The notes under the pieces: model-generated
The model's database searches: none
Seen by the model: the letters and a program-made list of their open reading frames with translations, nothing else
What the model was told of the DNA's origin: nothing
Program-made: the position numbers and the translations under genes
Part shown: positions 1 through 43,830 of the stretch, piece by piece
Layout of the letters: each line of letters starts with the position of its first letter
Position numbering within the stretch: the first letter of the stretch is position 1
NCBI GenBank assembly: GCA_964517125.1
Contig: CAZFBD010000001.1
Coordinates: 8,277 to 52,106 of the forward strand
DNA: 43,830 nucleotides
Reading direction: 5' to 3'
DNA from: an uncultured Acidimicrobiales bacterium
GTDB taxonomy: Bacteria > Actinomycetota > Acidimicrobiia > Acidimicrobiales > SHLQ01

Positions 1-880
1 CAAGGGCCATCGAGAGTTGTCGGCCCGAATCGATGAACTCGAGTTCGCTGTAGGTCTCGTCCAGGACCACGGGCACTGTTGACGTCGTCAGCACGTCCGC
101 GAGTTCGCTGCATCGTTCTGGGGACGAGACGGTCCCAGTTGGCGAATGGACGGAAGCGACGAGGATGACCAGACCTGGGTCATGCCGGCCGATCAGCTCC
201 GACAGCGAATCTGGCAGCGGACCGTCTGCATCTCTCTCGATGCCGATCGGGTGGCATCCGTTCGCGTGGACCATGTCGACCAGGCCGCCGTAGGTGGTGT
301 CTTCCAACAGCACCGTGGCACCCGGCGATGTGAGGCCGGCGATCACCAGTGCAAGTGCCTGATGTGCTCCCGACGTCACGATCACATTTTCAGCGAGCGT
401 GGGAACCCACCGGCTGGCGCGTTCGGCGATTGTCGTCCGGAGATCGAGAAGTCCCACCGGCGTGAGTCCGTTGGCAGGCTCCACGCTCAACAGGTCCGCA
501 GTCTCCACACGGATCGGAGGAAGAAGACTCGCGTCGGGAGCGGTGGCCGAAGCCAGATCGATCGACCCCGTCGACTGGACCAGCTCCACGAACGGGAGCG
601 GTGGACTCGTTGCGACGGTGCCACCCGTGACCCACGAACCACTCCCCTGTCGTGACGAGATCAGGCCGGCCGTCCGCAGCTCGTCAATGACACCCGAGAT
701 CGTGGGTCGGCTGACGTGGAGCGCCGCCGCCAAGGTGCGTTCGGGCGGCAGTCGAATGCCCTGCGGCAGCTGGCCGGTACCGATGGCCTGCCGGATTGCC
801 AGGCTCAGGTGCGCTCGAAGCGGGCCATCGGTGGGAGGCAGCCATGGGGTGATTGCGTCGACAACGTCCTGATCGTTCAT
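1..880 (-). CDS. MocR/GabR-family (GntR HTH + PLP aminotransferase-like) transcriptional regulator, 3' end outside the window
   Basis: Not in the ORF track because it runs off the edge. Manual translation from ATG 880: MNDQDVVDAITPWLPPTDGPLRAHLSLAIRQAIGTGQLPQGIRLPPERTLAAALHVSRPTISGVIDELRTAGLISSRQGSG (GntR wHTH), later VIVTSGAHQAL and VVLDETYSEL (fold-type I PLP motifs). Divergent from a LysE gene. Confidence 0.88.
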   Translation of the reverse strand, partial: MNDQDVVDAITPWLPPTDGPLRAHLSLAIRQAIGTGQLPQGIRLPPERTLAAALHVSRPTISGVIDELRTAGLISSRQGSGSWVTGGTVATSPPLPFVELVQSTGSIDLASATAPDASLLPPIRVETADLLSVEPANGLTPVGLLDLRTTIAERASRWVPTLAENVIVTSGAHQALALVIAGLTSPGATVLLEDTTYGGLVDMVHANGCHPIGIERDADGPLPDSLSELIGRHDPGLVILVASVHSPTGTVSSPERCSELADVLTTSTVPVVLDETYSELEFIDSGRQLSMAL

Positions 881-898
881 GGGCCCTCCAACGACATA

Positions 899-930
899 TG
901 GCCAATTGGCCAAGTGCGATGCTGGCCAAT
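899..930. promoter_or_regulatory. Candidate MocR operator: three TGGCCAA boxes
   Basis: TGGCCAAT 899-906, TTGGCCAA 906-913 and TGGCCAAT 923-930 in the 68-bp gap between the divergent MocR and LysE genes, next to a TAGGGT -10 at 936-941. Confidence 0.55.
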
Positions 931-948
931 CTATCTAGGGTTCACCAC

Positions 949-1536
949 ATGGACTTTCCGGCGCTCGTCATCTTGGCTTTCGTCGCCTCGATCACTCCCG
1001 GCCCAAACAACCTCATGCTCCTGGCCTCGGGTATGAACCATGGCGTCCGTCGATCGGTGCCCCACGTCGCTGGGGTGAGCCTGGGGTTTGGGTTCCTCAT
1101 GTTCGTTGTTGCGCTCGGGTTGGGCGCCGTCTTCGAGCGCTATCAAGCGGTCGAGTGGACGCTCAAGGGCCTGGGGGCTGCGTATCTGGCGTATCTCGCA
1201 TGGAAGATCTTTCGGACGACCGGTGTGGAGTCTGCCGACGGCGCCGATGCTCCCCTGACCTTTCTACAGGCGGCGGCCTTCCAGTGGGTCAACCCGAAAG
1301 CGTGGGTCATGGGGACAACGGCCACGTCGACGCTCCTTGACCCTGATGCCTCCCTGGTCGGAGGGGCGTTCACGCTGACCGCTGCGTTCTGGGTGGTGAA
1401 CCTGCCCTGCATCCTGACGTGGATGTTCTCGGGCGCGTATGCGGCCCGCTGGGTGGACGACGCCCGCCGGGTGCGCCGAATCAACCAGACCCTCGGTGTG
1501 CTGCTTGCCGGAACCGTGGTGTTGTTGTTGCTCTGA
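949..1536 (+). CDS. LysE/RhtB family amino-acid exporter
   Basis: MDFPALVILAFVASITPGPNN (PGP motif), GAAYLAYLAW, FQWVNPKAW; hydrophobic throughout. Start moved to ATG 949, 7 nt after TAGGGT. Confidence 0.9.
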   Translation: MDFPALVILAFVASITPGPNNLMLLASGMNHGVRRSVPHVAGVSLGFGFLMFVVALGLGAVFERYQAVEWTLKGLGAAYLAYLAWKIFRTTGVESADGADAPLTFLQAAAFQWVNPKAWVMGTTATSTLLDPDASLVGGAFTLTAAFWVVNLPCILTWMFSGAYAARWVDDARRVRRINQTLGVLLAGTVVLLLL

Positions 1537-1537
1537 G

Positions 1538-2011
1538 TCAGCTGAGCGGGGCGAGGACCGGCTTCCGACGGTGCTCGAACACGATCATCGTCTGCTCGTC
1601 GGTCACGCCGTCGAAGCTGGCGATGTTGTCCAGAACCAGGGTCCGCAGTGCGTCGATGCTTCCAACGCTCAGGTTGACCAGCATGTCGTACGGGCCGGTC
1701 AGCATCGTGACCGCAACCACCTCGTCGAGTCCCCACAGCGAGTCGATGAATGCGCTCACCAACGCCTCGGTCTTCGGAGAAATCCGTACCGACACGAGGG
1801 CGCTGATCGAACGGCCGAGCGCTTCCGGAGCGACGTCAGCGTGATACCCGCGGATGACCTGCGCATCTTCGAGCTCACGGAAACGGGTCAGCGACGTCGA
1901 TGGTGCGACGCCGGCTGCTGCTGCGAGGGCCTTGTTCGATCGCCGCGCATCTGACTGAAGTTCGTGCAGAAGTGCACGATCGGTTTCGTCAATATTCGGC
2001 AACGGATCCAT
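1538..2011 (-). CDS. Lrp/AsnC family transcriptional regulator
   Basis: IDETDRALLHELQSDARRSNKALAAAAGVAPSTSLTRFRELEDAQVIRGY HTH; C-terminal RAM domain with TGPYD. Divergent from IOR. Confidence 0.93.
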   Translation of the reverse strand: MDPLPNIDETDRALLHELQSDARRSNKALAAAAGVAPSTSLTRFRELEDAQVIRGYHADVAPEALGRSISALVSVRISPKTEALVSAFIDSLWGLDEVVAVTMLTGPYDMLVNLSVGSIDALRTLVLDNIASFDGVTDEQTMIVFEHRRKPVLAPLS

Positions 2012-2080
2012 TTGTTGAGCATATCTTCGAGATCGTGGTGATCTGTGGGTTCAGTGGGCAATCATGGTGGCGATCGCCAA

Positions 2081-5000
2081 ATGATGAAGGCAGGTTCCAT
2101 GGGCGCTGCAACAACTCCCTACCGACTTGAAGATCGCTACGAGCGGACCGAGGGCCGTGTCCTCCTGAGCGGGATCCAAGCGCTGGCTCGCATTGCCGTG
2201 GAGCAGCTCAGGACCGATTCCGACAACGGTCTCAACACGGCTGCGCTCATCTCGGGGTATCCGGGATCGCCGCTCGGTGGCTTCGACCTGGAGGTCTCCC
2301 GCCTGAAGCGCCAGCTTCCGGACATTCCCATCGTTCACCAGCCTGCGGTGAACGAAGAGCTTGGGGCAAGCGCCGTCATGGGGTCCCAGTTGGTGTCCGG
2401 CCGGCCAGACGCACAACGGGATGGCGTGCTCGGAATCTGGTACGGAAAGGCGCCGGGCCTGGACCGTGCCACCGATGCCATCCGGCATGGGGTGTTCGCC
2501 GGAACCTCCAGGTTCGGCGGCGCCGTCGCCATCGTCGGCGACGACCCCATGGCGAAGTCGTCGACCATGCCATCGTCCTCGGATGCAGCACTCGTCGACC
2601 TGCACATGCCAATCCTCTATCCGGGCACGGTGCAGGAGTGTCTGGAACTCGGCCTGCACGCAGTGGCAATCAGCCGGGCATCTGGGCTGTGGTCCGCGAT
2701 GAAGGTTGTCACCCCCGTTGCCGACGGAAGCGGCACCGTCGACCTACCAGTGCTCGCTACCGCACCGGTGATCCCGGAGATCGAGGTCGACGGCGTCCGG
2801 TGGGAGAACACCCCGAGCGCTGTCTTCCTGGGGCCGCGCATGGTGGAGGTTGAACGTGAGTTTCACGAGGTGCGTTCGGTGCTTGCGCAGCGCTACAGCA
2901 TCGAAAATGCAATCAACCGGGTCACGGTCGATCCCGAAGATGCGTGGATCGGTCTGGTGGCCACCGGGTACACGTACACCCAGCTTCTGGAAGCCCTTCG
3001 CCGCCTGGGCTTCGACAACGAGGCAGAACTTGCCTCAGCAGGAATACGACTGCTGCAGCTGCGTATGCCGGTGCCGTTCGACAGCGCCCTCGTCCGACGA
3101 TTCGCCCGGGGCCTCCAGGAGATCGTTGTTGTCGAGGAGAAGAACCCGACACTCGAATGGCTGATCAAGGATGCGTTGTATGCGCTCAGCGAACGGCCGA
3201 GCGTCGTGGGCAAGACCCACGAGGACGGACGTCCGCTCATGCGTCCATGGGGCCGTCTCGACGCTGACGCCATCGTTGGCGGCCTGCGCGACCGGCTCGC
3301 AACCAAGCTCGACGACCGCATGGTCCCATCCCAGGTGGCGTCACCAAAGAAGCGAACACGGATACCGCTGTCCGTCGCCCGCACACCATTCTTCTGCTCG
3401 GGATGCCCTCACAACTGGGGCACGAAGGTTCCGGAGGGCTCGCTGGTTGGTGCCGGGACCGGCTGTCATGGCATGTCGCTGCTCATGGACCCCGAGCGGG
3501 TCGGCGAGACCATCGGCATCACGGCGATGGGCAACGAAGGTGCGCACTGGATCGGAATGGCGCCATTCGTCGACACCGGACACATCGTGCAGAACTTCGG
3601 GGACGGCACCTTCTTCCATTCGGGGCAGCTCGCAGTGCAGGCAGCGGTTGGTTCAGGTACAACCATGACGTTCAAGATTCTCTACAACGACACCGTGGCC
3701 ATGACCGGCGGACAGGAAGCCACGCATCGCATCGGTGTCCCCGAGCTGACGCACACGCTCGCTGCCCACGGCGTGCAACGGGTGCTCATCACCACCGACG
3801 ATCCGGCAACGTACGACACAGCAGGACTGGCCGACGGTGTGCAGGTCTGGGACCGGAACCGAGTCGTCGAGGCGCAGGAACTGCTGGCCACCATCGATGG
3901 GGTTACCGTCCTGATCCACCATCAGGGGTGCGCCGCCGAGATCCGGCGTGATCGCCGTCGAGGCCGTCTGGACAAGCCGACCACTCGAATCGTGATCAAC
4001 CACCGAATCTGCGAGGGATGCGGCGATTGCGGCGACGTGAGCAACTGCCTCTCGGTCCAACCGCTCGACACTCCCCTCGGCCGCAAGACCACGATCGACC
4101 AGGCCAGTTGCAACCTCGACCGGTCGTGCGTCGAGGGCGATTGCCCGTCGTTCATGACGGTGGAGATCGACCCGAATGCTCCAAGCGGAGCACTCGTCGA
4201 ACCTCCCATTCCGGCGCCCGCCCCGGGCATCGATGACGCCGTCTCCCGCATGTCCATCCGTATGGCGGGCATCGGTGGGACCGGTGTTGTGACCGTCGCA
4301 CAAGTGCTCGCAACAGCAGCGATGCTCGACGGCTGGGACATCCACGGGCTGGACCAGACGGGCCTGTCGCAGAAGGCCGGCCCTGTGGTGTCCGATGTTG
4401 TCCTCACCCGTGGCGGCGGAGCTGCGTCGAACCTGATTGGCGAAGGCGAAGCCACAACGATCCTTGCCTTCGACCAGTTGGTGGGTTCGAGCGACTCCGT
4501 GCTCAACGCCGAGGGCCCATCGACCCGAGTCATCGGCTCCACCACGGTCACCCCAACCGGAGCGATCGCCGGGGACCCCCGGATCTCATACCCCAGCCAG
4601 CATGAGCTCAGAGCCAGATTCGGCCGCGAGGATGCACGGCTGGATTTGTGGATGGATGCAGCCGAGCTGACCGCGAACCTGGTCGGGGACTCCGCCACGT
4701 CCAACGTGTTCGTTCTCGGGGTGGGTGTGCAGGCCGGCGCGGTTCCGGTTGCCATCAGCCACATCGAAGAGGCGATTCGACTCAACGGCGTAGTGGTGGA
4801 AGCAAACCTTGCGGCCTTCGCGTGGGGGCGAGCGTGGGTGGACGACGCCGCAGCCGTCGAGCAGGCGGCCCGCGAGAACGGTTTCGGTCAAACGCCGTCG
4901 GTCGTCGTCTCCTCCCTGCCGGACACGCTGTCACGACGCGTGGCTCGAATCGAGGATCCCTCGTTGGAGCAGCTGGTACGGCTTCGCTCCGCCGACCTCA

Positions 5001-5584
5001 TCGGCTACCAGGATCTTGCGCTCGCCGAGCGATATCTCGCCACCATTGAAGCCGTGCTCGCAGCGGAGGTTGGAGCGGATCCGAACTCCACCGAGTTGAC
5101 CGCTGCGGTCGCGCACGGACTCCACAAGTTCATGGCGTACAAGGACGAGTACGAGGTGGCTCGACTCCTGCTCGGGTCCGAAGGAAGCGAGACCGTCCGC
5201 TCGGTGGGAGGCACCGACAAGACAGCCACCTGGCACCTGCACCCCCCAGCGCTTCGGGCTCGAGGCATGGGTCGGAAGCTCCGATTCGGTCATCGGTCGC
5301 GTCCAGCAATGCGTGCGTTGGCAGCAGGAAAGCGGGTCCGCGGAACGGCCTTCGATCCCTTCGGTCGCGCCGAGGTCCGTCGACTCGAACGGGCGCTTCT
5401 GGCCGAGTACGAAGCGACGATCGACATGCTGCTCGCTGGGCTGACACCCGAAACCCTCGAACATGCGGCCAGGATCGCGCACCTCGCTGACCAGGTTCGC
5501 GGCTTCGAGGATCTCAAGATCCGACGAGCCGCCGAGTACCGTCAGGCGGTGGCATTGCAGCTGGAGGCCTACGCGGCTGGATGA
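2081..5584 (+). CDS. Fused indolepyruvate (2-oxoacid):ferredoxin oxidoreductase family protein
   Basis: SGYPGSPLGG, WYGKAPGLDR, FCSGCPHN, GDGTFFHSG (TPP), CEGCGDC/CVEGDCPSF (Fe-S), GIGGTGVVT, MAYKDEYEVARL. Start may be 2081, 2084 or 2099. Confidence 0.93.
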   Translation: MMKAGSMGAATTPYRLEDRYERTEGRVLLSGIQALARIAVEQLRTDSDNGLNTAALISGYPGSPLGGFDLEVSRLKRQLPDIPIVHQPAVNEELGASAVMGSQLVSGRPDAQRDGVLGIWYGKAPGLDRATDAIRHGVFAGTSRFGGAVAIVGDDPMAKSSTMPSSSDAALVDLHMPILYPGTVQECLELGLHAVAISRASGLWSAMKVVTPVADGSGTVDLPVLATAPVIPEIEVDGVRWENTPSAVFLGPRMVEVEREFHEVRSVLAQRYSIENAINRVTVDPEDAWIGLVATGYTYTQLLEALRRLGFDNEAELASAGIRLLQLRMPVPFDSALVRRFARGLQEIVVVEEKNPTLEWLIKDALYALSERPSVVGKTHEDGRPLMRPWGRLDADAIVGGLRDRLATKLDDRMVPSQVASPKKRTRIPLSVARTPFFCSGCPHNWGTKVPEGSLVGAGTGCHGMSLLMDPERVGETIGITAMGNEGAHWIGMAPFVDTGHIVQNFGDGTFFHSGQLAVQAAVGSGTTMTFKILYNDTVAMTGGQEATHRIGVPELTHTLAAHGVQRVLITTDDPATYDTAGLADGVQVWDRNRVVEAQELLATIDGVTVLIHHQGCAAEIRRDRRRGRLDKPTTRIVINHRICEGCGDCGDVSNCLSVQPLDTPLGRKTTIDQASCNLDRSCVEGDCPSFMTVEIDPNAPSGALVEPPIPAPAPGIDDAVSRMSIRMAGIGGTGVVTVAQVLATAAMLDGWDIHGLDQTGLSQKAGPVVSDVVLTRGGGAASNLIGEGEATTILAFDQLVGSSDSVLNAEGPSTRVIGSTTVTPTGAIAGDPRISYPSQHELRARFGREDARLDLWMDAAELTANLVGDSATSNVFVLGVGVQAGAVPVAISHIEEAIRLNGVVVEANLAAFAWGRAWVDDAAAVEQAARENGFGQTPSVVVSSLPDTLSRRVARIEDPSLEQLVRLRSADLIGYQDLALAERYLATIEAVLAAEVGADPNSTELTAAVAHGLHKFMAYKDEYEVARLLLGSEGSETVRSVGGTDKTATWHLHPPALRARGMGRKLRFGHRSRPAMRALAAGKRVRGTAFDPFGRAEVRRLERALLAEYEATIDMLLAGLTPETLEHAARIAHLADQVRGFEDLKIRRAAEYRQAVALQLEAYAAG

Positions 5585-5624
5585 TGTCGGAATGGTGCCA
5601 GCGTGAATCGGGGTTGGTACGGAC

Positions 5625-6218
5625 ATGGAACGAAAGCCGCTTGCTCTTCGTCGAGCCGCCTCTCGGCTACAGCGCCCCCTTGTCGGTGAACTGGCGCCCG
5701 ACATTGTTCTCCAGGACATCGACGACAAGCTCTGGAGGCTGAGCGATCAGCGCGAGCAGCACGTGGTCCTGATCTTTCACCGTCACACGCATTGACTGCC
5801 GTGCGCAGCCCACGCCGTCGCCGTGAGCGACCGGCTCGCAGAGCTTGGCCCAAATGCCCAAGTGGTTCTGGTCGTTTTTGGCAATCCGGAACGGGTACGG
5901 GAGTACATCGCCAGGCAACCGCTGGACTACCCGATTCTCGTCGATGCCGACCGGGTCGCCTATCGCCGGTTCGGGTTGGGTCGGGGTTCTGTCTGGCGCG
6001 TCTGGGGCCTGCAGGCCGGCCGTCGGTACCTGGAGCTCTTCCGCGAGAATGGACTCTCCGGACTCCGAGCCCCAACAGAGGATTCCCTGCAACTTGGCGG
6101 GGACTTCGTTATCGACCCAAGTGGTGTGCTCGCGTACGGATTCTGGGGCGACGGCCCCGACGACCGGCCGCCCGTCGAAGAGCTGGTCGAAGCCGTCCAT
6201 GGCGGTCCGTGCCGCTGA
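5625..6218 (+). CDS. Probable selenoprotein: AhpC/TSA peroxiredoxin-like redoxin with UxxC (Sec at TGA 5793-5795)
   Basis: One frame from ATG 5625 reads ...VGELAPDIVLQDIDDKLWRLSDQREQHVVLIFHRHTH-TGA-LPCAAHAVAVSDRL... into ORF 5823..6218 (YPILVDADRVAYRRFGL, QLGGDFVIDPSG, DDRPP). The TGA is at the first Cys position of the CxxC motif. Confidence 0.82.
5814..5835 (+). promoter_or_regulatory. Candidate bacterial SECIS hairpin
   Basis: GCC-GTCGC-[CGTGA]-GCGAC-C-GGC; the loop starts 26 nt after the TGA and has G at loop position 2. Confidence 0.6.
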
Positions 6219-6235
6219 TATGGCTTGCGAAGAAG

Positions 6236-7048
6236 TCAGTTCGCAGAATCGACGACCGCAGCGCGTGCGACTTCCGTACCGAGCCAAAGCAGGACGACTT
6301 CGGCGGAGCCGTCGATCGCGACCGGCGCTCGTACGACTGCGACAGCCGAGCCCCCATCAGCAGGTAGGTCGTTCTGTTCGAACCGTATGTCCGCTGGGAT
6401 CGTCTTGCCGTCCTGTTCCACCTGTGCGGCAAAGGCGGAGGTCGAGACCGTTGAGCCCGAATCCTGCGAAACGCGGACGGCAAATGCAGCCACTCCTGTG
6501 TCCTGGAGGGCCGAGGAGTAGACGGTGAGGGTCATATCGTTTGGAGCTGGCCCGGCCTCGGGTGCTTCATCGGCAGGCGGCGAGTTCGTCACATCGGTTG
6601 GTGGAGCTATTCGGTCCGACGTCGCTGGATCCGAGGCCTCGCCGAGGTCATCCGCTTCGGACCCCACGCCTGCTGCGGCAACTTCGGAGTTCGCGCTGAT
6701 TTCGCCCGCTTCGGGATCCAGGCTGACTCCTGCAACTTCGGCTTCGACGGCCGCTGCGCTGCTCCACGGTCCAGGCTCGCGTTGTGTAATCCCCGGGCTG
6801 TTGAACAGGGTGGATGACAGGCCGATGAGTCCGCCAACCACCACGACGGCCACGATCGCAAGTGATGCGGAGCGACCAAGCTGAGGCGCTGAAGCGTCGC
6901 TCTCGATCTGTTCTTCCAAATCCACGGGCGGCGGTTCGTTGGCGTTTGTCCAACGGGTGTTCGGATTGTGCCTGGCGAGCACGTCTCGGAGGAGCTCAGC
7001 GCCTTCTGGAGTCAGTTGTGGCGCCTCAGCGGGCTCGGCTGCCGACAC
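6236..7048 (-). CDS. Hypothetical single-pass membrane protein with acidic linker and small C-terminal beta-rich domain
   Basis: GAGGA RBS before GTG 7048; one TM segment (LAIVAVVVVGGLIGL). The ORF-track extension to 7228 runs through palindromic repeats and is unlikely to be coding. Confidence 0.65.
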   Translation of the reverse strand: MSAAEPAEAPQLTPEGAELLRDVLARHNPNTRWTNANEPPPVDLEEQIESDASAPQLGRSASLAIVAVVVVGGLIGLSSTLFNSPGITQREPGPWSSAAAVEAEVAGVSLDPEAGEISANSEVAAAGVGSEADDLGEASDPATSDRIAPPTDVTNSPPADEAPEAGPAPNDMTLTVYSSALQDTGVAAFAVRVSQDSGSTVSTSAFAAQVEQDGKTIPADIRFEQNDLPADGGSAVAVVRAPVAIDGSAEVVLLWLGTEVARAAVVDSAN

Positions 7049-7162
7049 GGCGTCCTCTCGTTGCGATTGGGCTGGCGACACGCCGTCCGATCGCACGACG
7101 CGAACCCGAGGGTGCCGCTCCCATCCCAATTCCGCAATGTGTAGATCCACCCACAGCCCGCC

Positions 7163-7201
7163 AGGGGTCTGACCCCTAAACGGATCTGGGGGTCTGACCC
7201 C
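7163..7201. repeat. Two GGGGTCTGACCCC palindromes, 25-bp period (REP-like)
   Basis: Cores at 7164-7176 and 7189-7201. Confidence 0.85.
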
Positions 7202-7325
7202 GAAACGCGGTTGGGTGCCCGACACCATCGGTACCGGACCTCACCTGTCACCTTCTCGTGGAACAGACCGACGACCTCGACCACGGACCTGGGTTCTCTC
7301 GCTTGCCCAATCCACGTTTGCCCGG

Positions 7326-8135
7326 TCAGTCGTTGGTGATCCGTTCCAGGATGGCATCCAATTGCAGATCGATGGCGTCGAAAAGGCCGTTCGCTCTGGT
7401 CGCTGACAACACTTGTTCGTTCAGTCCACCCGGAGTGAGGCAGGCATCGGCGAGCCCCAACAGCTCGGTCGGATCGCTCAACGCCTCGGCTGCGAGACCG
7501 TGAAACAAGGCCGATGTATAGCGGGAGGCGTGATCGGAATCGACGCCGTTTCGCTGCATCCACCGGGAGTTCGTTGCGAGAAACTCGAAGAAGAGACCCA
7601 TCAGAGCGCTACTCCCAACGAAGGTCGCGAACGTGGCCTCGTCGTCGACAGGAACGACCGTTCCGATACCGGCAAGGAGCGACTCCAGATCGGACGACGG
7701 AGGAAACAGCGGTATTGGGCCCAGCCCGAAACGATTGGGCGGCATGGGGATGATGCGATGAATTGGTACATCCTCGGCACCGACGGCTGCCTGCAACGTC
7801 GCACAGTCGAGCCCGGCCACAAGACTGACGAGAACCGTGGATGAATCGATCGTGAGTTTGGAGAGCGCCGCCTCGGCTTGTCCCACGAGGGTCGCGAGGA
7901 AGACGACGTCGCTCTCGTCAACAATCTGTTGGTTGTCGGAGTGGACGGTGACAGTTGCATGCCGTTCATTCAGCGCAGCTGACCGCTGGCTGGAGCGTTG
8001 AGAGGTCAGGATCCGCCCACGATGTCCCGCAGAATCGATGAGTCCATCGATCAGCACCTCGGCGATCGCCCCCGTGCCGATGAAGCCGAGCGTGAGACCG
8101 TCGGACATCGAGGAGGCGTTCGGGGACAGGGCCAT
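7326..8135 (-). CDS. proC: Pyrroline-5-carboxylate reductase-like protein
   Basis: LGFIGTGAIA Rossmann motif, DNQQIVDESDVVFLA, LVSLVAG, RIIPMP, TPGGLNEQ. Start 8135 or 8108. Orthology to true ProC is not certain. Confidence 0.8.
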   Translation of the reverse strand: MALSPNASSMSDGLTLGFIGTGAIAEVLIDGLIDSAGHRGRILTSQRSSQRSAALNERHATVTVHSDNQQIVDESDVVFLATLVGQAEAALSKLTIDSSTVLVSLVAGLDCATLQAAVGAEDVPIHRIIPMPPNRFGLGPIPLFPPSSDLESLLAGIGTVVPVDDEATFATFVGSSALMGLFFEFLATNSRWMQRNGVDSDHASRYTSALFHGLAAEALSDPTELLGLADACLTPGGLNEQVLSATRANGLFDAIDLQLDAILERITND

Positions 8136-8215
8136 CACGAGATCTTCGCAACAAGGGCCTTCGGCAGATGCATCAGCTGAAATTACTGCAATCACCATCG
8201 GACGCCAGAGCCACA

Positions 8216-8281
8216 GGGGTCAGACCCCCAAACGTAGATAGGGGTCAGACCCCTGAACCGGGTTAGGGGTCTGACCCCTAA
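8216..8281. repeat. Three GGGGTC(A/T)GACCCC palindromes, 25-bp period (REP-like)
   Basis: Cores at 8216-8228, 8241-8253 and 8266-8278. Confidence 0.85.
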
Positions 8282-8360
8282 CGGCGTTTAGGTGCCAGGT
8301 TACATTTTGGATGATTTGTCTGGTCGCTTGGCCCTGGTGGGCCTCCTGCGGTCGAAGGAT

Positions 8361-8744
8361 TCAGAGGATGGGGTACGAGCCGTCCTCGTCGTGGGTTTCT
8401 GATCCCACGAGTGCCGGGGTGAACACGCACACGATTCGCATGTCGGTATGGGCGTGCAACTCGTGGCGATCGTGCTTGTCGAGGGTGTACATGACGCCTG
8501 GGGACAGCTCGTGGCTCTCCCCAGTGGCGATGTCCTCGACCACACCTTCGCCCTCGATGATCAGGTTGGCCTCGATGTGGTTCTTGTACTCCATGAGCTG
8601 CTTCTGGCCGGCAGCGACCGTGGTCTGGGTCATGGTGAACCCGACGCCGTCGTCACGCATCAGGTAGCGGGAACTTGTCCAAACACCGGGCTTCTCGGCG
8701 TACCGTCCCTGGGCCTTCAGGTCGGACAACGAACGAACGATCAT
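8361..8744 (-). CDS. ectC: L-ectoine synthase (cupin), solitary
   Basis: C-terminal part of ORF 8361..9509 from ATG 8744 with GGAGG RBS: MIVRSL...WTSSRYLMRDDGVGFT...YKNHIEAN..IEGEG...GVMYTLDKHDRH...CVFTPALVGSETHDEDGSY. Metal-ligand Glu, Tyr and His are present. Confidence 0.92.
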   Translation of the reverse strand: MIVRSLSDLKAQGRYAEKPGVWTSSRYLMRDDGVGFTMTQTTVAAGQKQLMEYKNHIEANLIIEGEGVVEDIATGESHELSPGVMYTLDKHDRHELHAHTDMRIVCVFTPALVGSETHDEDGSYPIL

Positions 8745-8775
8745 GCGAAAACCTCCGTGGCGACGTTCGCAGACC

Positions 8776-11700
8776 CTACCTCTGCCGCGGTCGGCCCGAA
8801 ATCGCCACACCGCCATACAGCGTCCCGAGCATGATCGCCGCGGCTGCAGCGAGTACCACGAAGTCGGCGCTCCGCTCGCCGCTGCTGATGGCCAGAACGT
8901 CGGGCTTGGGGAGTGCCGCTGCGACATGAATCGTCGACGACGAATCTGCCAGCAGAGGTCCGATGTGTGTGCAACGCCAGGTTGTTCCGTTGGCATCGCA
9001 CTCCCATTCCTCCTGCGATTCGGCAGTGAGCTCCGCTGCCGCTGGTAGGTGAAGTTCGACGGTCGAGCCGTGGTCAAGGTCGATGTCGGTGAGGTTGTCG
9101 ACACGGAATGCGTACCCAACCGTGGATGCGGTTCCGACGTCGGTATAGACCGCGGCGTCTTCGAGCGATACTTCCAGAACCCGATCGGTATGCGCATCGG
9201 GACTGGTCCAGGTGAACGTTGTGGCCACCGCAGCGGAATCGAACAATTCGCCCGGCGTCGCAAAGATGACGGCGCCAGCCACCTCCTGCACGATCTCCTG
9301 ATCGGCGACCTCTCCCCCGCTGGCATCCTGCTCGGAGTTCTCTTCCTGCGCGTCTTCGGTGTTGCCCGAGTCGGCGACCTCCGTTTCACCGTCTTCGAGT
9401 TCGTCACTGTCGAGGTCTCCACCACCGACCGCTTCGGTGGTCGACGTGGCCGAGGTGCCGGCATCGGCGGGCTCGGTCGTCGATGCCGTTTCGGGATCAG
9501 CGGTTGCAAGGATCGTTGTCGTCGTCACGGCGTCGTCGGCAGCAGGCACCGTAGTGGTCTCTGGCAGATCTTCGACAATGGTGGTCGGAGCGGTGGACGT
9601 CGGCTGGTTTGCGGCCGCGACGGTTGTGGAGGTTGTTCCCGGGGGCTCCGAGGACGTCGATGTCGAAGCGACAACCGTCGAAGACGTGGATGCCACTGAG
9701 GCAACGGTGCCAGGTGCTGCCGTTGTTGATACCGATCCATCGGCGGTGTCTTGAAGGGCAGCGGCCTCGTCGTCGACCGCATCGGGAACCGTCGTTTCGA
9801 CCGACTCGCCGGGCTCCGTGGGCGTCGTGACGCCGCCATTCGCAGACAGGCCGTTGGCGTTCTCGGCTGCGTCGAAAATCGTGGTCGGAGCCGCATTGGT
9901 GGACAAGGTTGCGCCGACCACGCTGGTCGTCGTTGTGGTCTCGCCCGCCGCAGCAGAGTCTGACGGAGCGTCCGCAAGCGCACCCGCGCCGGAGATCTCG
10001 AGATCTCCACCCGCCTCGGGCAGCGGTTCCACCGTGCCCGACGGAAGATGGTTCACTGAGTTCGCCGCCAGATTCACGGTTCGTTTGCTTCCGTCCGCGA
10101 GTCGAATCTGGAGTCGTACCGGCAGGACCTCGACGCCATCGCTGAACGGACGCCAGCTTCCGGCCTTGAACTCCACGATTCCTCCGGGCTCGTCGGCTCG
10201 AAGCGGAACGGTTTGAAACTCGGCCTCTGGAGCGACCGCCGCATTGATTCGGGTGAACTTCCGCAACCCATCGTGAAGAACCCGAAAGCCGATCGATGTC
10301 GGGAGGACTTCCCTTCGGACCTCTCCCTGCGAATCGGTCCGACCCATGAAAGTCCACCGCTGTGCGTTGAGGTCGACCTGCGTGCCAACGATTGGCTCGC
10401 CCGTCGAGTCGACGACTCGGATGATCGCCTCGACCGTTGACACCTGCACGTTGCGTTCCGATGCGAGATCCTGTCGAACCTGGCTCCGAAGCCCACCCCA
10501 GCTTACGCGGAACCTGGTTCGGACGGGAAGTAGTTCAGCTTCGAGATGGCCGGTGGCGTCGGTGGAGCCGAGCGCATCCCACTCGGAACCATGCACCTCG
10601 ATCGGCACGCCGACCAGCGGGGACCCGTCGAGGGACGCAACGGCAACGCTGGCGAGCACCGTTTGGAACCGGACGACCGGATCCTTGGCAATGTCCTGCC
10701 TGATCCGAACTCGCCGCTGGCCATGCGAGACGCGGAAGGAACGGGTCTGTGGGAGCAGCTCCGTCTGGATCTGGCCGGTCTCGTCCGTGGTCCCGAGTTC
10801 GCCCCAACCGGCGCTGTCCAGCTCCACGAGCGCACCAGCCAGCGGTGCACCGGTGGAGTCAGCAAAGTCGATGGTCACCGGAAGTGTCTGGAATCGAACG
10901 CTCGAATCGGCCGAGAGCTGTTGACGGATGGTTGTGCGGCCACCGTGCGCAGCCATGGCGAAGCGCACCCGTCCCGGCAGCATTTCCCCGCTCAACATCC
11001 CGTTTGCGTCGGTCGTTCCGAGCGAGATCCAGTCGTCACCGCGGTACTCCACCGCGCCGCCTTCGACCGGGGCTCCGGTGGAGTCGTGCAACGATACCTG
11101 GAACGGTGCTGTGGCAAAGGAGACGGCGTCGGTCTTGCGCAGATCGACCGTCTGCTCGGCTCGTACACCGTCGAGCGTCATGGTGAACGGGCGACGACTT
11201 GCAAGGATCTCGATGAACAACGCCCCGGTTTCATCGGTGACGCCAACCGGCTTCCAGGTGCCCGCACTTCGGAACTGGACCGCTCCGTCAGCCAAGGGCC
11301 CGCCTGAGGGATCCGTCAGCGAGATGCCGACTGCGATCGTGGAGAACTGCACCCGTGGTTCGGTGCCAAGATCCTGACGAATGACCTGCCGAATGTCCTG
11401 ATGGACGAGTTCGACCCGGGTCTTCTTGCCGGGCATCTGGCCCTCGACGCAGCCGTCCTCGCCGGTGACACCAATCGAGTGCCACGCTTCGTCGTACTGG
11501 AAGCCGGCTGACGCTCCCGCCAGCGGAGCTCCGGTCGAGGTTTGGAGGCAGACCGACGTGGTGGTGACGACATCGGCCAGTGCTGCTGGCGCCGCTGGGC
11601 CAGCGAACAGCACGACGACGCCAACGAACATCGCCGCAACAGATGCGACCTTGGTCAGCTTTCCTCGGGGCGCTCGAACCTCGAACCGGCTGGGGTCGAC

Positions 11701-13533
11701 GTCGTGCGCCTCCGTCTTCTCGGCATTCGTATGGTGCCCAACTGCGCAATACGCGATGAGTCCGGTGCGGACCGCAGGCGAGAGGTCACCGAACTGCAGC
11801 CCGACGCGCTGATGATCGCCGCGGTCCACCAGAGAGCGGACGACACCATCGAGTTCGAGGGTCTGTTCCGCATCGCTGTTCTCCGGAAGACGCAGGGTGA
11901 TCGGCACCCGTTGACCAAGTTCGAACGGACAGGAACTGCCGTGAAGATGCGAACCGAGCCCCTTGACCGCAAGGTCGACGACATGCACGAGATGGCCATC
12001 GATGACCGCCACGAGATCCGTGGAGAGTCGGAAACTGGCACGTCGCTGCTTTCGGCGGACGGCGACCTGCAGCACGTCGACCACAGCGACGATCACCATG
12101 AGGCCCACTCCCAAGGCGATGATGCGTCCGGACATGGAGAATCGGGGAAGGATTCGCGGCCAGATCAGGGTCAGTCCCCGTGCCACCACAGCGAGATCAA
12201 GAACGATCAGCACAACCGACGCCAGGCGCATCTTCTCGAGCGCGCCGAAGCCTGAACCAGATGTCTTGTAGAAGGCCACCACACGGCGACGAAGCCCGAG
12301 CACCGTAGCGAAGGCGTTGAGATCTGCCGCAAGTGTCCGCCACGCCTGTCGAGTCCAATCCCCACGCTCCATGGTTCCCCGCGCCAAAAGCCGGTTGGCA
12401 CGCACCATGAGGAGTTGTGCGGGTACCCAGACGGCCGCCCAAACACCGCCGGTCCCGCTGTAGGGAACCGCCCCTGTGAGGAGGATCGCGATCAACAACA
12501 GGGTCAGGCTCAGCTGGCGGACGCTGCTCGCAAATCCAAGGGCCAGCGCCAGGTGATCAAGTCGCTGGCGGCGACTCAGGCCAGCGTGACGCAGGGGGTT
12601 CTCGGGAGTGCGGAAGACCCGAAGCAGTTCGATTGCGGAGCGACGCCGAACCATCAGGTACGCCCCGAGCGAGTCCGGTGCGGCTGCGTGCACCACGACC
12701 GGTTCAGCGCAGTAGTGGCTCTTCCATCCGTTGCCCTGGAGGCGGATCATGGCTCGTTGCAGCGATGCCTGATCGTTTGGATCGAACCCGCCACTGCTGG
12801 CGATTGCAAGCGTCCGGACCATGGAACCACCGCCACGCCACGACGCCTCTCCCCTCGAACCAAGGCGGGGCTGAACGACCCGACTCTGGAAGGCGTCTTC
12901 GTCTCGCCCGCCTCGCAGGTGAGCGAAAGAGTCCGTGTTCAACTGGCCAATGCCGGCCTGTACGTAGGCCACGCCTGCGTCGGAAAACGTTGGGGCAAGC
13001 GCCTCGATGCAATTGGGCATCGGCACCTGCCCCGCTTCAAGCCAGAAGGCAAACGGGCTCGTTCGGGCCCCGGCCCAGAAGCCATCGACGTGGTTTCCCT
13101 CGGCGACCACGACGTCCACGTCGAAGCTCTGCGTGATTTCGAGCAGTTCCGGCCGTGCGGTCTGCATGGTCACGATCGTTCGACGGTGGTGACGGACGCT
13201 GCGGCAGCTCACCAGGGTTCGTTCCAGCTCCTCAGGCGTGTGGAACGTACACGTGACGACGATGTCGACGTCGCGATCAACGGTTTCGGGATGTGATTCA
13301 GGCTCTGCCTGCGGTGCTGATGTGTCCCACGACAGCATCGCCCGGAGGCCGAACTGTGCGAGACCCCAGCCCTCGAGAACGAGGAACGGGACAGCGATCC
13401 ACCAGGTGCCGAGGCCACCGACGAGGAGCCATCCAAGATGCACGATGCCAACGGCACTCGCTGCCGTCGCGTGCATGCGAATGCTGCGATCTTTCTGTTG
13501 TACCGCGGCCGCCCGCGTCGGTACCGTTGCCAT
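8776..13533 (-). CDS. 1585-aa fusion: degenerate BcsA-like GT2 + TM helices + PilZ + internal signal/TM + 75-aa repeats + Thr/acidic stalk + C-terminal membrane or sortase-like anchor
   Basis: Aligns by eye to the BcsA scaffold (VDIVV, VAYVQ, GGF, GWKSHY, APDSLGAYL). PilZ-like RRASFR...DLAVKG. Repeat boundaries at 11337, 11109, 10884, 10659, 10434 and 10209. C-terminus LAISSG + hydrophobic stretch + RPRQR. Confidence 0.85.
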   Translation of the reverse strand: MATVPTRAAAVQQKDRSIRMHATAASAVGIVHLGWLLVGGLGTWWIAVPFLVLEGWGLAQFGLRAMLSWDTSAPQAEPESHPETVDRDVDIVVTCTFHTPEELERTLVSCRSVRHHRRTIVTMQTARPELLEITQSFDVDVVVAEGNHVDGFWAGARTSPFAFWLEAGQVPMPNCIEALAPTFSDAGVAYVQAGIGQLNTDSFAHLRGGRDEDAFQSRVVQPRLGSRGEASWRGGGSMVRTLAIASSGGFDPNDQASLQRAMIRLQGNGWKSHYCAEPVVVHAAAPDSLGAYLMVRRRSAIELLRVFRTPENPLRHAGLSRRQRLDHLALALGFASSVRQLSLTLLLIAILLTGAVPYSGTGGVWAAVWVPAQLLMVRANRLLARGTMERGDWTRQAWRTLAADLNAFATVLGLRRRVVAFYKTSGSGFGALEKMRLASVVLIVLDLAVVARGLTLIWPRILPRFSMSGRIIALGVGLMVIVAVVDVLQVAVRRKQRRASFRLSTDLVAVIDGHLVHVVDLAVKGLGSHLHGSSCPFELGQRVPITLRLPENSDAEQTLELDGVVRSLVDRGDHQRVGLQFGDLSPAVRTGLIAYCAVGHHTNAEKTEAHDVDPSRFEVRAPRGKLTKVASVAAMFVGVVVLFAGPAAPAALADVVTTTSVCLQTSTGAPLAGASAGFQYDEAWHSIGVTGEDGCVEGQMPGKKTRVELVHQDIRQVIRQDLGTEPRVQFSTIAVGISLTDPSGGPLADGAVQFRSAGTWKPVGVTDETGALFIEILASRRPFTMTLDGVRAEQTVDLRKTDAVSFATAPFQVSLHDSTGAPVEGGAVEYRGDDWISLGTTDANGMLSGEMLPGRVRFAMAAHGGRTTIRQQLSADSSVRFQTLPVTIDFADSTGAPLAGALVELDSAGWGELGTTDETGQIQTELLPQTRSFRVSHGQRRVRIRQDIAKDPVVRFQTVLASVAVASLDGSPLVGVPIEVHGSEWDALGSTDATGHLEAELLPVRTRFRVSWGGLRSQVRQDLASERNVQVSTVEAIIRVVDSTGEPIVGTQVDLNAQRWTFMGRTDSQGEVRREVLPTSIGFRVLHDGLRKFTRINAAVAPEAEFQTVPLRADEPGGIVEFKAGSWRPFSDGVEVLPVRLQIRLADGSKRTVNLAANSVNHLPSGTVEPLPEAGGDLEISGAGALADAPSDSAAAGETTTTTSVVGATLSTNAAPTTIFDAAENANGLSANGGVTTPTEPGESVETTVPDAVDDEAAALQDTADGSVSTTAAPGTVASVASTSSTVVASTSTSSEPPGTTSTTVAAANQPTSTAPTTIVEDLPETTTVPAADDAVTTTTILATADPETASTTEPADAGTSATSTTEAVGGGDLDSDELEDGETEVADSGNTEDAQEENSEQDASGGEVADQEIVQEVAGAVIFATPGELFDSAAVATTFTWTSPDAHTDRVLEVSLEDAAVYTDVGTASTVGYAFRVDNLTDIDLDHGSTVELHLPAAAELTAESQEEWECDANGTTWRCTHIGPLLADSSSTIHVAAALPKPDVLAISSGERSADFVVLAAAAAIMLGTLYGGVAISGRPRQR

Positions 13534-13570
13534 GTTCCGCCATTCCCGCCAAGAGATTCTGCGTGCTTGA

Positions 13571-13597
13571 GTCGGTCACATGACGACACGGGGTGAG
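13571..13597 (-). promoter_or_regulatory. Candidate sigma28/FliA/WhiG-type promoter for the 1585-aa gene
   Basis: Minus strand CTCA-N17-ACCGAC, 37 nt upstream of the ATG; weakest of the four matches. Confidence 0.45.
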
Positions 13598-13639
13598 GGC
13601 CGATCGACCCTTATCCAGACGTATGGAATTGGAACCCGC

Positions 13640-14254
13640 TCAGTGGTCGAACACCGGAGCAGCCACGGGCCTGAAGCTGACATCGTCTGTGGACATGTCG
13701 GGCAGATGGTGCGTGCGAGCGGTTCGCCGCGTGTGGCCACCCCGAACCACGCGTTCCAACCCGGAAATCGGACCGGTCGGGTTGACTCGCTGCTCGTCTC
13801 TGTGGAACGTGGGGTCGTAGAAGTCTGCGCACCACACGGCCTGTGCCGTGATCGTGTGATGCATCGATGCACTTGCCCACTGGGCCTCGGTTGGGAGGCT
13901 GCTGGACTGCCACCGGCAGAACTCGCTGGCGTCGTACCAGCTCACCTGCGCCACGGCTGACTGGCTCTGGGCGGACGGATTGTTGAGACCTTGTGGGTGA
14001 CGCCAATCGGCGCCAGCCGTGAGCAGGTAGTCGCCGCCAGAGCGCACGAAACCCGTTCCGGCCTCCTCGGCTGTGGTGATGAACCCCGTGTCATCAACGA
14101 AAATAGCGAACTGTTCCACGGTGACCGGGTGCGCGGCCAATCGGAACGAGCCGACCGTGACGAGCCGTGGTGGGCCTTCGTCATCGTCGGATCGTCCCGC
14201 AAGGGCCTGCGATCCCATTTCAAACCGTTGTGTGTCTATCGGTAGCCAGACCAT
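13640..14254 (-). CDS. Short formylglycine-generating enzyme (SUMF1/EgtB/PvdO) fold protein
   Basis: FEMGS, EGPPRLVTVGSF, PVTVEQF..FV..TG..TTAE, GADWRHPQG, VSWYDA..FC.W, LPTEAQW, WCAD, RVVRGG; the catalytic Cys pair is absent. Confidence 0.8.
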   Translation of the reverse strand: MVWLPIDTQRFEMGSQALAGRSDDDEGPPRLVTVGSFRLAAHPVTVEQFAIFVDDTGFITTAEEAGTGFVRSGGDYLLTAGADWRHPQGLNNPSAQSQSAVAQVSWYDASEFCRWQSSSLPTEAQWASASMHHTITAQAVWCADFYDPTFHRDEQRVNPTGPISGLERVVRGGHTRRTARTHHLPDMSTDDVSFRPVAAPVFDH

Positions 14255-14260
14255 GGCTGG

Positions 14261-14806
14261 CTACGACAGCAGCGCTTCGACCTTTTCGATCAACCCATCT
14301 TCACCGAGGGAAGAGATGAGCACCTCGACCTCGCCGGCATCGTCGATGAAGACGAACGCAGGCTGGCTGGTGACACCGAATTCACGCCAGATGGCGACAT
14401 CCTCGTCGGCGATGTGGTCGAACGCTTCGACCCCGTAGGTGGATACGAAGTCCTGCATCTCCGACAGATCATCTCTGCCGGCGACTCCCACGAAGTTCAC
14501 GTCGGTTCCGAATTGTTCCTGTACCGATGCGACCGCACCGGCTTCTCTTTTGCATGTGCTTCACCAGGGTGCCCAAAACCACAACACCGTGTCCTGGCCC
14601 TCGAGGCTGCCAAAGTCCAGCTGGCCGCCGGCGACGGTGTCGTAGACGACCGGCACGGCTTCGGCTGAGCTCTGTTCCTCGGAGGCTGGCGCCTCGGTGG
14701 TGGTTTCAGGAGCCGAGGTGCCAGCAGATTCAACTGCGTCTGCACCACCGCACGCTGCGAGAGCAACGGCGAAGGTGGCAGCAGCAAGACTGCGACGAAG
14801 GCTCAT
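14261..14806 (-). CDS. Probable selenoprotein: TlpA/DsbE-like thioredoxin lipoprotein with WAPW-U-STC (Sec at 14561-14563)
   Basis: ORFs 14561..14863 and 14261..14500 share a frame: MSLRR...VALAAC (lipobox)...DTVLWFWAPW-TGA-STCKREAGAVASVQEQFGTDVNFVGVAGRD...FGVTSQPAFVFID. Confidence 0.88.
14523..14542 (-). promoter_or_regulatory. Candidate bacterial SECIS hairpin
   Basis: Minus strand GCCGGUGC-[GGUC]-GCAUCGGU; the loop starts 26 nt after the UGA and begins with G. Confidence 0.7.
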
Positions 14807-14919
14807 GAGGAAAATGGTAGCGCCCGCAGTGCGGCACACCCGGTCGGTTTCCCGAATGTTCACAACCTCTTACCTGCGCCCGGCGTTCAGTAACATCTGG
14901 CGAGAGCGAGAGGGATGAC

Positions 14920-17045
<2,126 letters not shown>

Positions 17046-17049
<4 letters not shown>

Positions 17050-17510
17050 CCGATCGACCGTTTCGCATTCTTGGACTGCAGCAGATCGCCATCGGCAGCA
17101 CGGACCTGGGCGCCCTCCGTTCGCTGTGGGTCGACACGCTTGGCGTCGAGAAGGTTGGCGACTACACCAGCGAGTCCGAGAACGTGCAGGAAGACATCCT
17201 GCGTCTCGGAGCCGGAGCACATGCGGTCGAGGTCGACCTGATGCAGCCGCTCGATCCCGACGCTCGCCCGAAGGTGCACGAGCCGAGCCTCAACCACATC
17301 GGGCTGTGGGTCGACGACCTTCCGGCGGCCGTCGAGTGGCTCACCGAATTGGGCATGCGCTTCACCCCCGGCGGAATTCGCCCGGGGGCCGCAGGTCACG
17401 ACATCGTGTTCGTCCACCCGAAGGGGAACGACGAGTTTCCGCTGTCGGGAGAGGGAGTGCTGATCGAACTGGTTCAGGCCCCGACCGAGGTCATTGCCGC
17501 GCTCGGCTGA
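17046..17510 (+). CDS. mce: VOC-family protein, probable methylmalonyl-CoA epimerase
   Basis: ATGA overlap with the mutase stop; [17 protein letters not shown]...[11 protein letters not shown]...FVHPKG...GVLIELVQ (true coding part of ORF 15126..17510). Confidence 0.85.
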
Positions 17511-17535
17511 CCGGCTCGGGGCGAACGAACGTTGC

Positions 17536-19296
17536 CTATGCGGGCTCGATCACCACGACGACATCGCCGGCGCCGACGCTGTCGCCCTCGGCAACACGAA
17601 CGTCGCTGACGGTTCCGGTGACGTCGCTGTCGATGTTGTTCTCCATCTTCATGGCTTCGAGCACCACGAGCGCATCGCCAGCTTCCACGGAATCGCCGGC
17701 TGCCACGTTCACACGAACGATCGTGCCCTGCATGGGGACTGCGATCTCTCCGGTGCCCGCTCCCCCACCTGAACCGCTGCTGGCGGCGGCTCGGCGACGC
17801 TTTGGTGCAGCAGCAACCGCTCCACCGGTGCTTTCGGGAACCCACATGCGAACGTCGAAACGCCGGCCATCGACCTCGACCGGGACCGTCTTCATGACTC
17901 GTGGGACGTCGTCGTCGGTCTCGGGCGCTGCTGTTGCCGTGGACTTCACGCCAGTGAGGTCCAGGCCGTTCTCGACCCAGTTGGTGGAGTGAGTGACCGA
18001 ACCGAATTCGGGTGACGCAAGAATCACGCGATCCGCTGGGATCGTGGTGGCGACACCCTCGATCACGAGTTCGTCGAGGGCGCGCAGAGCCCGACGGATT
18101 GCCGTGGGACGGTCATGGCCCCACACGCACAGCTTGCCGACGAGGTTGTCGTAGTACTGGCTGATTTCGTCGCCCGACTCGTATCCGGTGTCGAAGCGTG
18201 TGCCGAACCCGTCGGGAGCCCGAAGCGTCGTGATGGGGCCCGGCGAGGGCAGGAAGGCGCCTTCGGCCGGGTCCTCGGCGTTGATGCGGATTTCGATTGC
18301 GTGCCCGGTGATGGTGATCTGTTCCTGGGTGAAGGGCAGTTCGTCACCGTTCGCGACGCGCAGCTGCTGCTCGACCAGATCGACACCGGTGACGAGCTCG
18401 CTGACCGGATGCTCGACCTGTAGCCGGGTGTTCATCTCGAGGTAGTAGAACTTGCCGTCTTCGTAGAGGAACTCGACGGTGCCAGCGTTGGTGTAGTCGC
18501 AGCCTCGGGCGACAGCGATCGCGGCGGCGCTCATGTCGTCGAGGATGGCTGGGTCGATTCCGGGCGCTGGGGCTTCTTCGATGAGCTTCTGATGGCGACG
18601 CTGGGCCGAGCAGTCTCGGGTGCCGAGCGAGACACAGTTGCCGTGCGAGTCGGCGAGGATCTGGACCTCGACGTGGCGGGGGTTGCTCAGGTAGCGCTCC
18701 ATGTAGATCTCGTCACGCCCGAAGTAGGCCAGGGCTTCGCGCTGGGCTGATTCGATTGCTGCTTCGACCTCGTCGGCGCCGCCGACGACCTTCATGCCGC
18801 GACCGCCACCGCCATAGGCGGCCTTGATCGCAATTGGGTAGCCGTGTTCTTCGGCGAATGCATGAACCTGGGCGGGGTCGGTGATGAGGTCGGTCGTGCC
18901 CGGCACGCCGTGCACGTCGACCTTCTCTGCCGCTTCGCGAGCCGAGATCTTGTCGCCCATGACTTCGATCGCTTCAGGCGGTGGACCAATGAACGCCACG
19001 CCCATGTCGGCGATCGCCCGGGCGAAGTCGGCGTTCTCGGAGAAGAACCCGTAGCCCGGGTGGACACCCTCGGCGCCGCTTTCGCGGATGATCTCCAACA
19101 TGCGTTCGGTGTTCAGGTACGACTCTGCCGCCGTTTGGCCGCCCAGGGCGTAGGCCTCGTCAGCAAGCCGAACATGCAGTGCGTCCCGATCCAGTTCGGA
19201 GTACACGGCCACCGTCTGGACCCCGAGCTCGCGGCAGGCCCGAATGACCCGAACGGCGATTTCGCCACGATTGGCAACAAGAACCTTCTGGAACAC
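17536..19296 (-). CDS. Acetyl/propionyl-CoA carboxylase alpha subunit (biotin carboxylase + BCCP)
   Basis: KVLVANRGEIA, HPGYGFFSEN, GGGGRGMK, RDCSAQRRHQK, EMNTRLQVEH, EAMKM biotin site. Confidence 0.96.
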   Translation of the reverse strand: MFQKVLVANRGEIAVRVIRACRELGVQTVAVYSELDRDALHVRLADEAYALGGQTAAESYLNTERMLEIIRESGAEGVHPGYGFFSENADFARAIADMGVAFIGPPPEAIEVMGDKISAREAAEKVDVHGVPGTTDLITDPAQVHAFAEEHGYPIAIKAAYGGGGRGMKVVGGADEVEAAIESAQREALAYFGRDEIYMERYLSNPRHVEVQILADSHGNCVSLGTRDCSAQRRHQKLIEEAPAPGIDPAILDDMSAAAIAVARGCDYTNAGTVEFLYEDGKFYYLEMNTRLQVEHPVSELVTGVDLVEQQLRVANGDELPFTQEQITITGHAIEIRINAEDPAEGAFLPSPGPITTLRAPDGFGTRFDTGYESGDEISQYYDNLVGKLCVWGHDRPTAIRRALRALDELVIEGVATTIPADRVILASPEFGSVTHSTNWVENGLDLTGVKSTATAAPETDDDVPRVMKTVPVEVDGRRFDVRMWVPESTGGAVAAAPKRRRAAASSGSGGGAGTGEIAVPMQGTIVRVNVAAGDSVEAGDALVVLEAMKMENNIDSDVTGTVSDVRVAEGDSVGAGDVVVVIEPA

Positions 19297-19410
19297 GTTC
19301 GAACACCTTTACGTCATCGAAACGCCCAGCCCTGTCGGTCGGCCGGACGACGGCTCAATCTAGCGTTTTCGAGGCGGTCAGGGGCGAAGGGAGACTGCCG
19401 GAATCGTTCG

Positions 19411-20208
19411 TCAGCCGAAATCGGGCGCCCGACGTTCTTTCATTGCGGCGACGCCCTCAGCACTCTCCGACCCCAGGAATCCGAGCATCTCGAAGGCGAG
19501 GCTTGCGTCGAAGGCCGGAGCCGACTGCTGCATCCACAGGTTCAGCGATCGTTTGGTGAGCTGGAGGGCGTGTTGTGGCCCCTGGGCCAGCCGGTCGGCC
19601 AGCTGCTGTGCCTCATCCAACAGTTCATCGCCGGGCATCGAACGGCTCACGAGCCCGATCTGGTCGGCGGTGCGGCCATCGATGAAGTCCGCTGTGAGCA
19701 GGTAGTACTTCGCTTTGGCCATGCCGCAAAGCAGGGGCCACAGGATGAGTGCGTGGTCGCCGGCCGCAACACCGATGCGCAGGTGGCCGTCGGTGAACCG
19801 GGCATCCTCATCGATGAGGCTGATGTCGGCCATGAGCGCGACCGCAAGGCCAGCGCCAACCGCAACGCCATTGATGGCAGAGATGATCAATTTCTCGCAC
19901 CGAAGCATCCGATACACGAGGTCACCGGCCTCGCGCATGACACCACGAATCGCGTCGGCGTCGCCGATGAAACCATCGAGCCACTCCATGTCTCCACCGG
20001 CGGAGAATGCCTTGCCCCGACCGGTCACCACGACCACTCGGGTCTCGTCGTCGTCGTTGATGTCGTCCCAGACCCGGCTGAGGCCCAGGTGCATGGCGGC
20101 GGTCGTGGCGTTCATGGCCTCGGGTCGGTCGATCGTCATCCACAGGACGCCGTGGTCTTTGCGTTCGAACGAGAGGCCTTCGTACTTCGTGAACCAGTCA
20201 TCAGTCAT
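19411..20208 (-). CDS. Enoyl-CoA hydratase/isomerase (crotonase) family protein
   Basis: GRGKAFSAGGD, ISAINGVAVGAG, GLVSR. Start set at ATG 20208, 6 nt after TACACT. Confidence 0.92.
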   Translation of the reverse strand: MTDDWFTKYEGLSFERKDHGVLWMTIDRPEAMNATTAAMHLGLSRVWDDINDDDETRVVVVTGRGKAFSAGGDMEWLDGFIGDADAIRGVMREAGDLVYRMLRCEKLIISAINGVAVGAGLAVALMADISLIDEDARFTDGHLRIGVAAGDHALILWPLLCGMAKAKYYLLTADFIDGRTADQIGLVSRSMPGDELLDEAQQLADRLAQGPQHALQLTKRSLNLWMQQSAPAFDASLAFEMLGFLGSESAEGVAAMKERRAPDFG

Positions 20209-20250
20209 GGGCGAAGTGTAGGACAGCGGCAATGTCTCGTTCCGGGACGC

Positions 20251-20284
20251 GACGGTGCCGGCGTCAACCGACGCCGGCACCGTC
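20251..20284. terminator. Perfect 15-bp inverted repeat, probable terminator hairpin
   Basis: GACGGTGCCGGCGTC-AACC-GACGCCGGCACCGTC just downstream of the 20331 gene; no U-tract. Confidence 0.6.
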
Positions 20285-20330
20285 ACACGTCTGGAGTTGT
20301 TTCAGACAGCCGAGGCTGTCACGGAGACGG

Positions 20331-21131
20331 TCAGATCTCGTCCTCGACCCGACGCGACGCCGCAAGGGCGGCCATGCCGGCAATGGTCAGCGCACCGCCG
20401 ACAAGGGCCAGCGAGGCAGCCAGGTCACTCGGACCGGTGAGCGCAAGCGTCTCGGGCTGCTGGTCGGCAGCTGCAGCAGCCACCGCGATGGTGGTTGTCT
20501 CCGGCGCTGCCGTCGTGGTCGTGGTCGTTGGCGCTGCGGTGGTCGTGGTCGTGTCTGTGGCGCTGTCCAACACCGACTGGTCGATGGTGGTGGTCGTCGG
20601 TGCAGCCGTGGTCGTCGGCGCAGCGGTCGTGGTGGTCTCGGGTGGCGTCACGTCGGTGAACGAGATGCACTTGGCCACGACCGAGTTGTTGACCGAGTCT
20701 CCGGGGAGCATGTGCGCCACGGTGATGGTGCTGATGTCCGAGCCAATGACCTGGCCGCTGAAGGTCTGATTCCAGACGTTGTTCGGTCCCGGATCGGTTG
20801 TCAGCGGCGAGGTGTAGCCCGAATCGGCGGTGAAGTACCAGCGCTCGTTCGGCTCTTCCGGATCATCGAGATCGGCCCACGAGGAGACACGGATGTCGTA
20901 CGTGCCCGCAGGAACCGAGAGGGAGAACGGTCCGGCCGACTCGACGACGCCTTCGGCGAGGTTCACGTCGATGCCAAGGACGTAGTCGCCCGGGCATGCG
21001 TCCGATGGTGCTGCAAACGCAAGCGACTCAGGAACAGCGCTGTCGCTGTCGGCTGAGCAGGCGCCGAACAGCAGGGCTGCGCCTGCGGCTGAGGCGATGA
21101 GGCGGGTGAGCGGTGTCTTGTGCACGCGCAT
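20331..21131 (-). CDS. Secreted surface protein with lipobox-like N-terminus, Thr-rich stalk and LAxTG sorting signal
   Basis: AAAGGAG RBS before ATG 21131; MRVHKTPLTRLIASAAGAALLFGAC; TTTAAP repeats; LALTG + hydrophobic helix + RR. Confidence 0.8.
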   Translation of the reverse strand: MRVHKTPLTRLIASAAGAALLFGACSADSDSAVPESLAFAAPSDACPGDYVLGIDVNLAEGVVESAGPFSLSVPAGTYDIRVSSWADLDDPEEPNERWYFTADSGYTSPLTTDPGPNNVWNQTFSGQVIGSDISTITVAHMLPGDSVNNSVVAKCISFTDVTPPETTTTAAPTTTAAPTTTTIDQSVLDSATDTTTTTAAPTTTTTTAAPETTTIAVAAAAADQQPETLALTGPSDLAASLALVGGALTIAGMAALAASRRVEDEI

Positions 21132-21166
21132 GTGGGGTCTCCTTTGACACGTCCGTATCCGTACCA

Positions 21167-21192
21167 TTCGGACAACGGGTGCAGGCAATGAG
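21167..21192 (-). promoter_or_regulatory. Candidate sigma28/FliA/WhiG-type promoter
   Basis: Minus strand CTCA-N16-TCCGAA upstream of the 21131 start. Confidence 0.5.
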
Positions 21193-21228
21193 ACGCTGCC
21201 GGAGGAATGGGTCCCTTGACCCAGACGA

Positions 21229-21621
21229 TCAGACGTTGCCCATGAGGTGGTTGACGGCAAGCTCGATGACGACCCGGTCCGGTCGCTCCGATGGGGTTCG
21301 ATACCGTGCGGCGTAACGAGCAACGGCGTGCTCCACCGTTTCGGTCTTGTCCGACACCGTTGCGATGCCGCTGAAGCTGAGCCATCGACGTCCGTCGATC
21401 TGGCAGAGCGCGCCCGGCAGACCTCCGGACTCGAGCAGGCGGGCCTTGTTGGCACCGGCCCACGTGATCACGAATGCGGTGGTCGTGGCCGGGTCATAGG
21501 TGAAGCCCACCGCCGTCACGTGTGGCCGTCCGTCGGGCCGGACGAGGGTGAGACTGGCCAGATGCCGTTCGACGAGGAAGTCGTGGAGTTCCGGACTGAG
21601 AGACTGGTGGTCGAGGGCCAT
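21229..21621 (-). CDS. PPOX-class (split-barrel) probable F420-dependent oxidoreductase
   Basis: FLVERHLASLTLVRPDGRPHVTAVGF, K.R, DGRRWLSFSG, YAARYRTP..RPDRVVIE. Confidence 0.85.
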   Translation of the reverse strand: MALDHQSLSPELHDFLVERHLASLTLVRPDGRPHVTAVGFTYDPATTTAFVITWAGANKARLLESGGLPGALCQIDGRRWLSFSGIATVSDKTETVEHAVARYAARYRTPSERPDRVVIELAVNHLMGNV

Positions 21622-21636
21622 GGCCTCAGTCTCGCA

Positions 21637-22017
21637 TCAGCCGTCGGGTTCGCCCGAACGAAACCGGTCCATTTGTCGCCGATCCCGTTTCGTCGGCCGA
21701 CCTGACCCCGGTTCTCGGGTTGCGACCGGAGCGGGACGTTCGGGCCGAGGTTCAGGTGGCGGCGTGTGGTCGATGAACGCCTCAGCAGCGAGTGCCGCGC
21801 CCACCCGTTTCGACGGTGTCTCGACGACTTCAAGCTCTCGGCTGAAACCCCGCTGTCGGGCCGTGACCCGGTCTCCGGCCTTCACTGCCCGGCTGGGTTT
21901 CACCACGGCGCCATCGATGCGAACCGCTCCGTTGGCGCAGGCCGTGTTTGCTGCAGACCGGGTCTTGTAGACACGGACGGCCCACAGCCACACATCGATT
22001 CGGGTACCGCTGGTCAT
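21637..22017 (-). CDS. hslR: Ribosome-associated heat shock protein Hsp15 (S4 domain)
   Basis: RIDVWLWAVRVYKTRSAA..AC..G.V.I.G, and GSGRPTKRDRR. Confidence 0.92.
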   Translation of the reverse strand: MTSGTRIDVWLWAVRVYKTRSAANTACANGAVRIDGAVVKPSRAVKAGDRVTARQRGFSRELEVVETPSKRVGAALAAEAFIDHTPPPEPRPERPAPVATREPGSGRPTKRDRRQMDRFRSGEPDG

Positions 22018-22041
22018 GTCGCCCACCACGGTCTGGTCGGG

Positions 22042-22092
22042 AAAAAGGTAGAGACCCCTGGGCGTTGGCCGAAGCCTCCGCTCAGGGGTCTC
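22042..22092 (-). terminator. Intrinsic terminator closing the candidate ncRNA
   Basis: 14-bp stem GAGACCCCTG(A/G)GCG at 22051-22064/22079-22092, inner cUUCGg hairpin, followed on the minus strand by UACCUUUUU. Confidence 0.75.
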
Positions 22093-22412
22093 AAGGTCGG
22101 TTCAGGATCCACCCGCATCGTCTTCTCCGGATATACCGTTTCCATCGATGTACCACTGCCCCGTCGGACTTGCGTCTGGCGGGGCAGTTCTGTTTCGGGT
22201 CTCGGACTCTGGCCGAAGCCGTTGTCTGAGGCTGCGTCCACCAGCCTTCCGTTGCCCGAGGGCGGTGGTCGGTGTGGTGTCGGCTGCGAACCGTGTCCCT
22301 TGCTCTGGGCTTTTCGCAGTCTTCCTGCCTCCGTTTTGCCCAACGTCGCTCCCGGTTGCCCGGTTGTTCTGCTGAGCCCCGGTGGCGCTCGTGCTGCGCT
22401 TCCTCCGTCGCT
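22042..22412 (-). ncRNA. Candidate ~370-nt structured ncRNA (Ms1/6S-like or novel)
   Basis: Gap without a credible protein; TTGACG-N17-AAAGGT promoter; GCAA and cUUCGg tetraloop hairpins on the minus strand; terminator at the 3' end. Confidence 0.65.
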
Positions 22413-22418
22413 GAGAGC

Positions 22419-22447
22419 ACCTTTGTGGCTCGAACAGAATGCGTCAA
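22419..22447 (-). promoter_or_regulatory. SigA-type promoter of the candidate ncRNA
   Basis: -35 TTGACG (22442-22447), 17-nt spacer, -10 AAAGGT (22419-22424). Confidence 0.6.
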
Positions 22448-22628
22448 GGGCATTGATGAAATCCCCAGAGTTGTCGACAGCTTTTCCGAGATATCCCCAG
22501 CTTCTGTGAAGTTAATCACAGAGTTATCCGGAGCCTGCCGAGCTGCCCCGGTTCGGGTCTGGGCCGCGGGCACGTTCACACACTCCCCAAAGAGGTCCCC
22601 CGGGCGAACCACGGCTAGCGTGTCTGGT

Positions 22629-24026
22629 ATGTCGAGACGCCTCGAAGTAGAGCTCACCAGTAAACGCGAAGACGGTTCCTACACATGGAGAGCCGCCGGA
22701 GCCAAACAGCCCAAGGGCGACCTCGACGGATCGCTTCTGTACGAGGGTGCAGCCGTTGGCGATGTCGTGCGTGCCGATGCCGAGTTCGGCGTCGATGGCG
22801 TGACAATCGTTGGCGTGCAGCCTCCGAAGGCGAAGCGTTCCATGCCAGAGATGCTCGAGATCCTGGGCACAGGCCGGGACGAGGGCGGCGTCACCACTCA
22901 GCTGGTCGGCAAGCGTGGTCGAGACGACCGTGGAGATCGCGGCGATCGCGGTGGACGCGGTGGCGACAAGCGCCGAGGCGGCGGTGGAGGTCGTGGACGC
23001 GACAACCGTGGCTCCCGCGACGGTGGCCGCGATGGACGGAACCGCAACGAGGGTGGCGGCCGAGGCGACAACCGTGGCGGACGTGGTCGAGGTGGGGGCA
23101 ACGATCGCCCGCGCCGGGAACGTCCACAGCAGGCACCCAAGGCCAAGCCGAAGCGGCTTCGCGCACGGCGTGTTCACCGCGATGCAGCGCTCAACGAGAT
23201 CCCGGAAATGCAGCGTCCGCTTGCCCGGATCGTGCTCCGAGACGGTGTGCCCGGCCTGCGTTCCACCATCGAACGGCAGAACGAACTCGCCCGAACCCGC
23301 TCGCAACCCGAGATTCCGCCCAAGATGCTCGAAGCCGTCGGTGAGCGTTTGCTCCCACGTCTGCGTTCCGCAGAGTGGCGTGACAACGCCGAGGCCGCCC
23401 TCGCCGGTATTGGCGATGTTGACCTGCGCGACATCCGCAAGGTTGTCGTTGCCGCCGAGAACGGGGCGAAGGACGAAGAAGGCCGAGCGCTCGCCGAGCA
23501 GCTGAAGGCCGGGCTCAGTGCCCGGGTCGAAGCCGAGCATGGCAAGTGGCTCAGCGAACTGAACAGCCTCCTCGGCGATGGTCGCACGGTTCGTGCGCTC
23601 CGTCAGTCGTCGCGTCCACCCAAGGCCGGCGCGCCGCTTCCAGCCGAACTGGCAACTCGCCTGACCGAGGCCGCCAGCGCGTCCATGACGGCCGATACCG
23701 CTCCCGAGCGTTGGGGCACCGTGCTCGACGCCGTGGCGTACTCCCCCGTCAGGCAGCAGGTGAACCCACAGGCGCTGCCGTCCAAGGTCAGCGATGAACT
23801 GCGCTCGACGGTTCGGAAGCTCTCGAAGCGTGTCCCACACATCGCAGCGTTGTTCAAGGAAGCTCCTGCAGCTTCGGCTCCTCCGGCTCCCGCGCAGGAA
23901 GCTCCTGCCGCCGATACCGCCGCCGCTCCGGCAGAGCATGCCACTGCGCCAGCAGAGGCCACGACGGCGCCCGAGGCCGCTCCAGCCGCAGCTGACGCAC
24001 CCCAGGAGACCGAAGGTCAGTCCTGA
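22629..24026 (+). CDS. Hypothetical protein with beta-rich N-domain, RGG/RD-rich disordered segment and helical C-domain
   Basis: ATG 22629, 7 nt after TAGCGT; MSRRLEVELTSKREDGSYTWRAAGAKQPKG...RGDRGGRGGDKRRGGGGGRGR... Confidence 0.8.
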   Translation: MSRRLEVELTSKREDGSYTWRAAGAKQPKGDLDGSLLYEGAAVGDVVRADAEFGVDGVTIVGVQPPKAKRSMPEMLEILGTGRDEGGVTTQLVGKRGRDDRGDRGDRGGRGGDKRRGGGGGRGRDNRGSRDGGRDGRNRNEGGGRGDNRGGRGRGGGNDRPRRERPQQAPKAKPKRLRARRVHRDAALNEIPEMQRPLARIVLRDGVPGLRSTIERQNELARTRSQPEIPPKMLEAVGERLLPRLRSAEWRDNAEAALAGIGDVDLRDIRKVVVAAENGAKDEEGRALAEQLKAGLSARVEAEHGKWLSELNSLLGDGRTVRALRQSSRPPKAGAPLPAELATRLTEAASASMTADTAPERWGTVLDAVAYSPVRQQVNPQALPSKVSDELRSTVRKLSKRVPHIAALFKEAPAASAPPAPAQEAPAADTAAAPAEHATAPAEATTAPEAAPAAADAPQETEGQS

Positions 24027-24505
24027 TCCAGGCTCCGGTGCACGCTGATTGAGCGTGCAACCAGGCCGAAGCTCTCAAAGAAGTTCTTCGTTGCACGATC
24101 GCCCGGAAGGGCTCGCGCATCGATGCCAACACAGCCTGTCTGGGTGGCGTGTTCGACCGCGCCAGCCAGAAGGCGTTCGCCAACGCCGACCCCGCGCGCC
24201 GGAATCTGTACGAACAGGTCGGTGACGGTCGCGATGCGGGTGCCGTTCACCAACTCGGTCAGTCGAAGGACGAGGAGCCCAACGACGACGGTGTCGATCG
24301 TGCCAACGAAGACCGTGGTCTGCGGATCGGAGAGATCGTCGGAGAACGAGTCGCGGACCGTGCCGTGCCGCCCGTGAAGCTGACGCTCCAGATGTCCGCC
24401 GCGAACGCCGTCGATTCCTGCCGCTCCTTCGCCGTCGAGCAGAACAAGCGTGTCGAGGTCGTCCTCGGTGGCCTGTCGGCAGCCGACATCGATTGATTCG
24501 GTCAC
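24017..24505 (-). CDS. GNAT family N-acetyltransferase
   Basis: LFVQIPARGVGVGERLL (motif A), KNFFESFG. Confidence 0.88.
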   Translation of the reverse strand: MTESIDVGCRQATEDDLDTLVLLDGEGAAGIDGVRGGHLERQLHGRHGTVRDSFSDDLSDPQTTVFVGTIDTVVVGLLVLRLTELVNGTRIATVTDLFVQIPARGVGVGERLLAGAVEHATQTGCVGIDARALPGDRATKNFFESFGLVARSISVHRSLDQD

Positions 24506-24987
24506 TCGGCGTCTCGGAGCTGTGCGATCTTGCGGAGAATGGTGACCCGGTTGCGGTTGTCGGCCTCGTGGGCCTCCACGACTGCCAGTTCGTCGTTGCT
24601 GAGCTGTGGAAGCAAGCGGACGATCTGAGCCGCCGCCTGGCTGTCGTACTCGGCGATGGGGAAATCGGCGTTCGCGTCAGCCAGCGCCACGGGTGCCGGA
24701 GCTGCTGTTGGGGCCGGTGGCGTTTGGTCAGGGGTGAGGTCGATGCCGAAGATGTCGACGATGACCTGGCCGGCCTCGTTCGTGACGCGTTCGGCGAGCC
24801 CCTCGAGCGTGGAGCTTCCCTTGCGAGCAGCAGTCTTCGCAACGAATCGCCCGAGCGTCACCTGCGACTTTCCACGCTCCACGAGCCGGGGAAAGTTGTC
24901 GAGAGCCTCAAGCGCCAGACCAACGGGTGCATACACCAGAAGGTCGAGCAGCTGATCAGAGGATTCCTTCTTCTGAGCGCCTGTCAT
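24502..24987 (-). CDS. Hypothetical protein with small helical C-terminal domain
   Basis: PIAEYDSQAAAQIVRLLPQLSNDELAVVEAHEADNRNRVTIL resembles the C-terminal module of actinobacterial Rv1109c-like proteins (from memory); overlaps the GNAT start. Confidence 0.7.
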   Translation of the reverse strand: MTGAQKKESSDQLLDLLVYAPVGLALEALDNFPRLVERGKSQVTLGRFVAKTAARKGSSTLEGLAERVTNEAGQVIVDIFGIDLTPDQTPPAPTAAPAPVALADANADFPIAEYDSQAAAQIVRLLPQLSNDELAVVEAHEADNRNRVTILRKIAQLRDAE

Positions 24988-25020
24988 GGCGCCCAGAGTA
25001 CAAGGCTTTTGAGCGATTGG

Positions 25021-25488
25021 TCAGGCGCAATCGACGCAAATGACGCCGTCGTCGGGGAATTGGATGAGCGGCTTGATCAGCCAGCAGGACTCACATGTGC
25101 GCTCGTCTTCGGACTTCGCAGGTACGTCGCTGCCTGGCGTTGGGGCCGGCGGCTTCGGTGTGCCGTCCTCTTCTTCGTCCTCGTCCTCTTCATCGTCACC
25201 CGATGCGAGACGATCCTTCAGGATGACGTCGAGGTCGGCCTCGACATCGTCTTCGTCCTCGTCGTCGTCTTCGTCGGCAACGGCCTTCTTGGCGGGCTCG
25301 GCGCCCTCTTCGTCTTCGTCTTCGTCGTCTTCGTCATCGTCGATCGGCAGATCGCCGTCGAGATCATCATCGATGTCGGAATCGATTTCGTCCGCATCCA
25401 GGTCAGGGTCGAGATCGTCGTCATCGAGGTCTTCAGCGTCTTCGCCGGTGTCTTCGTTGTCGTCTTCTACAAGGTCTTCGTCAGCCAT
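25021..25488 (-). CDS. DUF4193-like hyperacidic protein with C-terminal Cys4 zinc ribbon
   Basis: Long D/E tracts, then VPAKSEDERTCESCWLIK...CVDCA. Confidence 0.75.
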   Translation of the reverse strand: MADEDLVEDDNEDTGEDAEDLDDDDLDPDLDADEIDSDIDDDLDGDLPIDDDEDDEDEDEEGAEPAKKAVADEDDDEDEDDVEADLDVILKDRLASGDDEEDEDEEEDGTPKPPAPTPGSDVPAKSEDERTCESCWLIKPLIQFPDDGVICVDCA

Positions 25489-25584
25489 CGATCCTCAGTG
25501 AGTTGAGCAGCTCTGGGGGGAATATAGGCACTCGAACGCACGACGGCGACCATTGCGCCAACATTTTTTCTGAACGCCCCGAAT

Positions 25585-27183
25585 TCAGGTGCGCTTTGCG
25601 GCCCGGTTCTCGGCGTCGAGCCGCTCGAGATTGTCCTCTTCGGAGTGATCGACGAACGTCATCATCTCGGCGACGGCCTTGTGGCCGGCACGCTCGGCGA
25701 TCTGTCGATGCATCTGTTGTGCCACGTACCTGTAGGCCGGATGTCCCTGTACAGCGGAGCGCAACTCCAAGACGTGCATCGCCGAGCGAGCGTTCATCTG
25801 CATGCTGTAGCGGACCCGGTAGGCCAACGCCACGGCGTACGGAGCCTGGGCCGGGAACTCGTCCTTGAGTGCCTCGTACAACGTTGCAGAGCGTTCCATG
25901 GAACTCTCGAACGCGGCATCGTGACCGGCGATGGAGACGGATTCGGGTTTCACGTACCCGTGCGCCGTCGACAGCGGCTGCCATTCGATTGTCAGGAGGC
26001 GGTGACGTTGCAGGTCGCGGAAGGCGCCGTAGTCGGAAAGCACGTCGAATCGGTAGTCGACCCGTTCAAGGGCCCGACCCGGCCGGTGGCGGCGGTTTTT
26101 GCGCTCACCCACGTAGGCCTTCATGACCGACAGTCGTTCGTCGACCGTCATGGCCTGCACCTGACGAACGATTTCGCGTTCGGACAACGATGTCGTGGGA
26201 TACAACATCGCAGTGACCAGCTTGACTTCGGCATCGGGGTCGAAGTCCACCAGGTCGACCATGGTTTCGGACTGCGATTCGGCGGTGGTGTCGAGCAGCG
26301 ACGCCGACAGTTCGGCGACCGCGGCCTGGTTGTCGGCGAGGTAGGTACTCGTGACCTCGCCTCGGTCGGGAAGGTCCACGCGCTTCAGGAACGACGGGAT
26401 CACCTTCCGGAGTTCGCCCAGCATGAGGTCTGCGTACGTACGAGCCTCGGGCAGTGCCGAGGAGCGCATACGCAACAACAGCGCTTCGTATGCCTGCCCG
26501 CTGCCGTAGATGCCAACGTTCGACAGCGACGACGCCGGGAGCATGCCACGGATGGAATCGAGGGCCTTGGCCCGGATTGCCTGTTTGTAGGCGATGTCGA
26601 CGTCGCCTTCGCGCTGCGGGATCAGGTCGCGGTGGAACTGCTCCATGGGGTTGATGAGACCGCTGTAGGTGTCGAACATACGGTCCATCTCGCCGATGTA
26701 TCGAGTGCCGAGCGTGGAGTTGAGGATGTCGTCGTCGCGGTAGAACCGGTACCGGCCCCCGAGGCGCTCGTCGTATCGGATGTACCTGGTGGACTGCTCC
26801 AGGTAGGACATGATCCGACCCCACTCCAGCACCTTCGTGAGCACGTTCGAGGCCTGCTCACACGCAAGGTGGACGCCGCCCAGCTGGGCCACCGAATCGT
26901 CGCCGTATTGGAAGAACACCCGGTCGTAGAGCTCTTCAGCCCGCCGAAGGCCAATCGTGGCATCGATGGACTCGTCCCCGCTGATGTCGAGGTCGTCGAC
27001 GAACTCTTCGAGGAAGAGGCGACGAAGGCTCTTGTGCGAGCGCGAATATCGGGCGAACAGCGCCCCTTTGACCACCTCGGGAAGGTTGACCAGTGCGAAA
27101 ACGGGCTGGTCAAGGTTGGTGAAATACCGGCGGAGAATGTCTGCTTCGCCGGCGCTGAACTCTTCTGCGTCGTATGCGCCCAC
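25585..27183 (-). CDS. thyX: FAD-dependent thymidylate synthase, tandem two-domain type
   Basis: ALFARYSRS, YGDDSVAQL, SYLEQSTRY, FRDLQRHR, ELRSAVQGHPAYR. Confidence 0.88.
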   Translation of the reverse strand: MGAYDAEEFSAGEADILRRYFTNLDQPVFALVNLPEVVKGALFARYSRSHKSLRRLFLEEFVDDLDISGDESIDATIGLRRAEELYDRVFFQYGDDSVAQLGGVHLACEQASNVLTKVLEWGRIMSYLEQSTRYIRYDERLGGRYRFYRDDDILNSTLGTRYIGEMDRMFDTYSGLINPMEQFHRDLIPQREGDVDIAYKQAIRAKALDSIRGMLPASSLSNVGIYGSGQAYEALLLRMRSSALPEARTYADLMLGELRKVIPSFLKRVDLPDRGEVTSTYLADNQAAVAELSASLLDTTAESQSETMVDLVDFDPDAEVKLVTAMLYPTTSLSEREIVRQVQAMTVDERLSVMKAYVGERKNRRHRPGRALERVDYRFDVLSDYGAFRDLQRHRLLTIEWQPLSTAHGYVKPESVSIAGHDAAFESSMERSATLYEALKDEFPAQAPYAVALAYRVRYSMQMNARSAMHVLELRSAVQGHPAYRYVAQQMHRQIAERAGHKAVAEMMTFVDHSEEDNLERLDAENRAAKRT

Positions 27184-27253
27184 GGCGCTCGATGCTACGG
27201 GGCCCGGACTCCGTTGGCAGGGACCAGCAGACCATTTTCGGGTCCCGGCCGGC

Positions 27254-27853
27254 TCAGATCACGATCGTGAGGGCATCTGGCACGACACGCCACTGAATCC
27301 GACCATCGATTGCGATTGTCTCGCCGTCGACTTCGAGCCGATCCCCCGACTGCACGAGGAGCTCGCCAGACGTCTGCCGGCGAATGCTGATCTGCGGATG
27401 TGGAACGTGCAGACCGCTCGGGAGGCGTGACCGCGCCTTGAACCGGTCGCCCAAACTCAGGCCGGATTCGACGACATCGATTCGGCCGTCGTTCGGGTGT
27501 CCTCGTGGCGCGACATTCCAGGCGTCTCGAAAAGAGGCGTTCATGAGCGCAACCGTTGTGCCCGACCAGAGCCGCCGCCGACGGACGACGTGCGCCACGA
27601 ACACCGTGCTGGTATCGCCGTACTCGAGCACTCCCACATCGATGGGGAGACGGACCCGCTCGGTATCGGAGCGCAGCTCGGCGGCCGTCGTGCGCCCGCC
27701 CACCGTCCGGTGAAGATCGCCGCCGGTGAGCCCCACGAGGCGATGCTCGTCCGGGTTCCAGAGCCGAGCCAGCTCCTGGTCAGATCCTGCGATGGGAGCG
27801 TCGGCCGGCAGCGAGCCGGGACTCCCCCAATCCTCGCCACGCTCGATGGTCAC
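27254..27853 (-). CDS. Diacylglycerol kinase/YegS-like protein with reduced N-terminus
   Basis: RLPIDVG, APRGHPNDGRIDV, LEVDGE, VVPDAL; usual position next to helY. Confidence 0.7.
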   Translation of the reverse strand: MTIERGEDWGSPGSLPADAPIAGSDQELARLWNPDEHRLVGLTGGDLHRTVGGRTTAAELRSDTERVRLPIDVGVLEYGDTSTVFVAHVVRRRRLWSGTTVALMNASFRDAWNVAPRGHPNDGRIDVVESGLSLGDRFKARSRLPSGLHVPHPQISIRRQTSGELLVQSGDRLEVDGETIAIDGRIQWRVVPDALTIVI

Positions 27854-30420
27854 GGAGCCGGGGCCTCGTCGTCATCCACCGGGGCGTCGACGATGCCCCG
27901 CTGCATCATGGTGAGTGCGGTGGACGCAGCCTTCCGGGTCGTGGGGTTCGGCGCCACGACCGCCACCTGGGAGACAAGATCAAGGACCTGTTTCATGGAT
28001 CGCACGAAGTCCCCACCAGAGAGGTCTTCTTCGTCGAGGATGTCGCCCAGCCCTCCCCCAGCCGCCCAGCCATGCGCTGCGGCGAACAGACCGGGGTCCA
28101 TGTCCCGGCTCTCCGGGAGTCCGTAGGCGGACTCCATACGCTGGATCTTGCGCAACGTGACTTCCATCCCCCACATCGCAGATTCGGCAGCCGGCGTGGA
28201 GTACCACTCGGGCGGCGGGTCGTCGTTGCGCCGTCGTTCGTACACGAATCCGGAAATGAGCCCAGCCAATGTGGCTGGATCGTGGCCATCGAGATGCCCG
28301 TCGAGCAGCGACTCCACCAGAACCAGATCGAGCTCATGGAACGTGCCGAGGAGGATGCGGCCGCGTTCGGTGAGCTCCCACTTGTCGATGTGCCCAAGTT
28401 CGGTGAGCAAACCAACAACCGCTCCGAACCGTTCGGTCAGTTGGCCCCGCCGTCGCTCGATTCGGGCCTCGACGCGCCGGAGCTCGCGCCGGGCCTGCGT
28501 GCGCTCCTCGCTTCGCCAGGGAGACGCATGGTCCTGTGACGCTGCTGGCGGATCGTCGTGGCCGTTGGTCGATGCTCCGCCGGACCGGTTGGACTTGTTG
28601 CCCTTGCCCTTGTTGCCCTTGGTCTTGTTGCTCTTTCGTTTGACGGCTCGTAGCTGTCCCACGAGGTCGTGCTGGTGCGACCGGCTGTGCGGGTTGAACG
28701 GTTCGGGAAGGCGCAGCGCCTTGACGACGACCGGCGGAACGGTGAGTGCGTCGGCGTCGAGCGTGTGGGCCTCGCCATCGTCGTCGAGCACCTCGACCTT
28801 GACCGCCTTGCGCCGCCAGGCCACGGACAGGACTGCGACCGTGCGGCCGACGTCGATGGCGTCGCCGGGCTTCAGCCGTCCGAGGGCTGAATCGATGGCG
28901 CCGCGATCGCTGGTGTCCGCCTCGGTGGGTGTCGCCGTGCCCTCGCCGAGACGGGCAAGGAGCTGATCCCGCCGCTGGTTGAGCGACTCGATCGCCCGAT
29001 TCGACTGGAACTGACCGAACGAGCGTGTCATGAGCTCTTCGGCGTCCTTGCGGGTGTAACGCTCCACAAGGTGGCAGGTCATGTTGTACGTCGGGCGGAA
29101 CGCGGATCGCAGCTCGAACGCCCGGGACTTTGCGAGACCCGCGACGTCGTCGAAGGTCGTGAACGGTGTCCAGAGGACCACCGCATGCCCCTCGTCATCG
29201 ATTCCACGACGTCCGGCCCGGCCGGTGAGCTGGGTGTAGTCGCCCGGTGAAAGTGTTTCGTGATGCTCGCCCGTGAACTTGGAGAGCTTCTCGATCACCA
29301 CAGTCCTCGCCGGCATGTTGATGCCAAGTGCGAGTGTTTCGGTTGCGAAGACCGAGCGCAGCAGCCCCATCGTGAAGAGTTCCTCGACGGTCTCTTTGAA
29401 GAGCGGCACGATTCCGGCGTGGTGGGCGGCCAGACCAGCTTGCAACCCGGCCAGCCAGGAATCCCATTCGAGGGCGGCTCGGTCGGTCTCGCTGAGGTGC
29501 CCGGTCTTGAGCATGACGTGTTCGGTGATGCGCTGGGCTTCGGCATCGTCGGTGAGACGGATACCTGCGCTTCGGACCGCCGACACCGCGTCTTCGCATC
29601 CGGCTCTGCTGAAGATGAAGGTGATCGCTGGCAGCAGGTTGCGTCGTCGCAGCTCGGTGATGACCTCGGCACGCCGGGGTGTGCGCCACGGTCGTCGTTG
29701 TGGCGGTCCACCTTTGCGTCGGTTGTCTCGGCCGCCGCTGCGTGCAGGGTCGTATCGGCGACCCTCGGGATTGCTGCGGCCCTTCTTGAGCGTGGGGATC
29801 AGATGCAGGCGTCCGTTCTGCTTCTCGCTGATGCAGTAGTTGTTCTGCAGCCTGACCGGCCGGGTGGTCTCGGTGACCGAAGCGCACGGAGCGTGCACGC
29901 TGGAGATCCACTCGGCCAGTTCGTCCGCGTTGGAAACAGTGGCCGACAGCGCCACGAGGCGGATGTGTGCGGGCAGGTGGATGATGACTTCCTCCCACAC
30001 CGGACCGCGGTAGTTGTCCTGCAGGTAGTGCACCTCGTCCATGACGACGACGTCGGTGCTGTCCAGCCGCTCCGGCTGGGAGTACAGCATGTTTCGCAGG
30101 ACCTCGGTCGTCATGACCACGGCGCTGGCATCACCATTGATGGAGTTGTCGCCCGTGAGCAGGCCGACGGAATCGCGTCCCATCCATCCGCGCAGGTCAC
30201 GGAACTTCTGGTTGGAGAGCGCCTTGATCGGAGTGGTGTACAAGCCGCGACGACCGACCGATGCCGCTCTGGCGATGGCGTATTCGGCAACCCAGGTCTT
30301 GCCACTGCCGGTCGGAGCCGACACAACAACGGAGCGCCCGTCGTCCAGGTGCTCCATGGCCTCGACCTGGAACCGGTCCAGGTCAAAGGAACGAGGCGGC
30401 CCGAACAAGGGATCCGACAT
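27850..30420 (-). CDS. helY: Ski2-like DEAH-box RNA helicase HelY
   Basis: APTGSGKT, TPIKALSNQK, DEVH, LSAT, ATETLALGINMPA, QLTGRAGRRG; C-terminal DSHCT-like region. Confidence 0.95.
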   Translation of the reverse strand: MSDPLFGPPRSFDLDRFQVEAMEHLDDGRSVVVSAPTGSGKTWVAEYAIARAASVGRRGLYTTPIKALSNQKFRDLRGWMGRDSVGLLTGDNSINGDASAVVMTTEVLRNMLYSQPERLDSTDVVVMDEVHYLQDNYRGPVWEEVIIHLPAHIRLVALSATVSNADELAEWISSVHAPCASVTETTRPVRLQNNYCISEKQNGRLHLIPTLKKGRSNPEGRRYDPARSGGRDNRRKGGPPQRRPWRTPRRAEVITELRRRNLLPAITFIFSRAGCEDAVSAVRSAGIRLTDDAEAQRITEHVMLKTGHLSETDRAALEWDSWLAGLQAGLAAHHAGIVPLFKETVEELFTMGLLRSVFATETLALGINMPARTVVIEKLSKFTGEHHETLSPGDYTQLTGRAGRRGIDDEGHAVVLWTPFTTFDDVAGLAKSRAFELRSAFRPTYNMTCHLVERYTRKDAEELMTRSFGQFQSNRAIESLNQRRDQLLARLGEGTATPTEADTSDRGAIDSALGRLKPGDAIDVGRTVAVLSVAWRRKAVKVEVLDDDGEAHTLDADALTVPPVVVKALRLPEPFNPHSRSHQHDLVGQLRAVKRKSNKTKGNKGKGNKSNRSGGASTNGHDDPPAASQDHASPWRSEERTQARRELRRVEARIERRRGQLTERFGAVVGLLTELGHIDKWELTERGRILLGTFHELDLVLVESLLDGHLDGHDPATLAGLISGFVYERRRNDDPPPEWYSTPAAESAMWGMEVTLRKIQRMESAYGLPESRDMDPGLFAAAHGWAAGGGLGDILDEEDLSGGDFVRSMKQVLDLVSQVAVVAPNPTTRKAASTALTMMQRGIVDAPVDDDEAPAP

Positions 30421-31205
30421 CAGGTGGTGACGGCTGCTTTCCGCTTTCTGCGTGCGTGGATGATGCCAAACAGCACCGACGCCTCATAGAAGATGTACAT
30501 GGGCACCGACAGCACCATGAGGGTGATGGGGTCGCCGCTTGGCGTCAGAACCGCGACAAGCACGACGATGCCGACGACCGCGTATCGCCTGCCCGACTTG
30601 AGCGTCTGGGTGGAAACGGCGCCAATGAGTTGCATGAAGATGAGGACCAGAGGGAACTGGAAACCGAGCCCGAACGCAACAAGCATCTTGACCACGAACG
30701 AAATGTACGGGCCAGGTGTGAGGAGGCTGTCGATTCTGTCGCCACCAAAGTTCAACAGGAAGTCGAGGGCTCGCGGAATGCTCCAGTAGGCCAGTGCGGA
30801 ACCGAACAGAAACAGCGTTGCTCCGCTGAACACGAACGGAATCGCCCAGCGTCGCTCATGTGGGTAGAGCCCGGGAACGATGAACTTCCACAGCTGCCAG
30901 AGAACGACGGGTATCGCAAGGATGAAGCCGCCGTAGGCGGCGATGGTGAACACGAGACTGAACTCTTCGAGCGGCTCGGTCTGGAAGAGCCGGCAGTTCT
31001 CCTGTGAGACGAACCCGTCGTTGTCCCGCTCCGGGAGCGATTGGCAGTAGGGCTCGATGATCGCATCGATGATCTGACCCCGGAAGATGAAACACACGAC
31101 AGCACCGACGGCCACGGCCATCGCGCTGCGGATGATTCGGGTACGGAGCTCCTCGAGGTGCTCCATGAGACTCATTTCGCCCTGGGGGCGTTCTTCGGTG
31201 CTCAT
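30420..31205 (-). CDS. tatC: Twin-arginine translocase TatC
   Basis: MSLMEHLEELRTRI, WQLWKFIVPGLYPHER, FQFP, TPSGDP. Confidence 0.96.
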   Translation of the reverse strand: MSTEERPQGEMSLMEHLEELRTRIIRSAMAVAVGAVVCFIFRGQIIDAIIEPYCQSLPERDNDGFVSQENCRLFQTEPLEEFSLVFTIAAYGGFILAIPVVLWQLWKFIVPGLYPHERRWAIPFVFSGATLFLFGSALAYWSIPRALDFLLNFGGDRIDSLLTPGPYISFVVKMLVAFGLGFQFPLVLIFMQLIGAVSTQTLKSGRRYAVVGIVVLVAVLTPSGDPITLMVLSVPMYIFYEASVLFGIIHARRKRKAAVTT

Positions 31206-31750
31206 CAACGATCGCTCGGCGCGCCTTCGTCGGGAACATCGACATCGGCGACTGCGGCAGCCGCGGTGTCCGCCGCAGAATCGACACCGTCAGAGGACGC
31301 CGATGCCATCGTTGTTGGTGCCGGGTCGGGCGGTGCGGGCCGAGAAGACAAGGTGGTCTCCTTGGCAGCGAAGGGATCGGCAGCAGCATTGACGACCGGC
31401 GTGGCCGGTGTTGCCGTGGCGATGGACTCGGCGCGGGCCTGTCGTGTTTCCGGATCATCTCCGGACACTGCATCGTCGGCTTGGGGAGTTTCGATCTCTG
31501 GGAGCTCGGCATCAGAGGTCACGTCGGCTGTGGGGGCGACAGCTGCTGCTGCCGTTGCCGAGGTGACCGCCTTGCCGACCGGATCATCCAGTGCGGTCTT
31601 GAGCTCTCGCTGAAATCCCGAGGAGATCTTGCGGAACTCCTTCATGACCTGACCGGCCTGACGGGCAGCTTCAGGGAGCTTGCCCGGGCCGAGCACAACG
31701 AGTGCCACCAGAAAGATGATGAGAAGTTCCCCACCACCGATGTTCAACAT
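31205..31750 (-). CDS. tatB: Twin-arginine translocase TatB (TatA/B family)
   Basis: MLNIGGGELLIIFLVALVVLGPGKLP, amphipathic helix and long acidic tail. Confidence 0.85.
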   Translation of the reverse strand: MLNIGGGELLIIFLVALVVLGPGKLPEAARQAGQVMKEFRKISSGFQRELKTALDDPVGKAVTSATAAAAVAPTADVTSDAELPEIETPQADDAVSGDDPETRQARAESIATATPATPVVNAAADPFAAKETTLSSRPAPPDPAPTTMASASSDGVDSAADTAAAAVADVDVPDEGAPSDR

Positions 31751-31802
31751 GCTGCGAGTCTACCCCGGAGCACAGACGGCAGTCGTTCGTGTAGCGCTGG
31801 TT

Positions 31803-32138
31803 TCAGGTCCCGTTGCTGATCGCGGTGAGTGCTGCGGCAGTCGCATCCTCGTCATTGAGCATGCGATGGAAATCCAGGATGTCGTCGTGGCTGATCTGCC
31901 GTCCGCTGCGAGCCTCAAAGAGCTCGGCTGGCAACGTCCAGGTGTCCATTTGGACTCCGGATGCGACGAGCAGGTCGATCGTGCGATGTTCCGCAGGCTT
32001 GACGACCACCATCGAACAGATGGGACAGGTGAATCGGTATTCACCGCGGTCGTCGTCCAGACAGACGCGAACGCGGACGTCGGCTGTGGTCAGCTCAACG
32101 TCGCCGCAATCTGGACAGCTTGCTCGAATGGTTGCCAT
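31803..32138 (-). CDS. Hypothetical zinc-ribbon protein
   Basis: CPDC...FTCPIC, then HRTIDLLVASGV and ISHDDILDFH. Confidence 0.75.
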   Translation of the reverse strand: MATIRASCPDCGDVELTTADVRVRVCLDDDRGEYRFTCPICSMVVVKPAEHRTIDLLVASGVQMDTWTLPAELFEARSGRQISHDDILDFHRMLNDEDATAAALTAISNGT

Positions 32139-32171
32139 GTGCGTTTACCCCACTTTGCTTACAAGGAACTA

Positions 32172-32198
32172 TTCGGCCCGCACACGAAAACCCTTGAG
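32172..32198 (-). promoter_or_regulatory. Candidate sigma28/FliA/WhiG-type promoter
   Basis: Minus strand CTCA-N17-GCCGAA(TA). Confidence 0.65.
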
Positions 32199-32322
32199 GA
32201 TCGGCTGGACTATTTCACCTCCCGGTAACTGGGCCGTCACGACCATCCGGCCTGGGCCCATCACCACGGGTTCCTCGCGGAGAAACCAGCGTTTTCAACG
32301 AAAAGTTGCGAAGATGGGGGGT

Positions 32323-33042
32323 ATGTCGATGCGTCTTCCCTCTCGCCTCAACCCTCCGATCGGTTTCGCTCACCGGGGAGCGAAAGCCCATGCTCCGGAG
32401 AACACGTCCGAAGCCTTCGACCTGGCGGTTCGTCTGGGGGCTTCAGGGATCGAGTCCGATGTCTGGATCAGCGCCGACGGAGGGCTCATGTTGAACCACG
32501 ACCGCACGGTGGGGCTCCGGCGGCGGGCGATCTCTTCGCTGGAGCGCTCCGACCTGCCCGACACCATGATCACCCTTCCCGAACTCCTCGATCGCATCCC
32601 CGACACACTGGATCTGTCGATCGACATCAAGGACGACGATGCCATGGTGCCGCTGCTCGACTGGGCGGGAACCCTCTCCCCCGTCACCCGCAGTCGGCTG
32701 TTCCTGTGTCATCCGGATTGGACGAAACTGGCCGAGTGGCGCTCGCTCGACCCGCACGTCCGACTGATCGACTCCACGAACATGAAATCCATGACCGACG
32801 GTCCGGAACGGCGCGCCGCGCAGCTTGCCGACGCCGGCATCGACGGAGTGAACCTCCGTCAACAGGAATGGAGCGGTGGCATGGTCACCTTGTTCCATCG
32901 GTTTGAGCGGTTGTGTTTCGGTTGGGACGCCCAACATCGTCGAATTCTCGACAACCTGCTCCGGATGGGGATCGACGGCGTGTTCTCGGACCACACCGAC
33001 GTGATGATGGAAGCGATCGCCGAATCGGCTACAGGGAGCTGA
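32323..33042 (+). CDS. Glycerophosphodiester phosphodiesterase family protein
   Basis: FAHRGAKAHAPENT, GIESDV...DG...NHD, IDIK, GIDGVFSD. Start approximate. Confidence 0.9.
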   Translation: MSMRLPSRLNPPIGFAHRGAKAHAPENTSEAFDLAVRLGASGIESDVWISADGGLMLNHDRTVGLRRRAISSLERSDLPDTMITLPELLDRIPDTLDLSIDIKDDDAMVPLLDWAGTLSPVTRSRLFLCHPDWTKLAEWRSLDPHVRLIDSTNMKSMTDGPERRAAQLADAGIDGVNLRQQEWSGGMVTLFHRFERLCFGWDAQHRRILDNLLRMGIDGVFSDHTDVMMEAIAESATGS

Positions 33043-34168
33043 TCTCGCCCAGCGGCCAAATCCGCAGGAACGCACGCCCAACAATGAGGTCTTCGGTGAT
33101 CGGACCGAAGAACCTGGAATCCGATGATGAGCCGCGATTGTCGCCCATCATGAACAGCTGATCGTCGCCCAGGGTGCAACGCCCGGGGGTCCGAGGCTGG
33201 TTGACACAGCGTTCGTCCCAGATGTCGACCGACAGTGCGTCGTTCGCTGACGGGCCGGCGAGGAAGGCATTCTGTGGGTCCAGATACGGCTCTTCGAGCA
33301 GCAGTGCGTCTTCAGCGGTCTCGCCCGCACCCCAGATGTAGAGCCGGCCGTCGGAGCGCACCTCGATCGTTTCTCCCGGGAGAGCGATTGCGCGCTTGAT
33401 CAGATCGTCGGTGTCGCCCGGTGTACCGGGGAGCTTTTTGAAGACGACGAGATCGCCCCGTCGGACCTCGTGCAGGCGGTAACTGACCTTGTTCACCAGG
33501 ATTCGGTCGCCCTTGTTGACCGTGGTCTCCATGGATTCCGAGGGGATCCAGAACGCTTGCAGGACGAAGGCCTTGATCAGCAGTGCCACGAGCAGGGCCG
33601 AAACAATGACGGCCAGCCACTCGAGGACCGTTCGGATGTCGGACGAACGGAAGCCTTCGGTTGTGGCATCGGCCTCGATCATGACCGGGTCGGCGACGGG
33701 TGCATCGGTGAGGGTGTCGCCCTGGGCCTGCTGTAGGAGCGCTGCCGTGGACGAGTCGGAACTCATCAGTGCGGTCGGCCGATCGGTGGGCAGCGGGTGG
33801 ACGCCCATTGCTGCGGGTTGTGTGGGAACCGGTTCCGGCGACGGCGACATGGTTGGGGTATCGGCACCGAGGCGGCCAACCACAAGTGGCGATGTGGGCG
33901 CAACTCGCGGCGGCGCGGATGCGGGCCCGGCGGGCGGTTCCGTCGACGGCTGTGGTGCAGCGGTGGTTGGAAGGCTCGGAGCGGCTGCTGGTACAGAAGG
34001 GATCGACGTTGCTGGCCCAGATGCTGGCATCGATGGGACAGGCGGGGCCGTGGCGGCTTGCGGAGGTGTGGTCTGACCAATGGGCGCTTCGTCGTCGGAG
34101 GCTCGCATGAGCGCCTCGGCCACGAGGCCCTTGATCCAGTCGGTGTCGTCAGCAGACGAACTGCTCAT
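33029..34168 (-). CDS. lepB: Signal peptidase I with long Pro/Ala-rich N-terminal extension
   Basis: TM + AFWIPSESM (catalytic Ser), GDRILVNK, DLIKRAIALPG (Lys), GDNRGSSSDSRFFG. Start inferred at ATG 34168. Confidence 0.92.
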   Translation of the reverse strand: MSSSSADDTDWIKGLVAEALMRASDDEAPIGQTTPPQAATAPPVPSMPASGPATSIPSVPAAAPSLPTTAAPQPSTEPPAGPASAPPRVAPTSPLVVGRLGADTPTMSPSPEPVPTQPAAMGVHPLPTDRPTALMSSDSSTAALLQQAQGDTLTDAPVADPVMIEADATTEGFRSSDIRTVLEWLAVIVSALLVALLIKAFVLQAFWIPSESMETTVNKGDRILVNKVSYRLHEVRRGDLVVFKKLPGTPGDTDDLIKRAIALPGETIEVRSDGRLYIWGAGETAEDALLLEEPYLDPQNAFLAGPSANDALSVDIWDERCVNQPRTPGRCTLGDDQLFMMGDNRGSSSDSRFFGPITEDLIVGRAFLRIWPLGEISSL

Positions 34169-34247
34169 CTGCTCATTGTCATCAGCCACAGCAAGTAGAG
34201 CGTACTGGCCAACTCTGGCCCTGTGATGTATGCCTGTTCGGACGACG

Positions 34248-35198
34248 TCAGTTGGCGTATCGGGCGCGAACCCGCTCCCGCGCGGCCGCAAGATCAAGGT
34301 GCGAAAGCTCCGGATCGAGGTGCACGACCTCGGCGTCCGCTCCGAGGCGAAGGAGAAGTCGCTCGAGCCACCTGGTGGACGAGACCGGGAGCCGGACCTC
34401 CACCAATTGGTCGTCGACCGGAGTGAGCTCGTCATAGGGCGTGTTGTCGAGAAGGCGGAGACGGTCCGACGCGAGCCGCAGGACGGCTCTGGGGGCGCTC
34501 TCGATGGAGAACGGGGTCTCGCTCAACGTGTCGGCGGTGTGGCTGACTGGTTCGGTCGTCATGACCAACTGCTCGATGCGGTCGAGGCGGAACACCCGCT
34601 CGCCTTGCGCACGGTGGCAATAGGCGGCCACGTACCAGTGTCCCTCGGACGGGAAGAACTTGAAGGGTTCGATGCGCCGTTCGGTGCGTTCGTCGTGGGC
34701 GAACGAGTAGTACCGAATGTCGACGCAGGTCCCGTTGTTCACCGCGTCTCGCAGATCCTGGAGAACCGAGTCCTTGGCCGCCCCAAGATTGACCTCGAGC
34801 GTGTTTGCCTCGATCCCGGTTGCGAGACGCAGCTTGGTGAGCCCGCGGGCCAGCGCACCGGCCTCGTCCTGGCGGTCGAAGGACAAGACGGTCTCGCCGG
34901 CGGTCAACAGCGCCAGAGCCTCGCCACCCGACAGCTTCATGGGACGCGAGAACCAGTCGGCATAGTTGATCCACACCAGACCGTCGTCGATCGTGACCTC
35001 GATGAGCGTGTCGGGGGTGTATGGCGGGACGCCGACGTAGAACACGACGTCCTGCAGGTCATCGAGCAGCAGGTCGCGGGGATAGTCGAAGCGCTCCGAG
35101 ATGGCATCGAGGGATGCCCCATCCTGGGCAACGATCCAGGGGATGGCGGCAACGAGACGCGCCATACGGTCGGTTGCATTGATCCGTCCGGCGCTCAT
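34248..35198 (-). CDS. pafC: WYL-domain transcriptional regulator PafC
   Basis: RMARLVAAIPWI HTH, PPYTPDTLIEV, GHWYVAAYC, FRLDRI; follows pafB. Confidence 0.92.
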   Translation of the reverse strand: MSAGRINATDRMARLVAAIPWIVAQDGASLDAISERFDYPRDLLLDDLQDVVFYVGVPPYTPDTLIEVTIDDGLVWINYADWFSRPMKLSGGEALALLTAGETVLSFDRQDEAGALARGLTKLRLATGIEANTLEVNLGAAKDSVLQDLRDAVNNGTCVDIRYYSFAHDERTERRIEPFKFFPSEGHWYVAAYCHRAQGERVFRLDRIEQLVMTTEPVSHTADTLSETPFSIESAPRAVLRLASDRLRLLDNTPYDELTPVDDQLVEVRLPVSSTRWLERLLLRLGADAEVVHLDPELSHLDLAAARERVRARYAN

Positions 35199-36115
35199 GA
35201 GGGACCTCCGGCAGGCTCGCCGAGCCAGCTCACCATCATCGAGCGGAGTTCCGGCGGCGAGAGGACTTCGGCATTGTCCATGAACTCGAGCACCCAGTCA
35301 CGAAAGGCGCTGGTGTTGTTGACCGTGAGTTCGACCACGACTGATCCATCTGGTCGGGTCTCCACGATTTCCTGGGCCGACAGGTGCACCTGGGCCCAAA
35401 TGGCCTCGTCGGCGTCGATGGCCACCCGGGCGGTCACCGGCGATTCGTCTCCAAGCTCCCACGTGCGGGTGAGTTCGGGCCCGCGGGCGTCGACACGTTC
35501 GAATGCACCGGGCTCCCCCACCCGGAGTTCGCCGTCGATGCGGTCCAGCCGGAAGACCCGTTCGGCTTCACGCGTGCGATCGATGCCAGACACGTACCAC
35601 TGGCCTCGTTTGAAGCTCAGACGAGACGGTTCGAAGACCCGGTCGAGACCCCGGTAGGTGAACTCCACCGTCCGGCGTTCAGCAATGGCCGTGTACAGCT
35701 GGGTGGCTTCTTCCGGGCTCGGCACGGTCGTGACGGCCTCGGGGGCATCGGTCGCCGAATCGGCACCGCCGAGCTTCCAGAACGCGTCCTCGGGAGCGGC
35801 CTCGAACCGCACCAGAGCTGCAGCGAGGTGCAGGGCGGCCAATTCGTCGGCCTCGAGCCCGGGGTCCTGTCCCGCATACTCATCGGCGTCGACGCGATAG
35901 CCATCCATCGGCGGATCGATTCCGGGAACGGTTTCGACGCGAACGTTGACGCCCATGGAGCGGAGGTCGTCCTTGTCGCGCTCAAAGGCCCGACGAAACG
36001 ACGCCTGGGCATCAGGGTAGCCGCCGATCTTCGAACGGATTTCCTCGCCGGTCAGCGGAATTGCCGTGTCCAACAGGACCGCAAGGAGTTTGAGGAGTCG
36101 CTCGAGCTTGGACAC
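35195..36115 (-). CDS. pafB: WYL-domain transcriptional regulator PafB
   Basis: KLERLLKL, FRRAFERDKDDLRSMG, GQWYVSG, FRLDRI. Confidence 0.92.
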   Translation of the reverse strand: MSKLERLLKLLAVLLDTAIPLTGEEIRSKIGGYPDAQASFRRAFERDKDDLRSMGVNVRVETVPGIDPPMDGYRVDADEYAGQDPGLEADELAALHLAAALVRFEAAPEDAFWKLGGADSATDAPEAVTTVPSPEEATQLYTAIAERRTVEFTYRGLDRVFEPSRLSFKRGQWYVSGIDRTREAERVFRLDRIDGELRVGEPGAFERVDARGPELTRTWELGDESPVTARVAIDADEAIWAQVHLSAQEIVETRPDGSVVVELTVNNTSAFRDWVLEFMDNAEVLSPPELRSMMVSWLGEPAGGPS

Positions 36116-36154
36116 AGGCGCAGTGTACTGATCTGGCCGACGGGGGCCGTGTAC

Positions 36155-37513
36155 CTACAACGACGCGATGAGCTTGTCGACGCGCTCGTCGTGGCTGCGG
36201 AACGGATCCTTGCAAAGCACGGTCCGTTGGGCCTGATCGTTCAGCTTCAGGTGCACCCAGTCGACCGTGAAATCACGACGGCGTTCCTTGGCCCGGCGGA
36301 TGAATTCGCCGCGGAGCCGGGCCCGCGTGGTCTGTGGCGGGTTCTCGACCGCCTGGCTGATGTCGTGGTCGTCGCAGATGCGCTCCACGAGCCCCTTGCG
36401 TTGCATGCGGTAGTACAGGCTTCGCTGCCGGTGGATGTCGTGATACTGCAGGTCGACCAGGGCAACCCGAGGATCTGCAAGCGAGAGGTCGTGGCGGTCG
36501 CGATAGGACTCAATGAGCTTGTGCTTGATCACCCAGTCGACCTCGCGGTCCAGGCTGAACGGGTCCTTCTCGAGCCCGGTCAGGCAGTGTTCCCACATCT
36601 GCAGGGCCTGCTTCTCAAGGGGGTCGAGTTCGTGGTGTTCGGAGAAACGGACGGCCCGTTCGAAGTACTCGGATTGGATCTCGAGTGCGCTGGCTTCGCG
36701 GCCGTTGGCCAACCGAACCCGGCGACGGCAGGTGGTGTCGTGGCTGATCTCTCGGATTGCCCGAATGGGATTCTCGAGCGTCATGTCCCGGAGCACCACG
36801 TTTGGTTCTTCGAGCATGCGCAACATGAGCGACGCCGCCCCAACCTTGAGGAAGGTCGTGTATTCGCTCATGTTGGAGTCGCCAACGATGACGTGCAGGC
36901 GGCGGTATCGCTCGGCGTCGGCGTGTGGTTCGTCGCGGGTGTTGATGATGGGGCGGGAGCGTGTCGTTGCGCTGCTCACGCCTTCCCAGATGTGTTCAGC
37001 CCGCTGGCTGATGCAGTACATGGCGCCGCGGGCCGTTTGCAGGACCTTGCCGGCGCCGGCGTAGATCTGACGAGAAACCAAGAAGGGAATGAGAACCTCG
37101 GAGTACGAACCGAAGTCGTCGCGCCGGCTGGTGAGGTAGTTCTCGTGGCAGCCGTAGGAGTTGCCAGCGGAGTCGGTGTTGTTCTTGAACAGGTAGATGT
37201 CGCCGCGGATGCCCTCTTCGACGAGCCGTTGCTCGGCGCCGATCAGGAGCTGCTCGAGGATTCGTTCGCCCGCCTTGTCGTGCACCACGACGTCATAGAC
37301 GTTGTCGCACTCGGGGGTGGCGTATTCGGGGTGTGAGCCAACATCGAGGTACAGGCGCGCACCGTTCGCAAGGAACACGTTGCTGCTGCGTCCCCAGGAA
37401 ACGACGCGCCGGAACAGATACCGGGCCACCTCGTCGGGCGAGAGTCGCCGCTGCCCTTCGAGCGTGCAGGTGACGCCGTATTCATTCTCGATACCGAAGA
37501 TTCGACGCCTCAT
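36155..37513 (-). CDS. pafA: Pup-protein ligase
   Basis: [56 protein letters not shown]. Confidence 0.97.
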
Positions 37514-37594
37514 TGATGACCACCGTAGTCGGCAGCCTCCGCCGACGAGCGGTCAAGCAGTTTGATCCTCGGCGAGACGCCGCGATTTGGGTGC

Positions 37595-38170
37595 CTAGGC
37601 AGCGGAGGTCGCCGCGGTCGCAGCGATCCGGAGCAGCTGTCGGAAACCCTGTGCGGTCTCGGGAGTCTGTCCGAACCAGAACTGTGCCCGCTCGTCGAGT
37701 TCCGGGTCCTCGAGGTCGAGCAACGTGGCCAGCACAGGGATGTCGGCCGCACGCAACCGGAGTGGAACGCTTGGTGGCAGGCGACGTTGCCGCCGAATGG
37801 CTGCACTGAACCCTCGCAGCAGCGCGTCGTTGTCATCGACCCCGACACGGAAGCGGACACCGAGGGTGCCGACCCGCAGAACTCCCTGTTCGGCGTTGTA
37901 TTCGAGCGGGGTACGCGGCTTCCATTCCGGACGACGCGTGATGAAGTTCTCCAGATTCACGCCGTAGCACTGCTCCATCTGGAATCGCAGCACGGTGTTG
38001 ATTGGGACGTTGCCTTCCTCGGCATCTTTCAGAATGCTCTGCGAAACACCCATGGCCTCGGACGCGCCCTCCAGCGAGTAGCCGATGAGCGTCCGGGCTG
38101 TACCAGCAGCAGCTGCCAGCTCGCGAGCATGGTTTTCGTCGCCTTGGGTCTGAACTTCGCCGATTTCCAT
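37595..38170 (-). CDS. XRE-like HTH protein with uncharacterised C-terminal domain
   Basis: ARTLIGYSLEGASEAMGVSQSILKDAEEG fits the HTH-XRE pattern; lies between prcA and pafA. Confidence 0.65.
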   Translation of the reverse strand: MEIGEVQTQGDENHARELAAAAGTARTLIGYSLEGASEAMGVSQSILKDAEEGNVPINTVLRFQMEQCYGVNLENFITRRPEWKPRTPLEYNAEQGVLRVGTLGVRFRVGVDDNDALLRGFSAAIRRQRRLPPSVPLRLRAADIPVLATLLDLEDPELDERAQFWFGQTPETAQGFRQLLRIAATAATSAA

Positions 38171-38179
38171 GGATACCGG

Positions 38180-38206
38180 ATCGGCCCGCAGGCCGGCAAA
38201 GTTGAG
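38180..38206 (-). promoter_or_regulatory. Candidate sigma28/FliA/WhiG-type promoter
   Basis: Minus strand CTCA-N17-GCCGAT, 9 nt before ATG 38170. Confidence 0.62.
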
Positions 38207-38226
38207 GAATTGTGCGGTGGGCGCCG

Positions 38227-38898
38227 CTAGATGTTGGCGACCTGATCATCGGCGATTCGCCGGAATGCCCGGCGTCCGACGTTGCGATCGAGCATGGCGA
38301 CCTCGAGTTCGTCGTCGGAGAGCTCCCGGTCGGGTCCGGCGAGTGCCGTCCTGGCCAGTTCGAGCGCTTCCCGAGCGGTGAGGCCGGGCTTCCAACCTTC
38401 GGCGACGACCGTGTTGATCGGGTCGGAGTCGCCTCCGAGCACGACGAAGTTGGTTTCGTCCATCACCGTGCCGTCATAGAGGATGTGGAACAGCTGCTCT
38501 TCGCCCGGAGTGTCGGTGATCTCGGCCACGAGAATCTCGACCTCGAGCGGCTTCATCTCGTGGGTGAAGGTCTGTCCGAGCATCTGGGCGTAGTTGTTGG
38601 CCAGGCTCCGGGCCTCGACGTCCTCGCGGCTGTACGTGAAGCCCTTCATGTCGGCGTGACGGACACCAGCGATGCGGAGCTGATCGAACTCGTTGTACTT
38701 GCCGACACCGGCGAAGGCGATTCGGTCGTAGATCTCGGAAACCTTGTGCAACGTGTGCGACGGGTTCTCGGCGCAGATGAACACACCATGCTCATAGGAC
38801 ATGGCCACCAGGCTGCGGCCGCGGGCGATGCCCTTTCGGGCGTAGTCGGCCCGGTCCTTCATCATCTGTTCCGGAGCGACATAGAACGGTGTTGTCAT
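38227..38898 (-). CDS. prcA: 20S proteasome alpha subunit
   Basis: PFYVAPEQMMKDRADYARKGIARGRS, KVSEIYDRI. Confidence 0.97.
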   Translation of the reverse strand: MTTPFYVAPEQMMKDRADYARKGIARGRSLVAMSYEHGVFICAENPSHTLHKVSEIYDRIAFAGVGKYNEFDQLRIAGVRHADMKGFTYSREDVEARSLANNYAQMLGQTFTHEMKPLEVEILVAEITDTPGEEQLFHILYDGTVMDETNFVVLGGDSDPINTVVAEGWKPGLTAREALELARTALAGPDRELSDDELEVAMLDRNVGRRAFRRIADDQVANI

Positions 38899-39707
38899 GC
38901 CTCGACCTCCCGGTGGTTGGCGGAGAACTCGGATGCGATCGAGGCGAAGCGCTCGCCCACGACCTCGTCATCGACCCGTTCGTAGCCTTCGGCGCTGATG
39001 GTCACGATGATGGGATAGATGCCTCGCAGCGTGTCGGCGCCACCGGTTGCCGAATCGGCGTCGGCAGCCTGGAACAACGACTGTGCGAGCAACGTGACGG
39101 CCTCATCGGCAGTCATGGACCGGCGGTAGCCGACCTTGATGACGGTCTCGGCATGAAGCGAACCGGAGCCGGTAGCTGCATAGTCGGCTTCCTCGTAGCG
39201 CCCGCCCGTGATGTCGAACTCGAAGAGTCGACCGGTCTCGCGGGCGAGGTCATAGCCGGCGAAGATGGGCACGACGGCGAGGCCCTGCATGGCGGCCTGC
39301 AGGTTGCCACGGAGCATCTGGCTCAGCTGGTTGGCCTTGCCCTCCAGGCTCAGCGGTGCGCCTTCGACCTTTTCGTAGTGTTCGAGCTGCAGCTGGTAGA
39401 GCCGCACCATTTCGACTGCGGGGCCGGCGGCGCCGGCAATGGCAACCGCAGAGTGGCGGTCGGCCGGAAAGACCTTCTCGATCGAACGATGCGAGATCAG
39501 GTTGCCGGACGTCGCACGACGATCGCCGGCCATGACCACGCCATGGGCGTATCGGACCGCCACACAGGTGGTGCCATGGGTGATCGTCACCGGAGAATGG
39601 GGTGCGTTCGGGCCAGCGGCCGGAAGCGGCTCGATGCCACTGCGCCGCAGGAACGCGGTGAAGTCGGGGCCGGGATCTGCGCCCGGTCCATAGATCGGAA
39701 GCGTCAC
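38895..39707 (-). CDS. prcB: 20S proteasome beta subunit
   Basis: Propeptide, then HG^TTCV, AGDRRAT, GSGS, DSATGG. Confidence 0.97.
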   Translation of the reverse strand: MTLPIYGPGADPGPDFTAFLRRSGIEPLPAAGPNAPHSPVTITHGTTCVAVRYAHGVVMAGDRRATSGNLISHRSIEKVFPADRHSAVAIAGAAGPAVEMVRLYQLQLEHYEKVEGAPLSLEGKANQLSQMLRGNLQAAMQGLAVVPIFAGYDLARETGRLFEFDITGGRYEEADYAATGSGSLHAETVIKVGYRRSMTADEAVTLLAQSLFQAADADSATGGADTLRGIYPIIVTISAEGYERVDDEVVGERFASIASEFSANHREVEA

Positions 39708-39898
39708 TGGCCACCCTTTTGGATATAGCTCTTCACAAAGTCCTCGGCATTCGTCTCGAGGACTTCGTCGATCTCGTCGAGCAGATCGTCCATGTCAGCC
39801 TTCAGCTTCTCGCCGCTCTCCGCTGCAGTCGGGATTTCCTCGACCTGTTCCTGCTCATCGGGTGCACTCGTGCGTTTCCGCTGTTCACGCTCGGCCAT
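39704..39898 (-). CDS. pup: Prokaryotic ubiquitin-like protein Pup (GGQ form)
   Basis: DDLLDEIDEVLETNAEDFVKSYIQKGGQ. Confidence 0.98.
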   Translation of the reverse strand: MAEREQRKRTSAPDEQEQVEEIPTAAESGEKLKADMDDLLDEIDEVLETNAEDFVKSYIQKGGQ

Positions 39899-39925
39899 TG
39901 GTTCCTCCTACGTGTCGCCACACAG

Positions 39926-41425
39926 TCAACTTCGCAGCCGCTCCAACAATTCCAGCGGCGTTTCACTTTCTTCTAACACGGTACCGACATGTGCGCGGGT
40001 ACCCCGAGTCGGTTCCATCATCGGAATTCGACGAAGCGGGTCGATTCCGACATCGAACACGAGCGAGTCCCAGTTGGCAGCAACGATCTGGTCGCCCCAC
40101 TTGCGAAGGCACTCGCCCCGGAAAAAGGCGCGGGTGTCCTCGGGCGGGTCGGTGATTGCCGCCTTGACGTGCGCCGGATCGGCGATTGTCTGCAGACCGA
40201 GCTTGCGAGCCAGAGAACGGCCGGGCCGCATGTCGTGGTACTGGATGTCCATCGCTGCGAGGCGCGGGTCGTCCCACGACATGTCGTCGCGGTCGCGGTA
40301 CGCCTGCATGAGCTTGTACTTGGCGACCCAATCGAGTTGATCGGCAAGCTCCATCGGGTCCCGGCGGAGCGCCGCAAGGGCCAGCTCCCACCGTTCGAGA
40401 ACGTCGAGGGCCACGGCGCCGCCGACCATCTCCGTGCCTTCTGCTTCGATGAAACGGCGGGCATCGGAAGCGAGCGCTTCCTGGATGTCGAGAGCGGTGG
40501 CGCGGGTGCCGTCTTCGAGAAGCAGCGACTGCTGCATCGTGAGGTCGAAGCTCACCTGTTGCATTGCTCGAACCGGGTCGGCGAACGTCCACAGACGCGA
40601 GATCGCGCCCTGTTCGACCATGCCCAGAATGATTGCTGTCGTTCCGACCTTGAGGTAGGTGGAGACCTCGGCCATGTTGGCGTCGCCGGCGATCACGTGG
40701 AGGCGACGGTACTTGCGAGCGTCTGCGTGGGGCTCGTCGCGGGTGTTGATGATGGGACGCTTCAGCGTGGTCTCAAGGCCCACCTCTTCCTCGAAGAAGT
40801 CGGCACGCTGGGTAATCTGAAAGTCGATCTCGTCACGGTTGAGACCCGGCATCTCGGTGCCGACCTTGCCGGCGCCCGTGAAGATCTGCCGAGTGACGAG
40901 GTGGGCGGTGCCGTGGTGCACGATCTCGCCGAACGGGGTGGCCCGATCCATCAGGTAGTTCTCGTGGGTGCCGTACGAGTTGCCCTTGCCATCGCTGTTG
41001 TTCTTGTAGACAACGATCTCCTGGCCCGGAGGCAGGACCTCATCGGCCGCGGCCATGGACTCGACGAGAATCTCTTCGCCGGCCCGATCGTGCACCAGGA
41101 CCGAATAGGCGTCGGCGCACTCGGGCGAGGAGTACTCGGGATGGGCATGATCCACGTAGTAACGAGACCCGTTGGTCAGGACGGCATTCACCAGGTGCGT
41201 TTCGATCTCGGGGGCGAGTGCGTGCAGCGGCGTGGCTCCACGTGCGTCTCGGCTGGGTGACTCGTCCTCGAAATCCCAGGAGACCCGGGGCTGGAGCCGA
41301 GGGTCTCGCCGCGACAGGTACGCGTTGATCAACAGACTCGAGGCAGAAATTGGGTTCGGGTCATCGGTTCCCCGCAGAACGATGCCGTACTCGGTCTCGA
41401 TGCCGAGCGTCTTGGGGACCGCCAT
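39926..41425 (-). CDS. dop: Pup deamidase/depupylase
   Basis: GIETEYG, NGSRYYVDHAHPEYS, HENY, RLHVIAGDAN, ANWDS. Confidence 0.97.
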   Translation of the reverse strand: MAVPKTLGIETEYGIVLRGTDDPNPISASSLLINAYLSRRDPRLQPRVSWDFEDESPSRDARGATPLHALAPEIETHLVNAVLTNGSRYYVDHAHPEYSSPECADAYSVLVHDRAGEEILVESMAAADEVLPPGQEIVVYKNNSDGKGNSYGTHENYLMDRATPFGEIVHHGTAHLVTRQIFTGAGKVGTEMPGLNRDEIDFQITQRADFFEEEVGLETTLKRPIINTRDEPHADARKYRRLHVIAGDANMAEVSTYLKVGTTAIILGMVEQGAISRLWTFADPVRAMQQVSFDLTMQQSLLLEDGTRATALDIQEALASDARRFIEAEGTEMVGGAVALDVLERWELALAALRRDPMELADQLDWVAKYKLMQAYRDRDDMSWDDPRLAAMDIQYHDMRPGRSLARKLGLQTIADPAHVKAAITDPPEDTRAFFRGECLRKWGDQIVAANWDSLVFDVGIDPLRRIPMMEPTRGTRAHVGTVLEESETPLELLERLRS

Positions 41426-43171
41426 CTACAGGTACTGTCCCGTTCCGACTCGTTGCACTTCGCGGCCACCGGTGCCCTGATCGGCGGCATCGCCCACCAG
41501 CGTGCGGATGTACACGATGCGTTCGCCCTTCTTGCCCGAGATCTTGGCCCAGTCATCGGGGTTCGTGGTGTTCGGCAGGTCCTCGTGCTCACGGAACTCG
41601 CGCTTCGTGGCGGCGACGAGGTCCTCGGTGCGGATGCCCCGCTCTCCCCCGTTGATGACCCGCTTGATTGCGAGCTGCTTTGCCCGACGGACGATGTTCT
41701 CGATCATGGCCCCGGACGCAAAGTCCTTGAAGTACATGATTTCCTTGTCGCCGTTCTGGTACGTGACCTCGAGGAACTGGTTGTCCTCGTCGGTGCGGTA
41801 CATCTCGAGGACGGCTTCGTCGACCATGGCCTTGACCGCCTTGTTGCGGTCGCCGCCGCCCGTGGTGGCCACGAGCGTGGGGTCGATTGGCAGTTCCGGA
41901 GTCAGGTACTGCTCGAAGATCGATGCCGCCGACAGCTCGTCGGGGCGTTCGATGCGGATCTTCACGTCGAGACGGCCCGGACGCAGAATGGCAGGATCGA
42001 TGAGGTCTTCCCGGTTCGATGCGCCGATCACGATCACATTGCGAAGCGCCTCGACACCATCGATCTCGGCCAGAAGCTGCGGCACGATGGTGGACTCGAT
42101 GTCGGAGCTGATGCCGGACCCGCGGGTACGGAACAGCGATTCCATCTCGTCGAAGAAGACGATGACCGGCCAGCCCTCCTGGGCCTTCTCCCGGGCTCGC
42201 TGGAAGACGAGGCGGATCTGGCGTTCGGTTTCGCCGACGTACTTGTTCAGGAGCTCGGGGCCCTTGATGTTGATGAAGAACGAACGGGCGGCCTCGTCCT
42301 CGGACACCTCGGCGACCCGATTCGCCAGCGAGTTCGCGACCGCTTTGGCGATCATGGTCTTTCCACAACCGGGAGGCCCGTACAACAAGATGCCCTTGGG
42401 AGACGGCAATTCAAATTCGGTGAACAGGTCGGCGTGGACGAGGGGCAGCTCGATTGCGTCGGTGATCTGTTCGATCTGCTCATGGAGGCCGCCGATATCG
42501 GCATAGCTGACGTCGGGTACCTCTTCGAGGACAAGGTCTTCGACACCGGGTCGAGGGAGCTTCTCGAGAATCAGGTTGGAACGCGGATCGGTCAGAACGC
42601 TGTCGCCGGCCTTGAGTCCGCCTCCGCGCAGCTCTTCGCAGATCTCGACGACACGCTCTTCGTCGGCGCGTCCGACGATCATGGCGCGACTCTCGTCGAG
42701 CAGTTCACGCACGCTGGCGATTTCGCCGGTGGTATCGGCACCACGAGCGAGGACGATGTTGAGCGAATCGTTCAGCACGACTTCCTGACCCACACGGAGC
42801 TCGTCATCGAGGTCAGGGCTCACGGCCACGCGAACCTTGCGACCGCCCGCAAACACGTCGGCGCTGTCGTCGTCGTTGAACCCCAGGAAGGTGCCGTAGC
42901 TTGCCGGCGCCTGCGTGAGCTTGTCGACTTCCTCGCGGAGCGTGGCGATGTGATCGCGTGCTTCTCGCAGGGTGTAGGTGAGCTTTTCGTTGCGGGATAC
43001 GGCCTTCGCGAGCTGTCCCTTGGTCTCGAGCAGCCGCTCTTCGAGCGTGCGGACTCGGCGAGGAGCTTCTTGCAGCCGGTGGCGCAGGGCCTCGATCTCG
43101 TCGGTGAGCACGGCGGCGCGCTGACGTTCTGCGGCCAGTTGTGCTTCCAGATGCTGTGCTTCGTCGGCCAA
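41426..43171 (-). CDS. arc: Proteasome AAA+ ATPase ARC/Mpa
   Basis: N-terminal coiled coil, [21 protein letters not shown]-terminal GQYL; TTG start with GGAGG RBS. Confidence 0.97.
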
Positions 43172-43422
43172 CGTTGGACCTCCCTCAACCGGACCCTAGT
43201 CGTACACCCGAACATGTCGGCGGAGCCAACCACAGGATCCCACGTGAATTGTGACAACAGACCGCGGTCGGTCCAATCCTGCCCCTCAGCTACACTTTCG
43301 GTAGATTCACCCGACGTGATGAACCGGCGGCGAAAAAATCCCGCTCGGCCTCAATTGGGCCACGGACGCCGATCACGTCACCACGCGTACCCCACGAGTC
43401 CCCCACGAGAAGGTTGCAACAC

Positions 43423-43653
43423 ATGAAGGTCTGGATCGATCAGGATCTCTGCACAGGCGACGGCATCTGCGTCGAGATCGCCCCCGACGTGTTCGCCCTG
43501 CTCGACGACGGACTGGCGTACGTCAAGGAAGGCTCCACCATCCACAACCCCGGCGGCCCCAGCGGCCTCGCCACGGTTGGCAGCGGCAAGGAAGACGGCG
43601 TCATCGAGTCCGCCGAAGAATGCCCCGGAGAGTGCATCTTCATCGAAGTCTGA
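43423..43653 (+). CDS. Single-cluster ferredoxin
   Basis: MKVWIDQDLCTGDGICVEIAPDVF...ECPGECI. Confidence 0.92.
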   Translation: MKVWIDQDLCTGDGICVEIAPDVFALLDDGLAYVKEGSTIHNPGGPSGLATVGSGKEDGVIESAEECPGECIFIEV

Positions 43654-43830
43654 GGGAACCCTTCGGGTTCCTCGGGTTTCGGCCCTGAAGGGCCGAAACC
43701 CCCAGCCGTTCGCTTCGCTCTCTACTCGAGTTCTGGCCCTGGCGGGCCATAACTCGGCCGCACGGACGAAACCCTCAGCCGTTCGCTTCGCTCTCTACTC
43801 GAGTTCTGGCCCTGGCGGGCCATAACTCGG
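43652..43830. repeat. Cluster of hairpin repeats with a 73-bp-period direct repeat, cut by the window end
   Basis: CAGCCGTTCGCTTCGCTCTCTACTCGAGTTCTGGCCCTGGCGGGCCATAACTCGG at 43703 and 43776, preceded by the related hairpin GGGTTTCGGCCC-TGAA-GGGCCGAAACCC. Confidence 0.85.

Follow-up and report, generated by a model that had tools for sequence, protein, structure and literature searches.

The window analysed here is a 43,830-nucleotide stretch of DNA from the metagenome-assembled genome (158 contigs, 94.9% complete) of a marine Acidimicrobiia bacterium. One giant gene on its minus strand encodes a predicted GT2-PilZ surface protein, whose start (MATVPTRAA) agrees with the starts of its homologues. 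A sequence-only reading of the same DNA had reported a frame open for about 4.7 kb, with the first ~600 residues resembling BcsA and the chain then crossing the membrane into repeats, a Thr-rich acidic stalk, a beta domain and a C-terminal anchor. All of this is borne out: there are 1585 codons without a stop, homology to BcsA covers residues 1-600 (GT2 core, membrane helices and PilZ), and the remaining layout is re-found by sequence. The features of the gene are as follows.

8776..13533, minus strand: whole coding sequence, 1585 amino acids plus stop
13330..13467, minus strand: two N-terminal membrane helices (residues ~23-68), aligning with the last two N-terminal helices of E. coli BcsA
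12634..13281, minus strand: GT-A (GT2) core with its catalytic motifs lost (residues 85-300), the most conserved domain
12058..12633, minus strand: interface helices and membrane helices 5-8 (residues 301-492)
11743..12057, minus strand: PilZ domain (residues 493-597)
11563..11664 (about), minus strand: ninth hydrophobic helix, signal-peptide-like (residues 624-657)
10207..11562, minus strand: six tandem repeats of 76-77 amino acids (residues 658-1109)
9889..10206, minus strand: degenerate further beta segment (residues 1110-1215)
9259..9888, minus strand: low-complexity acidic Thr-rich stalk (residues 1216-1425)
8899..9258, minus strand: C-terminal beta-type domain (residues 1426-1545) with a conserved Cys pair
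8779..8898, minus strand: C-terminal membrane anchor (hydrophobic residues 1555-1579) with the basic tail RPRQR

The neighbouring genes are FGE-sulfatase-like, ectC-like, P5CR-like and methylmalonyl-CoA mutase genes. The sequence-only reading had found no bcsB, bcsC or bcsZ in the window; we likewise find no bcs gene among the neighbours scanned, and neither BcsB (PF03170) nor GH8 (PF01270) is found anywhere in the 94.9%-complete genome. No Rfam family is found in the window, and hence no c-di-GMP riboswitch upstream of the gene.

The genome is a metagenomic assembly in many contigs, which raises the structural concern that the gene is an assembly chimera, or two genes joined by a frameshift or a sequencing error. 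We reject this reading, whose likelihood is negligible, because the same architecture is repeated in six full-length homologues (1489-1589 residues) taken from different assemblies and sources, as well as in three homologues at a greater distance (1440-1477 residues). In addition, a contig from a second sample (X2 record 6) covers 11291-12400 and spans the junction near 11650 with zero differences, as does one from a third sample (X3 record 9) over 11481-11732. Purifying selection at the codon level is found on both sides of the junction, and the gene is not decaying. Most pairs of sequences are saturated (dS 1.2-4), so that the argument uses only the least saturated pair (L015-L017, dS 0.6-1.0), for which dN/dS is 0.056 in the GT core, 0.083 in the membrane part, 0.087 in PilZ and 0.103 in the repeats; the stalk gives 0.4-1.4 over the six pairs scored. 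The mean pairwise identities of the six close long forms are 75% for the GT core, 75% for the membrane and interface region, 64% for PilZ, 60% for the repeats and 35% for the stalk. A chimeric junction and relaxed selection in homologues had both been named beforehand as outcomes that would count against the sequence-only reading, and we find neither, the GT core having the lowest dN/dS of all the domains.

The relation of the core to known synthases is seen at several levels. Glyco_trans_2_3 (PF13632, Pfam) matches residues 171-365 with 31.3 bits against a gathering cut-off of 27, and phmmer against the PDB matches E. coli BcsA (7lby) over residues 236-548 (E 1.2e-8). The CelA model (TIGR03030, NCBIfam) gives 41.3 bits, below its curated cut-off of 699.1, and it has no match above this cut-off anywhere in the source genome. 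The motifs are compared in two ways: E. coli K-12 BcsA and active relatives were aligned to the protein by MAFFT, and 159 proteins were tabulated at HMM-anchored positions. At the aligned positions DDG is replaced by M123-Q124-T125 (DNA 13159-13167), HAKAGN by GNHVDG, DxD by E166-A167-G168 (DNA 13030-13038), TED by A256-S257-L258 (DNA 12760-12768) and QRxRW (QxxRW) by V295-R-R-R-S299 (DNA 12637-12651). The sequence-only reading had called these five motifs eroded by eye, and both comparisons confirm each substitution. Two losses lie beyond its list: the first GT-A motif TYNE reads TCTFH, and the gating-loop motif FxVTxK reads R416-R-V-V-A-F421. Active relatives with about 30% identity have TYDE, DDG, DAD, TED, QRxRW and FxVTxK at these positions. 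The fold-defining residues Q192, N199, D201, S202, H205, W232, G234, R240, G269, W270 and R296 are common to the source protein and the active relatives. These sequence alignments support the GT2 module as a conserved pseudo-enzyme, neither an active synthase nor a relic. In BcsA, the FxVTxK gating loop is operated by c-di-GMP through PilZ. Since the residue sets for UDP-sugar and catalysis are lost together with the gating loop, while the PilZ arginines are kept, the protein would be a pseudo-synthase whose remaining plausible activity is the binding of c-di-GMP.

The PilZ domain (PF07238, Pfam) matches residues 493-597 with 35.9 bits against a cut-off of 22.5. Its RxxxR motif is kept as R498xxxR502 (DNA 12028-12042), and all of 17 family members have Q496, R497, R498 and R502. 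The [D/N]hSxxG position reads D520-L-A-V-K-G525, in which D520 and G525 are invariant and the Ser is replaced by Ala; the alignment thus agrees with the earlier reading of a retained RxxxR and a DxSxxG in the form DLAVKG. Among the relatives that have no DxD, the Ser position is occupied by T (54 relatives), S (39), A (16) or N (2). The Ala of the source protein's subclade could conceivably affect the affinity for c-di-GMP. The signal c-di-GMP has far fewer receptors than synthesising and degrading enzymes, a gap that the source genome illustrates with 35 GGDEF matches against 4 PilZ matches, the best of which is the present protein.

The family is counted on representatives at 50% identity, 124 of which have all six motif regions aligned. 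None of the four catalytic motifs is present in 79 of the 124, and both PilZ motifs are kept in 78 of these 79. The gating-loop motif FxVTxK follows the catalytic motifs, being found in 0 of 94 relatives with none or one of them and in 25 of 27 with all four. On the tree the dead forms, nearly all from Acidimicrobiia metagenome-assembled genomes, make up one large clade with the short-tailed dead forms placed at its base, which by this sequence comparison is a single old lineage. A long tail is present in 61 of the 79 motif-less relatives against 1 of the 27 with all four motifs, an association due to shared ancestry. Repeated joint evolution of catalysis loss and tail gain is rejected: the motif state changes 5 times on the tree and the tail state 13 times, and the tail differs in none of the 4 independent pairs.

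We turn to the part of the chain that follows PilZ. The helix at residues 624-657 consists of a basic n-region (RGKLTK), a hydrophobic run, G645-P646 and A651-L652-A653, followed by D654; among the aligned homologues G645 is nearly invariant and P646 invariant. This helix resembles an internal signal peptide that ends in an AxA box; cleavage at A651-L652-A653, a candidate signal-peptidase site, may thus separate the ectodomain from the platform. Once cut, the ectodomain may stay held by its own C-terminal anchor. Among 75 long-tailed relatives, 72 have a hydrophobic segment within 110 residues after PilZ and 39 have a C-terminal hydrophobic anchor. An A.A pattern ends the post-PilZ segment in 55 of 70 cases, compared with 148 of 610 other hydrophobic runs in the same proteins, these sequences being related and Ala-rich and not independent samples. 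As for an LPXTG-type sorting signal, no L[PA]xT[GAS] string lies near the C-terminus of the source protein, where a helix and a basic tail are present; the one such C-terminal string among nine long forms (LAVTS in P0004) is not conserved. Taken from the sequence, these elements support a chain that carries the signals of a membrane-crossing surface protein.

The six repeats (residues 658-1109) probably have a beta-sandwich fold, with Pfam matches to CarboxypepD_reg, Big_1 and MG4 that lie below or near the curated cut-offs. A profile of the six repeats finds nothing significant in the PDB (the best match is a transthyretin-like protein, E 0.2), and Pfam searches with single repeats and with the C-terminal domain give sub-threshold matches alone, as in the weak DUF11 match of residues 1426-1545 (E 0.027, below cut-off). 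Repeat 1 holds the co-varying Cys pair C662/C695, and the pairs C662/C695 and C1512/C1521 are present or absent together across relatives; C1512 is found in 10 of 11 aligned sequences and C1521 in 10 of 10. The segment 1110-1215 is common to the short-form paralogues (FxDG..LPxR...RxADG). The stalk contains 19% T, 17% A, 10.5% E, 10% S and 9% D, and has a net charge of -41. Looking for the C-terminal domain in shorter proteins gave just P0166, a fragment of the same protein (100% identity). The repeat search at similar lengths returned the family itself and two further proteins. For P0167 the precomputed Pfam annotation contains many Ig-like and related families; P0168 is named by NCBI as a prepilin-type N-terminal cleavage/methylation domain protein from Acidimicrobiia.

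Elsewhere, shorter paralogues belong to an operon of six genes that also encodes TasA-like proteins and signal peptidases of the SipW type. Among 24 related loci, the short paralogue precedes TasA-like genes and a pair of SipW-type peptidase genes in 11 complete and 3 partial cases. The peptidases are fused to GGDEF-EAL or to DUF2341, and in the former the GGDEF and EAL domains are intact; signal peptidases fused to GGDEF-EAL are themselves an undescribed arrangement. By analogy, the context of these operons would tie the family to c-di-GMP-controlled surface proteins. The TapA-SipW-TasA operon of Bacillus subtilis is similar in combining TasA/camelysin-like proteins with SipW-type (TIGR02228) peptidases, while the paralogue operons differ in beginning with a dead GT2-PilZ gene and in the fusions of their peptidases. 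This likeness belongs to the paralogues and not to the source gene. TasA/camelysin-like proteins (PF12389) have 0 matches in the source genome at E<=0.1, and TIGR02228 has two sub-threshold matches alone (28.4 and 21.5 bits against 51.85). A tblastn search of that genome with the L024 operon proteins returns just the gene itself and generic GGDEF-EAL domains, and no TasA-like or SipW-like gene is found at the source locus. No neighbour gene is common to the long forms across lineages; at L018, four of the five neighbouring frames scanned have no Pfam match and may be wrong frames. Because the source genome has no TasA-like or SipW-like partners and the long forms have no common neighbour, the context backs a role only by analogy to the paralogues. 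The window's S26 peptidase (33029-34435) is rejected as a dedicated partner, being LepB-type, 20 kb away and placed among Tat and Pup-proteasome genes.

Compared with BcsA (E. coli K-12 b3533; PDB accession codes: 7lby, 4hg6), the source protein has the GT2 core, the interface helices, helices 5-8 and the RxxxR PilZ in the same order. The identity is however 19%, with D,D,D,QxxRW, HAKAGN and FxVTxK all gone; there are two N-terminal helices instead of four, no BcsB, BcsC or BcsZ is found in the genome, and a ninth helix and a 930-residue ectodomain are added. The nearest intact relatives are uncharacterised active GT2-PilZ proteins of about 610-680 residues (for example P0060, P0101 and P0138), with 26-30% identity over the N-terminal module. 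These have the same PilZ and two N-terminal helices, but they keep DDG, DAD, TED, QRxRW and FxVTxK and end 8-131 residues after PilZ; in 26 of the 27 relatives with all four motifs, the tail is shorter than 150 residues. Alg44 and other non-catalytic membrane partners of exopolysaccharide synthases likewise bear a PilZ domain and connect c-di-GMP with a surface polymer (10.1101/814665). Alg44, which has its PilZ at the N-terminus and also a HlyD-like part, acts together with an active synthase, whereas the PilZ of the source protein sits on a dead synthase bearing a protein ectodomain.

Combining these observations, we propose that the gene encodes a c-di-GMP-binding pseudo-synthase that bears a surface ectodomain of its own and may govern how this is processed or displayed; we give this reading a probability of about 0.6. 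According to this model, the first part (residues 1-600) derives from a BcsA-type processive GT2 synthase of which the fold-defining residues, the helix bundle and the PilZ arginines are kept. The second part (residues 654-1585) would be exported by means of the signal-peptide-like ninth helix ending in A-L-A, and would consist of the repeats, an acidic Thr-rich spacer, a small disulfide-bearing domain and the C-terminal anchor. Such a layout would suit a monoderm surface protein, perhaps an adhesive one, whose N-terminal array is kept away from the cell. Most likely, the PilZ platform would couple the cytoplasmic c-di-GMP level to the ectodomain through AxA processing, through retention or clustering, or through conformation. 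The sequence-only reading had inferred a c-di-GMP-sensing membrane platform that would tether or release an adhesin or sense surface contact; our results support it in part, for the pseudo-enzyme state, the kept PilZ signature and the signals of a surface protein.

A narrower version of the proposal can be drawn from Pseudomonas, in which the LapD-LapG-LapA system uses a degenerate GGDEF-EAL membrane receptor for c-di-GMP to decide whether a protease frees a large repeat adhesin. The source protein might be a one-polypeptide monoderm counterpart, in which the dead synthase, as an inside-out transducer of c-di-GMP, gates the cutting at AxA and frees the ectodomain; this version is in our opinion unlikely. 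The likeness is in logic only, a degenerate enzyme domain serving as a membrane receptor for c-di-GMP. The Lap system has separate proteins, a degenerate GGDEF-EAL, a diderm envelope and a calcium-dependent cysteine protease, while the source protein has a dead GT2 with PilZ, and any cleavage would be of the signal-peptidase type within one polypeptide. A housekeeping peptidase would then cut the source protein, and the SipW-like peptidases, one with GGDEF-EAL, would cut in the paralogue operons. The freed ectodomain would be shown on its own anchor in the long form or passed to TasA-like fibres in the short form.

Could the N-terminal module do no more than anchor a surface protein passively in the membrane, or lead its export, with no role for c-di-GMP? 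The loss of all catalytic motifs and of the c-di-GMP-operated gating loop would fit, as would the Ala for Ser in DxSxxG of the subclade and the absence of partner genes at the locus. A passive anchor, however, would not need the GT core as its most conserved domain (75% identity, dN/dS 0.056), the retention of both PilZ motifs by 78 of the 79 dead relatives, or invariant cytoplasmic motifs such as GGRDEDA and GDWTRQAWRT, the latter being specific to the family and located at residues 391-400 inside the 301-492 region. We consider a passive role decidedly unlikely. Less probable again is the reading in which the dead paralogue regulates an active GT2 that has no PilZ, or translocates for it, and so provides c-di-GMP control or an export route. 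The genome does encode a PilZ-less processive-type GT2 with DD, DAD, TED and QQHRW (G000 C53, L013 1306-2976), the membrane and interface region is conserved like the GT core (75%), and the acceptor-side residues W232, G236-S237 of FFCGS and R296 of QxxRW are kept; but the two genes lie on different contigs, the acceptor-stacking Trp of QxxRW is lost across the clade, and the 930-residue ectodomain is left unexplained.

An active glycosyltransferase with non-canonical residues, for example the conserved acidic cluster GGRDEDA, is highly improbable. A few GT-A enzymes function without DxD, and D211 is invariant and E212-D213 conserved in the GT core. Yet the nucleotide-binding Asp residues, the metal-binding DxD, the TED catalytic base and QxxRW are all replaced, the replacements vary across the clade, the third DxD position is always G in the 17 close family members, and the CelA score of 41 bits falls short of the 699 cut-off. 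GRDEDA corresponds in the alignment to GRHEQS of the active relatives and is therefore not a new site.

If the pseudo-synthase reading is true, a BcsA-derived pseudo-synthase that retains only its PilZ module and bears a surface protein would add a new class to the c-di-GMP effectors, and would give a clear case of a processive glycosyltransferase turned pseudo-enzyme. The sequence-only reading knew of no description of the architecture, and our search of the open-access literature found no description of a dead GT2-PilZ protein. Should the Lap-like version hold, second-messenger-gated signal-peptide cleavage would be a new control of bacterial surface proteins. Acidimicrobiia are abundant in marine and soil habitats, and to our knowledge there is almost no experimental surface biology for them. 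The family may link the cell's c-di-GMP "settle down" signal directly to a surface structure, and the link of the paralogue operons to TasA-like fibres offers a testable hypothesis for how uncultured actinobacteria turn to attached life. In the public records, the members of the family are labelled "hypothetical" or are named by their repeats.

By its sequence, the 1585-aa protein encoded at 8776-13533 (-) is a pseudo-synthase derived from BcsA, with a PilZ domain and a predicted surface protein fused to it. It shares with BcsA a common origin and the PilZ domain, but differs from it in having lost catalysis and in carrying the fused surface protein. The sequence-only reading took this architecture to be undescribed, and we likewise find no description of a dead GT2-PilZ architecture in the full-text literature searched; public names of relatives include "hypothetical protein" and one composite automatic name. 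In the part examined, a PilZ review (10.1101/814665) names BcsA, Alg44 and further fusions, holds that c-di-GMP binding is retained when PilZ belongs to a fusion protein, and makes no mention of a dead synthase.

The frame is indeed open over 4.7 kb (1585 open codons, 64% G+C). Pfam places a GT2 domain (Glyco_trans_2_3) at residues 171-365 (31.3 bits, cut-off 27) and PilZ at residues 493-597 (35.9 bits, cut-off 22.5), and phmmer against PDB sequences matches residues 236-548 to E. coli BcsA (7lby, E 1.2e-8); the NCBIfam cellulose-synthase model scores 41 bits and does not reach its cut-off of 699. Judged from these scores, the first 600 residues share ancestry with BcsA, yet are remote from a normal member. 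The N-terminal 640 residues were aligned with E. coli K-12 bcsA (annotated record) and with active and dead relatives, and 159 related proteins were anchored on an HMM of the module for motif comparison. Active relatives (~610-680 aa) carry VDVFVPTYDE, LDDGRRP, HAKAGN, LDADHVP and VQTPHxFYNxDS, then FWCGS, TED, QRxRWA and FRVTPK, while the window's protein aligns as follows:

TYNE: TCTFH
DDG: M123-Q124-T125
HAKAGN: GNHVDG
DxD: E166-A167-G168
TED: A256-S257-L258
QRxRW: V295-R-R-R-S299
FxVTxK of the gating loop: R416-R-V-V-A-F421

The BcsA alignment and the HMM-anchored relatives recover every catalytic substitution that the sequence-only reading had listed, each where it had placed it. On these motifs the module cannot be a canonical synthase. 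Fold-type residues common to active enzymes are kept (Q192, N199, D201, S202, H205, W232, G234, R240, G269, W270, R296); that the module is still, cryptically, a glycosyltransferase is very improbable beside the substitutions. The RxxxR motif of PilZ is retained, as had been claimed: Q496-R497-R498 and R502 are invariant across the close family, as are D520 and G525 of [D/N]hSxxG, where the window's protein has Ala for Ser. The RxxxR arginines bind c-di-GMP in characterised PilZ domains.

How far does this loss extend? A word-indexed search gives 17 proteins, the window's own included, among them six full-length homologues (1489-1589 aa; N-terminal module 64-69% identical to the window's), P0005 (1070 aa, 67% identity), which ends within the repeats, and three relatives of 1440-1477 aa at 47-48% identity. 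An exhaustive HMMER search with the N-terminal 640 residues against 1.84 billion cluster representatives yields 1003 matches at E<=1e-3, of which 447 reach E<=1e-10 and 96 reach E<=1e-30. Among the 124 of the 159 proteins with all six motif regions aligned, 79 keep none of the four catalytic motifs, 15 keep one, three keep two or three and 27 keep all four, proportions that are not valid for GT2-PilZ proteins at large since the sample was chosen by similarity to the dead query. F.VT.K occurs in 25 of 27 proteins with all four motifs and in 0 of the 94 with zero or one; of the 79 without any, 78 retain both PilZ motifs intact.

In a FastTree tree with the motif columns left out, the dead proteins form one large clade that includes the window's protein and has short-tailed dead forms of ~600-650 aa at its base; a few separate degenerations lie inside the active clade. 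A tail of at least 150 aa after PilZ is found in 61/79 dead proteins against 1/27 with all motifs, an association that reflects ancestry; there are only four phylogenetically independent pairs, and the tail differs in none. Because the short-tailed dead forms are basal and the association is due to ancestry, loss of catalysis came first and the tail was gained later within the clade. When 300 other genomes of the class, evenly drawn, are searched at E<=1e-40, 18 match (the unpublished G212 among them), all at 28-34% identity, so the family is patchy within Acidimicrobiia and the long form, the window-type architecture with full ectodomain, is rare. One Acidimicrobiia genome, G025, has four dead-module copies, three in open frames of 2015-2183 codons; two of these three frames are ~5 kb apart.

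The mean pairwise identity among six close long forms varies by domain:

dead GT core: 75%
interface/membrane part: 75%
C-terminal domain: 70%
linker and ninth helix: 68%
PilZ: 64%
repeats: 60%
stalk: 35%

Nei-Gojobori dN/dS was calculated from codon alignments of the window and four loci, most pairs being saturated. In the least saturated pair, L015-L017 (dS 0.60-1.04), the GT core has a ratio of 0.056, followed by the membrane part at 0.083, PilZ at 0.087 and the repeats at 0.103. Relaxed selection, which would speak against a reused pseudo-enzyme, is not what we see, the GT core having the lowest ratio of the domains scored. The dead GT domain is under strong constraint, more so than any other part of the protein.

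A hydrophobic helix comes after PilZ at residues 624-657. RGKLTK stands before it, and G645-P646-A-A-P-A-A651-L652-A653 comes next, with D654 behind; in the close family P646 is invariant and G645 nearly so. A hydrophobic segment lies at most 110 residues past PilZ in 72 of the 75 relatives with at least 150 post-PilZ residues. A.A stands at the segment end in 55/70, against 148/610 for the remaining hydrophobic runs in these proteins (Fisher p 5e-19, which is not an independent-sample probability as the sequences are related and Ala-rich). This ninth helix is laid out n-h-c like a signal peptide, with a candidate signal-peptidase I box, and lies inside the protein. The GT and PilZ domains of BcsA are cytoplasmic, so the helix must run from inside to outside. 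The chain continues with:

658-1109: six contiguous repeats of 76-77 aa, each i-E <=2.8e-24 against a 77-position HMM
1110-1215: degenerate further segment
stalk, 210 residues: T 19%, A 17%, E 10.5%, S 10%, D 9%; net charge -41
1426-1545: C-terminal domain with a conserved Cys pair
1555-1579: C-terminal hydrophobic helix with tail RPRQR

This is the layout that had been read from the DNA, a membrane crossing into repeats, a Thr/acidic stalk, a further domain and a C-terminal anchor; the tandem array stands, but its unit is slightly longer than the proposed 75 aa. No LPXTG is found at the C-terminus of the window's protein. The pairs C662/C695 and C1512/C1521 are each present or absent together across the family, as expected for putative extracytoplasmic disulfides. 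The chain past PilZ, as its sequence reads, carries export, disulfide and anchor signals. Fold assignment of the repeats by Pfam is weak (CarboxypepD_reg, E 1.3e-4, below cut-off; Big_1; MG4), as is a DUF11 match to residues 1426-1545. In the word-indexed search only two proteins outside the family also have the repeats: P0167, with many Ig-like and related families among its precomputed Pfam domains, and P0168, an Acidimicrobiia protein that NCBI calls a prepilin-type N-terminal cleavage/methylation domain protein.

Cut at the AxA site, the protein would become a classical surface protein with an N-terminal array, a flexible acidic spacer, a membrane-proximal domain and a C-terminal anchor. 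Uncut, it would have both ends in the membrane and a disordered stalk at the loop tip, an odd design, which is why we consider cleavage likely.

We favour, at a probability of about 60%, a platform that would bind c-di-GMP and whose c-di-GMP state would pass across the membrane to the ectodomain it carries. A specific version, in which c-di-GMP would control signal-peptidase access to the AxA site, is rather doubtful; it would resemble LapD/LapG/LapA in c-di-GMP-controlled processing, here within one self-contained protein. Somewhat less probable again, weighing the lost motifs with the constraint on the GT core and the invariant PilZ arginines, is a passive anchor, the BcsA-derived module only holding the surface protein. 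The window's genome (4.76 Mb, 94.9% complete) has 35 GGDEF and four PilZ matches, the window's protein being the best PilZ, and a single copy of the dead module. The absence of bcsB and bcsZ noted for the window agrees with its metabolic neighbours and extends to the genome, where BcsA above cut-off, BcsB and GH8 are not found. One processive-type GT2 without PilZ lies on another contig (C53, L013 1306-2976 (+)) with YNE, DD, DAD, TED and QQHRW intact. It is possibly, by these motifs, the active counterpart of the dead paralogue; that the window's protein works as partner of such an active PilZ-less GT2 is nevertheless improbable.

An assembly or sequencing error is practically out of the question. 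The stretch 10900-12400 is represented in Logan contigs from four seawater-metagenome runs of one study. A contig of X1, possibly the source sample, spans it entirely; a second sample has a 4199-nt contig over 11291-12400 with zero differences, and a third a contig over 11481-11732. The suspected chimera near ~11650 is not borne out, the junction being bridged in the second and third samples and the same architecture recurring in proteins of NCBI, ENA and Logan assemblies.

Two peptide patterns specific to the family were also used to locate relatives in a GTDB set of one genome per species. Of 24 loci, 23 bear the title of an Acidimicrobiia, Acidimicrobiales or Acidimicrobiaceae MAG and the remaining one that of a Chthoniobacterales bin; two genomes have two paralogues each. 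Eleven loci (L022-L026, L029-L032, L035, L036) hold a ~870-1000-aa paralogue and five further genes in constant order, and L028, L034 and L038 hold variant or contig-end-clipped versions. This short paralogue combines the same module, likewise dead, with one or two repeats and a Thr-rich tail and has no C-terminal anchor. In L024 (7854-18177) the operon reads:

gene 1: dead GT2-PilZ protein
gene 2: Peptidase_M73/TasA/camelysin-like protein
gene 3, 993 aa: N-terminal archaeal/SipW-type signal peptidase (TIGR02228, 62.8 bits, cut-off 51.85), GGDEF and EAL
gene 4: 203-aa secreted-type protein
gene 5: second TasA-like protein
gene 6, >958 aa: second SipW-type peptidase (67.3 bits) fused to DUF2341

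The GGDEF and EALIR motifs of gene 3 are intact, and no signal peptidase fused to c-di-GMP turnover domains was found in the full-text literature searched. By these assignments the paralogue operon encodes a predicted c-di-GMP cyclase/phosphodiesterase module of its own, along with signal peptidases dedicated to it and secreted proteins of fibre type. The five partner genes are absent from the long forms (window, L015-L019, L021), whose neighbours are common within lineages only and never between them; the window's genome has no TasA-like genes, and its matches to the archaeal-type signal peptidase model all stay below the threshold. A different lineage of long forms encodes an HDOD-domain signalling protein immediately downstream (L018 13310-15265 (+), L019 5512-6411 (+)).

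An FGE-sulfatase-like gene lies upstream of the window's gene, and a P5CR-like gene is nearby. The scanned neighbours include neither ectA nor ectB, and the window has no Rfam family. By position, the large gene and the EctC-like gene are possibly co-transcribed. Features of the window are:

8361-8750 (-): ectoine-synthase-like gene (EctC, cupin), same strand, ~25 nt past the large gene's stop
14920-19296, mixed strands: methylmalonyl-CoA mutase with B12-binding domain, glyoxalase-fold protein (probably epimerase), biotin carboxylase with biotinyl domain; syntenic with L015 and L017
27850-43171: housekeeping block with DSHCT-type DEAD-box helicase, TatC, TatA/B, WYL/WCX regulator, two Pup-ligase family genes (PafA/Dop type) and proteasomal AAA ATPase
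33029-34435 (-): bacterial-type signal peptidase I (Peptidase_S26, 143 bits) with a ~270-aa N-terminal extension, flanked by a GDPD phosphodiesterase gene and the Pup-proteasome genes

Follow-up and report, generated by a model that had tools for sequence, protein, structure and literature searches.

Does the TGA at positions 14563..14561 of the reverse strand end a gene, or does it encode the residue with which the gene's product attacks disulfides? The question arises in a window of 43,830 nucleotides, the whole stretch of DNA that we analysed (C1:8277-52106 of a 158-contig genome that is 94.9% complete), where a first open reading frame of 100 aa (14561..14863(-)), with the C-terminus ...VLWFWAPW, runs into this TGA and is followed in the same frame by a second one of 79 aa (14261..14500(-)). 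The first-pass annotation of this DNA had proposed that a single gene is split here at TGA 14561-14563, and the two same-frame ORFs confirm that arrangement. Translated with TGA=U, the gene (14261..14806(-); 181 codons and a TAG stop) yields 181 residues with the active site WFWAPW-U82-ST-C85. Its start codon (ATG, 14806..14804) is supported by the orthologues, which start at the equivalent Met, directly ahead of the signal peptide. Scanning 13300..15100 for promoter and terminator consensus sequences found none.

The predicted protein has the parts expected of an anchored redox enzyme. Residues 1-18, read from the sequence as a signal peptide, lead into the lipobox L16-A17-A18-C19 (14761..14750), and the two together (MSLRRSLAAATFAVALAAC) occupy 14750..14806(-). 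A lipobox-type motif followed by CG occurs in 19/19 orthologues. Residues 20-50 (14657..14749(-)) form a low-complexity tether rich in Ala, Glu, Thr and Ser that is variable in length and sequence across orthologues and has a pLDDT of 55-69 in the structural model, and residues 51-181 (14264..14656(-)) form a thioredoxin-fold domain of the DsbF/DsbE (TlpA-like) type, as assigned from Pfam, phmmer, AlphaFold2 and Foldseek. Within this domain, the UGA codon (14561..14563(-)) would encode selenocysteine (Sec) U82, the predicted attacking residue of a U-S-T-C motif, and the resolving Cys85 (TGC, 14552..14554(-)), invariant in the homologue alignment, aligns with the second Cys of the CPTC motif of DsbF. 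The cis-Pro motif S147-Q148-P149 (14360..14368(-)) aligns with the Q-Q-P of DsbF. Across 38 aligned homologues Cys19, W76-W81, position 82, C85 and Q148 are invariant. The lipobox LAAC and the cis-Pro motif SQP, both described as intact in the first-pass annotation, were thus found in place at 14761..14750 and 14368..14360, respectively. Its further claim, that the product is an exported lipoprotein, agrees with the invariance of the lipobox Cys in these 38 homologues and with the presence of lgt and lspA in the genome, and on such sequence evidence the protein is probably both exported and lipidated.

Conservation of the TGA itself is the first line of evidence that it is translated. Searched in six frames, 40 related genomes and the source genome all gave matches (41/41), from which we extracted the best 20 loci, 19 of them from the same genus and one from another family of the order. 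In these best-matching loci the TGA stands at the identical codon in 19/19 genus orthologues, whose proteins are 43-73% identical to the query; the twentieth, L029, which comes from the other family, has TGC at the U82 codon. Of the full-length database homologues among the matches listed, 119/119 carry CxxC here, and a search with the motif back-translated with Cys recovered Cys-form relatives only, for example from Lentzea, Mycobacterium, Streptomyces and Ilumatobacteraceae. The alignment of Cys and TGA homologues that the first-pass annotation had called for therefore gives TGA in 19/19 orthologues and Cys in 119/119 listed homologues.

The reading frame beyond the TGA evolves as coding sequence. 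Compared with the two nearest orthologues, L013 and L014, the 96 codons 3′ of the TGA have a dN of 0.14 and a dS of 1.0, and the 30 codons 5′ of it a dN of 0.12 and a dS of 1.13, which gives a dN/dS of ~0.14 downstream and ~0.11 upstream. Purifying selection of similar strength on either side of the TGA indicates that the downstream frame is translated. The comparison is confined to these two relatives, as indels make ungapped dN/dS against L016 and L021 invalid and dS has reached saturation in L015, L017 and L019. A window-wide scan for further redox motifs split by TGA was too noisy for use.

A hairpin of the kind that directs Sec insertion follows the codon. The element (GCCGGUGC / GGUC / GCAUCGGU; 14523..14542(-)) has eight pairs and a GGUC loop at 14534..14531, and its onset lies 18 nt past the UGA; the GGUC-loop hairpin that had been reported as intact is accordingly located at 14542..14523. 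In the alignment it corresponds to columns 25-32/37-44, where the GGUC loop is invariant and most relatives have a mismatch at pair 4. RNAalifold, run unguided on the 19 orthologues, recovers the same helix. Over these orthologues the paired fraction of cells is 90%, which falls to 26-53% once the 3′ partner is shifted by 1-3 columns, and compensatory changes on both sides are seen in 3/8 pairs; when 20 UxxU paralogues are added (39 sequences), both-side changes appear in 5/8 pairs, and the paired fraction is 87%, with 29-56% in the shifted controls. The observed covariation score was reached by 0/500 shuffles. Some of the compensatory changes swap residues in the protein (A-V-A to T-V-V), which suggests that RNA pairing is kept at the expense of protein sequence. 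The hairpin is absent from the Cys-form relative L029. Folded singly by RNAfold, a 49-nt segment forms the hairpin (-13.8 kcal/mol), but the minimum free energy structure of 67 nt around the UGA prefers a different fold (z -1.34); given this conflict between single-sequence folds, we made the hairpin call on the alignment-based evidence.

This element resembles the SECIS of E. coli fdhF, a hairpin within the coding sequence after the UGA that has a GGUC apical loop and a G-C-rich upper stem. The likeness extends to the in-gene position soon after the UGA, the GGUC apical loop and the G-C-rich upper stem, and the two differ in that the loop here lies ~8 nt farther from the UGA. They differ also in that no Rfam model, searched over the whole window at gathering thresholds, matched here. 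A genome-wide scan for GGUC hairpins after TGA found 13 spaced as in this gene and 5-11 at other distances; 4/13 belong to paralogues of the selenoprotein. Counts so near background, with four of the 13 in paralogues, indicate that the hairpin is specific to this family and is not a general signature of the genome, and the other selenoprotein genes examined in the genome (selD and the paralogue on contig C17) have different hairpins.

The genome also encodes what is needed to decode the UGA. Profile searches placed selA (377.3 bits, TIGR00474) and the adjoining selB (279.1 bits, TIGR00475) on contig C11, and also found selD (369.6 bits, TIGR00476), which itself contains one in-frame TGA, all three above cut-off. 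ARAGORN identified one tRNA-SeC(tca), on contig C36, and no tRNA in the window as a whole. A search for selABCD, proposed in the first-pass annotation as a check on its selenoprotein reading, has thus returned selA, selB, selD and tRNA-Sec, and with the Sec machinery present that reading stands.

Two other accounts of the TGA fare poorly against these data. That it is a true stop, leaving a pseudogene or a pair of small, independent ORFs, is how public gene calls treat it (the protein call for this gene, P0002, is cut at the TGA after 100 aa), yet this account is scarcely credible in view of a TGA kept at one codon in 19/19 orthologues of 43-73% identity, an intact frame under purifying selection beyond it, a covarying hairpin 3′ of it and, in the structural model, the loss of all of the fold beyond strand 73-78 that termination would entail. 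We give as little credence to the idea that the UGA is read as Trp, Cys or Gly, through suppression or an altered code, or that the assembly wrongly shows TGA in place of TGC. Two seawater metagenome assemblies from Logan match the stretch without difference, both possibly being the source of the sequenced DNA; a third sequencing run (X3) leaves 14513..14640, including the TGA codon, uncovered, and another (X4) gave no coverage. The same TGA in 18 other genomes rules out an assembly error, TGA serves as a stop in ordinary genes of the window, the genome has complete Sec machinery, and the TGA specifically substitutes a redox Cys and has a SelB-type hairpin after it. As far as sequence can tell, this locus is a genuine selenoprotein gene.

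With Sec the best-supported reading of position 82, we turn to the kind of enzyme that would carry it. Above their cut-offs, the Pfam models AhpC-TSA, Redoxin, Thioredoxin_8, Thioredoxin and Thioredoxin_2 all match, the best of them being PF00578 (AhpC/TSA; 51.8 bits, cut-off 26). In phmmer searches of the PDB the closest proteins are M. tuberculosis DsbF (3IOS, E 2.4e-31) and DsbE (1LU4, 3.3e-22), followed by ResA at ~1e-9. The AlphaFold2 model has a pLDDT of 87.1 overall and >92 for residues 51-181, and it places U82 immediately ahead of the helix formed by residues 83-99. In Foldseek comparisons this model matches 3IOS with a target-normalised TM of 0.91, an rmsd of 1.1 A and 44% identity, 1LU4 with a target-normalised TM of 0.88 and 37% identity, and ResA with a target-normalised TM of 0.85; the modelled thioredoxin fold with its N-terminal hairpin extension agrees with the solved structures of DsbF and DsbE. 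The NCBIfam equivalogs score below their cut-offs (ResA 48.3/170, StoA 41.6/210, TlpA 34.2/230 and DsbE 30.5/123 bits), as do NF041054, which describes ResA-like WAxxUGC selenoproteins (29.8 bits against 300), and NF040769, for SelL-related redox proteins (16 bits against 120). Because no curated NCBIfam model reaches its cut-off, we assigned the functional subfamily by similarity to DsbF and DsbE alone.

The likeness to M. tuberculosis DsbF (Rv1677) and DsbE/MPT53 (Rv2878c) covers the fold, the domain length, predicted export, the W-F-W-x-P-W-[C/U]-x-x-C context of the active site and the Q-P cis-Pro loop. In the dipeptide between the redox residues the orthologues carry PT, like DsbF, and the UxxU paralogues PF, like DsbE. 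What sets the present protein apart is that Sec, specified by a UGA and a SECIS hairpin, would replace the attacking Cys, that its host is a marine bacterium with Actinomycetota-type relatives and not a mycobacterium, and that no conserved DsbD or Rv2877c-like gene lies beside it. With ResA, TlpA, CcmG(DsbE) and StoA it has in common a TlpA-like thioredoxin fold, a predicted membrane tether, a CxxC-type motif at a helix N-terminus and a target-normalised TM of 0.77-0.86, but identity to them is 19-24%, the corresponding NCBIfam scores fall far below cut-off, and a search of the genome found no ResB. The NF041054 and NF040769 selenoproteins likewise combine a thioredoxin fold with Sec in the redox motif, which here is U-S-T-C and not U-G-C. 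The first-pass assignment to DsbE/DsbF/TlpA-like oxidoreductases with Sec as the first residue of UxxC is therefore upheld, with DsbF and DsbE as the closest structures. On sequence and model, the protein is probably a lipid-anchored, exported DsbF/DsbE-like thiol:disulfide oxidoreductase whose predicted attacking residue is Sec. We put the probability that this DsbF/DsbE-type Sec lipoprotein has been correctly identified, with its UGA decoding and its selenium-sulfur chemistry and irrespective of the direction in which it works, at roughly 0.87.

As a candidate family, peroxiredoxin (AhpC/TSA proper) was rejected on motif, the active site being W-A-P-W-U-S-T-C and the top structures thiol:disulfide oxidoreductases. 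A related proposal is that the same selenoprotein acts mainly as a surface peroxidase of the GPx/Prx-like kind, in which a selenenic acid formed on U82 would be resolved by Cys85. Glutathione peroxidases use Sec for catalysis, AhpC/TSA is the best Pfam match (51.8 bits), and the source organism comes from oxic seawater, all of which would suit such a role. The peroxidatic motif of peroxiredoxins is P-x-x-x-T/S-x-x-C, however, and the active site here is the W-x-x-W-[C/U]-x-x-C of a thiol-disulfide enzyme, common to DsbF, DsbE and ResA; the nearest structures are thiol:disulfide oxidoreductases, and the first peroxiredoxin-like one, Bcp1 (3drn), ranks 46th. We consider a mainly peroxidatic function unlikely.

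For the DsbF/DsbE-like oxidoreductase, the parts found suggest how the protein would be made and work. SelB carrying Sec-tRNA(Sec) would bind the GGUC-loop hairpin 18 nt past the UGA, Sec would be delivered at codon 82, and 99 further codons would then be translated. The product would be exported by way of its Sec-type signal peptide and processed at the lipobox LAAC by Lgt and LspA, leaving the domain tethered at the membrane's outer face through Cys19 and a linker of ~30 residues. There U82, positioned where helix 83-99 begins, may as a selenolate attack substrate disulfides or, when oxidised, be attacked, as family precedent suggests, and the redox cycle would pass through a selenenylsulfide between U82 and Cys85.

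In which direction this cycle runs is a finer question. Mt-DsbE and Mt-DsbF support the oxidative folding of hirudin and show no insulin reduction, according to the parts of PMC3853704 that concern these assays. Searching 26 genomes of the genus, mostly incomplete, with Pfam models found VKOR in 0/26, Thioredoxin_4 (PF13462) above cut-off in 0/26 and DsbB in 5/26, the source genome not among the five. Three DSBA-family copies inspected in the source genome are without signal peptides, and two of them are of the Sec type. As neither VKOR nor a Thioredoxin_4-type DsbA was found in the genus, our analysis leans, slightly past even odds, towards a disulfide-donating or disulfide-exchanging role like that of M. 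tuberculosis DsbF and DsbE in vitro.

A bolder extension of this oxidising role is that DsbF-like selenium lipoproteins are the lineage's main extracytoplasmic disulfide catalysts and would be recharged by O2 or peroxide directly, not by a quinone-linked DsbB or VKOR. It would fit the VKOR and DsbB counts, the missing Thioredoxin_4-type DsbA, the DSBA copies without signal peptides and the predominance of the Sec form in the order. Its chemistry is borrowed from small diselenides and Sec-substituted proteins: as described in the relevant sections of PMC5514408, selenols are quickly reoxidised by air, selenium accelerates thiol oxidation and disulfide shuffling, and in vitro small diselenides act as catalysts of oxidative folding under aerobic conditions. 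We regard such an O2-recharged system as quite doubtful.

The best-surviving alternative to the donating or exchanging role reverses it, with the same selenoprotein kept reduced by CcdA and passing electrons to exported targets, which might be assembly factors of cytochromes or copper centres, reductases of oxidised methionine or mis-oxidised proteins, as for TlpA, ResA, CcmG and pneumococcal Etrx. CcdA/DsbD_TM proteins are the usual electron donors of reducing TlpA/ResA-type proteins, and replacing Cys by Sec usually lowers the redox potential. The genome has one CcdA/DsbD_TM gene (40.4 bits, above cut-off), and the architecture of the selenoprotein is equally close to ResA (target-normalised TM 0.85), CcmG and Etrx. 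The portion of PMC3853704 that discusses DsbE and DsbF proposes DsbD or Rv2877c as their membrane partner. Against this, the CcdA gene has a Cys-type, TM-anchored TlpA-like partner of its own 8 nt downstream and no Sec paralogue adjoining it, ResB was not found in the genome, and the nearest characterised relatives are the in vitro oxidants without insulin reduction introduced above (PMC3853704, same parts). A reducing role therefore remains a serious contender, held at a little under even odds.

The neighbouring genes, which we describe as context only, do not point to a redox partner. A short gene with an FGE-sulfatase domain (13640..14254(-); PF03781, 3.7e-26, profile positions 12-122 of 255) begins 6 nt past the selenoprotein stop codon, and tblastn found no match to it in L013 and L014, which are also the two nearest syntenic relatives. 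Beyond it, 8776..13533(-) encodes a 1585-aa protein with GT2 (Pfam Glyco_trans_2_3), PilZ and repeats. A Pfam search of this protein found no adhesin domain, and its match to MG4 is marginal (26.8 bits where 24.7 are required, no single stretch reaching that score by itself). Only in L013 and L014 does a GT2-PilZ gene lie directly downstream of the orthologue, and methylmalonyl-CoA mutase and GT2-PilZ are neighbours common to those two alone; L015-L021 have a convergent HlyIII-family gene beside the orthologue. Comparing synteny across the orthologue loci gave no conserved redox partner and no conserved DsbD or Rv2877c-like neighbour. Several conserved neighbouring 'ORFs' were discarded as antisense artefacts without a Pfam match. 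A link of the selenoprotein to an FGE-like gene and a giant adhesin gene, drawn in the first-pass annotation, thus holds for co-orientation, but not as a conserved functional link, the FGE-like gene being absent from L013 and L014 and the other contexts differing; the supposed adhesin is a GT2-PilZ fusion in which no adhesin domain was found.

Selenoproteins of this general kind have been catalogued before. 'Prx-like thiol:disulfide oxidoreductase' (pfam00578, UxxC) is listed among 25 bacterial selenoprotein families in the text of PMC1794560 that we searched; the searched text of PMC2398784, with its Table 2, gives 225 GOS sequences of 'Prx-like 1' and UxxU forms in another Prx-like family; and that of a 2026 review (PMC13188914) has the Prx-like thiol:disulfide oxidoreductase as 'predicted with high confidence', with UxxC or UxxU and 1-2 Sec. 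In these searched portions the words 'lipoprotein' and 'periplasm' are absent. Our gene has both the PF00578 match (51.8 bits against 26) and the UxxC motif (U-S-T-C) of that family, a membership defined by Pfam family and motif only. The closest solved relatives of the protein are DsbF and DsbE and not peroxiredoxins. By its sequence, then, the gene is a further UxxC 'Prx-like thiol:disulfide oxidoreductase' selenoprotein, of a kind catalogued since 2004-2008. A literature search for selenoproteins in Acidimicrobiia found none on the Prx-like or DsbF-like family, and one pairing selenocysteine with DsbF, DsbE, TlpA or ResA gave no title on a Sec form among the matches listed. A 2026 preprint (10.64898/2026.04.03.716425) reports that a different order of marine actinobacteria has Sec machinery. 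Set beside this literature, the present gene is a clean example of a selenoprotein that would be Sec-exported and lipid-anchored, and its SECIS element is well supported.

Related genes are widespread, and most of them carry TGA. In the family to which the window belongs, 37/42 genomes match at E <= 1e-25, and their 82 matches comprise 54 with one TGA, 23 with two and 5 with none. In the order, 42 of an even sample of 201 genomes match at E <= 1e-20, and 52 of the 59 matches are with TGA and 7 without, which suggests that the Sec form is the rule for the DsbF-like lipoprotein in the order; in these counts the position of the TGA was verified only for the 19 orthologues, the 20 two-TGA paralogues and the source genome's own paralogues. 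A tree of Sec and Cys forms, unrooted and weakly resolved, requires 2 state changes, where shuffling gives a mean of ~20. Since this gene and dozens of its relatives are shortened in public calls, both the selenoproteins and the redox enzymes of the cell surface appear to be under-annotated in this common marine actinobacterial group.

The two-TGA paralogues that we examined have W-[FY]-W-[AS]-P-W-U-P-F-U (UxxU) in 20/20 cases, with the same hairpin. Besides this gene, the source genome encodes four Sec paralogues, on contigs C85, C24 (UxxU), C76 and C17, and one Cys paralogue, on contig C73, all of them with a lipobox. Several such lipoproteins are found per genome, in UxxC and U-P-F-U forms, the latter of which could form a diselenide. 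Together with its UxxU paralogues, the gene offers a natural system in which to ask what selenium gives a disulfide catalyst in oxic seawater.

Besides the UxxC Sec lipoprotein gene of the window, the source genome (G000) encodes three additional UxxC Sec paralogues (G000:C85:10974-11411, G000:C76:13054-13512 and G000:C17:160-636, where C denotes the contig) and one Cys paralogue (G000:C73:8651-9163), each with a lipobox. The hairpin of the C17 paralogue differs: its stem has 7 bp and its loop is GUU. The same genome also carries a UxxU paralogue with two in-frame TGAs (G000:C24:39911-40324, extracted as locus L131), and two-TGA paralogues from related genomes make up loci L113-L130 and L132. 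All 20 of the 20 fetched two-TGA paralogues read W-[FY]-W-[AS]-P-W-U-P-F-U, and in each a single downstream GGUC hairpin serves both TGAs. As judged from this motif, the two Sec residues could form a diselenide. Tandem UxxU paralogues, in two or three copies, occur in several genomes (for example, on G010:C187, G017:C253, G006:C395, G007:C38 and G012:C10).

In-frame TGAs extend to genes outside the lipoprotein family. The selD gene of the source genome (G000:C1:260679-261602, locus L001) has one within G-A-G-U-G-C-K, followed by a strong hairpin unlike that of the lipoprotein gene. Two DSBA-family (PF01323) genes (G000:C4:77113-77685 and G000:C15:49608-50006) each have one in a U-P-W-C motif; because neither encodes a signal peptide, both proteins are probably cytoplasmic. 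Almost every genome of the genus set (26 in all) has DSBA-family matches of similar type, with one TGA. VKOR was found in none of the 26, nor was Thioredoxin_4-type DsbA over the cut-off. DsbB was found in only five of them (G004, G008, G009, G011 and G013), whose lipoprotein orthologues cluster in the tree. A single CcdA/DsbD_TM gene is present in the source genome (G000:C45:8418-9053; 1396-2205 in locus L112), and 8 nt after it begins a gene for a TM-anchored, Cys-type TlpA-like protein (L112 774-1388) with the motif F-F-A-S-W-C-T-A-C; the two are a conventional reducing pair, separate from the Sec lipoproteins.

Of the co-oriented downstream neighbours, the short FGE-sulfatase-domain gene (window 13640-14254, minus strand) encodes 204 aa without a signal peptide, and its match is confined to profile positions 12-122 of 255. 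It is missing in the two nearest syntenic genomes; it may have been inserted recently, or it may be a remnant. The next gene (window 8776-13533, minus strand), called a giant adhesin in the first-pass annotation, encodes a 1585-aa protein with a GT2 glycosyltransferase domain, a PilZ domain and about eight repeats of ~90 residues each, one of which matches MG4 marginally. The protein also has a stretch rich in Thr, Ser and Ala, and a hydrophobic segment at its C-terminal end. Its domain content looks like that of a polysaccharide synthase under c-di-GMP control, fused to surface repeats, rather than a classical adhesin.

Elsewhere in the window, the hairpin that follows a TGA at ~20304 (minus strand) is very stable, at -34.8 kcal/mol over 46 nt; the simplest reading is a stop codon and a structure resembling a terminator.

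Follow-up and report, generated by a model that had tools for sequence, protein, structure and literature searches.

The known orphan 'ornate' bacterial RNAs form a short list that includes OLE, raiA, Ms1 and CoRP. Ms1 of Actinomycetes is described as a long hairpin with a central bubble, encoded near the origin of replication (ori) and transcribed toward it in 84% of cases (PMC4191392), and its tabulated flanks include a HAD-IB hydrolase gene annotated as 'inhibition of morphological differentiation'/phosphoserine phosphatase (PMC9130861, Tables 1-3). According to the same survey Rfam contains Ms1 candidates, and its main text mentions Acidimicrobiia 0 times (PMC9130861). CoRP of Corynebacterium glutamicum is reported to be a 516-nt intergenic RNA that binds RNA polymerase (RNAP) in a host without 6S and Ms1 (PMC11077062). 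The paper on raiA speculates that large, well-conserved bacterial ncRNAs may be ribozymes (PMC10861870). At the level of DNA, clusters of DnaA boxes outside the origin are reported to tune initiation in B. subtilis (PMC3245932).

The locus analyzed here lies in a 43,830-nt stretch of DNA (the window) from an uncultured Acidimicrobiales bacterium. Sea water, sponges, soil and activated sludge all harbor abundant Acidimicrobiales, a group with little genetic work behind it. The preferred explanation is that positions 22042-22412 on the minus strand are a free-standing gene whose product is a stable, highly structured ncRNA of ~370 nt that belongs to an uncatalogued Acidimicrobiales family, and it is held with moderate confidence as a whole, that is, with its proposals on DnaA and on action in trans included. 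The predicted ncRNA (~371 nt) keeps its fold, covariation and length in relatives, with predicted lengths of 329-400 nt in 18 of them. Transcription would start from its own sigma-A-type promoter and end at an intrinsic terminator. The promoter (22419-22447, minus strand) reads as the first-pass annotation had proposed, with a -35 element TTGACG (22447-22442), a 17-nt spacer and a -10 element AAAGGT (22424-22419), and it is conserved: all 15 aligned relatives share the -35 element (CGTCAA on the plus strand) and retain A2 and T6 of the -10 element, and the layout TTGACS-17-(A2..T6) was also present in the loci of other families that were examined. AAAGGT agrees with TATAAT at 2 of 6 positions, and a scan of the region with the E. 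coli consensus called no promoter because the actinobacterial -10 element falls outside the rule of such a scan. The 5' end is a prediction and was placed, like the start first proposed, at the A of 22412, a purine 7 nt past the -10 element. The 3' end was placed at the U-tract 22046-22042, the alternative being a possibly processed end near 22096-22099.

The terminator (22042-22092, minus strand), which had also been recognized with its U-tract at first pass, consists of a stem at 22051-22092 with an inner GGC-UUCG-GCC followed by ACCUUUUU ending at 22042. Four of the 10 stem pairs have compensatory changes, seven cells are U-G or G-U where the plus-strand equivalent would be C·A, and the plus-strand word AAAAAGG at the terminator is nearly invariant among the aligned relatives. 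With its own promoter, its own intrinsic terminator, a non-coding sequence and independence from its neighbors, the region has the features of a free-standing sRNA gene. Contigs from 4 RNA libraries (2 studies) fall within 22096-22404, with ends at 22096/22099 and 22399/22404, which is a weak hint at expression; these contigs are strandless, levels cannot be read from them and such libraries can contain DNA. The missing contig cover over hslR, the RGG gene and the promoter carries no weight.

The 371-nt RNA folds with a z of -3.74, which none of 100 shuffles matched. The structured RNA proposed at first pass also covaries in relatives. In alignment A1, 26 of 66 consensus pairs had double changes compared to 13.8±2.3 in shuffled alignments (0 of 500 shuffles reached 26) and 5-8 pairs in slid controls, and 94.4% of cells were paired versus 87.3% in shuffles. 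In alignment A5, which holds 39 distinct sequences from several families and had been fitted to the covariance model (CM), 97.0% of cells were paired and 17 of 35 pairs had double changes, compared to 7.7±1.2 in shuffles (0 of 500 reached 17) and 2-10 in slid controls. These counts rest on related, non-independent sequences. Judged by the covariation standard, this is a structured RNA family.

In the consensus fold the 5' domain is variable, and the conserved 3' domain forms a multi-helix junction with a long-range closing helix rich in G·U. The 5' domain (22301-22412, minus strand) varies between clades and contains CCGG-GCAA-CCGG at 22352-22363, a hairpin with compensatory changes in 4 of 4 pairs and with GCAA, CUUG, UUCG or GAAA loops; in the window sequence the helix that closes this domain in the consensus (columns 8-27 with 117-138) forms poorly. 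The 3' domain (22099-22299, minus strand) is the conserved core and is closed by a long-range helix of 22286-22299 with 22099-22112. This helix is rich in conserved G·U and its 11 pairs are 98% paired; one pair changes from C-G to U-A (15:3 in alignment A1 and 20:11 in alignment A5), a second occurs as G-C, G-U or A-U, and a third changes from A-U to G-C or C-G. A stem CUGCGAA/UUCGCAG had been drawn at 22284-22319, but it exists in the window sequence only, and UUCGC in relatives is the 5' strand of the long-range helix. Likewise, the GCAA-capped stem that had been placed at about 22238-22268 is really a conserved hairpin GCC-CUCG-GGC at 22254-22263 with a UNCG-type loop on the minus strand, in which 2 of 3 pairs are compensatory and GC, CG, AU and UA types occur in alignment A5.

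The other hairpins of the core, like the one in the 5' domain, are present as first described. In the hairpin GGC-UUCG-GCC (22211-22220, minus strand) the outer stem varies, and the loop is C(UUCG)G or C(UCCG)G in all 18 sequences. The long hairpin ACUGCCCCG-CCA-GAC(GCAA)GUC-CGA-CGGGGCAGU (22155-22188, minus strand) has a conserved C·A / C-G / A·C interior; its stem is invariant within the genus, two adjacent pairs switch from G-C/C-G to C-G/G-C in 11 of 39 other-family sequences, and the motif GCC(A)G...C(C)GAC is found again in other-family sequences. A further hairpin, AUCG...CGAU around an invariant ACGGUA...CCG (22117-22149, minus strand; inner stem 22129-22137), is 100% paired and has one pair that changes from A-U to G-C. 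Among 29 diverse sequences ACGGUA, CCG, CGA and GGUGGA are invariant, and invariant positions make up ~28 of the ~105 in the core.

Full-length matches to the RNA were found in 23 of 25 other genomes of the genus, and in 5 of these the gene is at another locus. CM searches gave one full-length match per genome. A motif scan found 56 loci, 31 of them with a full-length CM match, and these 31 carry Acidimicrobiales or Acidimicrobiaceae labels except for two, the cultured carrier Actinospongicola halichondriae Hal317 and a Verrucomicrobiales-labelled contig whose RNA is identical to the copy of another genome in the set (G001). In a sample of the order 13 of 151 genomes were carriers. Seven of the weakest order matches were confirmed by features outside the model, namely the box array described below, the -35 element and the terminator; the weakest matches of the order search, L222-L224, were in coding sequence, and partial matches of model R2 in two genomes cover one hairpin only. 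In the phylum outside Acidimicrobiales model R3 found the RNA in 0 of 150 genomes, ~140 of them from other classes, and the lone match among the 151 genomes of that sample (26.5 bits) proved to be a normal terminator behind a transporter gene. Within the reach of these searches, the RNA family appears to be confined to Acidimicrobiales, where it occurs in several families. The order and phylum searches used a shorter core model, so distant members may be missed. The patchy detection (13 of 151) would mean either that many lineages are without the RNA or that the models miss them.

Upstream of the promoter there is a DnaA-box-like array (22459-22532, minus strand) that reads like TGTGGAYAA on the RNA strand. 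The consensus of the DnaA box is TTATCCACA or TTGTCCACA. On the plus strand the words of the array are AAATCCCCA (22459-22467), TTGTCGACA (22471-22479), ATATCCCCA (22491-22499), TTAATCACA (22512-22520) and TTATCCGGA (22524-22532). The array is degenerate in the window, where only TTGTCGACA has at most one mismatch to TGTGGAYAA and the other four words have 2-3 mismatches. All 15 aligned relatives retain the block, which accompanies the RNA gene to other loci and families. When 35 loci were compared, 79 9-mers with at most one mismatch to TGTGGAYAA were found in 9,450 bp of upstream sequence compared to 22 in 213,554 bp elsewhere, or 8.36 per kb in the upstream intervals versus 0.10 per kb in the rest, in counts drawn from related, non-independent sequences. 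The RNA's orientation was shared by 77 of the 79 boxes, and 34 of the 35 loci had at least one box. Over these 35 loci there are clustered 9-mers near a promoter, as in a DnaA-box cluster, and the copy in the window has 1 box. The RNA and ~110 bp of upstream DNA with 4-6 same-oriented DnaA-box-like repeats may be regarded as one unit.

In the genome that the window comes from, the overall box density was 0.18 per kb, and box clusters (at least 3 per 200 bp) were found only upstream of dnaA and of dnaB. At both places GGGGAAATCC and GGGGATAAC, which resemble the promoter words CTGGGGAT, adjoin canonical boxes. The clustering of exact GTTRTCCAC in the genome gave no information because most of those sites are coding, as VDN codons. 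The RNA family is probably under DnaA control. Most of the promoter boxes read GGTGGAYAA, not TGTGGAYAA, with C or T in place of the A that ends the classic box, so that a different DNA-binding protein is possible. One word, TTAATCACA, lies within the palindrome TGTGA-N6-TCACA (22505-22520), which is taken here to be a perfect CRP-type palindrome and might possibly be bound by CRP. The palindrome is confined to this subclade, and it is read here as one box because other clades hold GTGGAYAA-type boxes at its position.

In the mechanism proposed here, occupancy of the array by DnaA would set transcription of the RNA and so link its level to replication or growth status, a step that has about an even chance of being right. 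The RNA would act in trans, by binding protein or as a scaffold and not by base pairing or in cis, and this part could go either way. Its partner might be RNAP, in which case the RNA would fill a 6S/Ms1/CoRP niche that is seemingly empty in the order; this identification is doubtful. Put together, the proposal is of an order-wide, abundant RNA whose gene is hard-wired to a DnaA-box array and which signals the state of replication or growth to a global target, for example RNAP, replacing raiA, 6S and Ms1 in those Acidimicrobiales that are without them. It is offered as a tentative working model.

The first-pass annotation had left two interpretations side by side, a new ncRNA class and a divergent Ms1/6S analogue. 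The former agrees with the covarying fold, the occurrence in several Acidimicrobiales families and the comparison with Rfam, where cmscan of the window found nothing at gathering score among all 4227 families of Rfam 15. At E <= 10 the region matched only RybB, neisseria_FSE and MAT2A_A, all at chance level (E 2.9-5.2), and each either lay outside the core or covered the terminator only. No catalogued family fits, and by these comparisons this is a new orphan ncRNA family, of which no description was found in the open-access papers searched. RNase P RNA and tmRNA, each normally a single essential copy, had been set aside at first pass and are ruled out here, with the genome's copies found at C20:58490-58846 (256.8 bits, RF00010) and C19:62167-62564 (90.2 bits, RF00023). 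The region is not raiA either, with an unrelated sequence and fold and no match to RF03072 in the region or, at E <= 1, in the genome. The raiA model works in the order, where it matched 58 of 151 genomes, and the two RNAs are nearly complementary in occurrence, raiA being present in only 1 of 13 carriers.

The second of those interpretations, that the RNA belongs to the Ms1/6S group or is its direct functional analogue, an abundant RNA that would bind RNAP, as core or as holoenzyme, and keep it stored or sequestered while growth is slow, is considered unlikely. Homology to either RNA did not hold up. No sequence or CM similarity to Ms1 was found in the Rfam 15 search to E <= 10, where nothing exceeded chance level; no HAD-IB hydrolase gene flanks the RNA among the nearest ORFs in 5 contexts; the consensus fold contains no Ms1-like rod with a bubble but a 5' domain, a 3' multi-helix junction and a terminator; and the near-ori position of Ms1, with its transcription toward ori, is not kept in 5 genomes with dnaA as a proxy. 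Membership in Ms1 thus fails on sequence, synteny, fold and position. For 6S, RF00013 matched neither the region nor, at E <= 1, the genome, nor any of 151 genomes of the order, using a model that was positive on E. coli, B. subtilis, Caulobacter and Synechococcus; without a match and without a rod with a central bubble, identity with 6S is rejected. A similar function is a separate matter. A role like that of 6S, Ms1 or CoRP is possible, and an Ms1/6S-like way of working can be entertained since the 6S model matched none of the 151 genomes from the order. The single-gene unit of 300-400 nt with a sigma-A-like promoter and an intrinsic terminator is like Ms1 as described (PMC4191392), Acidimicrobiia are absent from the main text of the Ms1 survey (PMC9130861), CoRP is described as an unrelated RNAP-binding RNA from a lineage that lacks 6S and Ms1 (PMC11077062), and the RNA-library contigs covering the RNA are weakly in favor. 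However, the RNA has two branched domains and not the bubbled rod common to RNAP-binding 6S and Ms1, and model R3 gave no credible match in the other 150 genomes of the phylum sample.

It is also conceivable, though improbable, that the DNA is what matters, with the array being a DnaA-titrating or recharging locus (of the datA/DARS or DnaA-box-cluster type) or an auxiliary origin element and the RNA being a by-product or a local helper, for example through transcription that remodels the site. The oriented array is conserved with the unit in every clade examined, the clusters elsewhere in the genome mark only the dnaA and dnaB upstream regions, and the non-origin clusters described for B. subtilis offer a precedent (PMC3245932). 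Position points both ways when dnaA is used as a proxy for ori. In three single-contig genomes (G009, G103 and G177) the unit is 50%, 47% and 45% of the chromosome from dnaA, so a location at 45-50%, apparently close to the terminus, would suit such an element, but in two genomes of one genus (G107 and G167) the distances are 220 kb and 146 kb. The RNA body is moreover under strong structural selection, with at least 17 covarying pairs across families, the invariant core sits in the RNA, and DnaA is a putative binder of the array. These points argue against this reading.

Catalysis or ligand binding by a large, ribozyme-like 'ornate' ncRNA with conserved junction nucleotides as its active site would agree with a multi-helix junction that has invariant unpaired or wobble nucleotides (ACGGUA, GGUGGA and conserved G·U and C·A) and with the speculation in the raiA paper on large conserved ncRNAs (PMC10861870). 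However, the 5' domain is freely variable, the invariant fraction of the core is limited to the ~28 positions given above, no pseudoknot was found, and the neighbors give no clue to a substrate. This reading is judged distinctly improbable.

The genes on either side are those named at first pass, and both lie outside the RNA unit. The S4-domain, Hsp15-like gene (hslR, 21637-22017, minus strand) has a Pfam S4 match at E 2.5e-11, and its product scored 44 bits against NCBIfam Hsp15, under the 148-bit cut-off. The gene for an RGG-rich protein (22629-24026, plus strand, ATG at 22629) has its own -10 element TAGCGT at 22616-22621, and its product matched no Pfam or NCBIfam family. It is scarcely credible that the RNA is a cis leader (an attenuator or riboswitch) of the hslR-like gene, perhaps autoregulated by its S4 RNA-binding protein. 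S4 domains bind RNA, the hslR ATG at 22017 is on the same strand as the RNA and 24 nt past the terminator, and the hslR-RNA-RGG arrangement is kept in the 15 genus relatives in which both flanking genes were found. However, the distance from terminator to hslR start varies among relatives from ~10 to ~200 nt, and in two MAGs (L035 and L036) hslR and the RGG gene are 61 and 136 nt apart while the RNA is on other contigs (L191 and L154). A second subclade of the genus (5 genomes) has a divergent RNA copy at another locus without hslR, between 2-Hacid_dh and DUF1697 genes and convergent with the dehydrogenase gene. In four other clades the flanks are 2-Hacid_dh_C and DUF1697, zf-dksA_traR and Trans_reg_C, Bax1-I and GNAT, and ABC_tran and SdrD_B, and downstream genes in other families are unrelated and sometimes convergent. 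The RNA unit has at least 5 gene contexts that are unrelated to one another; when the flanking ORFs of 21 loci were compared all against all by blastp, no neighbors were shared across clades and synteny was seen only inside one clade of six loci. The leader hypothesis is rejected because the RNA is relocated in other genomes, which largely refutes it.

Just as little credence is given to a functional transcript on the plus strand, either a structured RNA or a 5' UTR of the RGG gene that ends at or uses the 22155-22188 hairpin. Single-sequence folding favors that strand (z = -5.45 and -190 kcal/mol versus z = -3.63 and -172.5 kcal/mol for minus), and 22155-22188 pairs perfectly only there, where two mismatches become G·U and a U-rich run that was called terminator-like follows; on the minus strand this hairpin always retains one or two C·A/A·C mismatches. 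The comparative data say otherwise. The minus-strand consensus has 66 pairs, including 26 compensatory ones, at -69.8 kcal/mol, and the plus-strand consensus has 41, including 13 compensatory ones, at -57.9 kcal/mol. On the minus strand UNCG, GNRA or CUUG loops cap five hairpins, and their plus-strand equivalents would be CGAA, UUGC or CAAG. The long-range helix does not form in the plus-strand consensus, and both the long-range helices and the terminator require minus-strand G·U. In addition, no conserved plus-strand promoter was found, other clades carry the element without the RGG gene, and TANNNT stands 6-8 nt ahead of the RGG gene's ATG in 15 of 15 relatives, which makes a long plus-strand leader unnecessary. 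Compensatory pairs, the UNCG/GNRA/CUUG loops and the G·U pairs in the terminator and long-range helices settle the functional strand as minus, a choice made with a caveat at first pass. Finally, a MITE or other multicopy repeat, which would have spoken against the first-pass reading, is ruled out by a single match of the region in the 4.76-Mb genome, and a protein-coding region is ruled out since none of the reading frames is kept open in all relatives and 188 of the 227 gaps in the alignment have lengths not divisible by 3.

Under the preferred reading as a free-standing RNA gene, a new large family supported by covariation extends the short list of orphan bacterial RNAs. Unlike most orphan RNAs, it comes with a clue to its regulation in the form of an oriented DnaA-box-like array that accompanies the gene through at least 5 contexts. 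If DnaA truly drives the RNA, there would be a direct tie between replication initiation and a global regulatory RNA, and this would be the first large class of ncRNA that the replication initiator controls directly. Because one carrier, Actinospongicola halichondriae Hal317, is cultured, the question is open to experiment; the copy in this strain lies near 1.7676-1.7679 Mb of NZ_CP171622.1. The covariance models and a 32-nt signature are supplied for annotating Acidimicrobiales genomes.

When set against the described systems, the RNA resembles raiA, an orphan, abundant, complex-folded ncRNA of Gram-positives, but raiA is described as ~200 nt long with ~25% invariant positions (PMC10861870), and no box array was present at the 2 of 58 raiA loci that were examined. 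With 6S it would share a stable, abundant sRNA encoded from promoter to terminator, and a global growth-linked role would fit, but 6S is ~180-190 nt whereas this RNA is ~370 nt. Ms1 (MTS2823/scr3559 of Actinomycetes) is alike in its phylum and, as described, in being a single-gene unit that runs from a sigma-A-like promoter to a rho-independent terminator (PMC4191392); it is also a highly structured, abundant RNA, of ~300 nt, from hosts that are likewise without 6S (PMC4191392, PMC9130861). It differs in its reported flanks, which are the HAD-IB hydrolase gene together with an oxidoreductase, glycosidase or Fic gene, and in its one long bubbled hairpin compared to two branched domains here, and the portions of the Ms1 accounts drawn on here mention no DnaA-box array. 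CoRP, compared by description only, is likewise a lineage-restricted, long, structured actinobacterial RNA from an intergenic region, but it is reported to have tRNA-gene flanks and to be cleaved into two fragments (PMC11077062). As for the DnaA-box clusters of oriC, dnaA and the B. subtilis DBCs, the gene here is for a structured ncRNA and not for a replication protein, and its boxes, to which DnaA is presumed to bind, mostly start with GG or AG and not with TG. The array is nevertheless of the same kind in having several co-oriented 9-mers close to TGTGGAYAA over ~100-200 bp directly upstream of a promoter, and the upstream regions of the host's own dnaA and dnaB share its words.

The predicted RNA of ~370 nt (window 22042-22412, minus strand) forms a conserved, single-copy, non-coding transcription unit whose two-domain fold covaries. 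The unit moves between gene contexts, was found only in Acidimicrobiales in the searches made, has no match in Rfam and in every case comes with an oriented array of DnaA-box-like repeats. It constitutes a new orphan ncRNA family whose promoter is both unusual and informative, and it is testable in a cultured strain. No published description of it was found in the main texts of the open-access papers searched.

The gene lies in the ~600 nt between a divergent pair, namely an S4-domain, Hsp15-like gene (hslR; 21637-22017, minus strand; Pfam S4, E 2.5e-11), whose product scores 44 bits against the NCBIfam Hsp15 model and is under its cut-off, and, on the plus strand, a gene (22629-24026) encoding an RGG-rich protein of no assigned family. 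On the minus strand, a -35 element TTGACG (22447-22442) is followed after 17 nt by the -10 element AAAGGT (22424-22419) and, downstream, by an A at 22412. The -35 is invariant among aligned genus relatives, and -10 positions A2 and T6 are kept. Hairpins are found at 22352-22363, 22211-22220 and 22155-22188, and the terminator consists of a GC-rich stem (22051-22092) and then ACCUUUUU, ending at 22042. The promoter, hairpins, terminator and flanks listed in the first-pass annotation are all present in the sequence, with two stems corrected: CUGCGAA/UUCGCAG is peculiar to the window sequence and competes with a conserved long-range helix, and the supposed GCAA-capped stem is actually a hairpin with a CUCG loop. 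The RGG gene has a TANNNT -10 (TAGCGT; 22616-22621) only 6-8 nt ahead of its ATG in 15/15 aligned relatives, so its mRNA is probably leaderless. Residues 1-95 of its product are conserved across Acidimicrobiales (53-86% identity over the best segment, 80 loci) and matched no Pfam or NCBIfam model.

The minus-strand consensus divides into three. The 5' domain (~22301-22412) varies between clades and, as drawn, is poorly formed in the window's own sequence. The conserved 3' domain (22099-22299) is closed by a helix of 22286-22299 with 22099-22112 and holds hairpins at 22254-22263, 22211-22220, 22155-22188 and 22117-22149; the terminator follows. The motifs ACU, CCCG, ACGGUA, CCG, CGA and GGUGGA are invariant in 29 diverse sequences.

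A DNA search found the intergenic region in 18/25 other genomes of the genus (17/24 in a first draw), and wherever both hslR and the RGG gene could be located (15 relatives) they border it, with spacers of 518-829 nt. In the 18 copies the predicted RNA spans 329-400 nt (373-383 nt in 12 of them). When these copies were aligned on the minus strand, RNAalifold gave 66 pairs at -69.8 kcal/mol with compensatory changes in 26, compared to 41 pairs, -57.9 kcal/mol and 13 for the reverse complement. Paired cells on the minus-strand structure reached 94.4% vs 87.3% in shuffled alignments, and double-change pairs 26 vs 13.8±2.3, a number reached by 0/500 shuffles; sliding partners by 1-3 columns reduced double-change pairs to 5-8. 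Compensatory change in relatives is above both controls.

The strand had been flagged as uncertain, and some data do favor the plus strand. Both strands fold better than shuffles, but single-sequence energy favors the plus strand (z = -5.45) over the minus strand (z = -3.63 for 406 nt, -3.74 for 371 nt), and the 22155-22188 hairpin pairs without mismatches on the plus strand alone, where it includes G·U pairs and is followed by a U-rich run. On the minus strand this hairpin keeps a C·A/C-G/A·C interior, seen again in the distant families that were read; the stem flanking it covaries. We read the interior as a conserved non-canonical motif of the minus-strand RNA, not as support for the plus strand. 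The minus-strand assignment is upheld by its greater number of pairs and covariation, by the loops of five hairpins (UUCG, UCCG, CUCG, GCAA, GAAA or CUUG) and by G·U pairs in the terminator and two long-range helices, where the plus-strand equivalent would be C·A.

A covariance model built on the 3' domain (R1) matched 24/25 other genus genomes, 23 at full length and one partially (G020), with no match in G006, a genome that is 72% complete; under strict filters it matched 0/16 genomes from seven further genera in the family. Five genus genomes missed by the DNA search carry a divergent copy (34-44 bits) at a different locus, between a 2-hydroxyacid-dehydrogenase gene and a DUF1697 gene, with the same kind of promoter, the upstream region and the terminator ACCUUUUU. 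A second model (R2) detected copies in three further families of this order (G107 and G167, 76 bits; G103, 47 bits; G131, 38 bits). A 19-base signature searched in 185,579 species genomes gave 56 loci, of which 31 are full-length R2 matches and the remaining 25 chance matches in unrelated phyla. The 31 come from Acidimicrobiales-type records, save the cultured carrier Actinospongicola halichondriae Hal317 and one Verrucomicrobiales-labelled contig. The copy in that MAG (L181, JBLIMK010000001.1) is identical to that of genus member G001, probably a matter of labelling or binning rather than transfer.

Among 39 distinct sequences, in an alignment fitted to the model, 97% of cells are paired and 17/35 pairs show double changes vs 7.7±1.2; in 11/39, two neighboring pairs of the long hairpin are swapped between G-C and C-G, and 11/39 have a C-G to U-A change in the long-range helix. 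A core model (R3, E <= 0.01) matched 16/151 sampled genomes of the order. Ten of the weaker loci were read. Seven had three features that the model does not contain, namely the upstream array, a -35 reading TTGACS and a terminator downstream; three were false, leaving 13/151 carriers. Across 151 genomes sampled phylum-wide, the sole match beyond the window's own genome was false. Neighboring genes differ from clade to clade. In one genus (L145:666-1361 and L144, in G107 and G167) a dksA/traR-type zinc-finger gene diverges from the RNA gene; proteins of the DksA family bind RNA polymerase.

Several other identities were considered. A MITE or multicopy repeat is rejected by the single copy in the 4.76-Mb, 158-contig genome. 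A protein-coding gene is rejected since no frame is open across relatives and 188/227 gap runs have lengths not divisible by three. RNase P RNA and tmRNA, which the first-pass annotation had already discounted, are both located elsewhere in the genome. A leader of the adjacent, same-strand hslR is excluded because in two MAGs of the divergent-copy group hslR and the RGG gene are just 61 and 136 nt apart (L035, L036), with the RNA on other contigs (L191, L154).

Conservation extends ~110 bp past the -35, where a block (22459-22532) of same-oriented words such as GGTGGAYAA, TGTCGACAA and CTGGGGAT moves together with the RNA gene to other loci and families. The words resemble the DnaA box consensus, which we take to be TTATCCACA or TTGTCCACA, here read as TGTGGAYAA. 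Counting 9-mers with <=1 mismatch at 35 loci (4/39 were too short upstream) gave 79 boxes in 9,450 bp of windows from -420 to -150 before the 3' domain vs 22 in 213,554 bp elsewhere; 77/79 are in the RNA's orientation and 34/35 loci have at least one, although the loci are related and the counts not independent. The array in the window itself is degenerate and has one such box. In the window's genome boxes occur at 0.18 per kb, and clusters of >=3 per 200 bp occur only upstream of dnaA (C13) and dnaB (C71), both with GGGGAAATCC or GGGGATAAC words resembling those at the RNA's promoter. The resemblance suggests that DnaA may bind the array, and there is about an even chance that DnaA would set transcription of the RNA.

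Other observations concern these regions. The dnaB cluster (C71:16600-17067, outside the window) precedes dnaB (C71:15141-16535, minus strand) by 240-520 nt, in a ~530-nt spacer where GGGGATAAC and GGGGAAACAAC words and a ~87-nt direct repeat are found too. Within the upstream array of the RNA, a perfect CRP-type palindrome, TGTGA-N6-TCACA (22505-22520), is kept in the window's genus subclade only. A tRNA-like sequence, with GGTTCAAGTCCTCTCGACCGCACCA at its end, immediately precedes the box array at L216 (G106:C1), some 340-420 nt ahead of the RNA core. In a post hoc comparison of five genomes, the RNA is 50%, 47% and 45% of the chromosome from dnaA in three single-contig genomes (G009:C1:3716561, G103:C1:1767630, G177:C1:2055752), near the expected terminus position, and 220 kb and 146 kb from dnaA in two genomes of another genus (G107:C6:457427, G167:C7:310426).

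Parts of the stretch are present as short contigs in four RNA-library runs from two studies, all within 22096-22404, whereas DNA runs contain the entire 801-nt stretch. Contig ends at 22399 (X5) and 22404 (X8) hint weakly at a 5' end near 22412, and those at 22096 (X5) and 22099 (X14) hint, equally weakly, at a possible processed 3' end right after the 3'-domain closing helix, upstream of the terminator; these contigs carry no strand or level and may reflect DNA carry-over.

The first-pass annotation proposed an Ms1/6S analogue or a new ncRNA class. The new class is borne out by the covarying fold, the family and the Rfam 15 search, which matched no family at gathering score anywhere in the window and gave just three chance-level matches at E <= 10 in or beside the region. 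Homology to 6S or Ms1 is not. 6S was found neither in the region, nor in the window's genome, nor in the sampled genomes of the order (0/151). The raiA RNA (RF03072) is absent from the window's genome and occurs in 58/151 genomes of the order, a tally including the unpublished genome G105. It coincides with the RNA in 1/13 carriers (G086), with ~5 expected if independent by our arithmetic, which ignores kinship; this near-complementary distribution is a lead only. One family (f5) has raiA in two genomes and the RNA instead in a third. The raiA loci lacked the box array in 2/2 read.

Ms1 and the RNA are alike in phylum, in rough size and in being single-gene units that have a sigma-A-like promoter and a terminator. 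However, each testable defining feature of Ms1 fails: covariance-model or sequence match, HAD synteny (no HAD hydrolase was among the neighbors in the loci examined), rod-with-bubble fold and ori-proximal placement. That the RNA would act in trans through protein binding is an evenly balanced proposal, and RNA polymerase is a less likely candidate for the partner. CoRP RNA shows that actinobacteria without 6S and Ms1 can evolve unrelated RNA polymerase-binding RNAs (PMC11077062), and given this precedent the present RNA might work like Ms1, though we consider it unlikely.
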